Part shown: one piece after another, positions 1 to 64,000 of the stretch
Numbering within the stretch: the first letter of the stretch is position 1
Layout: every line of letters starts with the position of its first letter
Source of the DNA: an uncultured Gemmatimonadaceae bacterium
GTDB taxonomy: Bacteria > Gemmatimonadota > Gemmatimonadetes > Gemmatimonadales > Gemmatimonadaceae
NCBI GenBank assembly: GCA_963781585.1
Contig: CAWAGQ010000003.1
Coordinates: 64,001 to 128,000 of the forward strand
Reading direction: 5' to 3'
Length of the DNA: 64,000 nt
Program-made: the position numbers and the translations under genes
The notes under the pieces: model-generated
What the model was told of the DNA's origin: nothing
The model's database searches: none
The model's input: the letters and a program-made list of their open reading frames with translations, nothing else

Positions 1-1486
1 GTACCTGCGACCGGAACTGCTGCGCACCGAACAACACGAGTCCCAGGTACCGTCCGCGTTCCGCGATATCGAGCAACATGTGACGCACGTAGGTCTCGGG
101 ACCGTCGGCCGGCGCGTACTTGTTGAGTTCATCCACGAAGACGACGACATGGTTCACGCCGAGGGTCCGGCGTTCGAGGTGTTCCCGGAGCATCGAAATG
201 ACGCGCGCGAAGATCAGGTCCTGCGCGTCCTCCTCGAGGCCGGCAACGTCGATCACGTACACCGCCCGGTCCTCGAAGGTGCCCCATGGGAGGTCGCTCA
301 CCGCACCGTCGTCGGTCACCAGGCCGCGACAGCGGGTGGAGATGTTGGTAAGGCGGTTGCGCACCTTCCGGATGGTCGCGACATGATGGGTTCGCCACGC
401 CTCGGCCCCCTTCTCTTCCATGCGCAGGAGCAGTTCGCGGAACCACTGATCGAGATCGCCGAACGACTGCACCCGGTAAAGGCGGTCGCCGAGCAGCGTG
501 TGGTCGGTGAACTCCTTGCCGACCACGCGGTCGTTGATGAAGTCGATCAGGGCGTCGGCCTTGGCATCGATGTCGTCACGGTTGAGCAGCACGGCCGCGT
601 ACTTGAGGACTTCGGTGAGGCCCCAGGTCAGGGCCGACACGTTGTGCATCAGGTCGGGGTGAGAGCGAAGCGTGTTGAGGGAATGGCGGCGCGCGGTGTA
701 GGGGGCGAAGTACCGCACCCGCTCGAACGGTCGCGGCGAGACGCCTAACGCGTCGTACATCTCCCGGTCGGCGTCCTCGATCAGCGCCGGCTGGTCGAGA
801 AAGCAGAGGTCCGGGCCCTTCACATTGAAGCAGAGCGCCGCCACCGACCCTTTCGAAGCCGGGAAGTGATCGAACAACGAGGCAAGGAGGAACTCGATCG
901 CGCTCGTCTTGGTGGCCAGTCCCGAGACGCCCGTGATGTTGAGATGCGCCGCCTCAGGGCCGACCAGAAAGTCCGCATCGAGATAGATCGGCGCCTGGGT
1001 CCGCCCGGCGCGATACAGGCCCACGGGGATTCCGGTCCGCGACTCGGGACGGAGGTACGAGTCCATGCGGAGCGCCAGGGCGACATCAGCGGCGTCGGCG
1101 AGAAACACGGCCCCCATCCCCACCGGTTGCAAGGGCTCCTCGGGCTGCTGCCGCAGTACGGCCGCCGTGTACAGCCGGATCTCCGCACGCTCCGTGGGAG
1201 CGGTGGCGCCCGCTCCGGGCGCCCCGTCCAGCCCGATCACGTCGTGCAACGGTGACTCGAGGTCGGTGTAGCTCAAACCCTCCGTCACCACGCCGTAAAC
1301 GCGCGGAATCTGACCGTCGATCGGCGTCGCGCCCTCAACCCGCACGATGGTGCCGATCCCCACCGGAGAATCCAGCGCCGTCCAGAAATGAAAGGCGTGG
1401 GGCGTGTTGGGCTTTCGCTCCGTCGCAACCACGCGACCGAGCGGCGAAGGCGCGCCGTTGGAGGCGGATGGCTGGTGCTGATTCAT
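1..1486 (-). CDS. herA: HerA/FtsK-family ATPase (Deinococcus-type HerA); 3' end runs off the window
   Basis: Not in the ORF track because there is no stop in the window. Manual translation from ATG at 1486 (GAGGA RBS): MNQHQPS..LGRVVATERKPNTPHAFHFW (HAS-barrel-like start), HLNITGVSGLATKTS (variant Walker A), VVVFVDELNKYAP (Walker B), ERGRYLG (Arg-finger region), FGAQQ. Lies downstream of a NurA-like gene. Confidence 0.88.
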   Translation of the reverse strand, partial: MNQHQPSASNGAPSPLGRVVATERKPNTPHAFHFWTALDSPVGIGTIVRVEGATPIDGQIPRVYGVVTEGLSYTDLESPLHDVIGLDGAPGAGATAPTERAEIRLYTAAVLRQQPEEPLQPVGMGAVFLADAADVALALRMDSYLRPESRTGIPVGLYRAGRTQAPIYLDADFLVGPEAAHLNITGVSGLATKTSAIEFLLASLFDHFPASKGSVAALCFNVKGPDLCFLDQPALIEDADREMYDALGVSPRPFERVRYFAPYTARRHSLNTLRSHPDLMHNVSALTWGLTEVLKYAAVLLNRDDIDAKADALIDFINDRVVGKEFTDHTLLGDRLYRVQSFGDLDQWFRELLLRMEEKGAEAWRTHHVATIRKVRNRLTNISTRCRGLVTDDGAVSDLPWGTFEDRAVYVIDVAGLEEDAQDLIFARVISMLREHLERRTLGVNHVVVFVDELNKYAPADGPETYVRHMLLDIAERGRYLGLVLFGAQQFRSQV

Positions 1487-1632
1487 GGAGTCCTCGGAAC
1501 ACAAGTCAGGATCGACGCCGCTCGCAGACCAGCGCCGTCGTCACACGCGGCCGCCGCCCGCCCGCATCTTGACAGTTCTGCATGCGCCGGCCGATGCGGC
1601 GGGCAGGCCCACCGGCGTCGGGCGCATACCGG

Positions 1633-2652
1633 TTACCCGCGCACGCGCACGGCCCGAAGGTACGCCTCGCAGTCGCGGATTCCGTACGCCATCCGGTCCC
1701 ATCTCCGGTCGGGAAGCGAAACCGGACTGCGTTCGGAAAGTATCCAGCGCGAGATGGTGTCGGCACGGCTCGCGAGTGCCGGCTGCCCCGCTGTGTCCTC
1801 GGCGAATGCGACCTCCACGCGCACCAGGCCCCACATCGGGTCGTGTCCTTGCGCATCCCGCAAGCGCAGATACCAGCTCGCGACATCGGGCCGCCGACTC
1901 CGATGTACCCGAAAGACGCTGGAGCGCGTCTCGAAAGGGAGAGTCATGACGGTACGCAGGTCGTCGTTGACCGCGTACAGAGTGTGATGACTCTTGACGA
2001 CGCCGACGCACCACGGCGACGACGACGCGCGAACTCCGCGAGGTAGGCCCCCGTCCACGTACAGCGGCACTTCTGCCGATTCGCACCACAGTTCCGCCAG
2101 GTCGCGTTCCACTCCCTCGCGATCGTCCTTCACCCGTTGCAGCGCGCGTCGGAGCATCTCGCCGGGATGCAGCGGCGCGTCGGTCGGCGCACCGGCCTCG
2201 AGCGTGTCTACCATCGAGAGTCCCGCTCGCTGGAGTCTGCTCCACGCGGCCTCAGGCAGCAACGCGCGGGGTGCGTAGAGCCGGAGCCTGGCACGCGCCC
2301 CCGGACCCCAGGTGATCATGCGCCGGTCCACCCGCGAACGAATTACCGCAGCGACCCGGGCGCCGACCACCGGCACGCCATTCACATAGCCGGCTACCCG
2401 GCTCTCCTGCACGCCGTCGAGAAAGGCGACGAACGCGGTCTCCGCCACGCTCGACAGCCTGTGTGACCGGACGCGGGTTTCGCTCCCCTCGATCACCTCA
2501 CACACCTCGAGACGCGGCGGATCGGCGGGCAGGGCACCCATGTCGAGCAGCAGATCGTCGCCGAATCCGGTGGTGGCCTCCGGCAAGGTCGCGCCGAACG
2601 CGCGCCGCAGCTCGCGAAATGATCGAACGTCCAACGCCGGAACGCTGCTCAG
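1633..2652 (-). CDS. nurA: NurA-like nuclease (RNase H fold)
   Basis: Motifs FLDG, LYVDG, GVVKSH, SWYLRLR, WGLVRVE; adjacent to HerA. The track start at 2817 overlaps the Lrp gene; likelier start is CTG 2652 (CTGA overlap with the Lrp stop) or TTG 2634. Confidence 0.78.
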   Translation of the reverse strand: MSSVPALDVRSFRELRRAFGATLPEATTGFGDDLLLDMGALPADPPRLEVCEVIEGSETRVRSHRLSSVAETAFVAFLDGVQESRVAGYVNGVPVVGARVAAVIRSRVDRRMITWGPGARARLRLYAPRALLPEAAWSRLQRAGLSMVDTLEAGAPTDAPLHPGEMLRRALQRVKDDREGVERDLAELWCESAEVPLYVDGGLPRGVRASSSPWCVGVVKSHHTLYAVNDDLRTVMTLPFETRSSVFRVHRSRRPDVASWYLRLRDAQGHDPMWGLVRVEVAFAEDTAGQPALASRADTISRWILSERSPVSLPDRRWDRMAYGIRDCEAYLRAVRVRG

Positions 2653-2927
2653 GTGACGCCGATGTCCCACGCCTGTTCGAGGTCCTTCTTCGAGTACGCG
2701 CGAAACGCGGTCAACGTCTGGGTGCGCTCGATCCCCTTCACCGCGGGAAACTTCACCGTCACCACGTCGGCGATCTGATCGTAGTCCGCCACCTTCACGA
2801 TGACCACCAGATCCCACTCGCCCGACACCGAATACACGTCCTGCACACCGTCGATGCCGGCGATTTCACGGGCCGTGTCGGGAATGTGCTTCGGATCGGC
2901 ACGAACCAGCACAATGGTCGTTATCAC
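2649..2927 (-). CDS. Stand-alone Lrp/AsnC ligand-binding (RAM) domain protein, no HTH
   Basis: 92 aa: ITTIVLVRA..IAGIDGVQDVYSVSGEWDLVVIVKV..GIERTQT. GTG start overlaps the upstream TGA (GTGA). Confidence 0.88.
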   Translation of the reverse strand: MITTIVLVRADPKHIPDTAREIAGIDGVQDVYSVSGEWDLVVIVKVADYDQIADVVTVKFPAVKGIERTQTLTAFRAYSKKDLEQAWDIGVT

Positions 2928-3430
2928 TGCTCCTCGGGAAATGGGGGAACCTCCAGCAGCCACACGCCCGCCAGTCCGTCGCGGCCATCGATGTCGAGCA
3001 GCAGGTCACGCGCGATGCGCACCGTGCGCGTGCTGCGCGAGGGTCCCAACCTGAAGTGAATGATTCGTTCGGCATGGTCGGACTCGGCCGCCAGCGCCGT
3101 GTTGATCTCGAGCGCCGATACCGCGCCGTTATCACCAGACCGGCCGATGGTCACGTGCGCGTCCTCGACCTCCCCGGGCGGCGCCAGGCCCTCCCGTTTC
3201 CGCACCGCGGGCCACACCGCCACCTCGAAGCCTCGAATGCGGCCCCCGGAAACGTCGAACAGGAGCCACGATCCGTCCTGACCCTCGACGTCGACACTGC
3301 CGGACGGCCCGTCCAGCCCGGCCGGCTGCGGGAGATTGGCGGTGAGGATGTCCGTATCAGGGTCCCATCGATACTCGACCGGGCCCGGCGACTGCACCGC
3401 TGGTTGAACTCGAACGGGAATGCTCAGCAC
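2924..3430 (-). CDS. Hypothetical protein with two tandem DUF2283-like repeats
   Basis: GGAG RBS then GTG at 3430. Repeat 1: YRWDPDTDILTANL..WLLFDVSGGRIRGFEV. Repeat 2: ESDHAERIIHFRLGPSRSTRTVRIARDLLLDIDGRDGLAGVWLL. Both resemble the DUF2283 pattern YD..AD.LYI.L...V.LD.D..G.L.GIE. Confidence 0.6.
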   Translation of the reverse strand: MLSIPVRVQPAVQSPGPVEYRWDPDTDILTANLPQPAGLDGPSGSVDVEGQDGSWLLFDVSGGRIRGFEVAVWPAVRKREGLAPPGEVEDAHVTIGRSGDNGAVSALEINTALAAESDHAERIIHFRLGPSRSTRTVRIARDLLLDIDGRDGLAGVWLLEVPPFPEEQ

Positions 3431-3613
3431 ATTCGCTCCACTCTGGCGCGATAATCTCCGTCGCGAACCCCGCGTCTCCATCATCGCGCGAATGCGCAGC
3501 GAAGCGCGACACCGCACGTCGGCGCATCGGTGCGCCAAAGATACGTTGACGCTCGCCGGCGTCACCAGACTTCCGGCGCCGATGACGCGATGTTCCAGCG
3601 GACGCCGGCCGCG

Positions 3614-4831
3614 TTACGGAGTCGTTAACGCACTGTCGCGCAGTGCGTTCCAGAGCCGAACCACCCGGCGCACTCCCTCCACCACCTCCGACTCGGCCGC
3701 GGCGTACGACACCCGGATCCAGTCCGGCGCGTGGAACGCGGAACCGGGCACCACCGCCACCCCCTCGTCGTCGAGGAGCCGTGAGGCAAATGCGGAACCC
3801 GCGTTGCCCCCGAGCGCCGTCTCGCCGACGAGCAGGAACAGATAGAACGCCCCCTCGGGCCTAACGAACTGGAGCTCGGCAGCCTCGCCCAGGATCCCGA
3901 GAGCGGCGTCCCGGCGCCGCCGATATTCCGCGACCATGCGCCCGATGGCGCGCTGCGCCTGGTCCCGCTCGGTGAGCCCCGCGAGCGCCGCGTGCTGCGC
4001 CACTGTCGTGGCGTTCGACGTGGTGTGTGACTGCAGGGCCGTCATGGTCGCGGCAACCCGCGACGGCGCGATGCCCCACCCGACTCGCCACCCGGTCATC
4101 GCATACGCCTTGGCCATGCCATCTACTACAACAAGGTTGTCTCGCGCCTCGGCGACCGACAGGACACTCGCCGCCGCTCCGTCGTAGGCGATCTGTCGAT
4201 AGATCTCGTCGCTGATGACCCACAGCCCGCGTTCGGCAGCGAACCGCACGATGGCGCCCAGCTCATCCCGCGAATAGACGGCGCCGGTGGGATTGCTCGG
4301 CGAGTTCAGCACGACGCCGCGGGAGTGCGGCGTGCACGCCCGGCGGAGGTCGTCCGCGCTCACCTTCAGGCTGTGGTCCGGATCGCCGAACACTCGCACC
4401 GGCACTGCCCGCGCGAGCTCGATCATCTCGTAATAACTCGTCCACGCCGGCGTGGGCACCAGCACTTCGTCGCCCGGTCCGAAGAGCACGAAACAGGCGT
4501 TGAAGAGAGCCTGCTTCGACCCGGTGCTGACAACGACGTCGCGGGGGTCGATCGATCCGCCCGTCAGAGTCAGCTCGGCGGCGCGGGCCGCAATGGCCTG
4601 TCGCAGGGGGAGGATCCCCTCGACCGCGGTGTACTTCGTGGCACCCTCGTCGAGGGCACGCTGCGCAGCCCGACGGATGAAACCCGGCGTCTCGAAATCC
4701 GGCTCGCCGGCGCCAAGATCGATCACCCGATGCCCAGCCGCTTTCAGCGCACTCGCCTTCTGCGACACGGCGATGGTCGCCGATTCACGCAGTCGCGCTA
4801 CGTTGCCCGATGGATCGTAGGTCCTTTCCAT
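3614..4831 (-). CDS. PLP-dependent class I/II (aspartate-type) aminotransferase
   Basis: GEPDF, SPSNPTG, SDEIY, AKAYAMTGWRVG (PLP lysine), GAFY. Confidence 0.93.
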   Translation of the reverse strand: MERTYDPSGNVARLRESATIAVSQKASALKAAGHRVIDLGAGEPDFETPGFIRRAAQRALDEGATKYTAVEGILPLRQAIAARAAELTLTGGSIDPRDVVVSTGSKQALFNACFVLFGPGDEVLVPTPAWTSYYEMIELARAVPVRVFGDPDHSLKVSADDLRRACTPHSRGVVLNSPSNPTGAVYSRDELGAIVRFAAERGLWVISDEIYRQIAYDGAAASVLSVAEARDNLVVVDGMAKAYAMTGWRVGWGIAPSRVAATMTALQSHTTSNATTVAQHAALAGLTERDQAQRAIGRMVAEYRRRRDAALGILGEAAELQFVRPEGAFYLFLLVGETALGGNAGSAFASRLLDDEGVAVVPGSAFHAPDWIRVSYAAAESEVVEGVRRVVRLWNALRDSALTTP

Positions 4832-4955
4832 GGTTCGCTATGAAAATCAAGGGGCTCGCCCACGTAGAGACGCGACGCAGTCCCGGCTATACTTGAGTCC
4901 CGCATCAAAGTAACGCCGCGGGCGGTAGAGGGCTTTGACAATCGACGAGGGAACC

Positions 4956-6662
4956 GTGGAGCAGGGCATCCGGGAAGAGCCGGCTGCAACGCGCAGCCAG
5001 CACGTTGTGCATGTGATCCGCCGCGAGAGCGCCGAGGCAGCGCGCATCGTTGCGGCAGCCGTCGAACGAAACCCCGCCGAGGGAGGCCGCCCGGGCGTGG
5101 TGGTGGTGGTGCCCGCGGTGAGCGATGCGATCGCACTCGCAGAAGAGCTCAATCCGCAGCTGTCTGCATCCGGCCCGTCCCTCCTGCCGGTCACGTCGTT
5201 GCCTCGGGCGAGGCGCCGACTGGCAGGTCGGGACCTGTCGGTTGCCGGCACAGCGTCGGATCTGCTGCGCCTCCTGGGCACATCGGCGCTCAAGCTGGAC
5301 GCGGCGCACACGGCCGTGTTGCTGTGGGCGAATGAGCAGATGGAGCCGCAGGCGCGCGAGGTTCTCGACACCATCTTTGCGGAGCTGCCCAAAGAGGGAG
5401 AGCGAATTGCCATCGCCGCGGACACGAGCGACGCGCTGAACGAGTTTCTCGAACGCTGGATGCGTCGTGCCAGACGCGTCGTACACGACCAACCGGTCGC
5501 CGCCGCGGACGTTGCGCTTCAGTACCTCGTGAGCGCCCCCGCGAGCCGACTCGACGCATTGCGCCTGCTGCTCGATGCCATCGACCCACCGACTGCTCGG
5601 GTCGTGGCGTTTGGCGACGAAGGGGGGCGGCTGGCCGCACGCGCCGTGTCCGCGCTGGGTTATGTGGCGGGAGACGACGTTCGCGTGACAGCAGGACCGC
5701 CATCCGAGGACACCGACCTCCTTGTGCTTTTCGACGATCCCCCGGACGCGGAGGTCCTGCGACAGGCCGTGTCCCGGGCGCGCGTTGCCGTGGCGTTGGT
5801 GCCACCGTCTCACGTCTCGCGCCTGTGCGCCCTTGCTGGACCAGGGTGCACACCGCTCACGCTCAGCGACGCGTTCCAGGCGGCTCGTTCGGCGGACGAC
5901 GCGCTCCGCGACGAGCTGCGCGGCGTGATGCGCGGCGGAGCGATCGACGCGCAGATCCGTCAGATCGAGCCGCTGTGCGACGAGCAGGACCCTGTTCGCA
6001 TCGCCGCTGCCGCCGTCCTTCTCCTGCAGAAGGAGCGACAGCGGGCCCGTCGTTCCGCGGAGCGAGCGGCGCCGCGACAGACGGTTGCCGCGGCCAATCC
6101 GGCTCCCGCGGAGTCGTTCGCGCGGTTGTACCTCAACGTGGGAGAGCGGGACGGTGTCCGTCGCGGCGATCTGGTGGGCGCCATCACGGGCGAGACAGGT
6201 CTGGTTGGCACCCAGATCGGGCGAATCGAGTTGCGCGACACGCACGCGATCGTGGAGATCGCCAGCGACGTCGCGGCCCGCGTGATCGAGCAGCTCAATG
6301 GAGCGAACATCCGCGGCCGGCGCGTAGTGGCGCGCGAAGATCGCGAACGGGGTCAGAAGGGCCCGCCGGCTCGCGGTCGGGAGGAGCGCGGCGCTCCGCG
6401 CGGCCGGGAGGAGCGCGGCGCCCAGCGCGGCCGGGAGGAGCGCGGCGGTCCTAGGGGTCGGGAGGAGCGAGGCACCCAGCGCGCCCACGGCGCAGGCGAC
6501 AAGCGGGTGGGGCGATCCACGAGCGCTGGACGCGGTCGCAAAGTCGATGACATCGAGCGCGTTCCACGAGCGACGCATGAAGCCGAGGAGTGGTCAGCAC
6601 GTGGTGAGCGGCTCCGCCTGTCGCGGGGTGGACCCGAAGAAAGCGATCGGGAGGGTGCATGA
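4956..6662 (+). CDS. Degenerate DEAD-box (DeaD/CsdA-like) protein with DbpA RNA-binding domain; catalytic motifs absent
   Basis: C-terminal [38 protein letters not shown] matches the DbpA RBD. Remnants of motifs Ia/Ib/II ([29 protein letters not shown]); no GKT, DEAD or HRIGR. Start at GTG 4956 or TTG 4935. Confidence 0.75.
6372..6479 (+). repeat. 4 x 27-bp coding tandem repeat (RGREERGxx)
   Basis: Imperfect CGCGGYCGGGAGGAGCGCGGCGCNCMG-like units in the tail of the DeaD-like gene. Confidence 0.9.
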
Positions 6663-7270
6663 GCGGCCTGCAGTTCACGGGTGGCTGGATCGAAGTCATC
6701 GCGGGGGTGATGTTCAGCGGCAAGACCGAGGAATTGATGCGCCGCGTGCGGCGCGCGATGATCGCCCGGAAGCGCGTGCAGGTCTTCAAGTCCCACCTCG
6801 ATAGCCGATACGCAGGCGTCTTCTCTGTTTCCAGCCACGACGGCCGGTCGGTGGAGGCGATTCCGGTGGACTCCTCCGTACAGATCGCCCAGCGGATCGA
6901 TCCGATCGCGCAGGTCATCGCGATCGACGAGGCGCAGTTTCTGGATCACGGCATCCTCGAGGTCTCGGCGTCGTTGGCCCAGCGTGGTCGCCGTGTGATC
7001 ATCGCCGGGCTGGATACCGATTTCCGCGGTCTGCCGTTCGGGCCCATGGCCGAGCTCATGGCGGTGGCGGAGGTGGTCGACAAGCTGCACGCCATCTGTG
7101 TGCTGTGCGGCGCTCCGGCGACGCGCACGCAGCGGCTGATCGAGGGCAAGCCGGCCGCGTGGGACTCCGCGACCATCATGGTGGGCGGCCGCGAAGCGTA
7201 CGAGGCTCGGTGCCGGTCGTGTCATGTCGTGCGCCCGCACGACGAGGCGCAGCGCGCACTCTCCATCTAG
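6659..7270 (+). CDS. tdk: Thymidine kinase
   Basis: [23 protein letters not shown], Zn ligands CVLC/CRSC; ATGA overlap with the upstream gene. Confidence 0.96.
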
Positions 7271-7289
7271 CGCGCGCCGGCCAGACCCG

Positions 7290-7949
7290 CTAGCCGCCGC
7301 CCGTGGGTCCGTGCGCCAGCCTCAGGAACTCGTCCCGGGTCTTGGCGTCGGTGCGGAATGTTCCCAGCAGGGCCGAAGTGATCGTCCTCGAATTCTGCTT
7401 TTCCACACCCCGCATCATCATGCACAGGTGGGACGCCTCGATCACCACGCCCACCCCGAGCGGGTTCAGGACGTCGCGCACGGCTTCCGCGATCTGGCCG
7501 GTAAGGCGCTCCTGCACCTGCAGGCGTCGGGCGAACATGTCGACCAGTCGCGGCAGTTTGGACAGGCCCACGATCCGACCATTCGGAATATAGGCGATGT
7601 GTGCCTTGCCGAAGAACGGAAGGAGATGATGCTCGCATAACGAGTAGAGCTCGATGTCGCGCACCATGATCATGTTGTCGTGCTCGTCATCGAATACGCC
7701 CAGGCCGACGGCATCGCGCAGATCGACCTCGTAGCCGCGCGTGAGCGATTCCATTGTCCGGGCGACGCGCTCCGGGGTGCGCGACAACCCTTCGCGGTTC
7801 GGATCCTCCCCGAGCAACTCGATTTGGCGCTTCACGAGCGTGGCGTACTCATCCAGACGCATTGACTCCGCGTCGAACCCGGCGCGCTGCTGCCGCTCGC
7901 CCTGATACAATCGCAGGGGCGTGTCCGTCTCGTCCTCGTCGTGCTTCAT
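7290..7949 (-). CDS. folE: GTP cyclohydrolase I
   Basis: [43 protein letters not shown]; start at ATG 7949 with GGGAGA RBS. Confidence 0.96.
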
Positions 7950-8152
7950 GGCTCTCTCCCGTGCCCGGAGCGGACGCGCCACCATGGACGCGGAGCCCGC
8001 AGATTCGACCGCGCGGCGCGCGGACGCCATGAAATTAGCGCCGCGCCCGGGTGGAGCGCCGCCGGTAAGGCGTTGATCACTGGTTGCCCATGGGGCCGGC
8101 GGCTCCTAATCTCCGAATTCCGAACCTTGGCACTCTTCACACGGGGCGCCCC

Positions 8153-8758
8153 GTGCTCCTGGTCGGTCTCACCGGAAACATCGCCAGCGGGAAGTCGGTG
8201 GTCACCCGCCTGCTGGCACGTCACGGCGCCACGATCGTCGACGCCGACGTGCTCGCGCGGAAGGTCGTCGAACCGGGGACGCCGGGGCACGCCGAGATCG
8301 TGGCCCGCTGGGGCAGCGAGGTTCTGCTCCCGGACGAGTCGGTGAACCGCGAGGCCCTGCGCCACATCGTCTTCGCTGACCCCGCGGAGCGTGAGGCCCT
8401 CAATGCCATCGTGCATCCACGGGTGCAGACGCTGCGCGACGAACTGCTGGAGGAGGCGCGCCTGCGCGGCGATCGCATCGTCGTCTGCGACATCCCGCTG
8501 CTCTTCGAACGCGCGCTGGAGGCGGAGTTCGATTGCGTGATTCTCGTCGACTCGCCGATGGCGATGCGCCTCGACCGCCTGATGCGTCTCCGGGGCCTCG
8601 ACGAAGGGGAGGCGCGGCGGATGATCGCGTCTCAACTCCCCGCCGAGACAAAGCGTGCCCGTGCGCGACACGTCATCGAGAACGATGGTGCGATCGCCGA
8701 ACTGGAGGGGCGCGTCGCACAGATCTGGCGCCTCCTCGAGATCGAAGCGGCGCGATAG
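8153..8758 (+). CDS. coaE: Dephospho-CoA kinase
   Basis: VGLTGNIASGKS, DAD, HP.V, DIPLLFE; likely GTG start at 8153. Confidence 0.94.
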   Translation: MLLVGLTGNIASGKSVVTRLLARHGATIVDADVLARKVVEPGTPGHAEIVARWGSEVLLPDESVNREALRHIVFADPAEREALNAIVHPRVQTLRDELLEEARLRGDRIVVCDIPLLFERALEAEFDCVILVDSPMAMRLDRLMRLRGLDEGEARRMIASQLPAETKRARARHVIENDGAIAELEGRVAQIWRLLEIEAAR

Positions 8759-8853
8759 CCCGTGGGCGTCCGTGCGACCACGGGCGATTTTCTTGACAAT
8801 GCGTCGGGACGGCCGGTAGACTTCGCGCCGACTTTCCACTTGCGGACAACTCC

Positions 8854-9243
8854 GTGGCGAACATCCCGGGCGACCTTCTCTACACGGCCGATCACGAATA
8901 CGTGAAGGCGAGCGGCGACGCAGGCGTCTATGTCGTCGGCATTACCGACTACGCGCAGGATCAACTGGGCGACGTGGTCTTCGTCGAACTGCCCAAGGTG
9001 GGAACGAAGTTCGGCCACCACGACGTGTTCGGGACCATCGAAGCCGTGAAGGCCGTCTCCGAGCTGTACTCTCCGCTCTCCGGCGAAGTGGTGGAAATCA
9101 ACGGACGGCTCGACGCCGAGCCCGCGCTCGTCAATTCGGACCCCTACGGCGAAGGCTGGATGATCCGGATCCGCGCGACGAACGAGCACGAGCGCGATGG
9201 GTTGCTGAACGCCGAGGCGTACACCAGGCACGTCGGCGAGTAG
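8854..9243 (+). CDS. gcvH: Glycine cleavage system H protein
   Basis: GITDYAQDQLGDVVFVELP, lipoyl motif EAVKA, VNSDPYGEGW. Confidence 0.97.
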   Translation: MANIPGDLLYTADHEYVKASGDAGVYVVGITDYAQDQLGDVVFVELPKVGTKFGHHDVFGTIEAVKAVSELYSPLSGEVVEINGRLDAEPALVNSDPYGEGWMIRIRATNEHERDGLLNAEAYTRHVGE

Positions 9244-9319
9244 CGCCGCCCGGGGCGACGACGGTTTGCGCTCCGGCTGCCGTAGTCAGACCGGTCGGAT
9301 GGCGCGCACCACCGGACAG

Positions 9320-12211
<2,892 letters not shown>

Positions 12212-12551
12212 CTCTACCTCAATCGAGCCGCGAGGGCGCGGCCTCGTGGCGGAAGCAGTCTGCTGAATCGGTGGGCGCCTCGGGCACTGGAGCGCGGCGG
12301 ACGCTGCGCACCGGATGTGTGCGCGGAGCCGGCGGTGTACCGGATCCGGCCAGGCGCGTGCGAAATTTAGCGTCCCGCCTCATATGCAGCGAATGGCGAC
12401 AGGGTAGTATCGCCCCGACAGAAGCGGAATCGCCGACGCCGCGCGCTCCCCAGGTGCTTCTGGCCTGTGATCGTTTCGCCTTTCGTGCACGACCCATCAA
12501 CTTGTACCATCTTGCCGTTGGCCTTTGGCCTGCGGCCTCTTCCGCCAGACC

Positions 12552-13328
12552 GTGCCCACACCCTGGTTCTTCCTGCTCAGCCCACCGTTGCGCGGCCATG
12601 AGAACATGGCCCTCGACGAGGCGTTGATGGACCGGGCGAGGCGCACCGGACAGCGTGTCCTCCGCGTATACGGTTGGTCGGTTCCCACGCTCTCCCTGGG
12701 GCGCAATCAGCGCGCGCGCGGGATCTTCACCGCCGAACGCGCCCGGTCCTGCGGCGTCGAGGTCGTCAGGCGGATGACGGGCGGGAGAGCGCTGCTGCAC
12801 GATCGCGAGGTCACCTACAGCGTGACGGCGCCGGTCGCGGCCGATCAGTCGCTCCGCGATTCCTATGCTGCCGTGAACCGCCTGCTGCTGCGGGCACTCC
12901 ACACGCTCGGCGTTCCCGCCACCCTCGCTGCGCCACAGGAGCGCGCCCCGCGCCCCGCGAGTGCGCCGTGCTTCGAGCGCCCGTCCGCCGGAGAGATCGT
13001 GGTCGAGGGCCGCAAGCTCGTCGGCAGCGCCCAGCTGCGTGAGCACGACGCCCTGTTGCAGCACGGCTCCATCCTCGTTGACGACGATCAGGCACGGATC
13101 GAGGGTCTTGCCGCAACCCCGGTCGGCCGCGCCGCACCGGCGGCGACGTTGCGCGCGATGCTGGGGCACGCTCCACGTGCCGACGAGGTCGCGGCCGCTC
13201 TCATGGACGCCCTGCGCGCCCTGGAAGATCCGCGAACAACGGAACTCGTGCTCGACGACGAGACCCTCGCTGTGCAGCGGGCGGCGGCGGCGCGATTCGC
13301 GGCCGATTGGTGGACCTGGCGCCGCTGA
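12552..13328 (+). CDS. Lipoate-protein ligase family, LipM-like/small LplA (catalytic domain only)
   Basis: NMALDEAL, LRVYGW..TLSLG.NQ, VRRMTGGRALLH, CF, KLVGSAQ, LQHGSI; about 258 aa with no C-terminal LplA accessory domain. Confidence 0.88.
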   Translation: MPTPWFFLLSPPLRGHENMALDEALMDRARRTGQRVLRVYGWSVPTLSLGRNQRARGIFTAERARSCGVEVVRRMTGGRALLHDREVTYSVTAPVAADQSLRDSYAAVNRLLLRALHTLGVPATLAAPQERAPRPASAPCFERPSAGEIVVEGRKLVGSAQLREHDALLQHGSILVDDDQARIEGLAATPVGRAAPAATLRAMLGHAPRADEVAAALMDALRALEDPRTTELVLDDETLAVQRAAAARFAADWWTWRR

Positions 13329-13362
13329 CGGCCTGCCCGGCGACACCCTAGCTTTGCCTTCC

Positions 13363-14334
13363 ATGGGCGGATTCCTCGTTCGCCGTCTGGCGCAGGGCGT
13401 GGCGATAGTCTTCGTCGTCGTGACCGTCAGCTTCGCGCTCATTCACGCGGCGCCGGGCGAGCCGTTCGCCGCCGTGCTGCAGGATCCGCGCGTGACCCCG
13501 GAGCTGCGCGATGCCCTGCGCGCACGCTATGAACTCGATCGGCCCCTGTTCGTCCAATACACGCGTTTCCTGTCGCGCACGGCCCGCGGCGACCTGGGGA
13601 CCTCGTTCACCTACCAGCGCCCGGTCCGTGAGGTGCTGGGGGCGGCCATTCCGAATACGCTCCTGCTCATGTCGACGGCACTCCTGGGGAGCTTCGCGTT
13701 AGGCATCGGACTCGGAGCCGCCCAGGCAGCGCGCCCCGGTGGCTGGTTCGACCGCCTCACCGACGGAGCCGCGGTCGTCGTCTCGGCCATCCCCGACTTC
13801 TGGCTCGCCCTCGGCGCCATTCTGCTCTTTGCCTATCGCCTGCCCCTGGCGCCACCGGGCGCGATGACCGATCCGGTGATGCACGATCTCTACTCGCCGG
13901 TCGGTCGCCTGATCGACGTGCTGAAGCACCTGGTCCTTCCCGCCGGCACCCTCACCCTCGTGATGGGTGCCGCGATCGCCCGCTTCCAGCGCGCGGCCCT
14001 CCTGGAAGTCCTGCCTGACGACTACATCCGAACCGCCCGGGCCAAGGGCGTTCCCGAACGCCGCGTACTGTACCGGCACGCCCTGCGCAATGCCGTGCTC
14101 CCCACCATCACCCTCGTCGGACTCGCGTTCCCCGCGCTGCTCGGTGGCGCTGTGTTCGTGGAGACCGTGTTCGCGTGGCCCGGGATGGGTCGCCTGGCGG
14201 TCGACGCGCTCGCGACGCGCGACTATCCGCTCGTCCTGGCGGCAGTCATGGTAGCCGGGGCCATGGTCGCCGTGGGCGGAATCCTCGCCGACATGCTGTA
14301 CGCCGCCGCCGACCCGCGCCTGCGCCGTGCCTGA
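13363..14334 (+). CDS. Peptide ABC transporter permease (DppB/OppB family)
   Basis: GDLGTS, DYIRTARAKG EAA-like loop, VETVFAWPGMG; true start at ATG 13363. Confidence 0.93.
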   Translation: MGGFLVRRLAQGVAIVFVVVTVSFALIHAAPGEPFAAVLQDPRVTPELRDALRARYELDRPLFVQYTRFLSRTARGDLGTSFTYQRPVREVLGAAIPNTLLLMSTALLGSFALGIGLGAAQAARPGGWFDRLTDGAAVVVSAIPDFWLALGAILLFAYRLPLAPPGAMTDPVMHDLYSPVGRLIDVLKHLVLPAGTLTLVMGAAIARFQRAALLEVLPDDYIRTARAKGVPERRVLYRHALRNAVLPTITLVGLAFPALLGGAVFVETVFAWPGMGRLAVDALATRDYPLVLAAVMVAGAMVAVGGILADMLYAAADPRLRRA

Positions 14335-15250
14335 CCCGACGCCCGGGTCCGTGGTCGCCTTCGCCGACGCTCCGGTGGCACCGGCGCTGCCGCCGCCGGG
14401 CGTCTCGGCCCGCTGGCGCGAGCTGCTCCGACACGACCGCGCCGGACGGGCCGCGGTCGCATTCCTGGTCGCCCTCACGCTGGTCGCGCTGCTCGCGCCG
14501 TGGGTGGCTCCATACGACCCCGCCCGACAATTCGACCTCGTGGCGCTCAAGCTGCAGCCGCCTTCGGCGCACCACTGGTTCGGGACTGACCTGACGAGCC
14601 GGGACGTGCTGAGCCGCATCATCGCCGGCTCGCGCGTTTCCCTTTCCATTGCGGTGCTCGCCATTGTGCTCACTTCGCTGGTGGGCACCACCTGGGGCGC
14701 GGTCGCCGGGTACAGCGGGGGTCTCGCTGATTCCATCATGATGCGGGTGGTCGACGCGCTGCTCGCGATCCCTCGCATTCTGCTGCTGCTGGGTATTGTC
14801 GCGCTCTGGGGAACGCTCAGCCCCGCGGCGCTGATTCTCCTGCTTGGCCTGACCGGATGGTTCGGCGTGAGTCGTCTTGTGCGGGCCGAGGTGCTGCTGG
14901 TGCGGGAGCGGGAATTCGTGAGTGCGGCGCGCGCCCTTGGCGCGTCCGCGAGCCGGATCATCGTGCGCCACGTCATCCCCCAGGTGCTGCCGCCGGTCAT
15001 CGTCGCCGCCACGCTTGGCCTGGGGAATATCATCGTCATCGAGGCGGGCCTCTCCTTTCTCGGGTATGGCGTCGCGCAGCCGAGGGCCAGCTGGGGCAAC
15101 ATCATCCGCGACGGGCGTGAGGTCCTCGACCGCGCGTGGTGGCTGTCGGTGTTTCCGGGCGTCGCACTCGCCGCCACCGTGCTCGCCCTCAACGTCGTCG
15201 GCGACCGCTTGCGCCGGGCGCTCAATCCACGGCAGCTTCCCGCTCCATGA
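14327..15250 (+). CDS. Peptide ABC transporter permease (DppC/OppC family)
   Basis: [35 protein letters not shown]. Confidence 0.93.
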
Positions 15251-16278
15251 CGACGTCCGCGGCGTCACCTCCGCCGCTGCTGCAGGTCGAGCATCTGCGC
15301 ACCTACTTTCGATCGCGATCGGCGGGAGTCGTCGCGCGCGCCGTCGACGACGTCTCGTTCCGGATCGAGGCGGCCGAGACCGTGGGCCTGGTGGGAGAGT
15401 CCGGCTGCGGCAAGTCGGTGACGGCGCTGTCGATCCTCCGTCTCATCGACCCGCCTGGTCGGATCGAGGCAGGGTCCCGGATTCTGTTCGACGGAGTCGA
15501 TCTGCTCGGGCTGGACGAAGAGGGCATCCGGCGCGTGCGCGGCAATCGGATCGCCATGGTCTTTCAGGAGCCCATGACGGCGCTCAATCCGGTCTTCACG
15601 ATCGGAGATCAGGTGGCGGAGGTGGCCCGTGTGCACGCCGACGCGTCCCGTCGGTCCGCGTGGGAGCGCGCGGTGGAGATGCTGGCGCTGGTGGGCATCC
15701 CGGATCCGCGACAGCGGGCGCGTGACTACCCGCACCAGCTCTCCGGCGGCATGCGGCAACGCGTGCTGATCGCGATGGCGCTGGTGATGAATCCCGCGCT
15801 GCTCATCGCCGACGAGCCGACCACGGCGCTCGACGTCACGATCCAGGCCCAGATTCTCGAGTTGCTCACAACGCTGCAGCAGCGCCTGGGACTCGCCATC
15901 CTGCTCATCACGCACGACCTCGGCGTGATCGCCGAATCCACGTCGCGCGTGCTGGTGATGTACGGAGGCCAGATCGTGGAGGAGGCGCCGGTGCGCGAGC
16001 TGTTCGCCAATCCGCGACATCCCTACACCGAAGGGCTCCTGGCGGCGATTCCCCGACTCGGCCAGCCGCGCCACCGCCTCGCTGTCATCCCAGGCACCGT
16101 GCCACCTCCCACGGCCTGGCCCAGCGGTTGTCGCTTTCGCGACCGGTGTGCGTACGCCTGGCCACGCTGCACGGCCGAGCCACCTCCGGAATACCCGGTG
16201 ACCGCGGGACATGGCGCCCGCTGCCATCTGATGGACGAGCCCAAACGGCGGGTCCATGCCGCCCCGCAGTCGGCGTGA
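15247..16278 (+). CDS. Peptide ABC transporter ATPase (DppD/OppD family)
   Basis: [29 protein letters not shown]-terminal Cys motif; ATGA overlap. Confidence 0.94.
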
Positions 16279-17408
16279 CCGGTTCGGTGGGTCCTCGACC
16301 CGGCACGCGCGAACCGGCTGACGACGTCCCCGGTGCCCTGGACGCGCCGCTGCTCTCCGTGCGTCGCCTGAAGAAGCACTTTCCGGTGCGAGCCGGGATC
16401 TTTGGTCGGGCGTCAGGCACCGTGCGGGCCGTTGACGGCGTGAGCCTCGATATCGCGGCCGGCGAGACGTTAGGCATGGTTGGCGAGTCGGGGTGCGGGA
16501 AGACCACCCTCGGCCGCACCATTCTGCGACTCGTCGAACCTACCGCCGGCGACATCCGCTACGACGGTGTCGATCTGCGCGCGCTGCGGGGCGGCGCGCT
16601 CCGCGCCATGCGCCGCAATCTCCAGATCATCTTCCAGGACCCCTTCTCCTCGCTCAACCCCCGGATGACCGTGGGCGCCACCGTGCGCGAGGGGTTGACG
16701 GTACACCGGCTCGCCGAAGGCGCGGACGCCGATCGGCGGGTACGGCAGCTGCTGGAGGAGGTCGGGTTGCGGCCCGAGTACGCGTCGCACTATCCGCACG
16801 AATTCTCGGGTGGCCAGCGGCAGCGCATCGGCATCGCGCGCGCGCTGGCCGTGCAGCCGCGCTTCATCGTGTGCGACGAGCCGGTGTCGGCGCTCGACGT
16901 GTCGGTGCAGGCGCAGGTCGTCAACCTGCTGAGTGACCTGCAGCGCGACCACGGCCTGACCTACCTGTTCATCGCCCACGACCTGTCGATCGTGGAGCAC
17001 ATGGCGAACCGGGTGGCGGTGATGTACCTGGGTCGCCTGGTGGAATTCGCGGACGCGGCGGCGCTCTACGCAGAGCCCCTGATGCCCTACACCCAGGCGT
17101 TGCTCTCCGCGGTTCCGGTGCCGGATCCGGTCACGCGTCGCTCGCGCATCGTCCTGGCCGGCGACGTGCCATCGCCCGCCAACCCTCCCAGCGGGTGCGT
17201 CTTTCACCCGCGGTGTCATCATCCGGCCCGGGACGCGTCGTGTGCCCGGCTCGTCCCACCGCTGGAGGAGAAGGCGCCGGGCCATTGGGTAGCGTGTATC
17301 AAGCAGCCACCCGGCGCCGTGAGCTGGGAGGCGCAGCAGGAAGCGGGTGGCACGAATCGCCCCGAGCGATACCTGCCGGCCATCGCACGTCCGCGCGATG
17401 GTGCCTAG
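16275..17408 (+). CDS. Peptide ABC transporter ATPase (DppF/OppF family)
   Basis: [28 protein letters not shown] overlap. Confidence 0.94.
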
Positions 17409-17452
17409 CGCGGGAGCACCCGGCTGCGCACTCTCTCTGCTGGCTGCGCGGT

Positions 17453-17631
17453 GCTGAAAGCTGGAACTGCATGCTGGACGCTTGAGCGGAGCGCCGAAAC
17501 GTGAACGCTGAGACCGATCGCTGAGGGCTGAGAGCCGTACGCCGAAAATTGAACGCCGAGGGCTGAACGCCGAGAGTGGAACGCGGAGAGCTGCGAGCTG
17601 AACGCCGCGAGCTGCACGCCGATTGCTGACA
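17453..17631 (+). repeat. Degenerate 7-bp tandem repeat (GCYGANN), about 20 units
   Basis: gctgagg gctgaga gccgtac gccgaaa..gctgaac gccgaga..gctgaac..gctgaca. Confidence 0.8.
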
Positions 17632-17657
17632 GTGGATCAATCCAACCGGGGACGACG

Positions 17658-19409
<1,752 letters not shown>

Positions 19410-19434
19410 AGGCTGACCGCCGAGCGCTCCGTAC

Positions 19435-21144
19435 TCACGGCCAAACAAACACGCTCGCTGGAATCACCCGCTCGCGAATGCCGCGCACGTCGTTGGGCTC
19501 GGTCCAGAATGTCCTGGTGTGATCGCCGTTGCTGAATCGGAGCTCCCAGCGTGCACCCCCGTCACGCCGGACGGGTACGGCCAGGTCGAGGCGCCAGAGG
19601 CGCTGGGATCCCGGTGGAATCGCGCAGAGAATCCCCACTCCGACCGACGGCTCCCATGGCGTGTCGCGCCCGAGAGCGGCATCACCTGCCCAGAGCTTCC
19701 CCCCATCGATGAAGAACGCCACGCCGGCGTCGGCCGTGCCACGTATGGTACCGACGCGCCACCGCTCCTCGGCCCGGGCGACCAGCCGCTCGCCGCCACC
19801 CAGCCTGGCGTCTCCGTAGCCGCGAACCCCGCCCCGTCCATCGCCTAACGAGAGCTGGAACGGAAGCTCCTGGCGCCAGGCACCGGCAAACTCCACGCTC
19901 CCCACCACCGTGTGACGACGGTGCGGTTTCAGATACCAGCCCAGGCGGCCGCTTACCAGTACGCCTCGCGCGTGCCGCGTGTCGGCGTTGCGCCGCCCTT
20001 CAGCTCCCAGTTCCACTGCGGCAAATGTCGTCGGCGAGCCCACGCCCCCGTACAGCGTGGCCGCGGTGAACCAGTCGGAGCGGGACCGGCCGCCAATCCC
20101 CAACCCGCGCCCCACCGTCAGGCCCAGCTGAAAACCGCGCCGCACGTCCTGCACCCCGTTCAGCGCGTCAAAGCCCACCACGCGAAGGAAGTTGACCTGC
20201 CGGTACCCGAGCAGGAGGTTGAGCCGCGTGGCGTGATAGGACGAAAACCGATCCATCAACGCGCTCGTCGTGTCGGCCACCACCCCGGAATCGGTGACCA
20301 GCACCGGGCCGATCTCCGGCGTCGTCGCTTCCGCCGAGAACGATGCCCCGATCAACCCCAGATGTCCGGCAGCGCCGACCCGCACACCGGCCCCCATGTC
20401 GAAGTAGGCGCGGTGCAGACCGACTCCAAGCACCGGGCGACCCGGCGAGCGAAACGGCACCAGGTCCTCGCTCCCTCCGCCGGACACCCGCCACGCACGC
20501 GGCTGTGCGTCGGTAAAAAACGGGTACGAGACGCTCGTCGCCACGTCGTAACCGTGATCGAACCGAGCCGCCCTCACCTGCAGCTGATACGGCCGCCGGA
20601 ACAGCTGGTAGTTGGTGTATCGGCCCAGAAACGTGTCCCGGTAGAAGTGTCCCTCACGCCACCCTGCCACGGCATAGATGCCCTTGCCTTCGAGGTTGGC
20701 GTTCCCGAAGGTCAGCGCCCGCAGAAAGGGAGCGGTGTTCGTCAGCCCGATCGATCCGACAACGGCCGGCTCGTCGACCGTGACCACCTCGATCCGGACG
20801 CTGTCCCCATCGGCGACCGTGGCGACCGATGCGTCCGCGAGAAACGGCTGCGCCCTCAACACGCGCGCCGTCTCGCGAACGAGGAACTCTGAGCAGGGCT
20901 CGCCCGGCTGAAGAAGCACGAAATTGCGGACCACCGAGGGCGCAGTGGCGACGTGCATCGACGTGACCAGACGCCCCAGAAGAGGCGAACGCGTGAACAG
21001 CCCGCCATACGATGGCGCGTGCGACCGGATCACAACCTGCGAAACCCGCCGTCCCTCGCAAGGTTGCCCGGGTTGCGCTCCCTGAGCGAGCAGCGCGCCA
21101 GGCGTCGCCGCCAGCGCCAGCCGAACCGCAGCCGGGAACCGCAG
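19435..21144 (-). CDS. Omp85/BamA-TamA-like outer membrane protein (putative)
   Basis: N-terminal POTRA-like segment (VRNFVLLQPGE..ETARVLR), beta-strand-rich body, LG..GGVRGY, ERW, FIDGGKLW, RLDLAVP. The frame stays open upstream of the track start to CTG 21144 and encodes a signal-like peptide. Confidence 0.6.
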   Translation of the reverse strand: MRFPAAVRLALAATPGALLAQGAQPGQPCEGRRVSQVVIRSHAPSYGGLFTRSPLLGRLVTSMHVATAPSVVRNFVLLQPGEPCSEFLVRETARVLRAQPFLADASVATVADGDSVRIEVVTVDEPAVVGSIGLTNTAPFLRALTFGNANLEGKGIYAVAGWREGHFYRDTFLGRYTNYQLFRRPYQLQVRAARFDHGYDVATSVSYPFFTDAQPRAWRVSGGGSEDLVPFRSPGRPVLGVGLHRAYFDMGAGVRVGAAGHLGLIGASFSAEATTPEIGPVLVTDSGVVADTTSALMDRFSSYHATRLNLLLGYRQVNFLRVVGFDALNGVQDVRRGFQLGLTVGRGLGIGGRSRSDWFTAATLYGGVGSPTTFAAVELGAEGRRNADTRHARGVLVSGRLGWYLKPHRRHTVVGSVEFAGAWRQELPFQLSLGDGRGGVRGYGDARLGGGERLVARAEERWRVGTIRGTADAGVAFFIDGGKLWAGDAALGRDTPWEPSVGVGILCAIPPGSQRLWRLDLAVPVRRDGGARWELRFSNGDHTRTFWTEPNDVRGIRERVIPASVFVWP

Positions 21145-21699
21145 TTACTTCCCCATCCGGCGCTTGAGATCGGCCAGCCGCGCTTCGGCATCAGCCTCCG
21201 CGGCGGCTCGCCGCTCCGCGCGACCCATCCGATTGAACTCGCCCTCCAGGTTGCCCGCCTCCGTGTCCGGCGGCGTTGAACCAGGGATGTTCGCGCCCCC
21301 CATACCGGATCCGACTCCCGCCGATGCCGCCTTGAACTGCTCCGTCATCTCCTCCACCTCGCGCTGCGCCAGGGCGAACTCACTCTCCTGCGCTTCCTTC
21401 TTCCTCAGAAGCACTGCCAGCCGCTCCTGGTGCTGTGCTTCGAAGCGTGCCGCGACCGACACGGTCTCCGCGTCGCCAATCCCCTCGGCGAGGCGCTTGC
21501 GTCGCTGGACGGTCTCAAGTTCGGCTTGCTCCTTGATCACGCGCCGCTCGGTCACCTGAAGCGACGTGCGAAGGTCGTCGATCGCGAGCCGGGCACGCAC
21601 CAGGGTCTCCCGCATCGTGCCGAGCAGCTCATGGCGGCCCTCTGGCGGAACGTTGCCGTGCAGCAGCTCGTGTAGCGCGCGCCGAACGTCTTCGAACAC
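21145..21699 (-). CDS. PspA/IM30-like coiled-coil protein
   Basis: Coiled coil with RKRLAEGIGDAETVSVAARF and C-terminal ARLADLKRRMG; likely GTG start at 21699. Confidence 0.6.
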   Translation of the reverse strand: MFEDVRRALHELLHGNVPPEGRHELLGTMRETLVRARLAIDDLRTSLQVTERRVIKEQAELETVQRRKRLAEGIGDAETVSVAARFEAQHQERLAVLLRKKEAQESEFALAQREVEEMTEQFKAASAGVGSGMGGANIPGSTPPDTEAGNLEGEFNRMGRAERRAAAEADAEARLADLKRRMGK

Positions 21700-21910
21700 G
21701 GAGGAAAAGAGGAAGAAGGAATCCCGGGCACGACACGGGCCGGGCACTTCGAGGCACAAGACGGTCGCGACCGCCATGTCCGCGCTGATAGGATACAGGC
21801 GCGCGGCTCGCTGCGGCAACACAAGACCGCCCGACGGCGCCCCCGCACCAATCTTGACACACGGATATCCAGCGCCGGCCCGAATTCCCTCCTTCTTCCC
21901 GTTCCACCCC

Positions 21911-22645
21911 ATGAACCCAGTCGTCGCGGTGAGCGCAACCACGCGCGTCACCGACGGAGTCGAACGCGTCCGCCTCAACGCGTCATATGTGCACGCCCTC
22001 GAGGCCGCAGGACTCGTTCCCCTCGTCGTGCCACCGCTCGGCGGGTCGAGCGACGTCGAGTCGATTCTGCGCGCAGTGCATGGCCTCGTACTCACTGGTG
22101 GCGAGGACATCGATCCCGCCCGCTATGGAACCGAGCCACGAATACCGACGCATGCGCCGCATGCGCGCCGCGACGCCTGTGAAATCGCGTTGACGCTCGC
22201 GGCACGGCAGCTGGCACTGCCCACACTCGCGATCTGCCGCGGTGTCCAGCTCGCGAATGTGGCGCTGGGCGGAACGCTGGTTCAGGACATTCAGAGCGAG
22301 CGGACCGACGCCCTGGTGCACAACGGAGATTACGCGCGCAACGCTCGCGTTCACAAGGTACGCATAGAGCCCGGATCACGACTGGCGTCTGCCATAGGCA
22401 CGTCATCACTCACCGTCAATTCCAGCCACCATCAGGCCGTCGACTGCGTAGCTCCGCGTCTCCGCGTCAACGCCACAGCGCCCGACGGTGTCCTGGAGGG
22501 AGTGGAATGGGCGGCCACCGACTGGTGGATGGTCGGCGTGCAGTGGCATCCAGAGGAACTGGTCGACGACAGGGAAGCCTGGGATCGCAGCCTGTTCGCG
22601 GCGTTCGCCACCGAGTGTTCACGCCGCGCTGCGGATCACAGGTGA
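21911..22645 (+). CDS. Class I glutamine amidotransferase, peptidase C26 (PuuD-like)
   Basis: GLVLTGGEDIDP, AICRG.Q..NVALGG, VNSSHHQ, GVQWHPE. Confidence 0.92.
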   Translation: MNPVVAVSATTRVTDGVERVRLNASYVHALEAAGLVPLVVPPLGGSSDVESILRAVHGLVLTGGEDIDPARYGTEPRIPTHAPHARRDACEIALTLAARQLALPTLAICRGVQLANVALGGTLVQDIQSERTDALVHNGDYARNARVHKVRIEPGSRLASAIGTSSLTVNSSHHQAVDCVAPRLRVNATAPDGVLEGVEWAATDWWMVGVQWHPEELVDDREAWDRSLFAAFATECSRRAADHR

Positions 22646-22662
22646 GCCGTGCAGCCTGCTTT

Positions 22663-22732
22663 TGGCCTATGGCCTATGGCCTATGGCCTATGGCCTATGG
22701 CCTGTGACCTTTGGCGCATGGCCTTTGACCTC
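22663..22732. repeat. 7-bp tandem repeat, (TGGCCTA)5 plus 5 degenerate units
   Basis: Read directly; lies between convergent genes. Confidence 0.95.
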
Positions 22733-22733
22733 G

Positions 22734-23462
22734 TCACCCCTGACTCCACCGTGCCTCGTCCCGGACCTGCCGCATGAGCCGCTCGGGAGAATGCGCCGAT
22801 GGGAAGAAGAGCGAGTCGCTCACGCGATTCAGGGCCAGGCGCAGGCGCGGGAATCGTTCGGCCGCTGCGCTGAAGAGATCCTCCAGACCGTGCTGCGCTG
22901 CCAGGCGATGTTGCGCGGCGAGTTCGTAGCCGCGGCGGCCCAGCTCGTCGTAATAGTCCATGTCCGGTCCGCCGCGACGCCAACGCCTCAGTTCGATATG
23001 ATCGGGATACAGTCCGCTCAGCCAGAGCGCATAGTTGCCGAGGTGGGCGCGAACGAGAAACGTGCGAGTCGCATCACCGCGGTCGACCTCTCCGAGCAGG
23101 CCCGATAGCGTATCGTAGACCTCGTCATCGACGTCCGAGATGCGCCGCGCGCGCTCCCGCAAGCCGAAGTGGACCACGATGGACGCCACGTAATCGGCTA
23201 TGCCCCGGTCGGTTTCCTGAACCCCCCGAAGCGCGTTGCGGACCACCACATAGGCAAACAACCTGAAGGAGACGTGCGCCGCCTGCGCAGAATTCATCAG
23301 CGCGGACAGAAGCCGTGGGTCATCGAGCAAGGCGTCTACGCCCTGATCGCGCAGCGCTGCTTCGGCCCGGGTCAGATCTTCGTCCGAGCCGCGCGAGATC
23401 AGGCGCAGCGCGAGCTGCGCATCGTCACGCGTGAGTTGCTGACGAATGTTCGCGAGGATCAT
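22734..23462 (-). CDS. Hypothetical alpha-helical protein
   Basis: GGAG RBS, ATG 23462; HLGNYALWLSGLYPD..YYDELGRRGY motif; typical codon usage. Confidence 0.8.
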   Translation of the reverse strand: MILANIRQQLTRDDAQLALRLISRGSDEDLTRAEAALRDQGVDALLDDPRLLSALMNSAQAAHVSFRLFAYVVVRNALRGVQETDRGIADYVASIVVHFGLRERARRISDVDDEVYDTLSGLLGEVDRGDATRTFLVRAHLGNYALWLSGLYPDHIELRRWRRGGPDMDYYDELGRRGYELAAQHRLAAQHGLEDLFSAAAERFPRLRLALNRVSDSLFFPSAHSPERLMRQVRDEARWSQG

Positions 23463-23657
23463 CCGATTGCTCCGTCGGGTTCGGCGAGTGCATGCTCCCT
23501 TGTACTTCATTGTGACGGAATTCGATTCAGTGGGGAAACATGAGTCCACCCGCGGGGCCGGTCCGACGCGTGCGCTTCGGCCTGGCACTCGCCAGGTCGC
23601 ATTGCTACCAACGGCTGTCGTTGCCGGGATGAACGTGGTTCACAATTATCCAGCCAC

Positions 23658-24734
23658 ATGACGCGGCGCGTCCTGCACATCGACACGGGGCGAGAGTGGC
23701 GCGGTGGCCAGCGGCAGGTCTATCTGCTCGCCAAGGCGCAACGCGAGCAGGGTGAAGAACCGCTTGTCGTCGCCCATCCGGACGCCCCTCTCATCAGGAG
23801 ATTGCGTGCGCATGGCCTTGCCGCGGCCGCGGTGCGCGCGCGTGGTGACTGGGATCTCGCGGCCGCTCGCCGCGTGAGGATCCTCGTGCGCAAATGGCGC
23901 GCGGACCTGGTTCATGCGCACGATGCGCGCGCCCACGCCATCGCCCTTGGCGCGCTGGTCGGTCATCGCGAGGTGCCCCTGGTGGTGACCCGCCGGGTGG
24001 CCTACCCGCCGCGCGGCCGAATGAAATACGGCCGCCTGGTGGCACGTTTCATCGCCATCTCGGAAGCGGTCCGGGACGCGCTCGTTCGGGGTGGAGTCGA
24101 TCGCCGGCGCATTGACGTCGTCTATTCGGGCGTGCCGACGCCCAGCGTGTCGACACCACGTGACTGGCGGACCGAATGCAACTGGCCCGTCGATGCCGTG
24201 ATCTGCGGCGTGGTGGGCGCCATGACCGCTGAAAAGGGGATCGAGCTGCTGGAGCGGATTGCAGCGCGTCTCCACCCTGACCACGCCGCGAGGACGCGGC
24301 TCGTTCTGCTCGGCGGGACGTCAGTGGGCCACACGCTCATCGGCGGCGTGGCCGCCTACCGGGCCGGTTTCGCAGACGACGTTCACGCAGCAATGGCCGG
24401 TCTGCAGGTGCTGTGGCACCCGGCAACGTCCGAAGGCCTCGGGACAGCGGTAATCGACGCGATGGCGCTCGGCGTCCCTCCGATCGCCTTTCGCATCGGG
24501 GGGCTGCCCGAGCTGATCGTCGATCAGGTGACCGGGCTGCTGGTCACCCCCGGGGACGTCGACGACTTCGCTCAGGGTGCGTCGAGACTGATTCGCGACC
24601 AACGGCTGCGGGTGCAGCTCGGGGGGGCGGGGCCGGCGCGGGCCGCGCTGTTCTCGGTGGAACGCATGGTGTCGGGCACGCGACGGATCTATGAAAAGGT
24701 AGCTCGCGCGTCGCGCCGCCCAATGCCGGGGTAG
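23658..24734 (+). CDS. Glycosyltransferase family 4 (GT-B)
   Basis: WRGGQRQ, DLVHAH, EKG, EGLGTAVIDAMALG.P, GGLPELI. Confidence 0.9.
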   Translation: MTRRVLHIDTGREWRGGQRQVYLLAKAQREQGEEPLVVAHPDAPLIRRLRAHGLAAAAVRARGDWDLAAARRVRILVRKWRADLVHAHDARAHAIALGALVGHREVPLVVTRRVAYPPRGRMKYGRLVARFIAISEAVRDALVRGGVDRRRIDVVYSGVPTPSVSTPRDWRTECNWPVDAVICGVVGAMTAEKGIELLERIAARLHPDHAARTRLVLLGGTSVGHTLIGGVAAYRAGFADDVHAAMAGLQVLWHPATSEGLGTAVIDAMALGVPPIAFRIGGLPELIVDQVTGLLVTPGDVDDFAQGASRLIRDQRLRVQLGGAGPARAALFSVERMVSGTRRIYEKVARASRRPMPG

Positions 24735-24838
24735 CGTCGGCGAGAACGCGGCCGCGAGGTGAACCGCGCCTGTGACCTGGTGTACATCGGGCGGGTAGCA
24801 TTCCGCCGCCTGAGGCGTCTAGGTTGTGGACGAGCGCC

Positions 24839-25621
24839 ATGTCCCCGGGAGAAGAGGAACGTCGCGTGCTGTACATCTGTGTTCCCGCATATAACGAAGC
24901 CCCCACCATCGGTGTGCTGCTCTGGCGCATCCAGACGGTCTTTCAGAGCTTCCCGCGCGAATACGAGCTTGTCGTGTTCAACGACGGGAGCACGGACGCG
25001 ACCGCGGAGACGCTGGCTGCCTACTCGGAGGTGCTCCCGCTGGTGGTATTGGGCGGCCTTGATCATGTCGGCTACACGCGTGCCCTCGAGGCCCTCCTGC
25101 AGCACGTCGTACAGGCGTGCCGGTATGTGCGTCGTGACGCGGTAATCGTCATGCAGGGCGACTTTACCGATCAACCGGAACATCTTCCTGAACTCATCCG
25201 GCGCTTCGAAGGAGGCGCCGACATCGTGGTGGCAGAGTCCTCGGTCGATCGGGACACGCCGCAGCCCGTGCGGAGATTGCGGCGCGTCGCCCCGTGGCTC
25301 TTGCGTCATCGCACAACCGTGCCCGGGGTGCGCGATGTGTTCGGATCGTACCGGCTGTTTCGCGTAGCGGTCGTGCGTGATGCCATTCGTGCCGCAGACG
25401 GCGGCCCGCTGATTCACGGCGAGGGCTGGGCAGCGAACCTCGACCTGCTGCTCGCTACCGCGCCGCGCGCCCGCCGGATCGAGGCCGCCCCGCTTCCGTC
25501 CCGGTATGACCTCCGGCCGCGGGCGTCGCGCATTCGGCCGTTCAGCGACGGCCTGCGCCTGTATCGGTCCGCCCGCGCGCTCAACGCACGCCACTCCGCG
25601 ATCACCGGCAGGCCGTCATGA
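24839..25621 (+). CDS. Glycosyltransferase family 2 (DPM synthase-like)
   Basis: ICVPAYNEA, NDGSTD.T, MQGD (DxD variant), GADIVVA. Confidence 0.85.
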   Translation: MSPGEEERRVLYICVPAYNEAPTIGVLLWRIQTVFQSFPREYELVVFNDGSTDATAETLAAYSEVLPLVVLGGLDHVGYTRALEALLQHVVQACRYVRRDAVIVMQGDFTDQPEHLPELIRRFEGGADIVVAESSVDRDTPQPVRRLRRVAPWLLRHRTTVPGVRDVFGSYRLFRVAVVRDAIRAADGGPLIHGEGWAANLDLLLATAPRARRIEAAPLPSRYDLRPRASRIRPFSDGLRLYRSARALNARHSAITGRPS

Positions 25622-26388
25622 GACTTTTCGCCGCAGGGTTGCTCGCGTCGATGCTTCTTCTCCCGCAGGGCGGCCAGCCCACCCGGGATTCCACGGTGGC
25701 GCCCGCTGCCGGGGAGCCCACCGTACCGTTCGGGGTCGGCGAGCGACTCACCTACGACGTGAAGTTCGGCTTCGTCCACGTGGGCGAAGGAAGCATGGAA
25801 ATCATCGGCGTGGAGACCGTGCGCGGAAAGGACGCCTGGCATACGCGTTTCGAGGCGAAGGGCGGGCTGCCCTTCTACCACGTGGATGACATGCTCGAAA
25901 GCTGGATCGACACCGGCGACTTCAACTCGCTGCGGTTCATCCAGGACACCGATGAGGGAGGCAAGACGCGCGAGTATCACTACGAGATCTACCCCGATCG
26001 CGCGATGTTCCAGGAAGGAACGAAGCCGGAAGAGGAATCGGTCCCCAACCCGCTCGACGACGGATCCTTCCTCTACTTCATCCGCACCGTGCCGCTCGAG
26101 GTCGGACATTCCTACGAATTCAACCGCTACTTCCGCCCTGATCGGAACCCGGTCGTCGTGAAGGTCCTGCGGCGCGAACGCATTACCGTACCGGCCGGCG
26201 TCTTCGATGCGATCGTCATCCGCCCGGTCATCAAGAGCAAGGGCATTTTTGCCGAGAAGGGCGAGGCACAGATCTGGCTATCCGACGACAAGGACCGCAT
26301 CATGCTGCAGATGAAGTCGAAGACCAAGATCGGATCGCTCAACCTCTTCCTCAAATCACACCGTCCCCCGAATCGCACGAGCCCATAG
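25618..26388 (+). CDS. DUF3108-like exported protein
   Basis: Signal peptide; PFGVGERLTYDV, ERITVPAGVFDA, IWLSDD..RI. Confidence 0.75.
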   Translation: MRLFAAGLLASMLLLPQGGQPTRDSTVAPAAGEPTVPFGVGERLTYDVKFGFVHVGEGSMEIIGVETVRGKDAWHTRFEAKGGLPFYHVDDMLESWIDTGDFNSLRFIQDTDEGGKTREYHYEIYPDRAMFQEGTKPEEESVPNPLDDGSFLYFIRTVPLEVGHSYEFNRYFRPDRNPVVVKVLRRERITVPAGVFDAIVIRPVIKSKGIFAEKGEAQIWLSDDKDRIMLQMKSKTKIGSLNLFLKSHRPPNRTSP

Positions 26389-27344
26389 GGGCCGGCGAAG
26401 CCGACGTCTCGCGCATTCGCACCGTACCGATTGCGCGCCGGCAGAACAAGGTGAGCGCGGAGGAATTCGCGCACCCGCCGGGCGACGATCGCTCCTTCGG
26501 TGCGTTCCTGAAGGCGCTCCCCGACGTGCTTGCTGCCCGGGATTTCCGAGTGGTCGTGGGGGCCGTTGCGGGCGCAGCGCGGCGCCGGCGCGGCGTCATC
26601 GTCATGCTTGGCGGGCACGTCGTGAAGACCGGGCTCACCCCGATCCTGATCGACCTGATGCGCCGCGGCGTCGTCACCCACGTGGCGATGAACGGCTCGG
26701 CGGCCATTCACGACTACGAGGTGGCACGATTCGGCGCCACTTCGGAGGACGTGGCCGCAGGGCTCCGCGATGGCACGTTCGGGATGGCCGAGGAAACCGG
26801 ACAGGGCATGAACACGGCCATCTCGGGGGGCCGGAGACAGGGTCTCGGGATGGCCGAGGCGATCGCCGCCGCACTGGAGCTCGAGCCGGAGCTGGCACAC
26901 CCGGAGCTGTCGCTCCTTCTGGGATGCCGGCGGCTGGGCGTGCCGGCGACCGTCCACGCGGCGTTAGGCGCGGAGATCGTGCACCAGCATCCGTCGGCCG
27001 ACGGGGCCGCCATTGGCGACACCAGCCTGCGCGACTTCCGCCGGCTGGCGGGCGCCATCCCCACCCTGCACGACGGCGGGGTGGTCCTCAACATCGGAAG
27101 CGCCGTCATCATGCCCGAGGTCTTCCTCAAGGCGTTGACCATCGCGCGCAACCTGAACGACGGGCGACCCGTCGATTTCACCACCTGCGATCTCGACATG
27201 CTGCGGCACTATCGCCCGCGCGCGAACGTGGTCCAACGGCCAACGCTCGCCGGCGGCGCCGGCTACGAGCTCACTGGCCATCACGAAATCATGGTGCCCC
27301 TGCTCGCATGGGCGGTGGTTGAGGCGCTCGACCAGGGGACCTAG
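26385..27344 (+). CDS. Uncharacterised deoxyhypusine-synthase-like fold protein
   Basis: MLGGHVVK.G, HVAMNG.AAIHD, G.FGMAEET, TVH..LG.EIVH, GSAVIMPEVFLKA, GHHE. The frame extends upstream of GTG 26451 to an ATA overlapping the upstream TAG. Confidence 0.7.
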   Translation: MGAGEADVSRIRTVPIARRQNKVSAEEFAHPPGDDRSFGAFLKALPDVLAARDFRVVVGAVAGAARRRRGVIVMLGGHVVKTGLTPILIDLMRRGVVTHVAMNGSAAIHDYEVARFGATSEDVAAGLRDGTFGMAEETGQGMNTAISGGRRQGLGMAEAIAAALELEPELAHPELSLLLGCRRLGVPATVHAALGAEIVHQHPSADGAAIGDTSLRDFRRLAGAIPTLHDGGVVLNIGSAVIMPEVFLKALTIARNLNDGRPVDFTTCDLDMLRHYRPRANVVQRPTLAGGAGYELTGHHEIMVPLLAWAVVEALDQGT

Positions 27345-27412
27345 GTCGGCACGCGCGGGTCACCCGGGTGCTCGCCCCAGACGGTGCTACTTTCACGAAT
27401 CCTGTAATGCCG

Positions 27413-27439
27413 GAGGGGCCGGATTCGATCCGGCCCCTC
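27413..27439. terminator. 11-bp hairpin between convergent genes
   Basis: GAGGGGCCGGA-ttcga-TCCGGCCCCTC. Confidence 0.6.
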
Positions 27440-27512
27440 GGTCCCAGGAATTCCGCTCATCCGTATCAACCGGCGCGGGCTCCGCTCCGGGCCGCCGATC
27501 GGGTGCGGCTGC

Positions 27513-27737
27513 TCACATCGCGTTGCCCGACCAGCGCTCGCGCAACCGGCGCGCAGTCTCGGGACTGACGATGCGAATGACCAGGTATAGCACGGCCCCG
27601 ACGATGGCCGCGAAAACTGCCCAGCGTAAAAGCAGCATGAGGATTACGAAGAATACGCCGAAGACGCCAAAAGCCAGCTTGAGGAGAAACAAGCCCCCGA
27701 TAGCGAAGAGGCCGATCATGAGGATGGTGCGGAGCAT
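27513..27737 (-). CDS. Small membrane protein (74 aa)
   Basis: Two to three hydrophobic helices and a basic tail. Confidence 0.7.
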   Translation of the reverse strand: MLRTILMIGLFAIGGLFLLKLAFGVFGVFFVILMLLLRWAVFAAIVGAVLYLVIRIVSPETARRLRERWSGNAM

Positions 27738-28130
27738 GCGGAAGTTCCCCGGTTACAGGTCTAGGCATCCTACGCTGTGATACGTTGCGTGGTTTCATCG
27801 CGCTGCGACTGGCCAGCCTGGTCAGGTCTGGCTGGTCGCGCATCAGAAATTGTGCGGAGGGAGCGCGGTTTTCCACCGCGATTGGCTTCCGGCCCAGGAC
27901 CCAGGGCCTCGGACTCGGGTCCCGGGCCCGGACCCGCGCTTCGGGCGTCTGTTACTGGCCTTCGCCGGAGCCCTCATTCCCCGCGTGTCCTTCGATAACT
28001 TTCGGACTGCGAGATAGACGGTTATTCAACTGCTGCAGCCTACGACCCGGGCTTAGATTGCCCGGCCGTCTGTGACCTCGCTCGACCGAAATCCCCACTT
28101 CGTAACCACCGAATCAATGACGGGTCGCTG

Positions 28131-29039
28131 ATGCCCGAGGCTCTCTACCAGATCCTGGGCAGGCATCGCAGCACACCGCTTCCGGAGCGCAAGCCGGGTT
28201 GGCTCAAGGTCCGTGCGCCGGGAGGTCCGAATTACGCCCGCCTCAAGCAGCTCATGCGCGAGCTGCGGCTGCACACCGTCTGCGAGGAGGCCCATTGCCC
28301 CAACGTCGGCGAGTGTTGGGAGCATGGCACAGCGACGTTCATGATTCTGGGTGACGTATGCACGCGCAACTGCGGGTACTGCGCCGTGTCGCATGGTCGC
28401 CCGCCCGCCTACGACGTCGAGGAACCCGAGCGCGTGGCGTCAGCCGTGGCCGGGATGTCGTTGCGCCATGCCGTGATTACCTCGGTCGACCGGGATGACC
28501 TCCCCGATTTCGGAGCGTTCATCTTCGCGGAAACGATTCGCCGTATTCATGGACGGCTTCCGACGTGCTCGGTAGAAGTGCTGGTCCCGGATTTTCAGGG
28601 TGTCGAGGCGTCGATCGACGCCGTGCTGGAGGCGCGACCGGAGATCTACAATCACAATACCGAGACCGTGCCACGCCTCTACAAGCGGGCGCGTCCCGGT
28701 GGTCGCTACGAGCGGGTGATGCGGATCTTCGAACACGTCAAGCGAACGGCGCCTGACATTCCCACCAAGACCGGGATGATTCTGGGACTGGGAGAGACAC
28801 CGGACGAGGTTCTGGCGGTCATGCGCGAGCTCCGGGAGGTGGAGGTCGACATCCTGACTCTCGGCCAGTATCTGCGGCCGTCGAACGATCACCTTCCGCT
28901 GGACCGGTACTACGCGCCTGACGAGTTCCGCGCGCTCCGCGACGCCGGCCAGATGATGGGCTTCCGGCACGTGGAGGCGGGACCGCTGGTGCGGTCGAGC
29001 TATCACGCCTGGGAGCAGGTGCAGGCTGCCGGCGTATGA
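28131..29039 (+). CDS. lipA: Lipoyl synthase
   Basis: CEEAHCPNVGEC, CTRNCGYC, NHNTETV, VRSSYHA. Confidence 0.98.
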   Translation: MPEALYQILGRHRSTPLPERKPGWLKVRAPGGPNYARLKQLMRELRLHTVCEEAHCPNVGECWEHGTATFMILGDVCTRNCGYCAVSHGRPPAYDVEEPERVASAVAGMSLRHAVITSVDRDDLPDFGAFIFAETIRRIHGRLPTCSVEVLVPDFQGVEASIDAVLEARPEIYNHNTETVPRLYKRARPGGRYERVMRIFEHVKRTAPDIPTKTGMILGLGETPDEVLAVMRELREVEVDILTLGQYLRPSNDHLPLDRYYAPDEFRALRDAGQMMGFRHVEAGPLVRSSYHAWEQVQAAGV

Positions 29040-29130
29040 ACCCCTGGCAGGCAGCCCGGGCGATCGCACACGACGAGGTGCGCGGGCACCGTGTTTTTCC
29101 GGCGCGGCTGGCCGCGGCAAGGTGGGAAGC

Positions 29131-30165
29131 GTGACGTCGGCGGTACGGAAAGCGAAGCAGAAGCCTGACCCGGTGGCCGACGCGCCCGCCGCCGCGGACG
29201 GCGCGCTGCGGCATCGACTGCTGCGGGCCATGCTGCTGCAGCGACGCTTCGAGGAGCGCTGCGCGGAAGCGTACGCGTTAGGCCGCATCGGCGGATTCTG
29301 TCATCTGTACATCGGACAGGAAGCCGTGGGCACCGGTGCGATTTCGACCATTCGCCCCGACGACTATGTGATCACGACCTATCGCGACCATGGCCAGGCG
29401 CTGGCCCGCGGCGTCGCGCCGAGGGCGGTCATGTCCGAGGTCTTCGGGCGGGTGGACGGATGCGCGCACGGGAAGGGCGGTTCGATGCATCTGTTCGACC
29501 GCTCGGTGAATTTCCTTGGCGGCCATGGTATCGTGGGTGGACACATCCCGCTTGCCGCGGGCGTCGGGTTCGCGGTCAAGTATCGGGGCGGCGACCAGGT
29601 CTGCCTGTGTTTCATGGGGGAATCGGTGGTCAACACCGGCGCTTTCCACGAGGCCCTCAACATGGCCGCCCTGTGGAAGCTTCCCGTGGTGTACCTGATC
29701 GAGAACAATCGCTACGGGATGGGCACGGCGGTCGAACGCGCGTCGTCCATCCACGACATCTACATGCGCGCCGCGTCGTACGACATGCCCCGCGGCGTGG
29801 TGGACGGTCAGGATGTCATGGCGGTCCGCGATGCAACCGCCGAGGCGGTCGACCGCGCGCGCGCTGACTCCGTCCCCACACTCCTGGAAGTGCGCACGTA
29901 TCGGTTCATGGGCCATTCCATGTCGGATGCGGTCTCCGGCACGTATCGATCAAAGGCCGAACTCGAAGAGTACATGAAGCGCGATCCGATCATGGTCCTT
30001 CGGATGCGCATGCAGGAAACGGGGGAGATCGATGACGCGGGGATGAGCAAACTCGACGAGGAGGTCAAGGCCGAAGTGCAGGACGCCTGGGACTTCGCCG
30101 AGGCCAGTCCCGAGCCGCCGGTGGAGAGTCTGCTCGAGGACGTGACCGTTGACACGACCACCTGA
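29131..30165 (+). CDS. pdhA: Pyruvate dehydrogenase E1 alpha
   Basis: GGFCHLYIGQEA, GKGGSMH, ENNRYGMGT, TYRFMGHSMSD. Confidence 0.95.
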   Translation: MTSAVRKAKQKPDPVADAPAAADGALRHRLLRAMLLQRRFEERCAEAYALGRIGGFCHLYIGQEAVGTGAISTIRPDDYVITTYRDHGQALARGVAPRAVMSEVFGRVDGCAHGKGGSMHLFDRSVNFLGGHGIVGGHIPLAAGVGFAVKYRGGDQVCLCFMGESVVNTGAFHEALNMAALWKLPVVYLIENNRYGMGTAVERASSIHDIYMRAASYDMPRGVVDGQDVMAVRDATAEAVDRARADSVPTLLEVRTYRFMGHSMSDAVSGTYRSKAELEEYMKRDPIMVLRMRMQETGEIDDAGMSKLDEEVKAEVQDAWDFAEASPEPPVESLLEDVTVDTTT

Positions 30166-30245
30166 CGCGCGACGCCTGCCGTTCGGCAGCGAGACGGGAC
30201 ATCGCGTGGCGACGTCGAGCGGACCCGTGATGGCGGGCGTCTGAC

Positions 30246-31226
30246 ATGCCGACCATCACCTATCGCGACGCCCTGAACCAGGCGCTTCGCGAGGAAATGC
30301 TGCGCGACGACCGCGTCTTCCTGATGGGAGAGGAGGTCGGCGTGTATCAGGGGGCGTACAAGGTCTCGAAGGGACTGTTGCAGGAATTCGGCGAGATGCG
30401 CGTCGTGGACACGCCCATCACCGAACTGGGATTTGCCGGCGTCGGAGTGGGGGCCGCGATGGCCGGCCTGCGACCGGTGATCGAGTTCATGACCTGGAAT
30501 TTCGCCCTCCTCGCCATGGACCAGGTGGTGAACAACGCGGCCAAGATCCTGTACATGTCGGGCGGACAGTTCAACATCCCGATTGTCTTTCGCGGACCGA
30601 ACGGCGCTGCGCTGCAGTTGTCGGCGCAGCACTCGCAGGCGTGGGATGCCTGGCTGGCGCACATTCCGGGCCTCAAGGTCGTCTCACCCGGCACCCCCTA
30701 CGACGCCAAGGGGCTGTTGAAGAGCGCGGTGCGCGATGACAATCCGGTGATCGTGCTGGAGGGCGAGATGCTCTACAACACCAGGGGCGACGTGCCGGCG
30801 GAGGACTACGTGATCCCGATCGGCCAGGCCGATCTGAAGCGGGAAGGCGAGCACTGTACCCTCGTGACCTACGGGAAGTCCGTGCTGCTGGCCACCCAGG
30901 TCGCCGATCAGCTGAACAAGGAGGGGATCCGGGTGGACGTGGTGGACCTTCGGACCACGCGCCCCATGGACGTCGACTCGATCGTGGCGTCGGTGCGGAA
31001 GACGAATCGCGCCGTGGTGCTGGAGGAAGGCTGGGAGGTCTGCGGTGTGGGAGCGCAGGTCGTGGACTATGTGCAGCGCTTCTGCTTCGACGATCTGGAT
31101 GCGCCTGTGGTGCGGGTGACCCAGGCCGACGCCCCGATGCCGTACGCGAGGAATCTGGAACGGGCGGCGAAGCCCGATGCCGCGAAGACGATCGCCGCGG
31201 TAAAGCGCGTGATGTATCTCGAATAG
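30246..31226 (+). CDS. pdhB: Pyruvate dehydrogenase E1 beta
   Basis: GEEV..Y.GAYKVS, DTPITE.GF, EFMTWNF, FRGPNG, QHSQ. Confidence 0.96.
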   Translation: MPTITYRDALNQALREEMLRDDRVFLMGEEVGVYQGAYKVSKGLLQEFGEMRVVDTPITELGFAGVGVGAAMAGLRPVIEFMTWNFALLAMDQVVNNAAKILYMSGGQFNIPIVFRGPNGAALQLSAQHSQAWDAWLAHIPGLKVVSPGTPYDAKGLLKSAVRDDNPVIVLEGEMLYNTRGDVPAEDYVIPIGQADLKREGEHCTLVTYGKSVLLATQVADQLNKEGIRVDVVDLRTTRPMDVDSIVASVRKTNRAVVLEEGWEVCGVGAQVVDYVQRFCFDDLDAPVVRVTQADAPMPYARNLERAAKPDAAKTIAAVKRVMYLE

Positions 31227-31293
31227 GAGCGGCTGGCGAAGAGCGGGAGAAGCTGCGCGGACTGGTTTCCCGCCCCACTGACCTGGAATTGCC

Positions 31294-32661
31294 ATGGCGA
31301 CCAAGGTTTTCATGGAGGCGCTTTCACCGACGATGGAGGAAGGCCGCCTCGTCAAGTGGATCAAGAACGAAGGCGATGCGGTGAAGAGCGGAGAAACGCT
31401 CGCCGAGATAGAGACCGACAAGGCGATCATGGAGCTCGTGGCGCGCGGTGAGGGCGTGCTGCGAAAGCGCCTGCTCGAGGAAGATGGAACCGCGCCCGTC
31501 GGCTCGATCATCGCTGTCATAGCCGCGCCTGACGAGAACATCGACGCACTGGTGGCGGCCGCGGCGCAGAAGGCGACGCCGGCAGAGGCCGCAAGCGGGT
31601 CAGCGTCTGCCGGAGGAGCATCCCTCGCACAACCGGCCAAAGCCTCCGGGGGCCCCCCCCCGCAAAGCGAATCTACACCCTCCCCCGCGGCCAGCCATCA
31701 CCAAACCGTCGCGCCGCCAAGCGTATCGCCCCGCTCGCCGGCACCACCCGCTCGAGGTGCGCCCACACCGTCCCGTGCTCCGACACCCGGCGACGGCCGG
31801 ACGCGATCCTCTCCACTCGCCCGCAGACTGGCCTCGGAACGGGGACTCGACGTCCGAGCGCTGCAGGGATCGGGTCCCGGAGGCCGGGTAATCAGACGCG
31901 ACATCGAGTCGGCATTGACCTCCGTGCCCGCCGCCACCGGTCCGGGGCGGCAACGCGCGACCCCGGTTGCGTCCGGAGCGGACTTCGAGGATGTCCCCCT
32001 CACGCAGATCCGGAAGACCATCGCGAGACGGCTGGCTGAGTCACTCGGTCCCATCCCGACGTTCTATCTCACCGCCGAATACGACATGGAGCAACTGGCC
32101 GGGTTGCGCACAGCAATGGCGGAACTGGGCGACGAATACCGGGTGTCGTTCAACGATATCATGCTCAAGGCGACCGCCGCTGCCCTGACGCTGCACCGTG
32201 AGTGCAACGCGCACTGGATGGGTGACCACATCCGGTACTTCAACCGCGTCCATCTGGGAATGGCCGTCGCCGTCGAAGACGGTCTCATCACCCCCGTCCT
32301 GTTCGACGCTGATCAGAAGGGACTCGGCGCCATCGCCCGGGAAGCCCGCGACCTGGCTGCCCGCGCGCGTGAGCGTCGCCTGGCCCCCGAGGAGTACACC
32401 GGCTCCACGTTCTCCGTCTCCAACCTTGGCATGTTCGGGATTTCGCATTTCACGGCGATCATCAATCCGCCGGAGTGCGGAATTATTGCCGTGGGAAGTG
32501 TGGAGACGCAGCCGGTCGCGCACGACGGAACGTTGGCCATGCGACGTCGCATGCGGGTGACGATGAGCTGTGACCACCGCGTCATCGATGGCGCAACCGG
32601 CGCGAGGTTTCTGCAGACGCTTCGTCGCCTGATCGAGAATCCGCTGCTGCTGGTGTACTGA
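31294..32661 (+). CDS. pdhC: Dihydrolipoamide acetyltransferase E2
   Basis: Lipoyl ETDKA, E3-binding SPLARRLA..GSGPGGR, DHRVIDG. Confidence 0.96.
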   Translation: MATKVFMEALSPTMEEGRLVKWIKNEGDAVKSGETLAEIETDKAIMELVARGEGVLRKRLLEEDGTAPVGSIIAVIAAPDENIDALVAAAAQKATPAEAASGSASAGGASLAQPAKASGGPPPQSESTPSPAASHHQTVAPPSVSPRSPAPPARGAPTPSRAPTPGDGRTRSSPLARRLASERGLDVRALQGSGPGGRVIRRDIESALTSVPAATGPGRQRATPVASGADFEDVPLTQIRKTIARRLAESLGPIPTFYLTAEYDMEQLAGLRTAMAELGDEYRVSFNDIMLKATAAALTLHRECNAHWMGDHIRYFNRVHLGMAVAVEDGLITPVLFDADQKGLGAIAREARDLAARARERRLAPEEYTGSTFSVSNLGMFGISHFTAIINPPECGIIAVGSVETQPVAHDGTLAMRRRMRVTMSCDHRVIDGATGARFLQTLRRLIENPLLLVY

Positions 32662-32843
32662 CCAGCGCCTGCGGGCGTCGGGTGACGCGAGCCATTCCCC
32701 CGACGCGATGCCGAACACATCTTTCGCGGCAATCCCGACCGTTCAGCGGCGACGCCAGCATCACACCGGGCAAGGCGTTGCGCGCGCCGAGCGCGGCGCG
32801 TCAGCAGAACGGCCACGAATTCCAGACGCATTCTTCCCCGCAC

Positions 32844-35800
32844 ATGGCGAACACCGGCCACCGGCAACCCGGGATCTGCCGATCACCGCGGAACCCGTCC
32901 GCGGGTCGCGCCGCACGCCTAACGATGATGGCTGCGCTGGCCGCGGCATGCGCGCGGAGCGACCGGCACGGTGTGACCGAACCGCCGCAGGGATTCCAGA
33001 CGGCGGCACTTGCCGTGTCGGTGAGTGGACTTCCTGACGGCGCCGGCGCCGACATCGAGATCACCGGACCCGGTGGCTACGTCATTACGCTGGCGCGCGA
33101 TCAGACTCTCACGGGACTGACCCCCGGCACCTACACGTTCCAGATAGGGACCGTCCACAGCGGGGGCTTCAGCTACGCCGCCGGCCCGTCTTCCAGGACG
33201 GTCACGATCTCCGCCGGATCCACGCCCGTGAACGTGCCGATCGCGTACTCGCTGATCACCGGCGCCCTCACCGTCACCATTTCCGGCCTGCCCGATGGTA
33301 CGTCGTCGGTGGTCACGGTCAGCGGCCCCGCCGGATATCACGCGACCTTGTCGTTGAGCACCACCCTGTCCGACCTCGAGCCCGGAACGTACACGCTCAC
33401 GGGCACACCGGTTGCGGCCGGATCGGATACCTACGACGTGGCCGCGCCCGTCGGCGCGAGCGTCGTTGCCTCGCTCACGCCGACCGCGGCAACCGTCGGC
33501 TATCAGATCACCACCGGCCGACTCGACGTCTCTGTCACGGGCCTCCCGGGAGGGACCGACGCGTCGGTCCACGTGGCTGGGCCGAACGCATTCTCAGCGC
33601 AGGTCACCGCAACCACGACGCTGTCCGGGCTCACTCCTGGTGCGTATGCGGTCACTGCCACGAGCGTCCCCGCCGGTCAGGACTCCTACACCCCGCTGCC
33701 ATCCACTCAGTCGGCAGACGTCGTCGCGTCCGTGACCCCCACGCCGGTCTCGGTGGCGTACGCCATTACAACCGGCCGCCTCGACGTCTCCGTCACAGGC
33801 CTGCCCGGCGCCACGTCCGGAGACGTGACCGTCACCGGCCCAAGCGGATTTCACGCGAGCGTCGGGGCCAGCACGACGCTCACTGCGCTCGTGCCGGGAA
33901 CCTATACCGTCGCTGCGGCCAGCGTCCCGTCCGGGGCTAACGTCTATGCGCCATCCGTGACATCACAGGCCGTCATCGTGACCGCATCGGTTACGCCGGC
34001 GACCGCCGTCGTGACGTACGCGCTTCAGCCGGGAGCGCTTCACGTGGCGGTCGGCGGACTGCCCGGAGGTGTGAACGCAGCGGTGTCGGTCTCCGGTCCG
34101 GAGGGATTCCTGGCGTCGCTGTCGGCGACCCAGACGCTCTCGAATCTCACGCCGGGAGCCTACGTCATCACGGCCAACACCGTGTCCAGCGGCGGCACGA
34201 CGTACGACGCGTCGCCGACGTCCCAGAACGCCACGGTGACGTCAAACGCGACGGCGTCCGCATCCGTGACCTACACGCCGGGCGCGGCCGCGATCAACCT
34301 GACGATCGATGATCTCTACATCACGCAGGTGGTTCAGACGCTCACCGGTAACGTTCCTCTCGTAGCAGGCCGCGACGGTCTCCTCCGGGTGTTCGTGCGC
34401 GCCACGCAGGCCAACAATGCGCATCCTGACGTCCGCGTACGTTTCTACAGCGGTGGCAACCTGGCGAGTACGGTGACGATCACCGCACCTGGCACTTCCG
34501 TCCCGACCAGCATCAACGAGGGGTTACTGCTGTCAACCTGGAACGTGGTCGTACCGGCGGCGCTCCTGCAGCCGGGGCTCGCGGTGGTGGCGGATGTGGA
34601 TCCGGGGAACGTGGTGGGCGAATCGGACGAGGCCGACAACTCGTATCCTGTGTCCGGTACGCCGCTCACCCTCGACGTGCGCAACGTGTCACCGTTCTCG
34701 TTCCGCATGGTCCCGGTCAACCAGATCGCGAACAGCACAACCGGCAACGTGACCGCGGGAAACATCGATCAGTTCCTCACGACACTGAGGCAGATCTATC
34801 CGCTCCTCACCGTCGATACCGACCTGCGCGCCACCTACACCACTGCCGCACCCGCGCTGGAATCGAACGATGGCAATGGCGCGTGGCTGCAGATCCTGAG
34901 CGAGGTGAACGCCCTGCGCACGGCAGACGGATCGTCCCGATACTATTTCGGCGTGGTGCACACCATCTACCACTCCGGGGTCGCGGGCCTCGGATATGTA
35001 CCCGGTCACGCGGCGATTGGGTGGGACTACCTCCCGAGCGCCACCACGGTGACAGCGCACGAGGTGGGCCACAACTTCGGCCGCTGGCATGCTCCCTGTG
35101 GCAACCCGTCGGCTGTGGATCCGCTGTATCCGTACGCGGGAGGCGCCATCGGCGTCTACGGCTACGACGCGACCAGCGGCGTGCTCAAGCCACCAACGAA
35201 TTCGGACCTGATGGGGTATTGCTCCAATGTCTGGATCAGCGACTACAACTACGTGGGGGTGCTGAACTACCGCACCGCGCACCCCGACGTCGTGACCGCA
35301 GGCTTCGGCAACGTGCGGCAGCCAGCGCTGCTGCTCTGGGGAAGAGTGCACAACGGGCGGGTCATACTTGAACCGGCGTACGAGATCGAAGCGCCACCTC
35401 AGCTCCCCGCTCACCCTGGCCGAAACCTCCTCGAGGGCCTTGGAACTTCCGGCGAAATACTTCTTTCCCTGTCGTTCGACGGGGAGCAGGTGGCCGATGC
35501 CGTCGACCCGGACGAGCAGACGTTCGCTTTCGCCGTGCCGCTGGCAACGCTCCGGGGGAGAAGCCTCGCCCGACTGCGCCTTACGGCCTTGGGCCAGCAG
35601 GTTGAGCTGCGGAGCGCCGGCGCACCCGGTGACCCCGTCATTGTCGACGCAGCGGGAGCCCCAACGGCCACGCGAGCCGGGGCCGGCGCACTGCGTGTCC
35701 GCTGGTCGGAGCCGACTGTGAGAGGCGTGCTGATTCGTGACGCCCGAACCGGCGAGATCCTGAGCTTCGCCCACGGCGGAGATGTCACGCTCCGGAGCAC

Positions 35801-35870
35801 GAGTGCGGAGCTGGAGATCGTCGTGTCCGATGGCGTACGGAGCGAGCACCGCCGGATCATCCCGCGATAG
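32844..35870 (+). CDS. Large putative lipoprotein with about 5 beta-sandwich repeats and a zinc metallopeptidase domain (M66-like)
   Basis: Lipobox-like LAAAC; about 87-aa repeats (L.V.V.GLP.G...V.GP.G...L.PG.Y); HEVGHNFGRWH (HExxHxxGxxH); DLMGYC Met-turn. Start uncertain. Confidence 0.78.
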   Translation: MANTGHRQPGICRSPRNPSAGRAARLTMMAALAAACARSDRHGVTEPPQGFQTAALAVSVSGLPDGAGADIEITGPGGYVITLARDQTLTGLTPGTYTFQIGTVHSGGFSYAAGPSSRTVTISAGSTPVNVPIAYSLITGALTVTISGLPDGTSSVVTVSGPAGYHATLSLSTTLSDLEPGTYTLTGTPVAAGSDTYDVAAPVGASVVASLTPTAATVGYQITTGRLDVSVTGLPGGTDASVHVAGPNAFSAQVTATTTLSGLTPGAYAVTATSVPAGQDSYTPLPSTQSADVVASVTPTPVSVAYAITTGRLDVSVTGLPGATSGDVTVTGPSGFHASVGASTTLTALVPGTYTVAAASVPSGANVYAPSVTSQAVIVTASVTPATAVVTYALQPGALHVAVGGLPGGVNAAVSVSGPEGFLASLSATQTLSNLTPGAYVITANTVSSGGTTYDASPTSQNATVTSNATASASVTYTPGAAAINLTIDDLYITQVVQTLTGNVPLVAGRDGLLRVFVRATQANNAHPDVRVRFYSGGNLASTVTITAPGTSVPTSINEGLLLSTWNVVVPAALLQPGLAVVADVDPGNVVGESDEADNSYPVSGTPLTLDVRNVSPFSFRMVPVNQIANSTTGNVTAGNIDQFLTTLRQIYPLLTVDTDLRATYTTAAPALESNDGNGAWLQILSEVNALRTADGSSRYYFGVVHTIYHSGVAGLGYVPGHAAIGWDYLPSATTVTAHEVGHNFGRWHAPCGNPSAVDPLYPYAGGAIGVYGYDATSGVLKPPTNSDLMGYCSNVWISDYNYVGVLNYRTAHPDVVTAGFGNVRQPALLLWGRVHNGRVILEPAYEIEAPPQLPAHPGRNLLEGLGTSGEILLSLSFDGEQVADAVDPDEQTFAFAVPLATLRGRSLARLRLTALGQQVELRSAGAPGDPVIVDAAGAPTATRAGAGALRVRWSEPTVRGVLIRDARTGEILSFAHGGDVTLRSTSAELEIVVSDGVRSEHRRIIPR

Positions 35871-35877
35871 CGAGTCA

Positions 35878-35974
35878 TCAGCAGTCAGCCTTCGGCACTC
35901 AGCTTTCAGCAGTCAGGTCAGGGCTGTAAGCTGATAGCTGATCGCTGATCGCTGATCGCTGCCAACTGATGGCT
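35878..35974. repeat. Inverted pair of heptamer arrays, (TCAGCNN)n then (NNGCTGA)n; long-hairpin potential
   Basis: tcagcag tcagcct tcggcac tcagctt tcagcag ... aagctga tagctga tcgctga tcgctga, followed by TTTT. Confidence 0.85.
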
Positions 35975-35996
35975 TTTCCTCCCACCCCTGCAAGTC

Positions 35997-37403
35997 ATGG
36001 CTCAGTACGACGTGATCTTCATCGGCGGCGGCCCCGCCGGCTACGTGGGCGCCATTCGCTGCGGTCAGCTCGGACTTTCCACGGCCGTCATCGAGCGCGA
36101 CGGACTCGGCGGCACCTGCGTCCTGTGGGGATGCATTCCCGCGAAGGCGCTCCTGGAAAGCTCGGCGATGGCTTCGCGCATGAAACACGCCGCCGAGTTC
36201 GGCGTGAGCGTGGGAGATGTGAAGCTGGACTACGGCGTCGCGATGAAACGGTCGCGCGCCGTGAGCCTGCAGAATTCCAAGGGCGTCGAGTTCCTCTTCA
36301 AGAAGTACAAGGTCACGTGGATCAAAGGCACCGGGCGCCTCGCCGGGGGATCGTCCGTGGCTGTGACGACGGCGGATGGCAAGGAGGAGAAGCACGAGGC
36401 CAGGAAGGGAATTGTGCTGGCAACGGGATCTCGCGTGCGAGGACTCCCGCAGATCGGCCTCGAGCTGGACAAGACCAACGTCCTGTCGTCTGACGACGCC
36501 CTCACGCTCGAGCGGGCGCCGAAGACGATGGCCATCATCGGCGCCGGCGCAGTGGGTTGTGAATTCGCCGATGTGTTCAACGCATTCGGAACACAGGTCA
36601 CTCTCATTGAGGTGCTGCCCGCCATTCTCCCCATTGAAGACGCCGACGCCAGCACCGATCTCTCACGCTCGTTCCGCAAACGGAAGATCGAGGTCCTGAC
36701 CGCCGCCAGAATCTCCGGCGCGAAAGTCGGCAAGGGGTTGGTGAAGCTCACGGTGGAGACCGGCGGCGAGAAGAAACAGCTCGAGGTGGAACAGGTGCTC
36801 GTCGCGGCCGGGCGTGCCCCGAACGTGGAAGACCTGGGTCTCGAAAAGGCAGGCGTGCAACTGACCGAGCGCGGCTTCATCAAGGTCGACACCACAACCT
36901 ACCAGACGTCCGCCACGAGGATCTACGCGATCGGCGACGTCATCGGCCCGCCGATGCTCGCGCACAAGGGCTTTCGCGAGGGCCACATCCTGGCCGAGCG
37001 CCTGGCGGGTCAGAATCCACACCCGCTGACGTACGACAACATCCCCAATGCCACCTACTGCCATCCCGAGGTCGCCTCGATCGGCCTGACGGAACAGCAG
37101 TGCAAGGACCAGAAGCTCAGCTACAAGGTCGGGAGGTTTCCGTTCTCGGCGAACGGTCGCGCTCGCACCGCCGGCGAGACGGAAGGATTCGTGAAGATCA
37201 TCCGCGACACGAAGTACGGAGAGATCCTCGGCGCTCACATCGTTGGCGCACACGCCACGGAGCTGATCCACGAGCTGGTAGTGGCGCGCGAGAACGAGTT
37301 CACGGTCGAGGAGGTGGAACTCGCCATTCACGCGCATCCGACGCTATCGGAGGCGGTGAGCGAGGCGGCTCTGGATTCGCTCGGGATGATGATTCATGCG
37401 TAG
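35997..37403 (+). CDS. lpdA: Dihydrolipoamide dehydrogenase
   Basis: GGGPAGY, GGTCVLWGCIP, GAGAVG.E, HAHPTLSE. Confidence 0.97.
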   Translation: MAQYDVIFIGGGPAGYVGAIRCGQLGLSTAVIERDGLGGTCVLWGCIPAKALLESSAMASRMKHAAEFGVSVGDVKLDYGVAMKRSRAVSLQNSKGVEFLFKKYKVTWIKGTGRLAGGSSVAVTTADGKEEKHEARKGIVLATGSRVRGLPQIGLELDKTNVLSSDDALTLERAPKTMAIIGAGAVGCEFADVFNAFGTQVTLIEVLPAILPIEDADASTDLSRSFRKRKIEVLTAARISGAKVGKGLVKLTVETGGEKKQLEVEQVLVAAGRAPNVEDLGLEKAGVQLTERGFIKVDTTTYQTSATRIYAIGDVIGPPMLAHKGFREGHILAERLAGQNPHPLTYDNIPNATYCHPEVASIGLTEQQCKDQKLSYKVGRFPFSANGRARTAGETEGFVKIIRDTKYGEILGAHIVGAHATELIHELVVARENEFTVEEVELAIHAHPTLSEAVSEAALDSLGMMIHA

Positions 37404-37409
37404 GGACGG

Positions 37410-37500
37410 CATAGGCCACGGGCCACAGGCCATGGGCCATAGGCGACAGGCCATAGGCGACAGGCCATAGGCGACAGGCCATAGGCGACAGGCCATAGGA
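37410..37500 (+). repeat. 13 heptamer units including (CATAGGC GACAGGC)4
   Basis: Read directly; reverse-complement family of the TGGCCTA array; ends at the lipB RBS. Confidence 0.95.
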
Positions 37501-37509
37501 GGAGGCCGG

Positions 37510-38448
37510 GTGACGGTTTCGGAGCTCGTAGCGGTCGATCTCGGCCGGATGGCATACGGCCCCGCGCTCGAGTTCCAGCGCGCGCTGGCCCGCGAGCGCA
37601 TCGAGGGACGCCTGGACCAGGACGTCCTGCTGCTGGTTGAGCACACCCCGGTCGTGACGCTTGGCCGCGCATCGCGCGAGCAGCACGTGCTGGCCACGCG
37701 CGACGCGCTGGCGGCGCGGGGGGTGGACGTCTACGAGGTGGAGCGCGGCGGCGACGTGACCTTTCACGGTCCGGGACAGCTTGTCGGATACCCGATCCTG
37801 GACCTTGGGCATCATCGAAAGGACCTCCACTGGTACCTGCGTCAGGTCGAGGAAGTAATCATGCGGGCATTGGCGCCTTATGGCCTTCTGGCGGAGCGCA
37901 AGCCGGGCTTTACGGGAGTTTGGACGCGGGGGAAGGGTACGCCACCGTTGGTGGCGCGATTGGGCTCTCAGGAGGCTGTGAGCGCCGTGGAGGACGCAGG
38001 GAGACGAGGCGGCGGCCTGGATTCTGTCGGGGCGTCTGCGGGTGCGCCCGCGAAATCGACCCGCGCCCTCGAGGGTGGACTGCCGGCTCGAGCCCGGCAC
38101 CCTTCCCCCCCGGCCCCCGGTTCCACCCCGTCGGGCGCCGGATCATCGCTTCGGAAGATCGCATCAATCGGCGTGCATGCGCGCGACTGGATCACCTGGC
38201 ATGGCTTTGCACTGAACGTCTCCACCGACCTCTCGTACTTCGACCTGATTATCCCCTGCGGAATCTCCGATGTGTCCATGACCTCGATGGCGCGTGAGCT
38301 GCCTGGCGTGGAGCCTGCGCTGAAGGAGGTGACGCACCGCGTGGCACAGGAATTCGCGGACGTGTTCAACTGCGCGCTGCGCTGGGAGCGTCGCGAGTCG
38401 TTCCACGGTGCCGTCGCGGTCGGTTCAGAACGCATGGCGGACGCCTAG
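37510..38448 (+). CDS. lipB: Octanoyltransferase LipB with an in-frame insert of about 70 aa
   Basis: EH.PV.TLG, RGGDVTFHGPGQLVGYP, GVW, KIASIG, HGFALN, IIPCG. Confidence 0.94.
   Translation: MTVSELVAVDLGRMAYGPALEFQRALARERIEGRLDQDVLLLVEHTPVVTLGRASREQHVLATRDALAARGVDVYEVERGGDVTFHGPGQLVGYPILDLGHHRKDLHWYLRQVEEVIMRALAPYGLLAERKPGFTGVWTRGKGTPPLVARLGSQEAVSAVEDAGRRGGGLDSVGASAGAPAKSTRALEGGLPARARHPSPPAPGSTPSGAGSSLRKIASIGVHARDWITWHGFALNVSTDLSYFDLIIPCGISDVSMTSMARELPGVEPALKEVTHRVAQEFADVFNCALRWERRESFHGAVAVGSERMADA
37928..38109. mobile_element. Candidate palindromic/MITE-like element inside lipB
   Basis: Terminal inverted repeat GGGGGAAGGGT / ACCCTTCCCCC and four internal palindromes. Confidence 0.4.
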
Positions 38449-38556
38449 TCGACGCCGCGCACGCTCTCTGCAGCCGGGCGCCTCGGCTTGTTAGATTCGT
38501 CGCGTCAGTCGGCGCACTCGCTGGCCGGCTGTGCTTCCGTCACCCCGAGGACGTTC

Positions 38557-38952
38557 ATGAGAATCGTGTCCACCGTAAGACGCACACCACTGGCAGCGGT
38601 CGTGATCGCCGCGACGGTTGCACTGGCCGCCTGCAAGGACTCCCGTATCGCGCAGCTCCAGGTCGGCATCAGCAAGGACTCCATGCTCAAGGTCCTGGCG
38701 AACGGCGCACCAGTCGGCGACTCGCTGCCTCTTGTATATCGCCACAACAGCTACCTGGTGTCGGGCAAGTTCTTCGACGTCTACTACTACGATCGCAAGG
38801 GTCGCAAGTACGGCGAAACGAAGGTCATCCGGCAGAAGGACGTGGTACCCATCTTCGTCGTGGATGGCGTCGTAGATGGATGGGGCTGGTCGCACAGCGA
38901 CTCACTGCAGGCGCAATACAAGATCCCGGCGCGCGAAGATCTCCTGAAGTAG
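38557..38952 (+). CDS. Small lipoprotein of unknown function
   Basis: GAGG RBS, ATG 38557, lipobox LAAC. Confidence 0.75.
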   Translation: MRIVSTVRRTPLAAVVIAATVALAACKDSRIAQLQVGISKDSMLKVLANGAPVGDSLPLVYRHNSYLVSGKFFDVYYYDRKGRKYGETKVIRQKDVVPIFVVDGVVDGWGWSHSDSLQAQYKIPAREDLLK

Positions 38953-38979
38953 ACCTCTCGGCGCGCCGGGCAAGAGAGC

Positions 38980-39016
38980 GAGGGACGGACCCGACGGGCA
39001 GGGTCCGTCCCTCTTT
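38980..39016 (+). terminator. Rho-independent terminator
   Basis: 13-bp stem GAGGGACGGACCC/GGGTCCGTCCCTC followed by TTT. Confidence 0.7.
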
Positions 39017-39078
39017 GCGCCCGCTGCATCCGCGGGAGAAGCAATCCTCTGAAGTCCCCCCCGAAAACGCATGGTAGC

Positions 39079-39117
39079 AAAACACGCCGGGCCCCACCCG
39101 AAGGTGGAGCCCGGCGT
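39079..39117 (-). terminator. Rho-independent terminator of the Ig-like protein gene
   Basis: ACGCCGGGC..GCCCGGCGT stem with a U-tract on the minus strand. Confidence 0.7.
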
Positions 39118-39146
39118 TTACAGCCACTGCTACGTGAGCCTGAACC

Positions 39147-42100
39147 TTACGGCACCACGCAACCGAGTGTTGCCAGACCGTCGCCGGCGGCGCTCATACC
39201 GACCGCCACGACTGTCTGCGTGCTGACCAGGGCCGACGTAAACGTCGGGCTGGTGTACGTCCAGAACCGGTCCGTGCCCTGATCGAAGATCGAGGGGTTC
39301 GATCCCTGCACGCCAACCGTCGTTCCCAGGAACTGCCAGTAGTTGCCATCATAGGCGAAGAAGGCAACCTGCGGGAACGGCATGTTGGTGATGACCGTGG
39401 TGGTCTTGGCCTCGGCCTGCGCTGAACTGCCGGCGAGGGCCGACGCATCCCTTGACATACCACTGACCCACACCGATCGCACTGAGAAATCGTGCCCGGA
39501 GTGAGCTGCGCCGGCAGGATCGGGGCGACGAACAAGCCAGACGAATCCGGCGTTGCCCCAGCCAAGCGTGGCTTCCATCCGCTTGATGTCGTAGAACTGC
39601 GCGCCGACGAAGGTCGGACCATACGTGGCCGACACGACTGCAGGCGGCGTGGAATCGACGCCCGACACCATGTCGATACCGTTCAGGAAGCCGTGTGGTA
39701 CGGTGTAGCCGGTGGACGCCGAACATCGCGCCGTTACCGACCGGCGTCGCCAGCGTCGCCGCCGACGTTGCCAGCCACGGAGCGTGAACCGGCGGGAAGA
39801 CCGCGTACCGCAGCGGACCACCAGCCATGTTCGGGTAGTTCAGGAACAGCGCGCCGTCTGTGACTTCGAGGTCATCCGAGCCGTTCGGCACGAAGGCCAC
39901 GTTGCTCGCCCCCGGCAACGACGCCGGGAAGTTGATGCCCGTGATGAGCGGAGCTGCGATGTCGATGGCAGCACGACGGCTCAGCGTGGGCGACACGTTA
40001 CCAGCGCGGTCCTTGACGAACGCCAGGTAGTTGTAGTAGCCCGGTGAGGTCGCGGATGAGACCGCCCGTGGTCCCATAGACCGGCACCGATGTCACGACG
40101 ATACGTCGGGTCATCGATGCCGATCGGGAGCGCGACGTTCACGAATGCGCACGCCACGCCGCCTTCCGCGCAGGTGGTGCCCGAGGGCGCCACACGCGTG
40201 ATCTTGCGGGAGTAGTAGTTGTTGTTCAGGACGTCAAAGCCCGACCGCGTATCGCGAATCCGCACGGCGAACTGCGCATTGGTCGAGTTCATGCCTTGGG
40301 TGTTGTTGACCAGGTCGTTCAGGATCGAATCCGTGAGTCACATCGACCGCGAGACGGACTGATGGCGCACGCCGGATAGTTGGTCCATGACCGTGCCGGC
40401 ATCCGTGAACTGGATGGTCGGAGGCGTGGCGTCGACGCCGAACGTCATGACCGTGAGGCTCGGATTCCCGACGAGGTTCACCGTGCGTTTGTTGTGCAGC
40501 ATGTCCTGCACGGTCAGGCGCGCGTCATACGCGTTGTTCGTGAAGTCGATCGGGTTCTCCGGGATGTCGCTGGGATTGGCCGTAAAGGCAACCCAGGTCA
40601 CGCCGGCGACCGCGCGATCATCGTACTCGTACAGGTCGGTCGAGGCGGCGTCGATGCCGACACCCGTGCCGTCCGTCCCGCGGGTCGTGATTCCAGCAGC
40701 CAACCAGCTGAACGGCGTATTCGGCGCCGGAACCGTGTTGTTGTTGATCCAGTTGTTCGGGGCATCCAGCAGCTTCAGCACGGTTCCCGAGGGCGACAGG
40801 TTGTCGAGCAGGAAGCCCTGGTTCATGGAACCCGAGGCCAGGCCGCCGCTGAGCGGTGGCGGAGCCGGTGCCGGTGCGAACGCATTGGACGGCGCATTCA
40901 TCACGCCGCCGACCGTGTTCTGGAAGGCCGCATTCGCGTTGAAGAGCATGACCGAGCCGTCGGTGAACGTCACACCGGTGACATTCGGCAGCTCGCGAAG
41001 CCGCACGCCGTTGACCACCTGCGTGGGATCCGACTGATAGCCGCCCGTGCCCTGCGGGAAGAGCAGGGTCGCATTCTGCGAGCCGCCAAGGCAGGCTGCG
41101 GGCGTGCCCACAGCAACCGCGGCAGCCGGGGCACCAACCGAAGCCGGACCAGGCGTCCACGCAATCGCGCGTGTGCACACGGTCTTGGCGGTGCTGCCAT
41201 TTGGCGTGGTGGGCGTGTAGACAACCGGCACCGATGTCACGGTGACGTCACCCTGCCGCCATTCCTGTCCACCACCCGGAGCGGGACCCGTCGACACGAT
41301 GGACTTGAGGCCGCCGTTCTTCGCGGTGTTGTCCATGGTGACGTAGAAGCCGTCGCTGTTGTTGAAGTTCAGGCCGTACGTATTCGACGCACGCTGCGTC
41401 GGGATCGTAGCTGCCACATTCGCGACTGCCTTCACCACGTGGTTGCCGTTGAGGAAGTTCGCAACGCCCGTGGTAGTGTTGAAGCTGTCGGAGCGGAAAC
41501 TGAGAACAATGACGTCGCCAACGTTCGCGGCGGCGGTATTCGCAGCGGGCTCGATGCCAGCCGCTTCGTACGCGGACCGCTCGCGCATCGCGTTCTGCAC
41601 CGACGGAGAGAAATTCTGCGACGCGACGACGCGGTTGTCGACGAGCACGTCGAGCTGCGTCACCGTCTCGTCATTCGGCGTCAGGTTGACGGCGACGTCG
41701 AGCTGACCGAACGCGTTGGCGACGTTCACCGGCGTGTTCAGGTTGCCGAAGGTGATCGCCTGGATGTTGACGTTGGCGGGCACCGGCGGACGCACCGTGA
41801 CCACGAGCGCCGTGGCGATCGTGGCATCGACCGACGAGGCGACGGTAAACGTGGTGACCGAGGCCGTCGCGGAAACGCCCGTGACCACGATGCCGGAGCC
41901 GGACTTCGTCGCCGTGGCGATCGAAGCATTGCCGCCGCTGATCGCGAAGTCATGCGAGACGCCCGGATCGGCGGTCACGCTCACGGCCACGCCGATGGCG
42001 TTGTTCGCGCCCGGCGCAACGGTCACTGCAGAGGGGTTCACGCTGATCGCCTGTACGCCCTTGCTCGCCGACACCGTAATGGCCGCGGCGCCCTTCTTGT

Positions 42101-42410
42101 TCGCATCGACCGTGGACGCCGCGATGATCGACGCGGTTCCGGCAGCAACGGCCGTCACCATACCGTCGCCGTCGACCGAAGCAACCGAAGCGTTGCTCGT
42201 TGACCAGGTCACAGTCGTCGCGGCACTGCCGTTGACCACGACATCAGCCGCCAGCTGGAAATGGTCGCCAACGTGCAGCGTGGCAGCCGGCGGACTTACC
42301 GTCACGCTGACTACGCCGGCAGCCGGCTGGGTGATGGAGACGTCGTCACCGCAAGCGGCGAAGCTCACTACCGCGCCGACTGCGAGTAACGACCTGAAAA
42401 GCTTCTGCAT
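39147..42410 (-). pseudogene. Large Ig-like (Big_2) surface lipoprotein, about 1,085 codons, broken by at least 3 frameshifts in the 3' third (pseudogene or assembly indels)
   Basis: MQKLFRS..FAAC lipobox; VSVTVSP..VTWSTSNASVASVD Big_2-like domain. Coding-like sequence continues through track ORFs 40338-42470, 39981-40292, 39349-40077 and 39147-39821 in different frames. Confidence 0.72.
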
Positions 42411-42648
42411 TCTTTCCCCCTTCTGCAGAGTGTGAGTGTCCTGCTTGACCTGCATTGCCCGCGTTTGCACTTACTCGAACACTTTCAGCCGACTGCGTTG
42501 AATTACGATGTAGATGACCGCACAGCCGACGGCGGACGCAATGCGCCCTCCGCCGCTCTGCTCGAAAGACCCCGGCACCTTCGCCGGAGTCACCGACTCT
42601 CTGGGACACCACAGGCCCGGTATTGCCCGACCGGGCTGAAAGCGGCCC

Positions 42649-42678
42649 AAATTACAGTCCTGCTTGGAATTAGGTCAA
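42649..42678 (-). promoter_or_regulatory. Putative sigma70 promoter of the Ig-like gene
   Basis: TTGACC-18 nt-TAATTT on the minus strand, about 230 nt upstream of ATG 42410. Confidence 0.5.
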
Positions 42679-43163
42679 GGAAACGACGGTTACTTCGTGC
42701 CGCCTCTTCCCGCTGCGCCTCTGCTTCCAGAGCCGTGGCGCCTGGATCCGCCGCCGTCGCGTGAGGCCTGACCGCCTCCGCGCCCACGCGCAGACACCAC
42801 CGGGGACATGCCCGCGCGCGGAGCGCACTGGAGACTCGACATCGCGACGCCACCCGCTGTCCTGCGGTGGGATCGCGGCGGCGAATCTAAGGCTCCCGGG
42901 TTATCCCCGCCAGAGAAAAGTTCAACCAGCACGGAGCGCAAAGCCGGGCCATCAGAGGGAAAGCGGAGCCGAGCTCGACCGCAGCGACGTCCGCCCACAA
43001 CACTGATTCGCCCACCCCTCCCACTCCGGTTGTACCGACGAAGCGATCGTATCTGGCGTCACACATGAACTGCAACGGTCGGCGATGAGTTCTCGGCGAT
43101 CAGTAGCCAACGAATCCGCGGTAACCGATCAGCCGCCTCCGACCTTTGGCCTATATTCCCGCC

Positions 43164-45245
43164 ATGAGCGACCCGCGAGTCTACTCCCGCACCACCAGCG
43201 CGCCCTCGCCGTCCTCGTCCCGCGACCTCGCGGCCTCGCTCAATCCCGAACAGGCCGCCGCGGCAACCTTTGGCGACCAGCCACTCCTCATCGTCGCCGG
43301 GGCTGGCACCGGCAAGACCAGAACCCTGGTCTATCGGGTGGCCCACCTGGTCGACCGCGGCATCCAGCCCGAACGAATCCTGCTGCTCACCTTCACGCGA
43401 CGCGCCGCACAGGAGATGCTGACCCGGGCGGAACGCCTTGTGGGGAGTGCGAGCCGGCGGGTGCACGGGGGCACCTTCCACGCCACGGCGCACCGACTCT
43501 TGCGCCGGTTCGGCGCCGCGGCCGGCCTGGCCAGCGACTTCACCATCATGGACCAGGGCGACGCCGAGGACCTGATGCAGCTGTCGCGCTCGCAGCTGGG
43601 ACTCGCCGATACGAAGCGCCGATTCCCGAAGAAGGAATCGCTCCACTACCTCTATTCCCGCCACGTCAACACCGAGATTCCTGTCTCCGACATCCTCCAG
43701 GAGGAGTTTCCGCGCTTCGCGGAGTTCGAGCAGGACATCTCCCGCGTCTTCGCCGACTACACGCGTCGGAAGAGCGAACGAAACCTGGTGGACTATGATG
43801 ACCTCCTGGTCTTCTGGTGCTCCCTCCTCGAGAGCCCCGGGCCACTGGCGGAGCGAATCCGGCACCTGTACGACCATGTCCTGGTGGACGAGTACCAGGA
43901 CACCAACGTCCTCCAGGCGCGCATCCTCCGCGGTCTGTGCGCCGAACACCGGAACGTCACCGTGGTGGGCGACGACGCGCAAAGCATCTACTCATTTCGC
44001 GGCGCCAGCTTCCGCAACATCCTGGAATTTCCCGAGCAGTTTCCCGGAACCACGATCGTGCCGCTCGAACAGAATTACCGCTCCACGCAGCCCATCCTCG
44101 ACGTCACCAACACGCTCATCTCGCGCGCCGCCGAGCGCTACACCAAGAACCTCTGGACCCATCGTGACGGGGGTGACCGGCCATGGCTGGTGACCACGCG
44201 CGACGAACAGCAGCAGACGCGCTTCGTGGTGGAACGGATTCTCGAGCTGCACGAAGAGGGCATTCCCCTCAGGGAAATGGCGGTGTTGTTCCGCGCCGGC
44301 TACATGTCGGCCGACCTCGAGATCGAGCTCACGAACAGAGAGATTCCCTTCGAGAAGTGGGGAGGTCTCAAGTTCCTCGAAGCGGCACATGTGAAGGACA
44401 CGCTGGCGTTCCTGCGAGTCCTGGAGAACCCGCGCGACGAAGTAAGCTGGTACCGGATTCTCCTGCTGCTGCCCGGCATTGGCGACGTCACGGCGCGTGC
44501 GTGCGTGGACGCCATGGCCCGCGGAGGATGGTCGCTCGACGCGTTCCACGAGTTCGGCGCGCCGCCTCGCGCCCGCACCGCGCACGAACGCCTCGCCCAG
44601 CTCTTCCGCGAGCTGCAGAAGCGACCCTCGGAAGAAGGCGAGGTGGGCGCCGACATCGCGCGCGTTCGCGTCTTCTACGATGACATCCTGCGCGAACGAT
44701 ACGACCGCGTGGAGCCGCGCCTGGCCGACCTGGACCAGCTGCAGGTCATCGCGGGAGGATACCCCAGCCGGAGCGCCTTTCTGTCGGCCATTGCACTCGA
44801 GCCGCCGCAGGCCACCCAGGATCTCGCCGGCGGCAGCGCCGACGAGGACGACGCGCTGGTTCTCAGCACGGCGCACAGTGCCAAGGGGAAGGAATGGGAC
44901 GCGGTGTTCGTGATCTGGGCCGTGGACGGGTGGTTTCCCCTGTCGCGCGCACTGAACGACGACGATGAGACAGAAGAGGAGCGACGCCTGATGTACGTGG
45001 CGATGACCCGCGCCCGCGATCACCTCATGGTCACCTACCCGCTGAACGCCTACACCACGCGTCGTGGAGCCGACTACAGCATCGACCAGCTGTCGCGCTT
45101 CATCGACCGCGGCGTGCGAGAGCTGATGCAGCGCGTGGTGCCGAAGTTCGAGGACGAGCCGTCCGCGGAACCCGCGGTCCCCGCAACAGGGCTGGATCTG
45201 CGTGCGTTGATGCAGCGGCGTTTTGGAGGTGGGGCAAGCGCCTGA
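43164..45245 (+). CDS. SF1 UvrD/PcrA-like DNA helicase
   Basis: AGAGTGKT, TFT, GTFH, VDEYQD, VGDDAQSIYSFRG, NYRS, H.AKG.EW, EERRLMYVAMTRA. Confidence 0.94.
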   Translation: MSDPRVYSRTTSAPSPSSSRDLAASLNPEQAAAATFGDQPLLIVAGAGTGKTRTLVYRVAHLVDRGIQPERILLLTFTRRAAQEMLTRAERLVGSASRRVHGGTFHATAHRLLRRFGAAAGLASDFTIMDQGDAEDLMQLSRSQLGLADTKRRFPKKESLHYLYSRHVNTEIPVSDILQEEFPRFAEFEQDISRVFADYTRRKSERNLVDYDDLLVFWCSLLESPGPLAERIRHLYDHVLVDEYQDTNVLQARILRGLCAEHRNVTVVGDDAQSIYSFRGASFRNILEFPEQFPGTTIVPLEQNYRSTQPILDVTNTLISRAAERYTKNLWTHRDGGDRPWLVTTRDEQQQTRFVVERILELHEEGIPLREMAVLFRAGYMSADLEIELTNREIPFEKWGGLKFLEAAHVKDTLAFLRVLENPRDEVSWYRILLLLPGIGDVTARACVDAMARGGWSLDAFHEFGAPPRARTAHERLAQLFRELQKRPSEEGEVGADIARVRVFYDDILRERYDRVEPRLADLDQLQVIAGGYPSRSAFLSAIALEPPQATQDLAGGSADEDDALVLSTAHSAKGKEWDAVFVIWAVDGWFPLSRALNDDDETEEERRLMYVAMTRARDHLMVTYPLNAYTTRRGADYSIDQLSRFIDRGVRELMQRVVPKFEDEPSAEPAVPATGLDLRALMQRRFGGGASA

Positions 45246-45275
45246 TCCGGGAGGGCGGCCGCGGCGGCTCCTGCC

Positions 45276-46367
45276 CTACCCCGCAGGGAGCGGCGAGCCC
45301 AGTGACTTTCGCAGCGCCCCGAACGCATCACCACTCCCTTGGGTGACCTCACGGATTCGTGCGATGGCCGCCCGAAGATCGCCTCCGGTCCTGGTCAGAA
45401 CGGCGTCGAACAGATCCAGGTCGTGCGCATACGCGCGCCGCGCCAGGAGCACGGCGTTGTTGAGTCGAATCCTTGCCATCCGGGTCGGAGGGATCGTGCG
45501 GAGCAGCGGTGCGATGCTGTCAGCCAGTGCACGCCGTCCGCGTGCGTACACGGTGTCGCGCGCGCGAACGCGCGCCGCACTGTCCGCCGGCCACTCGGCA
45601 TAGGCCGAATCGAGGGACCGCGCCAGTGCCCGCCAGAATCCGGACATGACCTTCTCGTCGGCCCATTCCAGGTCGGCCTGTCGCGCCGCGTCGTCGTCCC
45701 CGCGCGCGCGAAAGAACGCCGCCGCGCCGCGTGCCCCGACAAACGACGCAAACGATTCGTCGAACTCCACCTGGCCTTTCAGGAACTCCGTGTTGTGCAG
45801 CAGCTCATGGATGACGGTGTTGGCCAGATCGACCGTGTCCCGCCCCAGCGCCGTAGAGAGCAAGGGATCGTTGAACCAGCCTAACGTGGAAAACGCGCTC
45901 GATGCCCCCAGGACTGTATCGAAACCGCGCCGCTCCAGATCGTCGCGCGCCTGCCTGGCCGCGTCGAAGTCGAAGTACCCTTTGTACGGCACCGACCCCA
46001 CGATCGGAAACCACCAGCGGACCGGCTCGAGCCGGTCCCGGTACGCCGCCGTGAGCACCAGGACGAGCGTGTCGTGATCCACCCTGGCGTAGGTCGTGAA
46101 GCTCTCGCCCGCTCGCAGCCCCAGATCGTCACCCGCGAAGCGCCGGGCGTCGAGCACCAGCCGGAGACGCTCTCTGATCTGCGGGGACACGCTGCTATCC
46201 GCCACCATTGCCGTGATGGAACGACGTCGCAGGAGAATGCGCGTCTCTTCCCACGCGCCACGAAGCAGGTACCGTCCGGCCGGCAGCGCCAGCACCAGCG
46301 CCACGCCGAGCGCGAACAGTCCGGCGGCCAACTGCAGCACGCGGCGGCCTAACGTGCGAAGCGTCAT
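45276..46367 (-). CDS. Putative zinc aminopeptidase
   Basis: WWFPIVG.VPYKGYF, AFSTLGWF.DPL, HELLH..FDESFA. Confidence 0.85.
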   Translation of the reverse strand: MTLRTLGRRVLQLAAGLFALGVALVLALPAGRYLLRGAWEETRILLRRRSITAMVADSSVSPQIRERLRLVLDARRFAGDDLGLRAGESFTTYARVDHDTLVLVLTAAYRDRLEPVRWWFPIVGSVPYKGYFDFDAARQARDDLERRGFDTVLGASSAFSTLGWFNDPLLSTALGRDTVDLANTVIHELLHNTEFLKGQVEFDESFASFVGARGAAAFFRARGDDDAARQADLEWADEKVMSGFWRALARSLDSAYAEWPADSAARVRARDTVYARGRRALADSIAPLLRTIPPTRMARIRLNNAVLLARRAYAHDLDLFDAVLTRTGGDLRAAIARIREVTQGSGDAFGALRKSLGSPLPAG

Positions 46368-46571
46368 CTCAGATCAACCCTCGTGCGAAGGCTCGTCACG
46401 ACTCACCGCCGTTGCCGGATCTGTATCCGGCGGGAGGAAGCGAAGTGGCCACGCGCGTCAAAGCAGTATTGACTCATCGGTAAGTTACATGCTCGCAGAA
46501 CCTTACGTCGCGAGCGGAAGCGTAGAGCCCGCTTTGCCAGCCTGCCCCTCGACGAGTAAGTTTGCACTCGA

Positions 46572-49500
46572 ATGTCCTTCGTCCATCTGCACTGTCATTC
46601 GGAGTATTCACTCCTCGACGGCGCCAACCGCATCGACGACCTCGTCGCGCGCGCGCTCGAGTTCGAGCAGCCTGCCCTGGCTATCACGGATCACGGCAAC
46701 CTCCACGCCGCCTGGGAGTTCCAGGAGAAGGCCAGAGCAGCGGGCCTCAAGCCGATCATCGGCATGGAGGCCTACGTCGCCCCGGGCGATCGACGGTCGC
46801 GGGTCCGTCCAGCTCCTGGCGCCAAGCCCTACTTCCATCTGGTCATCCTCGCCCGGGACGAAAAGGGATATCGCAACCTGGTCAAGCTGTCGTCGCTTGG
46901 ATTCACCGAGGGGTTCTATTCGCGCCCACGCGTGGACCGCGAACTCCTCGAGCGCTTTCGCGAGGGACTGATCGTATCGTCGGCATGCATGGCGGGTGAA
47001 ATCGCCACCCATCTGATGGCGGACCACTGGGATCTTGCCCGCGAGACCGCGAGCTGGTACGCCGAGCGCTTTCCGGATCGCTACTACCTGGAGGTGCAGG
47101 CCCACCAGAGCGAAGGACAGGCCGAGCTCAACGAACGCGTTCTCCGCCTGGCGGCCGAGACGGGACTGCCGGTCATCGCGACCAACGACTCGCATTTCCT
47201 TCGTGCCGAGGACCATGACGCCCACGACGTGCTCCTCTGCATCGGGCTCGGGAAGGACCGGGAGGAGAAGGACAGGCTCCGCTACGATCGCGGTCTCTAC
47301 TTCAAGAATGCCGACGAGGTCCGCGCGCAGTTTCCCACGCGCCGCGACGTGCTCGAGAACACGCTCCGAATCGCCGACGAGTGTGGGTTCGATCTCGAGA
47401 AGAAGTACTCGGTCCCGTCATTTCCGCTGCCCGCGGGAGTCACGAGCGAGAACGAGCTGCTCGTCCAGCTGGCGACCGAGGGCGCCAGGCAGCGCTATGG
47501 AGACCCGCTCCCGGCCGATGCGCACCAGCGGCTGGACTACGAACTGCGCGTCATCACCGAGACGGGGTACGCCGGCTACTTCCTGATCGTGGCGGATTTC
47601 ATCCGCGCCGCCAGGGAGCGCGGAATCCCGGTTGGACCGGGACGCGGGTCGTCCGCGGGATCGCTCGTCGCCTACGCCCTGGGCATCACCAACGTCTGCC
47701 CCCTTCGCTACGACCTGCTCTTCGAGCGCTTTCTCAATCCGGAGCGGGTGTCGATGCCGGATATCGACGTCGACTTCTGCTTCGAGCGGCGCGGCGAAGT
47801 GATCGACTACGTCCGCGAGAAATATGGCAAGGACGCCGTGGGGCAGATCGTCACGTTCGGCACCATGAAGTCGCGCGCCGCGATAAAGGACATCGGGCGG
47901 GTACTCGGCTTCACACCGGCCGAGACCGACGCACTGGCGAAGCTCGTCCCCAACCAGCCGAACTACTCGCTGTCGGTCAAGGGTGCCATCGAGAAGGTCG
48001 GCGAGGTGCGCAAGCTGTATGAGAACGACGACCGGTATCGGCAGCTGCTCGACTATGCGGTGAAGCTGGAGGGGCTGTCCCGCCACACCGGGGTGCACGC
48101 TGCCGGCGTGGTCATCGCTCCCGGTCCCCTGGACGACTACGTCCCCATCTGCACTCAGGAGACGAAGGGGTCCGGCGGCCGCGAGTCGGAGCGATCGCGG
48201 GATCAGGGCTCTGGCAATCGGGAACGGGCCGATCGGGCGGGAGGAAGCACGAGGGACGACCAGCGCGTCATTGTGACCCAGTACGACATGACCGCACTGG
48301 AGAAGGTGGGCATGTTGAAGATGGATTTCCTGGGTCTCACCACGCTCACGGTCATCCACGACGCCCTGCGTGCGATCGAGGAACGCAGCGGAACGACCGT
48401 CGATCTGGATGCGATCCCGTTCGAGGATCCGCCCACCTACCGCATGCTCCGGACCGGTCGCACCGTCGGTGTGTTCCAGTTCGAATCGCCGCTGGCGACG
48501 GACATCCTCCGCAACATGCGCTGCGATCGATTCGACGATCTGGTCGTTTCCAACGCCCTGATGCGACCGGGGCCGCTCGACGCCGGGATGCACCGCGTGT
48601 ACCAGCGGCGCAAGCGGGGCGACGAGCCGGTCGAGTACGCGCTCCCGGAACTCCGCCCGATTCTCGAGCCCACCTTCGGCGTGATCACGTATCAGGAACA
48701 GCTGATGCGGATTCCGCAGGTGCTGGCCGGCGTCACGCTCGGCGAGGCCGATGTGCTGCGGAAGGCGGTGGGCAAGAAGGACGCGGAGCTGGTGCGGATC
48801 GAGCTCGACAAGTTCATCGAGAAGGCGGTGGCCCGCGGACACGACCGGCGGGTCATCATCGAGATCGCGGGACAGATCGAGACGTTCGGCCGCTACGGAT
48901 TCCCCAAAGCGCATTCGGTAGCGTACTCGATCGTTTCGTATCACACGGCGTGGCTCAAGTGCCACTATCCGGCCGAATTCATGGCCGCGCTGTTGTCGTC
49001 GTCCATCGGCGACACCGATGCGGTGGTGAAGTACATCAATGAAGCGCGGGAGATAGGTCTCGAGGTCCTGGCGCCCGACGTGAACGAGTCGGGATACAAG
49101 TTCACGGTGGTCGGTGATCGACGGTTGCGCTTCGGCCTCGGGGCCATCCGGAATGTGGGTCGCGCGGCGATCGATTCGATTCTCGCCGCGCGCGCCGACC
49201 GCCCGTTCGGCTCGCTGTTTGATCTCTGCGAACGGGTGGACCTGCGGCTGTGCAACAAGCGCGTGTTCGAGGCGCTCATCTACTCGGGGGCGTTGGACAA
49301 TCTCGAGGATGGCGGACACCGGGCGCAGCAGATCGCCGCGCTCGACGCGGCGTTGCAGGAGGCGTCGCTCCGACAGGGCGAGCGCCAGAGTGGGCAGGGA
49401 TCGCTGTTCGGCAGCCCGCTGGTCGAGACGACAACCGACGCGACGCCGCCGGGCGATCCCGCCCCGCAGCTGCCCAACGTCGCCCCGCTGGCCGAGTCCG

Positions 49501-50240
49501 AACGCCTCACGCGGGAGAAGGAGATCCTCGGGTTCTACATCTCGGGCCACCCGCTGGAGCCGTACCGCGCGGAATGCGAGCTGTTCGCCACCCACTCGAT
49601 CGCGCAGCTCGGCGCCTGGACCGACGGCGGCATGACGTTAGGCGCCGTGGTCACCGCGATCCGCCGCCAGGTGAGCCGACGCTCGGGCGCTGAGTTCGCC
49701 CGGCTCATCATCGAGGACTTCACGGGCACGCTGGAGGCGCTGGTCTTCCCGGAGGCGTGGGCGGCGCTCTCCGACCGGATCCGCACCGACGTCCCGGTGC
49801 TCATCCGGGGCGGCTATTCGCGACGCGACCAGGGTGCCGAGAATCCGACCTTCATCGTGGAGTCGGTTCAGCGATTCGAGGAACTGCGCGTGAGCGGGCA
49901 GGTCGCGGTGTCGATCGAATTGACGGACGAACATCGAACGGCGCCGCCCGTTCCCAGCGCCCAGCGCGCCGGCGTCGAGCTGGACGACGACGCCGTCGCG
50001 CCGGGAGACAACGGGAGCAGGCAGCGGCTGGCGCTCTCGCCCGACATCTTTCGCGATGTCAGAGCCGTCGTCGATGCGCACCCCGGCGCCGCGCCGGTGG
50101 AACTGCGATGGTCAGACGGCAGCGGTAACCTGTCGCGCCTGCGATCCCGCACCCTCAAGATCGCCGCCAGCAGCTCGGCGCTGAACGAACTGCGCGCGCT
50201 GCTCGGCCACGAGCGGGTGCGCCTGGTACGGGGAGGCTGA
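46572..50240 (+). CDS. dnaE: DNA polymerase III alpha subunit
   Basis: PHP domain HLH.HSEYSLLDG, GPGRGS.AGS, PDIDVDF, KMDFLGL, C-terminal OB fold. Confidence 0.98.
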   Translation: MSFVHLHCHSEYSLLDGANRIDDLVARALEFEQPALAITDHGNLHAAWEFQEKARAAGLKPIIGMEAYVAPGDRRSRVRPAPGAKPYFHLVILARDEKGYRNLVKLSSLGFTEGFYSRPRVDRELLERFREGLIVSSACMAGEIATHLMADHWDLARETASWYAERFPDRYYLEVQAHQSEGQAELNERVLRLAAETGLPVIATNDSHFLRAEDHDAHDVLLCIGLGKDREEKDRLRYDRGLYFKNADEVRAQFPTRRDVLENTLRIADECGFDLEKKYSVPSFPLPAGVTSENELLVQLATEGARQRYGDPLPADAHQRLDYELRVITETGYAGYFLIVADFIRAARERGIPVGPGRGSSAGSLVAYALGITNVCPLRYDLLFERFLNPERVSMPDIDVDFCFERRGEVIDYVREKYGKDAVGQIVTFGTMKSRAAIKDIGRVLGFTPAETDALAKLVPNQPNYSLSVKGAIEKVGEVRKLYENDDRYRQLLDYAVKLEGLSRHTGVHAAGVVIAPGPLDDYVPICTQETKGSGGRESERSRDQGSGNRERADRAGGSTRDDQRVIVTQYDMTALEKVGMLKMDFLGLTTLTVIHDALRAIEERSGTTVDLDAIPFEDPPTYRMLRTGRTVGVFQFESPLATDILRNMRCDRFDDLVVSNALMRPGPLDAGMHRVYQRRKRGDEPVEYALPELRPILEPTFGVITYQEQLMRIPQVLAGVTLGEADVLRKAVGKKDAELVRIELDKFIEKAVARGHDRRVIIEIAGQIETFGRYGFPKAHSVAYSIVSYHTAWLKCHYPAEFMAALLSSSIGDTDAVVKYINEAREIGLEVLAPDVNESGYKFTVVGDRRLRFGLGAIRNVGRAAIDSILAARADRPFGSLFDLCERVDLRLCNKRVFEALIYSGALDNLEDGGHRAQQIAALDAALQEASLRQGERQSGQGSLFGSPLVETTTDATPPGDPAPQLPNVAPLAESERLTREKEILGFYISGHPLEPYRAECELFATHSIAQLGAWTDGGMTLGAVVTAIRRQVSRRSGAEFARLIIEDFTGTLEALVFPEAWAALSDRIRTDVPVLIRGGYSRRDQGAENPTFIVESVQRFEELRVSGQVAVSIELTDEHRTAPPVPSAQRAGVELDDDAVAPGDNGSRQRLALSPDIFRDVRAVVDAHPGAAPVELRWSDGSGNLSRLRSRTLKIAASSSALNELRALLGHERVRLVRGG

Positions 50241-50242
50241 CC

Positions 50243-51211
50243 ATGGCGAGCACCCCAACGCTGGAGTTCGAACGGCCGATCTTCGAGCTCGAGAAGCAGA
50301 TCGACGAGCTCAAACGCCTGGCCGGCGATTCCCAGCTCCGCGTGGACGAGGAAATCGCGCCGCTGCAGCGGAAGCTCACCGAGTTGCGGCAGGAAGTGTA
50401 CCGCAACCTGACGCCGTTGCAGCGACTCCAGGTGGCCCGCAGCAGCAAGCGCCCTTTCACGCTCGACTACATCCAGCTGTGCTTCACCGATTTCATCGAG
50501 TTGCACGGGGACCGGCTCTTCCGCGACGACGCGGCCATCGTGGGCGGGTGGGCACGCCTCGACGGCGAGACCGTGATGGTGATCGGCCATCAGCGGGGGC
50601 GTGACACCAAGGAGAACCTCAGGCGCAACTTCGGGATGCCCCACCCCGAGGGATACCGAAAGGCGCTCCGGCTGATGCGACTCGCCGAGAAATTTCACGT
50701 GCCGGTCATCACGCTGATTGACACCCCGGGGGCCTGGGCCGGGCTCGGAGCCGAAGAACGGGGTCAGTCCGAGGCCATCGCCCACAACCTGCTCGAAATG
50801 AGCCGGTTGGAAGTTCCCATTCTGGCAACCGTGATCGGCGAGGGCGGTTCGGGAGGTGCCCTCGCGCTTGGCGTCGCCGACCGCGTGCTGATGATGGAGA
50901 ACGCGGTCTACTCGGTGATCACGGTCGAAGGGTGCGCGGCCATTCTGTGGAAGGACGGCAAGAGCCCCGAGATGCGGGAGCGCGCCGCGGGGGCCCTGCG
51001 AATCACCGCGAGCGATCTGCTGGATCTCAAGGTCATTGACGACATCGTACCGGAGCCGATCGGCGGCGCCCACACCAACCACGAGGTGGCGGCCCACGCC
51101 CTCAGAGACGCACTCCTGAGCCACCTCGAGGACCTGCGCAAGCTCAAGCCGGACAAGCTTGTCCGGCGACGCCGGGAGAAGTACCTGAAGATGGGACAGT
51201 GGGTGGAATAG
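50243..51211 (+). CDS. accA: Acetyl-CoA carboxylase carboxyltransferase alpha
   Basis: LEFERPI, ELHGDR, RNFGMP.PEGYRKA, GEGGSGGAL. Confidence 0.97.
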   Translation: MASTPTLEFERPIFELEKQIDELKRLAGDSQLRVDEEIAPLQRKLTELRQEVYRNLTPLQRLQVARSSKRPFTLDYIQLCFTDFIELHGDRLFRDDAAIVGGWARLDGETVMVIGHQRGRDTKENLRRNFGMPHPEGYRKALRLMRLAEKFHVPVITLIDTPGAWAGLGAEERGQSEAIAHNLLEMSRLEVPILATVIGEGGSGGALALGVADRVLMMENAVYSVITVEGCAAILWKDGKSPEMRERAAGALRITASDLLDLKVIDDIVPEPIGGAHTNHEVAAHALRDALLSHLEDLRKLKPDKLVRRRREKYLKMGQWVE

Positions 51212-51506
51212 GGCGCGAACCCACATGGCACCGTCGCTCAGCATCCGGACGCCTGAACCCTGACTGAGCGCTTGACCTGACGGCAGACGCCAGACAGCTA
51301 TCAGTGAGCAGCCGTCGGTATTCACAGGCAGCGTCAGCAGCTCTCGGTTTCAGAGGACGCCGTCTCGTCAACGACCGTTGAACAGGTGGCAGGAGGAAGC
51401 TGTCTGGGGTCGCCGATCTGTCCGCTGGTCGCTGCCTCCTTCGATCCGCCGGCTCTATTTGTCCGCCGCGCGCGGGCGGCTGGACTACGACTGACAAACT
51501 GACCTG

Positions 51507-52682
51507 ATGTCTCATCTGATCGAAATCATCTTCAAGGGCAATCGAAAGGAGTTCTTTCTCTGGGAGGAAGAATCGCCTCCTCCGGTCCGCGCCCCGGTCG
51601 TCGTCGAAGCCGACCGGGGCGAGGACCTGGGGTACGTGCACGCCAACGGCGAGCTGGCCCGGAAGCGTGCGGCGGGGTGCGCGCACGGCCCAGGCGCCGA
51701 ACCCGTGACGCAGGGAGCGCGTCGGGTCGCGTCGGATGAGGACGTGCGACGCCTGGAGCAGGTGCGCGGGCAGGACGAGTCCGCGCGCCGGAGAGTCATC
51801 GAGCGGGTAAAGGCGAACGGCCTGGCAATGAAGATCACCGACGCCGAGTGGCGTTGGGACCGCCGCAAGCTCACGATCTATTTCACCGCCGAAAAGCGCG
51901 TGGACTTCCGCAATCTGGTGCGTGACCTCGCTTCGACGTTTCGAACGCGGATCGAACTCAAACAGATCGGAGTGCGCGACGAGGCCAAGCGACTGAGTGG
52001 TATAGGGCGATGCGGCCGCGAATACTGCTCGGCGTCGTGGCTGCCGGACCTGCGGCCCGTGAACCTGGGTGTGGCGAAGGACCAGCGGCTGTCGCTCAAT
52101 CCATCGCAGATCTCGGGGGCTTGTGGTCGGCTCATGTGTTGCCTCCGCTACGAGCACGAGTTCTACGTGAAGCAGCGGAAACGTTTTCCAAAGGAAGGCA
52201 GGACCGTGGTCACCAGTCACGGCGAAGAGCGGATCATGGCGAACGACATCTTCCGCGAGCGCGTGACCCTGCGCAACGCGGACGGGGAACTGCGCACGGT
52301 GCTCCTGGCGGATTTCCGCCGGGAGGTCGGCGTCGGCACCACTCAGGAGATGCCTGCCGACGAGGAGACGCCGGTGCTCGCGATGGAAGGACTCACCGAC
52401 GAGGTGATCCGGCTTCAGGATACGGCCGAACTTCCGGCCTGGCGGCCGCGCCAGCCGGCCGAGCAGGCGCCACGCCAGTTGCCCGTGGTGTCCGCCGAGC
52501 CTGACGAGTCGGAGTCGGTGGAACCGGCGGAGGTCGCGGACGAAGCGAGTGACGCCACGGCGGGACCCGCGGGGCCCGAGCGCCGCCGCCGGAGGCGCCG
52601 CGGCCGTCGCGGGGGCCGGAAGCGCGGCGATCGCCGCCCGCCCGGCGACGAAAGCTCCGGCGCCCCAGGAGCGCCTGCGTGA
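51507..52682 (+). CDS. ricT: PSP1/YaaT (RicT) family Fe-S protein
   Basis: YFTAEKRVDFR.LVRDLA, RIEL.QIGVRDEA, CGREYC, ISGACGRLMCCL.YE. Confidence 0.9.
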   Translation: MSHLIEIIFKGNRKEFFLWEEESPPPVRAPVVVEADRGEDLGYVHANGELARKRAAGCAHGPGAEPVTQGARRVASDEDVRRLEQVRGQDESARRRVIERVKANGLAMKITDAEWRWDRRKLTIYFTAEKRVDFRNLVRDLASTFRTRIELKQIGVRDEAKRLSGIGRCGREYCSASWLPDLRPVNLGVAKDQRLSLNPSQISGACGRLMCCLRYEHEFYVKQRKRFPKEGRTVVTSHGEERIMANDIFRERVTLRNADGELRTVLLADFRREVGVGTTQEMPADEETPVLAMEGLTDEVIRLQDTAELPAWRPRQPAEQAPRQLPVVSAEPDESESVEPAEVADEASDATAGPAGPERRRRRRRGRRGGRKRGDRRPPGDESSGAPGAPA

Positions 52683-54211
52683 GTCGCTTCTACCTTACCA
52701 CCGCCATCGACTACGCGAACGGCGAGCCGCACTTCGGTCACGCGTACGAGAAGATCGGCGCCGACGTCATTGCGCGATACCGACGCCTGCGGGGCGACGA
52801 CGTGCACTTCCTCACCGGCATGGACGAGCACGGCCAGAAAGTTGCCCAGGCGGCGGTCGAGCGCGGCGTGTCCCCGCAGGAACTGGTGGACGAAATCGCC
52901 GAGCGCTTCCGATCCATGTGGGAAAGGCTGGGTATCTCGTTCGACCAGTTCATCCGCACCACCGACCCGGCGCACGAGCGCGGGGTACGGGCGTTGATCA
53001 AGCGGATCCACGACAGCTCACCCGACGATTTCTACGAGCGCACATACGAAGGGTGGTACTGCGTCGGCTGCGAGCTGTTCAAGCGCGAGGGCGAGATCGC
53101 CGACGGCAAGTGCGTCCTGCACCCGACGCGCGAGCTGGAGTGGACCACCGAGCGCAACTGGTTCTTCCGGCTGGTGAGGTACCGGGACTTCCTTCTGCGC
53201 CTTCACCGGGAACGCCCCGAGTTCCTCCAGCCGGAGTCCCGGCGCAATGAGGTGCTCGCGCTGCTGGAGCACGGCCTGGAGGACATCTCCGTCACACGCT
53301 CTCGACTGGCGTGGGCGATACCGTTCCCGCTGCCGACCGCCGACGGTGAAGTCCAGGGCACATGGGTCTGGTTCGACGCCCTGCCGAATTACCTCACCGC
53401 CACCGGATACCCGGATCGCCAGTGGCGGGAGCGCTGGCCGGCCGATCTTCACGTCATCGGGAAAGACATCACCCGGCTTCACTGTGTGATCTGGCCGGCT
53501 ATGCTGCAGGCCGCCGAACTACCCCTCCCTCGCAGGGTCTGGGCACACGGATTCGTGAACTTCGGCGGTGAGCGCTTCAGCAAGTCGGCCGGGGTGAAGC
53601 TCGAGCTCCAGGCGTCGGTGGACCGGTACGGCGCCGACGCGTTCCGATATTTCCTGCTTCGCGAAGTGCCTTTCGACGCGGACGGAAATTTCAGTCTCGA
53701 CCGCTTCGATGAGCGATACACCGCGGACCTGGCCAACGCCTTGGGGAACCTCGCCAGTCGCACAGTGGCCATGATCGAGCGATATCGGGAGGGCCTGGTC
53801 CCGGCCGGGCCGCGCACGGTGGTGGACGAGGCCGACGCGGTGGACTACGGGGCCTATCATGAGTCGATGGGCGACGGGCGCGGATATCTGCTGCACGAAG
53901 CACTGCAGGCCATCTGGCGCGCGGTTCGCCGCGGGAACGAGTACGTGGACCAGCGCGCGCCGTGGAGGCTCGCCAGGGATCCCGCGGCGGCGTCATCACT
54001 CGACGAGACGCTGGCCTCGCTCGTCCGGCAGCTGGCCCGATTTGCAGTCGCGCTCTTCCCATTCATGCCCGCGAAGAGCGATGAGCTGTGGCGGACGCTC
54101 GGGGCGCCCGGCGAGCTGGCGGCCCAGCGTTTCGACGACCTCATGTCGGTCGACGCGGCCGGTTGGCGCGTTGCGAAAGGGGCGCCGCTGTTTCCGAAAG
54201 CGGAAGACTAG
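52679..54211 (+). CDS. metG: Methionyl-tRNA synthetase (short form)
   Basis: YLTTAI.Y.NG.PHFGH, TG.DEHGQK, VWFDAL.NY, GKDI..H, RFSKS. Confidence 0.93.
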   Translation: MSRFYLTTAIDYANGEPHFGHAYEKIGADVIARYRRLRGDDVHFLTGMDEHGQKVAQAAVERGVSPQELVDEIAERFRSMWERLGISFDQFIRTTDPAHERGVRALIKRIHDSSPDDFYERTYEGWYCVGCELFKREGEIADGKCVLHPTRELEWTTERNWFFRLVRYRDFLLRLHRERPEFLQPESRRNEVLALLEHGLEDISVTRSRLAWAIPFPLPTADGEVQGTWVWFDALPNYLTATGYPDRQWRERWPADLHVIGKDITRLHCVIWPAMLQAAELPLPRRVWAHGFVNFGGERFSKSAGVKLELQASVDRYGADAFRYFLLREVPFDADGNFSLDRFDERYTADLANALGNLASRTVAMIERYREGLVPAGPRTVVDEADAVDYGAYHESMGDGRGYLLHEALQAIWRAVRRGNEYVDQRAPWRLARDPAAASSLDETLASLVRQLARFAVALFPFMPAKSDELWRTLGAPGELAAQRFDDLMSVDAAGWRVAKGAPLFPKAED

Positions 54212-54217
54212 GAGCGC

Positions 54218-54799
54218 TCAGGGCTTCTTCGGCGCCCCGAAATCCACCTTGGGTGCTTCGCGCGCTTCGGGATTGGACACTTCGAAGTAGGTGCGCTCCT
54301 TGGCCCCGATCACCTTGGCGGTCAGCACGGCCGGAAACCGGCGGATGTACGTGTTGTACTGCTGGACCGCCGTGTTGTAGTCGGTACGCGCGGTCGCAAT
54401 CCGGTTCTCGGTCCCTTCGAGCTCATCCTGCAGCCGCAGAAAGGCCTGATCCGACTTGAGCTGCGGATACGCCTCCACGGTGACCATCAGCCCGCGCAGC
54501 GCGGTGCTCAGCTGTTCGTTGGCATTCGCCATCTCGACCGGATCTCCCTTCTGCACGGCGCCTAACAAGCCGGCCCGTGCCTGGGTGACCTGCGTGAACA
54601 CGTTGAGTTCCTGCGCCGCCTGTCCCTTGACGGTCTGCACCAGATTCGGCACCAGGTCGGCGCGGCGCTGCAGCTGCACCTCGATCTGCTGCTTGCCCAC
54701 GTTCACCTGCTCGTCCAGGGTCTGGATCCGGTTGTACCCACACCCGGTGGTCCCGATCACCAGCGCGGCCACAAACCACTGACGTCGCCCCATTGTCAT
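54218..54799 (-). CDS. lemA: LemA family protein
   Basis: GCGYN, QRRADLVPNLV.TVKG, EAYPQLKSD..F, LEGTENRI..AR.DYN. Confidence 0.95.
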   Translation of the reverse strand: MTMGRRQWFVAALVIGTTGCGYNRIQTLDEQVNVGKQQIEVQLQRRADLVPNLVQTVKGQAAQELNVFTQVTQARAGLLGAVQKGDPVEMANANEQLSTALRGLMVTVEAYPQLKSDQAFLRLQDELEGTENRIATARTDYNTAVQQYNTYIRRFPAVLTAKVIGAKERTYFEVSNPEAREAPKVDFGAPKKP

Positions 54800-54821
54800 C
54801 TCCAGTTAGGCAGTTATCAGG

Positions 54822-54990
54822 TCAGCCATCCGCGATCAGATCATCAGCGATCAGCCGTCAGCGATCAGCCGTCAGCGATCAGCCGTCAGCGATCAACCAT
54901 CAGCCTTCGGCCATCCGCCCGTCTCGATCCATCCGCCCAATCCGTTCCCAACCGCCTGATCCGTCCTTTCGTCCTTCTCCGCCATTCGCT
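54822..54990 (-). repeat. Heptamer array (TCAGCGA TCAGCCG)n on the plus strand, then degenerate units of about 9 bp (TCCGYC)
   Basis: Read directly; lies inside the TPM-NTase-LemA operon. Confidence 0.9.
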
Positions 54991-55716
54991 TCAGGTCTCT
55001 CCCTCGAACCGATCCAGAAACTCCACCAGCCCCGCCACACCGCCCAGATACTGCTCCACCAATCCCAGCACCGCCGAAGTGTCCAGCGGCTCGCGACCCT
55101 CGCCACGCCCGCGTTCGGTGACCCGCCGGATTGGCTCGAGGTCGATTCCCGTCCGGGCACCAGCGCGATTGAGCATCGACGGGGAATCCGCCGGTGGTTC
55201 CTCGCCCATCAGCCAAAGCGTCGCCCGCAGCAGCACCAGAATCGAACCCACGCTCGCTGCCATGAGATCGCGCAGCGCGGACGCGTCCCCTCCGGCTGAC
55301 AGTATCGCGTGCCGCAACCGCAGCAGCTTGCTCATCGCTTCGTGCTCGAGCTGCAGCCGAAGATCCCGCCGCTCCACGCGAATGCCGTCCAACGGAAGCG
55401 CGCCATGAAGCACCCGGTGATGCGCGAGAATATCCGAGTATTCGATCGGGAAGATATCCGCCGAACTGCGCCACTCCGCCAGCGTCAGGGTGAGCGGGGG
55501 TGGATTCCCCGCTTCGCGCCACGATCGCGCCACAGCCGATTCCTGGCGCAGGTGTTCCATGGTGATCCGGTCCACCACCACCAGCACATTGAGGTCTGAG
55601 CGCTTGGCCACGTGCTCGCCGCGTGCCGCCGAGCCGTAGAGCACCACGCACTGGAGCCCGTTCCCGTACGCGAGCGTCAGCTGCCTGACGAGTTCGTCCA
55701 GCGTCATCTGGGCCAT
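54991..55716 (-). CDS. Nucleotidyltransferase-fold protein with C-terminal helical domain
   Basis: VVLYGSAARG..SDLNVLVV (pol-beta NTase signature, DxD appears as DxN), DIFPIEY. Confidence 0.8.
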   Translation of the reverse strand: MAQMTLDELVRQLTLAYGNGLQCVVLYGSAARGEHVAKRSDLNVLVVVDRITMEHLRQESAVARSWREAGNPPPLTLTLAEWRSSADIFPIEYSDILAHHRVLHGALPLDGIRVERRDLRLQLEHEAMSKLLRLRHAILSAGGDASALRDLMAASVGSILVLLRATLWLMGEEPPADSPSMLNRAGARTGIDLEPIRRVTERGRGEGREPLDTSAVLGLVEQYLGGVAGLVEFLDRFEGET

Positions 55717-55719
55717 AGG

Positions 55720-56601
55720 TCACCAACTCCCGCTTGAGCCACCGCCGCTGAAACCGCCTCCGCCTCCAAATCCGCCGAATCCGCCGCCGCCCCCGAAGCT
55801 GCCGCCTCCAAATCCACCGCCACCCCCACCCCCGCCCCATCCGCCACCCCAGTACGAGCGTCGCCGGCGGCCGCTGAGCTGCGACGCCAGCATGAGGGTG
55901 AGGCAGCCATTGCATCCGGTCCGTCCGCCGCGCCGGCGCCCGGCCACGCTCGTCAACAGCACGAAGATCACCACGAACACCAGGAGCACAGCCCCCGGCG
56001 GAATCCCTCTCGCTCCCGGCGATCGGGGAGTGCGAGGACCTGCTTGCGGCGGTAAAACCGCGGTATCCAGCGAAAACTGAAACTCCGCCGCGAAACGCTC
56101 CGCCACGCGGCGCGCGATCAGCAGCAGGGCGCCGTCGTAGTCCTGGCGCTGGAAGTATGGGATTGCTTCCCGTTGAATATCGCCCGTCTCTGCGTCGGTC
56201 AGAAAACCCTCGCTCCCCCGGCCGGTCTCGATCCGGATCTGTCCCCGGCCGTCGGAGCTCGTCTCCTTGGGCACCACCAGGATCACCACGCCGGCGTTGC
56301 GGGCCCGATTGCCGATCGCCGCGTTGGACCCCACCCCCCATTGTCGGCCGATCTGCAGCGCCACCTGCGCCACATCGCGCCCACCCAGATCGGGGAGCGT
56401 AGCCACTGCCATCTCGCCGCCCGATTTCTCGTGTACATCGAAGGCGATCCGGTTGATCCGGTCGATCGTCCCCTGCGAGAGGACGTGCGCGGAATCGACC
56501 ACGATCTCGGCCGCCGCAGTGCCGAATCCACGCGGAGGTGCCGGGACCTGGATCTGCTGCGGGGCCAACATGGTCACCAGGCCCAGCATCAGGCCCCTCA
56601 T
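55720..56601 (-). CDS. TPM-domain (YgcG-like) membrane protein with Gly-rich tail
   Basis: VVDSA..LS, W.VG, NAGV.ILV, RIETG.G.EG.LTD, one TM helix, GGGGFSGGGSSGSW. Confidence 0.92.
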   Translation of the reverse strand: MRGLMLGLVTMLAPQQIQVPAPPRGFGTAAAEIVVDSAHVLSQGTIDRINRIAFDVHEKSGGEMAVATLPDLGGRDVAQVALQIGRQWGVGSNAAIGNRARNAGVVILVVPKETSSDGRGQIRIETGRGSEGFLTDAETGDIQREAIPYFQRQDYDGALLLIARRVAERFAAEFQFSLDTAVLPPQAGPRTPRSPGARGIPPGAVLLVFVVIFVLLTSVAGRRRGGRTGCNGCLTLMLASQLSGRRRRSYWGGGWGGGGGGGGFGGGSFGGGGGFGGFGGGGGFSGGGSSGSW

Positions 56602-56775
56602 CGAGGGGCCTCGCGACTGATCAGAAGTGAGACCGGGGCGATAGTGGTCACGCGGGGATCGATAGCAGCTTGAAGTGCGGCTGTGACGCGCCGCGGTGGC
56701 ACGCCGTCCGCCCTCGGGTAGGTGTATGTTTCCACGACACTCAACAATACGAAACCGACAGTCGGGGTGTTTCCG

Positions 56776-57474
56776 ATGCGGCTACAATCGAGATTGCTCG
56801 GGCTTGTCTGTGCTGCCACGTTGACGGGATGCGCCGGCGGAGCCGACGCCCGGTCCGACTCTGCGATGAAGCCGGCCGCCGAAGCCACGCCGCCTGCCGC
56901 GCGAGACGCCCCCGATCCGCGCGTCAAGCGTGCAGACCTCGCGCGCATCACCGGCGACTCGTCGGCCCGTATCTGGCTCGTGATCCTGAGCGACTTCGAG
57001 TGCCCGTACTGCAAGGAGTGGCACGATGTAACCTATCCCGCAATCAGGCGGGAGTACGTCGAGCCCGGGAAGGTCCGCGTCGCCTACGTGAACTTCCCCA
57101 TGCCCATGCATCCGAACGCCGTCCCCGCCGCCGAAGCCGCGATGTGCGCCGGCGCGCAGGACCGCTTCTGGTCGTACCATGATAGCCTCTTCGCGACGCA
57201 GAACGAGTGGGCGTCGATGCCGAATCCGCAGCCGGTGTTCGATCGGCTGGGAGCGGCACTGCAGCTCGATGCCGCATCGTTTTCCGAGTGCCGCAGCAAC
57301 CATGTCATGCTTCCGATGATCCAGGCCGACCGGCGGCGCGGGGACGCTGCCGCGGTGAATGGCACTCCGACATTCCTCGTTGGCGGACGCAAGATCGTCG
57401 GAGCCGCGCCGTTTTCGGAGTTTCAGAAGACGCTCGACGCGGTCCTTTCGGAGGCGGCGCGCAAGGGACGGTAG
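56776..57474 (+). CDS. DsbA/BdbD-like thioredoxin-fold lipoprotein
   Basis: LTGC lipobox, SDFECPYC, H..A..AA.AA.CA, GTPTF. Confidence 0.9.
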   Translation: MRLQSRLLGLVCAATLTGCAGGADARSDSAMKPAAEATPPAARDAPDPRVKRADLARITGDSSARIWLVILSDFECPYCKEWHDVTYPAIRREYVEPGKVRVAYVNFPMPMHPNAVPAAEAAMCAGAQDRFWSYHDSLFATQNEWASMPNPQPVFDRLGAALQLDAASFSECRSNHVMLPMIQADRRRGDAAAVNGTPTFLVGGRKIVGAAPFSEFQKTLDAVLSEAARKGR

Positions 57475-57477
57475 CTC

Positions 57478-58761
57478 GTGCACCCGGCTCTACGTCTGGC
57501 GTACGGCACCGCGGGCCAGCTTGCACGTGCGGCCGCGGTAATCGTTCCGCCGGGCGACGCCAAATGGCGTCGTTCTCTGCGCGCTCGTCGCGGCATCAGG
57601 GCGCGGTACGCGGCCTGGTCGGGCCGACGTGACCTGGGGCGCCCGCTGCTCTGGATGCACGCGCCATCGGTGGGAGAGGGCCTTCAGGCGCGGGTTGTCC
57701 TCGACCTGATCCGCGATCGGCGACCCGACGTGCAACTTGCCTACACGTTCTACTCTCCGAGTGCCGAAGTCTTCGCGCGCTCGCTGGCGGTGGACTTCTC
57801 CGACTACCTCCCGTTCGACACGCCCGGCGACGCGCGGGCCGCCCTCGACGCCTTGCGTCCCACGGCCCTCGTTTTCAGCAAGGTAGATGTGTGGCCGGTC
57901 CTCGTCGATCAGGCCACCCGCCGGAGAATCCGCATTGGTCTGATCAGCGGAACGCTGTCGGCTGCATCTGCCAGACAGGGGAGCCTCGCCGCGGGACTGT
58001 TGCGCGAATCGTACCGCAGACTCGATCGGGTTGGGGCAGTCTCGCAGACAGATGCCGACCGGCTCGTGGCGCTCGGTGTTCTGCCAGAGCACATCAGGAT
58101 CTCGGGGGACACGCGATACGATCAGGCCTTGCAGCGGGCACGCAGCGTGGACCGCGCCGCACCGCTTCTCGCCGGGCTCGATTCGCGCCGCGTGACCCTG
58201 GTGGCCGGCTCGACGTGGCCCGCCGACGAAGCCGTTCTCCTCGAGGCCTGGAACGCGGTGCGTCGCGAAGTCGGCAACGCGCGGCTGATCATCGCGCCCC
58301 ACGAACCGTCGGCGACCCACCTGGAGTCGGTGGAGGCCTGGGCCTCGGGACATGGGCTTCGCGCGGAGCGCCTGCGCGCAACGGCTGTCGGGGCAGCTGA
58401 CGTGGTGCTCGTGGACAGGGTTGGGGTGCTGGGCGAGCTCTATGCCCTGGCTGATGCGGCATTCGTTGGCGGCGGCTTTCATGGAGCGGGCCTGCACTCC
58501 GTTCTCGAACCGGCTGCGTTCGGCGTTCCGGTCGCGTTCGGCCCGCGGCACCAGGGCAACCGCGATGCACAGCTCCTCATCGATCGCGGTGGGGGCGAGA
58601 GCGTCTCTACCGTGGATGACACCATCGAGCTTCTGCTGCAATGGCTGGGCGACAGATCCCTGCGCGCAAGCGCAGGCAATCAGGCTCGCGCCCTTGTGGA
58701 GAGCGGTGTTGGGGCGGCGGATCGATCGTTCCAGCTGGTGATGGACTTGCTGGAGCCGTGA
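57478..58761 (+). CDS. waaA: 3-deoxy-D-manno-octulosonate transferase
   Basis: WMHAPSVGE, YLPFD, GDTRYD, AGSTW, APHE, G.LGELY, FVGGGF, HSVLEPA. Confidence 0.9.
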   Translation: MHPALRLAYGTAGQLARAAAVIVPPGDAKWRRSLRARRGIRARYAAWSGRRDLGRPLLWMHAPSVGEGLQARVVLDLIRDRRPDVQLAYTFYSPSAEVFARSLAVDFSDYLPFDTPGDARAALDALRPTALVFSKVDVWPVLVDQATRRRIRIGLISGTLSAASARQGSLAAGLLRESYRRLDRVGAVSQTDADRLVALGVLPEHIRISGDTRYDQALQRARSVDRAAPLLAGLDSRRVTLVAGSTWPADEAVLLEAWNAVRREVGNARLIIAPHEPSATHLESVEAWASGHGLRAERLRATAVGAADVVLVDRVGVLGELYALADAAFVGGGFHGAGLHSVLEPAAFGVPVAFGPRHQGNRDAQLLIDRGGGESVSTVDDTIELLLQWLGDRSLRASAGNQARALVESGVGAADRSFQLVMDLLEP

Positions 58762-58876
58762 CGACCACCTGCCCGTCCGCACGCCTGCCTTCGCGCTGAG
58801 CGGGAAGTTCGGGCACTCGACGACGAATGCGACGCCACCTCGAGACCGGATCGCTCGGCGGCGCTTCGAGCTGCTG

Positions 58877-59527
58877 CTACGGCCGAGATCGCGACAGTCC
58901 GGACGCCGTCCAGGCGAGCGAAATCCCGAAGCCATCGTCCCACCCTTCCGACCCGGTGAACAGCGCGCTGGCGCGGATGGCGAGGGTTCTGGTGAGCTCG
59001 AAGCTCGCGCCGAGGTCGAAATCGACGTTCAGATCAGAGTTGTCACGGCGTCCGCTCCGAACATCGACCGAGACGCGCGGATGCACGTACGGCGTGAGCG
59101 CCATGCCGCCCGTCAGGTCGAAGCGGTGCCCGACCGACACGCCGACCGGCATGCGGAACAGGCGGTAGTCCCCGACCGCGAGGTAGGCGCCAAAGGTGAA
59201 CAGGAAATCGAGCGGCATGTCCGCGCTGGACCGGGTGAGCTGCCGCGCGTACTGCCCCCCGACGAAGACCATGGCGTCGGAGTGCGGCGTATTCGGATCG
59301 GCCAGGCCGGCATCGAGAGAAAGCTGGTTCGGCGCGCCAACCTGCTCACGCCACTGAAAAAGCAGTGTGGTCCCCGCGTTTCCAGCGTCTGCGACTCCGA
59401 AGTTGAATTCGCGCGAAGTCACCCGCGGCGGCTGGAAGGCGGGATAGGCCCACGCCTGTGCCTGACCGGACGAGGCGGCGGAGACAGCGAGGCAGAGCGC
59501 ACCCAGGACAACGCGAGATCGAGACAT
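58877..59527 (-). CDS. Exported beta-barrel-like hypothetical protein
   Basis: Signal peptide ending AQA; alternating beta-strand pattern; terminal GISLAW. Confidence 0.65.
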   Translation of the reverse strand: MSRSRVVLGALCLAVSAASSGQAQAWAYPAFQPPRVTSREFNFGVADAGNAGTTLLFQWREQVGAPNQLSLDAGLADPNTPHSDAMVFVGGQYARQLTRSSADMPLDFLFTFGAYLAVGDYRLFRMPVGVSVGHRFDLTGGMALTPYVHPRVSVDVRSGRRDNSDLNVDFDLGASFELTRTLAIRASALFTGSEGWDDGFGISLAWTASGLSRSRP

Positions 59528-59627
59528 TGAAGGTCCGAAGTCAGTGAGCGGTTTGCGTACACGCGCGGCGCGGCACGCCGCCAGATCGTCGAAGGCGAAA
59601 ATTGCCCGTGGCGACTCACTGCTTCTT

Positions 59628-59673
59628 AAAAAGCTGACCGCGGCGGCACCAGTGCTTTGGCGCCGCCGCGGTC
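59628..59673 (-). terminator. Rho-independent terminator of the SusC/SusD operon
   Basis: GACCGCGGCGGC..GCCGCCGCGGTC stem with a U-tract on the minus strand. Confidence 0.7.
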
Positions 59674-59702
59674 CGGGACGAACCGCAGATATCCGAGCTC
59701 TG

Positions 59703-60545
59703 CTATTGCGGACGACGATCTACGATGTACACGATCGTCGGATTGGCGTTGGTGCCGGTTTGCCCGGCCGCGCTGCCAACGGTCGTTCTGCCGAAGACCA
59801 GGGCGGTCATGACCGATCCCGGCTCGTTCGACCCACCGATCGCGGACCCGGTCAGCGCGGGGTCGGCGTCCACTCCGGTCTGCGCCAACACGTTCGCCAG
59901 TACCGGTGTGATGGTGCCGGCTGCCGTTGCGCGCATGGCCAGTCCGCCGGTAGCGCGGGTTACGTAGCCCGTTCCGCCGAGAAACGCCACTCCCGAGAAC
60001 ATGGGAGTCGCCGGCGTCGCGTCGCCCGTGGCGGTCGTCGCAAAGACGTCGACCGAACCGGGGGCGCCGGTATTGAGTCCCGGCCCCAGATTGATGACGC
60101 GAAGCGCGATGCTCGCTCCCGGATCCGGGAAATCGTCCTCAAACACGACGAGCTTGTCCGCCATCGGATCGGAGTCAGCACGTCTGGCAAGCCCCACATG
60201 GACAATCGTGTAGTACTTGTTTGCCTCGAAGGTGAGCGTCGCGTCCTGCACGATCTGGGACGTGATCGAGATGTTGGTGCTCGTGGGGAAGATGCGCAGG
60301 TGTCTCGCGCCCGGAGCGGTCCCCTGATACGGCGTGAATCCCCGGTACGCCTGGCCCAGCGCAAAAGGTGAATTCGCGACCGCGTCGATGAAGCGCCAGT
60401 CCATTGCACCCGTATCAGGAACGGCGCTCACGAAACGCGTGTACGCGAGCGGAACCACCGGGGCCAGGAAGGGTCCCTTGTCGTGCGAGCATGCCGTCAC
60501 CAGCACTGCCGACGTGATCGCCAGCCCAACTCTTTTTACGTTCAT
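59703..60545 (-). CDS. DUF4397-like lipoprotein
   Basis: GAGGAG RBS, VTAC lipobox, AYTRFVSAVPD, YYTI, LRVIN, VDVF. Confidence 0.7.
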   Translation of the reverse strand: MNVKRVGLAITSAVLVTACSHDKGPFLAPVVPLAYTRFVSAVPDTGAMDWRFIDAVANSPFALGQAYRGFTPYQGTAPGARHLRIFPTSTNISITSQIVQDATLTFEANKYYTIVHVGLARRADSDPMADKLVVFEDDFPDPGASIALRVINLGPGLNTGAPGSVDVFATTATGDATPATPMFSGVAFLGGTGYVTRATGGLAMRATAAGTITPVLANVLAQTGVDADPALTGSAIGGSNEPGSVMTALVFGRTTVGSAAGQTGTNANPTIVYIVDRRPQ

Positions 60546-60600
60546 TCGCACTGCTCCTCCTCGGAGTAGGTCGAGATCCAGTCTGCTTTCCGAAAGTCGG

Positions 60601-61092
60601 TTACCTGATACCGCTCCAGACCCGTGATTGCGCTGGTCCGCCCGAATCCGGCTCCTGTGGACCCGTGGCGTCGGGGGCGCCAATCAGTCCTACCGATTTC
60701 GCCAGCATGACCATCGCCACGGTAGCTCCCCCTGCCAGCAAATAGGTGCGTGCATTCGACAACTTGCGCTCCAGCACACCGCCGACAAAGTCCCGGTTGA
60801 TGCGAACCCTCTCACCACTCCAGCGCGTGGTTTCGCCGTTGAGCTGCGCCACACGCCAGACATCCATGACGTACTGGTCCGAATCGTCACCGGTGACAGT
60901 CCCCTCGAGCCGCAGGACTCCCCCACCCATCCGATCGAAAAGCGCCACCCGTCCGCGGTCCGTGAGCTCGAACGCAACGCGCTTCCCCGCCGGAGGCGCT
61001 GCCGGGTTGTCCACCGGGACATAGACATAGCACCCGGCCAACATTGGCACCGCTCCGGCGGTTGCGAACCACAATCTCCAACTGCGTGACAT
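60601..61092 (-). CDS. Hypothetical lipoprotein
   Basis: LAGC lipobox then YVYVPV; C-terminal hydrophobic helix. Confidence 0.72.
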   Translation of the reverse strand: MSRSWRLWFATAGAVPMLAGCYVYVPVDNPAAPPAGKRVAFELTDRGRVALFDRMGGGVLRLEGTVTGDDSDQYVMDVWRVAQLNGETTRWSGERVRINRDFVGGVLERKLSNARTYLLAGGATVAMVMLAKSVGLIGAPDATGPQEPDSGGPAQSRVWSGIR

Positions 61093-61098
61093 CTGAAA

Positions 61099-62757
61099 TC
61101 ACCGAATCTCGAATCCGTAAAGGCTCGCCGGGGAGCTGTAGATTCCACCGCCACCGACGTTGTAGTAGTGCGCCTCGGCGGTCGCGCCATACCGCGCGTC
61201 GAGCTCCGACACCGAGACGGGATACATGAGCGGAGTGGCTTCATACAGATTCTGCCACCCGCGACTGTCAAAGAACCACGCGCCGAGCCACTGCATGCCC
61301 GTTTCCATGCGCTTCTCATATTTCATCGCTTCCATGAGGTTGGCGCACTGCGTGCTGCTGAAGCTGGGACCTACCGGAACGCGCGGCACGCAATTCGGGC
61401 CGGGGATCAACTGAGTGGTTGAGGTCACAACCCCCGAAAGCGCCGGGAGTCCACCCCTCGCCACGCGCGTGTTGTCGATCAGCGCGGCGGCGGCGTTGGC
61501 GTTCCCGGTCCTGATGTACCCTTCGGCCGCGAGCATGTCGACTTCGGCCTTCATGAACTCGGGGACCGACCCGGTGTTTCCGGCCGCCTGGTAATACTGG
61601 AACCGCTGCCAGCTGTAATACGACTGCCCCCAGTTCTGCCCCGGGGAGTCCTGCACATTGTTCCGGATATAGGGGCGAGAGAGATACGATCCCGGAGCAA
61701 CAGAGGCGTCCTGCTGCTCTTTGCGCGTCGCCCCAGCCGGCCAACGCAGATCGCTGGTCTGAAGCAGGAAGAGCGGCCGGTTGTCCTTCGGTGTCGCCAG
61801 CCAGCCATCCCACTGACCGGTGTTGTCTGCGCCGCCAAGAATCATCATCGTCAGCTGGTGCCATCCGGCGTCGACATACGCCTGCGACCCCTGCCACCCG
61901 AAACTCCAGCCGGTCGAGCCGCCAACATTCACCGTCACGTCGGCGCTAATGCCATTGGTTGCGTCGGCGATCACTGCGGCCCAATCGACGGCATCGCGCT
62001 CCGCCTTCGAGCGCGCCACGTCGGCGCGAATACGCGCCTTCCAGGACCGCATCAGGCGTACGAAATCGGCCTTGCTCAGCGTCGTGCCGCTCATCCAGGC
62101 CGGTAATGTCGGGAAACCACCACTCCCCGAGGCCGCCGGCAAGTTCGCCATCGCGATGGCGGAATCGAGGTTCGCCAAAGCCGCGGCGGCCACATCCTGG
62201 TATCCACTCAGCGGCGGAACCGAATCGCTCGGCATGATGTGATTGACAATGGCTGCCGAATCAAACGTCAACGCCAGGTACCCGAGGTTGCACGCAACGT
62301 CGAAGAACCCGAACGCGCGTGCGCGCGCATCCTGACCCGGTGTTCCGATCGTCCCGCCCGCCTTGGTGAGGCGGTCGAGGGCAGCAATGGCGTTCGCTGC
62401 GTTGCGCGAATAGTTGGCGAAGTTGTTCCAGGTGCCGCTAGCGAGCGTCTGCGTTGCCTTGGTGTTGATCAACGGCGGGCGCGGAATCGCGCTGACCGGA
62501 CCCATGTTGTAGTTGTTCAGCCCCGAGAAGATCTCGAAGCTCATCGCCTGCATCTGCTGGAAGGCGTTCGTGTTGAGCGCCTGGTTACGGCATTGCTGGT
62601 ATCCCGATCCGATAGCGGCCTCGATCGAAGAGGGCTGCGAATAGACCCGGACGATGTCCGGATTCTGCAGATTGTCCGCCGTCAGGGGGTCCTTACAGGC
62701 CGTCACCGTCGCCACACAGCACGCCGACGCCGCAAGAACTCTAACCCACGTTGTCAT
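61099..62757 (-). CDS. SusD/RagB-like lipoprotein
   Basis: VTAC lipobox, helical body, AE..M..AEG..R, YEKRME, FFD.RGW, P.P..E; directly downstream of a SusC-like gene. Confidence 0.8.
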   Translation of the reverse strand: MTTWVRVLAASACCVATVTACKDPLTADNLQNPDIVRVYSQPSSIEAAIGSGYQQCRNQALNTNAFQQMQAMSFEIFSGLNNYNMGPVSAIPRPPLINTKATQTLASGTWNNFANYSRNAANAIAALDRLTKAGGTIGTPGQDARARAFGFFDVACNLGYLALTFDSAAIVNHIMPSDSVPPLSGYQDVAAAALANLDSAIAMANLPAASGSGGFPTLPAWMSGTTLSKADFVRLMRSWKARIRADVARSKAERDAVDWAAVIADATNGISADVTVNVGGSTGWSFGWQGSQAYVDAGWHQLTMMILGGADNTGQWDGWLATPKDNRPLFLLQTSDLRWPAGATRKEQQDASVAPGSYLSRPYIRNNVQDSPGQNWGQSYYSWQRFQYYQAAGNTGSVPEFMKAEVDMLAAEGYIRTGNANAAAALIDNTRVARGGLPALSGVVTSTTQLIPGPNCVPRVPVGPSFSSTQCANLMEAMKYEKRMETGMQWLGAWFFDSRGWQNLYEATPLMYPVSVSELDARYGATAEAHYYNVGGGGIYSSPASLYGFEIR

Positions 62758-62782
62758 TTCGTATCCTCGTTGTGGGGTCGTG

Positions 62783-62816
62783 ATGGGGTGGAAGGAATGG
62801 CTCCCTTCCACCCCAT
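62783..62816. promoter_or_regulatory. 13-bp intercistronic hairpin between the SusC-like and SusD-like genes
   Basis: ATGGGGTGGAAGG / CCTTCCACCCCAT; no U-tract. Confidence 0.6.
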
Positions 62817-62825
62817 GGCGAACGG

Positions 62826-64000
62826 TTAGAAGCGAGTCGTAAGCGTGATCGTGAACGTACGGGTCGGCGGGTAGCCGAAGCTCGTGGTGGCGCCCACCGC
62901 ATCGGAGCTGACCGCGCCACCGCCGGCGCCGGACCCTACTTCTGGATCCCATCCCAGGTAATCGGTGATGGTCCAGAGATTCCGCCCGTCCGCACTGATG
63001 CTCCAATCGCCCACTCCACGGACCGGTCCCACGTTGTACGACAGGCTCACCTCACGCAGCTTCGTAAACGACCCCTTCTGAATCGTGATGTTGTTGCCGC
63101 CGAGCGCGTCGTACATGCCGCCCGTGCCGTTGTTGTTCTCCGGCGACGTACCGCGCCAGTAGTACCCCATCGGCTTCGCGGTCTCGACGGTCTTCCCATC
63201 CTGGTCTTCCCAGCGGACGTTGAAGTCGCCGAGCGACCAGTGAATCTCGTTGTTGTACAGGCGGTTGCCGTAGCTGCCATCCACCAGCGCGTACAGCGTG
63301 ATCCGCTTGTAGTTGAAGTTCTGCGAGAGCGACAGGTGGAAGTCCGGAAGCGTGTTGCCCGAGTGCACGAGAATCTCGGCGCCCGAGGAATCCCGCTGCC
63401 CCATCAGCATCCCCCAGTGCATGGTGTTCTGGCCCATCGGCGTCTGCACCACTCCACCGGCGTTGAGACAGTTGACGATGCCCGTCTGACTGACGTTCAC
63501 GCCGTTGACCTGGCACCCGTTCAGCTGCGACTGCCACAGGTTCTTGGTGATCCCTTCACCCGGATCGTAGCCACCGGTCCACACCAGGAACCCATCGCTG
63601 TTCAGCTGATACGACTTGCCGGCGCCGCAGTCCGACTGGAAGTCCGTCGGCAACTCCGAGCATGCGCGCAGGAAGTGCTTCCCCCACAACTGCCCGATCC
63701 GCTCGCCCACCCGGAACTGGAACTGCGTGTTGCTGTTGGAGTCGGTGTAGCGCGTAAACGGCGGTACATCGAGGCCGGTGATGACGCTGCGCGTGCGGTC
63801 GTACGAAATCCGCGACGTCCACACCACGTTCCGGCTCGTAACCAACGGCACGTTCAACGATGCTTCCCACGTCTTCCCATCCAGCTGCCCCGCGTTCCGC
63901 CACTGCGTGCTGAATCCCGACGACGACGACACCGGCACCGACAACATCTGATCCTTCGTGATGTCCCGCGCATACGTCAGCGTCAGCCCGTACTTGCTGA
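62826..64000 (-). CDS. SusC/RagA-family TonB-dependent receptor (5' part outside window)
   Basis: WRNAG.L, SF.KLREVSLSY, GRNLWT.T.Y.G.DPE, YPP.RT, C-terminal F. Confidence 0.9.
   Translation of the reverse strand, partial: SKYGLTLTYARDITKDQMLSVPVSSSSGFSTQWRNAGQLDGKTWEASLNVPLVTSRNVVWTSRISYDRTRSVITGLDVPPFTRYTDSNSNTQFQFRVGERIGQLWGKHFLRACSELPTDFQSDCGAGKSYQLNSDGFLVWTGGYDPGEGITKNLWQSQLNGCQVNGVNVSQTGIVNCLNAGGVVQTPMGQNTMHWGMLMGQRDSSGAEILVHSGNTLPDFHLSLSQNFNYKRITLYALVDGSYGNRLYNNEIHWSLGDFNVRWEDQDGKTVETAKPMGYYWRGTSPENNNGTGGMYDALGGNNITIQKGSFTKLREVSLSYNVGPVRGVGDWSISADGRNLWTITDYLGWDPEVGSGAGGGAVSSDAVGATTSFGYPPTRTFTITLTTRF

Follow-up and report, generated by a model that had tools for sequence, protein, structure and literature searches.

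An archaeal-style nurA-herA-mre11-rad50 repair cluster in Gemmatimonadales and its lineage-specific small companion genes

An archaeal herA-mre11-rad50-nurA operon is attributed in PMC9960219 to Constantinesco 2004. To our knowledge, the NurA-HerA pair of Deinococcus is not located beside SbcCD. In D. radiodurans and archaea, as described in PMC9960219, the HerA ring feeds duplex DNA to a NurA dimer, the 5' strand is degraded and a 3' tail is left, and Mre11-Rad50 works alongside at the DNA break. The same source presents the repair role of bacterial NurA-HerA as disputed, with deletion mutants of Deinococcus and Thermus showing modest or improved resistance.

The window analysed here is a stretch of 64,000 nucleotides from an uncultured Gemmatimonadaceae bacterium. 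Four co-oriented minus-strand genes are found at its start, as a preliminary description had reported, with an aminotransferase gene upstream of them (Table 1). That description placed no mre11 or rad50 in the window, which is true; both genes are just past base 1. About 500 nt of the HerA gene lie outside the window (with an upstream TTG as start, the full protein has 667 aa), and the strand continues with genes for a 281-aa protein, Mre11, Rad50, and a GNAT acetyltransferase. The cluster order is therefore (aminotransferase)-168-aa protein-RAM-NurA-HerA-281-aa protein-Mre11-Rad50-GNAT. Because these four further genes continue past base 1, this is an archaeal-style nurA-herA-mre11-rad50 repair cluster and not a defence island. 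With Mre11 and Rad50 directly downstream, the genes belong to the known end-resection set, and a self-contained nuclease-translocase module is not supported. The region is probably (probability about 0.7) the 5' half of a vertically inherited cluster for processing the ends of double-strand breaks in DNA. Literature searches found no description of the 168-aa protein, RAM, NurA, and HerA in this arrangement, in line with the earlier statement that none was known.

Table 1. Genes and candidate elements of the cluster (window positions; downstream genes by their L002 positions)
Feature	Position	Strand	Evidence or remark
Class I/II aminotransferase, aspartate-aminotransferase-like, 405 aa	3614..4831	-	Pfam Aminotran_1_2, 1.3e-72
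TATCTT, -10-like motif, candidate promoter element (lead only)	3538..3543	-	113 nt 5' of 168-aa gene start
168-aa all-beta protein ("DUF2283x2", P0002), GTG start	2924..3430	-	Weak DUF2283 similarity of first half; fold model
Stand-alone RAM (Lrp/AsnC ligand-binding) protein, 92 aa, GTG start	2649..2927	-	Pfam AsnC_trans_reg
NurA nuclease, bacterial (Deinococcus) type, 333 aa from TTG 2634; alternative GTG 2670	1633..2634	-	Profile and fold matches
HerA ATPase/translocase, N-terminal ~495 residues, runs off window	1..1486	-	Match to D. radiodurans HerA
281-aa protein, N-terminal hydrophobic stretch	L002 12556-13401	same as HerA	Outside window
Mre11	L002 11154-12350	same as HerA	Metallophos, SbcD and Mre11 models
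Rad50	L002 8692-11157	same as HerA	SMC_N and archaeal Rad50 models
GNAT acetyltransferase	L002 7721-8695	same as HerA	Outside window

The names NurA and HerA, given earlier from the sequence, are borne out by matches to the solved D. radiodurans NurA-HerA complex (PDB 7f6d; PMC9960219). The match of full-length HerA to its D. radiodurans counterpart (7f6d_B, 1.2e-43) has two parts: residues 21-269 and 344-574 align with chain residues 14-268 and 368-602, taking in the N-terminal barrel region as well as the RecA-like domain. HerA's Walker A (GVSGLATKT, residue 192) and Walker B (VFVDELNKYAP, residue 458) are both aligned to the drHerA motifs, for which K175/T176 and D487/E488 are the residues named in PMC9960219. 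The single NurA sequence retrieves no NurA match, and the NurA family profile searched against the whole PDB has D. radiodurans NurA (7f6d_H, 7.3e-5) as its sole match. The predicted NurA model (pLDDT 83.9) ranks drNurA (7f6d_G, 5.4e-11), T. maritima 1zup_A (6.8e-9), and S. solfataricus NurA (2ygk_A, 2.9e-5) at the top in Foldseek, and is predicted to have the RNase H-like catalytic fold common to solved NurA structures. "DG" motifs I and II, listed for the NurA active site in PMC13748450, are found as FLDG (D73-G74) and YVDGG (D194-G195) and are invariant in 32 family sequences. At the level of the predicted proteins, NurA and HerA are shown to be of the Deinococcus type with catalytic motifs kept. 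As in D. radiodurans, the two genes are adjacent and co-oriented. Identity is low, however (18% for NurA in the Foldseek alignment), and here the pair is embedded with Mre11-Rad50 and has two small genes in front. HMM searches, proposed earlier for all four proteins, succeeded in part: RAM was found solidly, but NurA has no match among Pfam, NCBIfam, and PADLOC models, HerA has only weak ones in these collections (none for the full-length protein in Pfam at E<=0.01), and DUF2283 stays under its threshold.

Mre11 and Rad50 also keep their characteristic residues. Those of the Mre11 phosphoesterase motifs are invariant in 14 sequences, and Rad50 has the Walker A GPNGSGKT and a central CxxC hook (CPTC at residue 405). 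The best-scoring models for Rad50 are the archaeal Rad50 ones (1.6e-53 vs 4.3e-23 for SbcC). Like the archaeal operon, the locus holds the same four functions in one co-oriented cluster. Unlike it, the host is a bacterium, NurA and HerA belong to the bacterial type, the genes come in another order, and genes for the 168-aa protein, RAM, the 281-aa protein, and GNAT are added. Of 49 Gemmatimonadaceae loci whose downstream sequence reaches at least 7.5 kb, 44 have NurA, HerA, Mre11, and Rad50 together, and the order of the four repair genes is the same in all 12 loci of another family of the order (f2; L083-L094) fetched around the 168-aa gene and NurA.

Three genes of the cluster have no obvious role in repair: the aminotransferase, the 281-aa protein with its N-terminal hydrophobic stretch, and GNAT. 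Therefore, synteny in this order may be conservative for non-functional reasons.

The 168-aa gene and RAM gene share the start/stop overlap GTGA at 2924-2927, as had been noted. This -1 overlap geometry is repeated in 11 of 54 related loci, 53 of which have a gap of at most 45 nt; the GTG start of the 168-aa protein is consistent with family lengths of about 165-168 aa. A second overlap, CTGA at 2649-2652, had been proposed between RAM and NurA. The letters are there, but CTG is unlikely as the NurA start. The closest homologue starts at the position matching TTG 2634, 14 nt past the RAM stop, and the database gene call (345 aa) implies GTG 2670 and a 22-nt overlap with RAM; the junction is tight with either start. 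The 146-nt spacer between NurA and HerA is also confirmed, as is GAGGA 4 nt before ATG 1486, matching the RBS noted for HerA. No terminator-like site is found on the minus strand between the 168-aa gene and Rad50. The aminotransferase, which scores 7.7e-107 with NCBIfam aspartate aminotransferase models (under the equivalog cut-off), is separated from the 168-aa gene by 183 nt containing a weak hairpin-plus-T site and the -10-like motif. In 29 of 50 related loci, the 200 nt upstream of the 168-aa gene contain TATCT[TC] or TATATC, vs 4% of 2000 random 200-nt windows from the same loci, a post hoc comparison in which the motif was spotted by eye in the same data. A generic promoter scan gives nothing at the TATCTT site.

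The 168-aa protein had been called a tandem DUF2283-like protein; by sequence it is weakly so, in its first half only. Small DUF2283 (PF10049) proteins are predicted antitoxin partners. The FseA domain on integrative elements (PMC4755241) belongs to DUF2283. Residues 21-69 alone match DUF2283, with 14.8-16 bits (cut-off 23) and E values of 0.014-0.033. Of the family members, 21/31 match at E<0.1 (best 1.1e-5), and a relationship below the threshold is plausible from sequence. The second copy is not found. None of four C-terminal halves matches any Pfam family at E<=10, and when the halves are compared profile to profile, just 13 columns align (E 0.059). Unlike DUF2283 proteins, the 168-aa protein has no toxin partner here and its context is not a mobile element.

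The model of the 168-aa protein (pLDDT 91.1, pTM 0.88) has two similar sheets, and its single strong match among solved folds is 7vmc_C (Foldseek 4.1e-7, TM 0.68; VIA Z 14.1, rmsd 3.2 Å over 156 residues; next best Z 3.4). This chain, CdiI-EC869, is an immunity protein against a contact-dependent-inhibition tRNase toxin and, according to PMC9071432, covers that toxin's catalytic site. The 168-aa protein is confidently modelled as a two-sheet beta-sandwich like this immunity protein, and has a similar size (168 vs 177 residues). The earlier description as antitoxin-like survives in the sense of antitoxin- or immunity-like. Note that fold likeness at 10% identity says nothing on function, and that the PDB profile search has no match at the sequence level. 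Unlike CdiI-EC869, the 168-aa gene adjoins no toxin gene (its neighbours are the aminotransferase, RAM, and NurA, and HMM scans find no toxin family), and it is single-copy, order-wide, and vertically conserved, not part of a polymorphic toxin locus. The family is found in 33/69, 97/125, and 3/3 genomes of families f1, f2, and f3, respectively, with two marginal matches in 103 other genomes; 290 of 1.84 billion representatives match at E<=0.001. As judged by these matches, it is shown to be confined to this order, and its members are 32-45% identical across families.

The other small gene was assigned an Lrp/AsnC sensor domain, and correctly so. Its product matches Pfam AsnC_trans_reg above the cut-off (1.5e-15, 57.2 bits; cut-off 25) and has no DNA-binding domain. 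In the longest frame (104 aa) the match spans residues 18-88, which correspond to about 6-76 in the 92-aa protein. The best solved relative is 2djw_A, a 92-aa AsnC-family protein that also consists of the RAM domain only and matches end to end (9.7e-17 over residues 2-90). Similar stand-alone proteins, P. horikoshii DM1 and S. tokodaii STS042, are thought to form hetero-oligomers with full-length Lrp regulators (PMC2995911); no Lrp gene adjoins the RAM gene here. RAM orthologues exist in 78/87 f1 and 20/27 f3 genomes but in only 9/86 of f2, where the copies lie outside the cluster, on a different contig or at a distance of about 263 kb. Going by these matches, RAM genes are for the most part limited to two of three families.

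The small genes had been expected to be linked to nurA-herA in related genomes, and they are. Of the 95 genomes with both genes listed, 91 have the 168-aa gene upstream of NurA, sharing its contig and strand (gaps of 35-2843 nt in 90 genomes, 17 kb in one). The remaining four have them on different contigs, and opposite orientation is found in none. In all 70 loci that have 1.5 kb or more of upstream sequence, RAM precedes NurA. It adjoins nurA (gap <700 nt) in 23 of 71 loci, the window included. In 38 of the 71 loci, all from the window's own family, a lipoprotein-like gene on the opposite strand separates RAM from nurA; in these loci the small genes cannot be transcribed together with nurA.

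The small genes persist in loci that lack nurA, herA, or both, and adjoin the next repair gene there, herA or mre11. For example, the 168-aa gene is 2 nt from herA in L095 and L096, and RAM is about 40 nt from mre11 in L109, L110, L111, and L117. The 168-aa gene is found without a NurA match in 31/136 genomes, and NurA without the 168-aa gene in 55/157 genomes of f1 and f2. Cross-tabulation of the genome tables, in which related genomes are not independent data points, gives NurA in 29/33 f1 genomes with the 168-aa gene vs 27/36 without, and in 73/97 vs 28/28 for f2. There is no positive association between the two genes, and neither small gene is required wherever NurA exists.

The preliminary description pictured a dedicated NurA-HerA module gated by a RAM oligomer and an antitoxin-like protein, possibly against phage. 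The closeness of RAM to nurA in the 23 loci and the immunity-protein fold agree with this, and so do five loci in which the cluster is split. RAM stays with NurA in all five and the 168-aa gene in three, and herA is elsewhere in four, followed by the 281-aa gene in 4/4 and mre11 in 3/4 (one genome, of 1.7 Mb, has no herA match). In addition, a 2026 review (PMC13748450) has it that bacterial NurA-HerA mainly degrade viral DNA, and PADLOC gives HerA a weak mad8 match (2.9e-10). PADLOC finds nothing, however, for the small genes or NurA, and its matches to Rad50 are generic SMC-type ones. The traits of a HerA-based anti-phage system were not found: PADLOC gives no more than these matches, and the distribution is order-wide, not island-like. 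G+C is even over the region (0.64-0.71), and throughout the order the cluster keeps its place and is not patchy. Since Mre11-Rad50 follow in the same cluster, the f2 clusters lack RAM (found in 0 of 12 loci holding NurA), both small genes outlast nurA or herA, and many genomes have NurA without the 168-aa gene, such a self-contained gated module is unlikely. Another reading is that the small genes serve the aminotransferase, RAM as amino-acid sensor and the 168-aa protein as partner in amino-acid metabolism, with the repair genes as a separate unit. Amino acids are the ligands of RAM domains (PMC2995911), the 168-aa gene directly follows the aminotransferase in 20 of 20 f2 and f3 loci (f2 gaps roughly 0-110 nt), and the aminotransferase adjoins RAM in L106, L112, and L114, which lack the 168-aa gene, nurA, and herA. 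In the window's family, however, just 13 of the 46 loci that extend far enough upstream have it in that position, and 30 keep both small genes without it. The spacer with its hairpin-plus-T site and conserved -10-like motif also separates it from the small genes, which overlap or abut the genes downstream. This reading, too, is unlikely.

Two readings of the small genes carry more weight and are about equally likely, each somewhat short of even odds. The small genes may have a function unrelated to repair, for example as a two-gene unit of their own, and be held in place by conservative gene order only. This is consistent with their loss or retention independently of nurA and herA, the opposite-strand gene that parts RAM from nurA, the post hoc candidate promoter motif of their own, the f2 RAM orthologues elsewhere in the genome, and the conservation of the apparently unrelated aminotransferase, 281-aa protein, and GNAT in the same block. 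Against it, the 168-aa gene holds its position across families at such low protein identity, never on the other strand and always directly preceding the first repair gene, several different deletion variants included, and the small genes remain where the aminotransferase is gone. The other, equally tentative reading, by analogy with CdiI-EC869, is that the 168-aa protein may be a protein-binding accessory that checks or tethers a nuclease of the cluster, with RAM adding an amino-acid input, because in its model it has the fold of an immunity protein, one that blocks the active site of a nuclease.

In the repair cluster of Gemmatimonadales, by analogy with the work on D. radiodurans and archaea, the HerA ring would pump duplex DNA into the NurA dimer. 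NurA would degrade the 5' strand, leaving a 3' tail for recombination, and Mre11-Rad50 would act alongside NurA-HerA on the break. The neighbourhood link of the small genes with nurA-herA is real, and specific control of NurA-HerA is not supported. As lineage-specific companions, the small genes are shown to go with the cluster as a whole and not with NurA-HerA in particular: the repair gene that leads the cluster, be it nurA, herA, or mre11, has the 168-aa gene directly 5' of it, and in two of three families RAM is there as well. As accessories, the 168-aa protein would, on its predicted fold, hold a cluster nuclease in check or tether it, and the RAM oligomer would add an amino-acid-dependent input to the cluster.

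The gene cluster at the left end of the window goes on beyond base 1, where the minus strand carries genes for a 281-aa protein, Mre11, Rad50, and a GNAT acetyltransferase. The preliminary description noted that no mre11 or rad50 lay in the window but that genes beyond its edge could not be seen. Both are found just past base 1, downstream on the same strand, and this caveat is thus settled: the cluster is nurA-herA-mre11-rad50. Mre11 matches the models Metallophos, SbcD, and Mre11, and its motif residues show no variation in 14 sequences. Rad50 (821 aa) scores highest against archaeal Rad50 models (1.6e-53); it carries a Walker A motif and, at its center, a CPTC hook. The Mre11 and Rad50 genes overlap by 4 nt, as do those of Rad50 and GNAT. 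The core of the cluster is an end-resection gene set of known kind. As outlined in passages of PMC9960219, in Deinococcus and archaea a NurA dimer receives duplex DNA from the HerA ring; NurA removes the 5' strand, and Mre11-Rad50 cooperates.

Features of the cluster and its surroundings. Positions are those of the window unless a fetched locus is named (L002, the window genome's locus running beyond base 1; L020, another fetched locus).
Feature	Position	Strand	Remarks
575-aa ORF	4935-6662	plus	divergent from aminotransferase gene
Aminotransferase	3614-4831	minus	
Weak hairpin-plus-T	3547-3564	minus	stem of 6 pairs; 50 nt past aminotransferase stop
Candidate -10-like motif TATCTT	3538-3543	minus	upstream of 168-aa gene
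Spacer with inverted repeats	3470-3520	minus	before 168-aa gene
168-aa protein	2924-3430	minus	GTG start
RAM protein, 92 aa	2649-2927	minus	
NurA-like protein, 333 aa	1633-2634	minus	
HerA	from ATG 1486	minus	runs past window edge
281-aa protein	L002 12556-13401	minus	outside window, between herA and mre11; N-terminal hydrophobic stretch; weak DUF6263 match (E 0.007)
GNAT acetyltransferase, 324 aa	L002 7721-8695	minus	outside window; start 4 nt inside rad50 stop
Strong terminator-like hairpin	L002 7068-7097	minus	outside window; 13 pairs (11 G-C); about 620 nt past GNAT stop
Lipoprotein-like gene, example	L020 8984-9973	minus	contains 'LAAGC'; absent from window

HMM libraries alone do not name NurA or HerA. 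NurA has no match in Pfam, NCBIfam, or PADLOC, and HerA has only weak ones. The full-length HerA (667 aa, taken from the genome to which the window belongs) has D. radiodurans HerA (7f6d_B) as a match at 1.2e-43, and its Walker A and Walker B regions align with those of that chain. Since a PDB search with the single NurA sequence gave no meaningful match, a family profile was needed. Built from 32 NurA-like sequences and run against the whole PDB, it matched one entry only, D. radiodurans NurA (7f6d_H, 7.3e-5). The NurA model (pLDDT 83.9) has D. radiodurans NurA, T. maritima 1zup, and S. solfataricus NurA as its top folds, and both DG motifs are invariant. The RAM protein, a stand-alone Lrp/AsnC ligand-binding domain, is clear in Pfam (57 bits against a cut-off of 25) and matches the solved 92-aa stand-alone RAM protein 2djw_A end to end (9.7e-17). 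The names first given to HerA, NurA, and the Lrp/AsnC sensor domain from the sequence alone are confirmed.

The junctions described earlier hold in part. The start/stop overlap GTGA is present at 2924-2927, and herA follows a spacer of 146 nt with its own RBS, GAGGA, 4 nt before the ATG. The letters CTGA do occur at 2649-2652, but CTG is improbable as a start. The closest homologue (88% identity) starts at the position of TTG 2634, while the database's 345-aa gene call implies GTG 2670; the RAM-nurA junction therefore lies between -22 and +14 nt. The region has an even G+C content (0.64-0.71), and a generic scan of it for sigma-70 promoters and terminators gave no more sites than shuffled sequences.

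Several other elements surround these genes. The tail of the weak hairpin past the aminotransferase gene, ACGTATCTTT, overlaps the TATCTT motif; such terminator-like sites are no commoner than in shuffled sequence. The spacer before the 168-aa gene has short inverted repeats, here and in L003-L009, of the type TGCG...CGCA in the closest relatives (GCGTTC-N10-GAACGC in L004, for instance), where GATGATG follows them. These repeats with GATGATG may serve as an operator or form an RNA hairpin. As a motif, GATGAYG was dropped, being found upstream of the 168-aa gene in just 9 of 51 loci. The C-terminal region of the divergent 575-aa ORF has repeated RGREERG units, and in L020, where the aminotransferase gene is missing, a 558-aa homologue lies directly upstream of the 168-aa gene. 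At the other end, the strong hairpin past the GNAT gene may mark the end of the transcription unit. In each of the three families of the order, nearly every locus has the GNAT gene after rad50, and the GNAT protein may be a conserved partner of Rad50. The 281-aa protein is an odd member for a DNA-repair cluster; its gene is kept between herA and mre11 in most loci of the window's family (f1) and was not detected in those of the second family (f2).

Conservation was examined in 80 loci fetched around NurA relatives, all titled as Gemmatimonadaceae or its order, onto which nine query proteins were mapped. RAM lies upstream of NurA in all 70 loci with at least 1.5 kb of upstream sequence. The 168-aa gene is directly 5' of RAM in 54 of the 68 loci with room for it, with a gap of at most 45 nt in 53 of these, and 44 of the 49 loci whose downstream sequence reaches at least 7.5 kb contain all four repair genes. 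RAM adjoins nurA (gap below 700 nt) in just 23 of 71 loci; in 38 of the 71, a lipoprotein-like gene of about 329 aa, homologous across loci, lies between them on the opposite strand. Five loci lack herA downstream, and in four of their genomes herA is found elsewhere, followed in 4/4 by the 281-aa gene and then in three by mre11 (the fourth locus ends first). In those four, the herA-281-aa block lies on a separate contig or over 1 Mb off; the loci with this break between nurA and herA are L004, L005, L009, L026, and L079, with L118-L121. After the split, nurA therefore still has RAM beside it, and in three of the five loci (L004, L005, and L009, where the aminotransferase gene also precedes) the 168-aa gene as well.

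Other families keep parts of this order. Twenty loci of f2 and of the third family (f3) were fetched, 12 with NurA and 8 picked because NurA was not found. The 12 read aminotransferase-168-aa gene-nurA-herA-mre11-rad50-GNAT, and RAM is in none of them (0/12). Among the other eight, herA comes 2 to about 800 nt after the 168-aa gene in four (L095, L096, L100, L101) and about 1 kb further on in L097, and mre11-rad50 follows without herA in L098 and L099; in L102 neither is found within 9.5 kb. Twelve further loci show more variants. In f3 (4/4), the order is aminotransferase-168-aa gene-RAM-mre11-rad50-GNAT, and RAM and mre11 are some 40 nt apart. The loci of one f1 genus (3/3) lack nurA and herA and have aminotransferase-RAM, about 1.2 kb, then 281-aa gene-mre11-rad50. 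L108 has the 168-aa gene and RAM, then the 281-aa gene and mre11, and L113 has RAM-herA. Both small genes are genuine and conserved, and their position ties them to the whole cluster rather than to NurA-HerA specifically. The preliminary description linked them to nurA-herA; the conserved neighborhood stands, but the genes are also kept in loci without nurA or herA.

Across a sample of 301 genomes of the phylum (including three unpublished ones, G157, G182, and G057, on which alone no claim rests), the 168-aa gene is confined to the window's order: f1 33/69, f2 97/125, and f3 3/3, with two marginal matches (E about 1e-3) in the remaining 103. NurA is wider (f1 56/69, f2 101/125, f3 0/3, and some other families). 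RAM orthologues are found in 78/87 genomes of f1, 20/27 of f3, and 9/86 of f2; among the matches listed, the f2 copies are found some 263 kb away from the cluster or on different contigs. In 3/3 loci from other orders of the class (L103-L105), NurA is present, and the small genes and the aminotransferase gene are not.

The 168-aa protein had been called a tandem DUF2283-like protein. Its first half (residues 21-69) is weakly similar to DUF2283, at 14.8-16 bits against a cut-off of 23, and 21 of 31 relatives match at E<0.1. A tandem is not supported: Pfam matched nothing in C-terminal halves of the family (0/4), and in a profile-profile comparison the likeness of the two halves was not significant. 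A PDB profile search with the family gave nothing significant (best E 0.74). The structural model, a confident one (pLDDT 91.1, pTM 0.88, 14 strands), has one strong match, 7vmc chain C (Foldseek 4.1e-7), with Z 14.1 and an rmsd of 3.2 A over 156 residues; the runner-up has Z 3.4. This chain is CdiI-EC869, described in sections of PMC9071432 as an immunity protein of two six-stranded sheets that masks the catalytic site of a tRNase toxin, in a 3.4 A structure for which AlphaFold models provided the phases. The 168-aa protein belongs to a small family, with 290 of 1.84 billion representatives at E<=0.001 and 773 proteins in a 90%-identity collection. In the ESM Atlas, only the protein's own Gemmatimonadota clusters match, one auto-named DUF2283. 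Longer forms among the 290 (P0295 with an epimerase fragment, P0278 with TctC, three others with nothing) were read as gene-calling artefacts and give no functional hint.

From its immunity-like fold, we propose that the 168-aa protein binds a nuclease and holds it in check, a reading of the predicted structure to which we give a probability of about 0.35-0.4. About equally likely is that the small genes reflect mere synteny. Among the matches listed, in the 95 genomes where both genes have coordinates (34 further NurA matches fall outside this count), the 168-aa gene is upstream of NurA on the same contig and strand in 91, with gaps of 35-2843 nt in 90 of them and a single gap of 17 kb; the two genes are on different contigs in four and never in opposite orientation. 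NurA is present in 29/33 f1 genomes with the 168-aa gene versus 27/36 without it, and in 73/97 versus 28/28 in f2; this cross-tabulation shows no positive association, related genomes being non-independent data points. If the small genes are unrelated passengers, the finding shrinks to a repair cluster of the ordinary kind whose gene order is conservative.

That the small genes instead act with the aminotransferase is quite improbable: its gene is directly upstream of the 168-aa gene in 20/20 loci of f2 and f3, but 30 of 46 f1 loci with enough upstream sequence keep the small genes without it. A role in anti-phage defence, raised for HerA with a nuclease partner, is the least probable reading by far and was rejected on context and distribution. 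To return to nuclease restraint, the bacterial Mre11-Rad50-HerA-NurA resection machine may have co-opted an immunity-protein fold as an accessory factor encoded on the chromosome. So long as no break is sensed, the 168-aa protein would keep one of the repair nucleases (NurA or Mre11) bound and masked, and in two families the stand-alone RAM oligomer would tie this restraint to amino-acid status. Taken as a whole, this more specific scheme is rather unlikely.

The arrangement appears undescribed, as first supposed: a literature search found nothing linking Gemmatimonadota with NurA-HerA and nothing on DUF2283 concerning repair, supplementary files, which may list bacterial gene neighborhoods, being outside the search. 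If masking is true, the 168-aa protein would be the first protein with that fold known to inhibit or regulate NurA-HerA or bacterial Mre11-Rad50. At its head the cluster has a well-conserved protein, specific to the order and with a nuclease-immunity fold, which is thus a concrete candidate regulator of end resection. The role of bacterial NurA-HerA in recombinational repair is disputed, according to part of PMC9960219. That a whole bacterial order keeps the four repair genes together argues, at the genomic level, for a shared role and identifies organisms for testing it.
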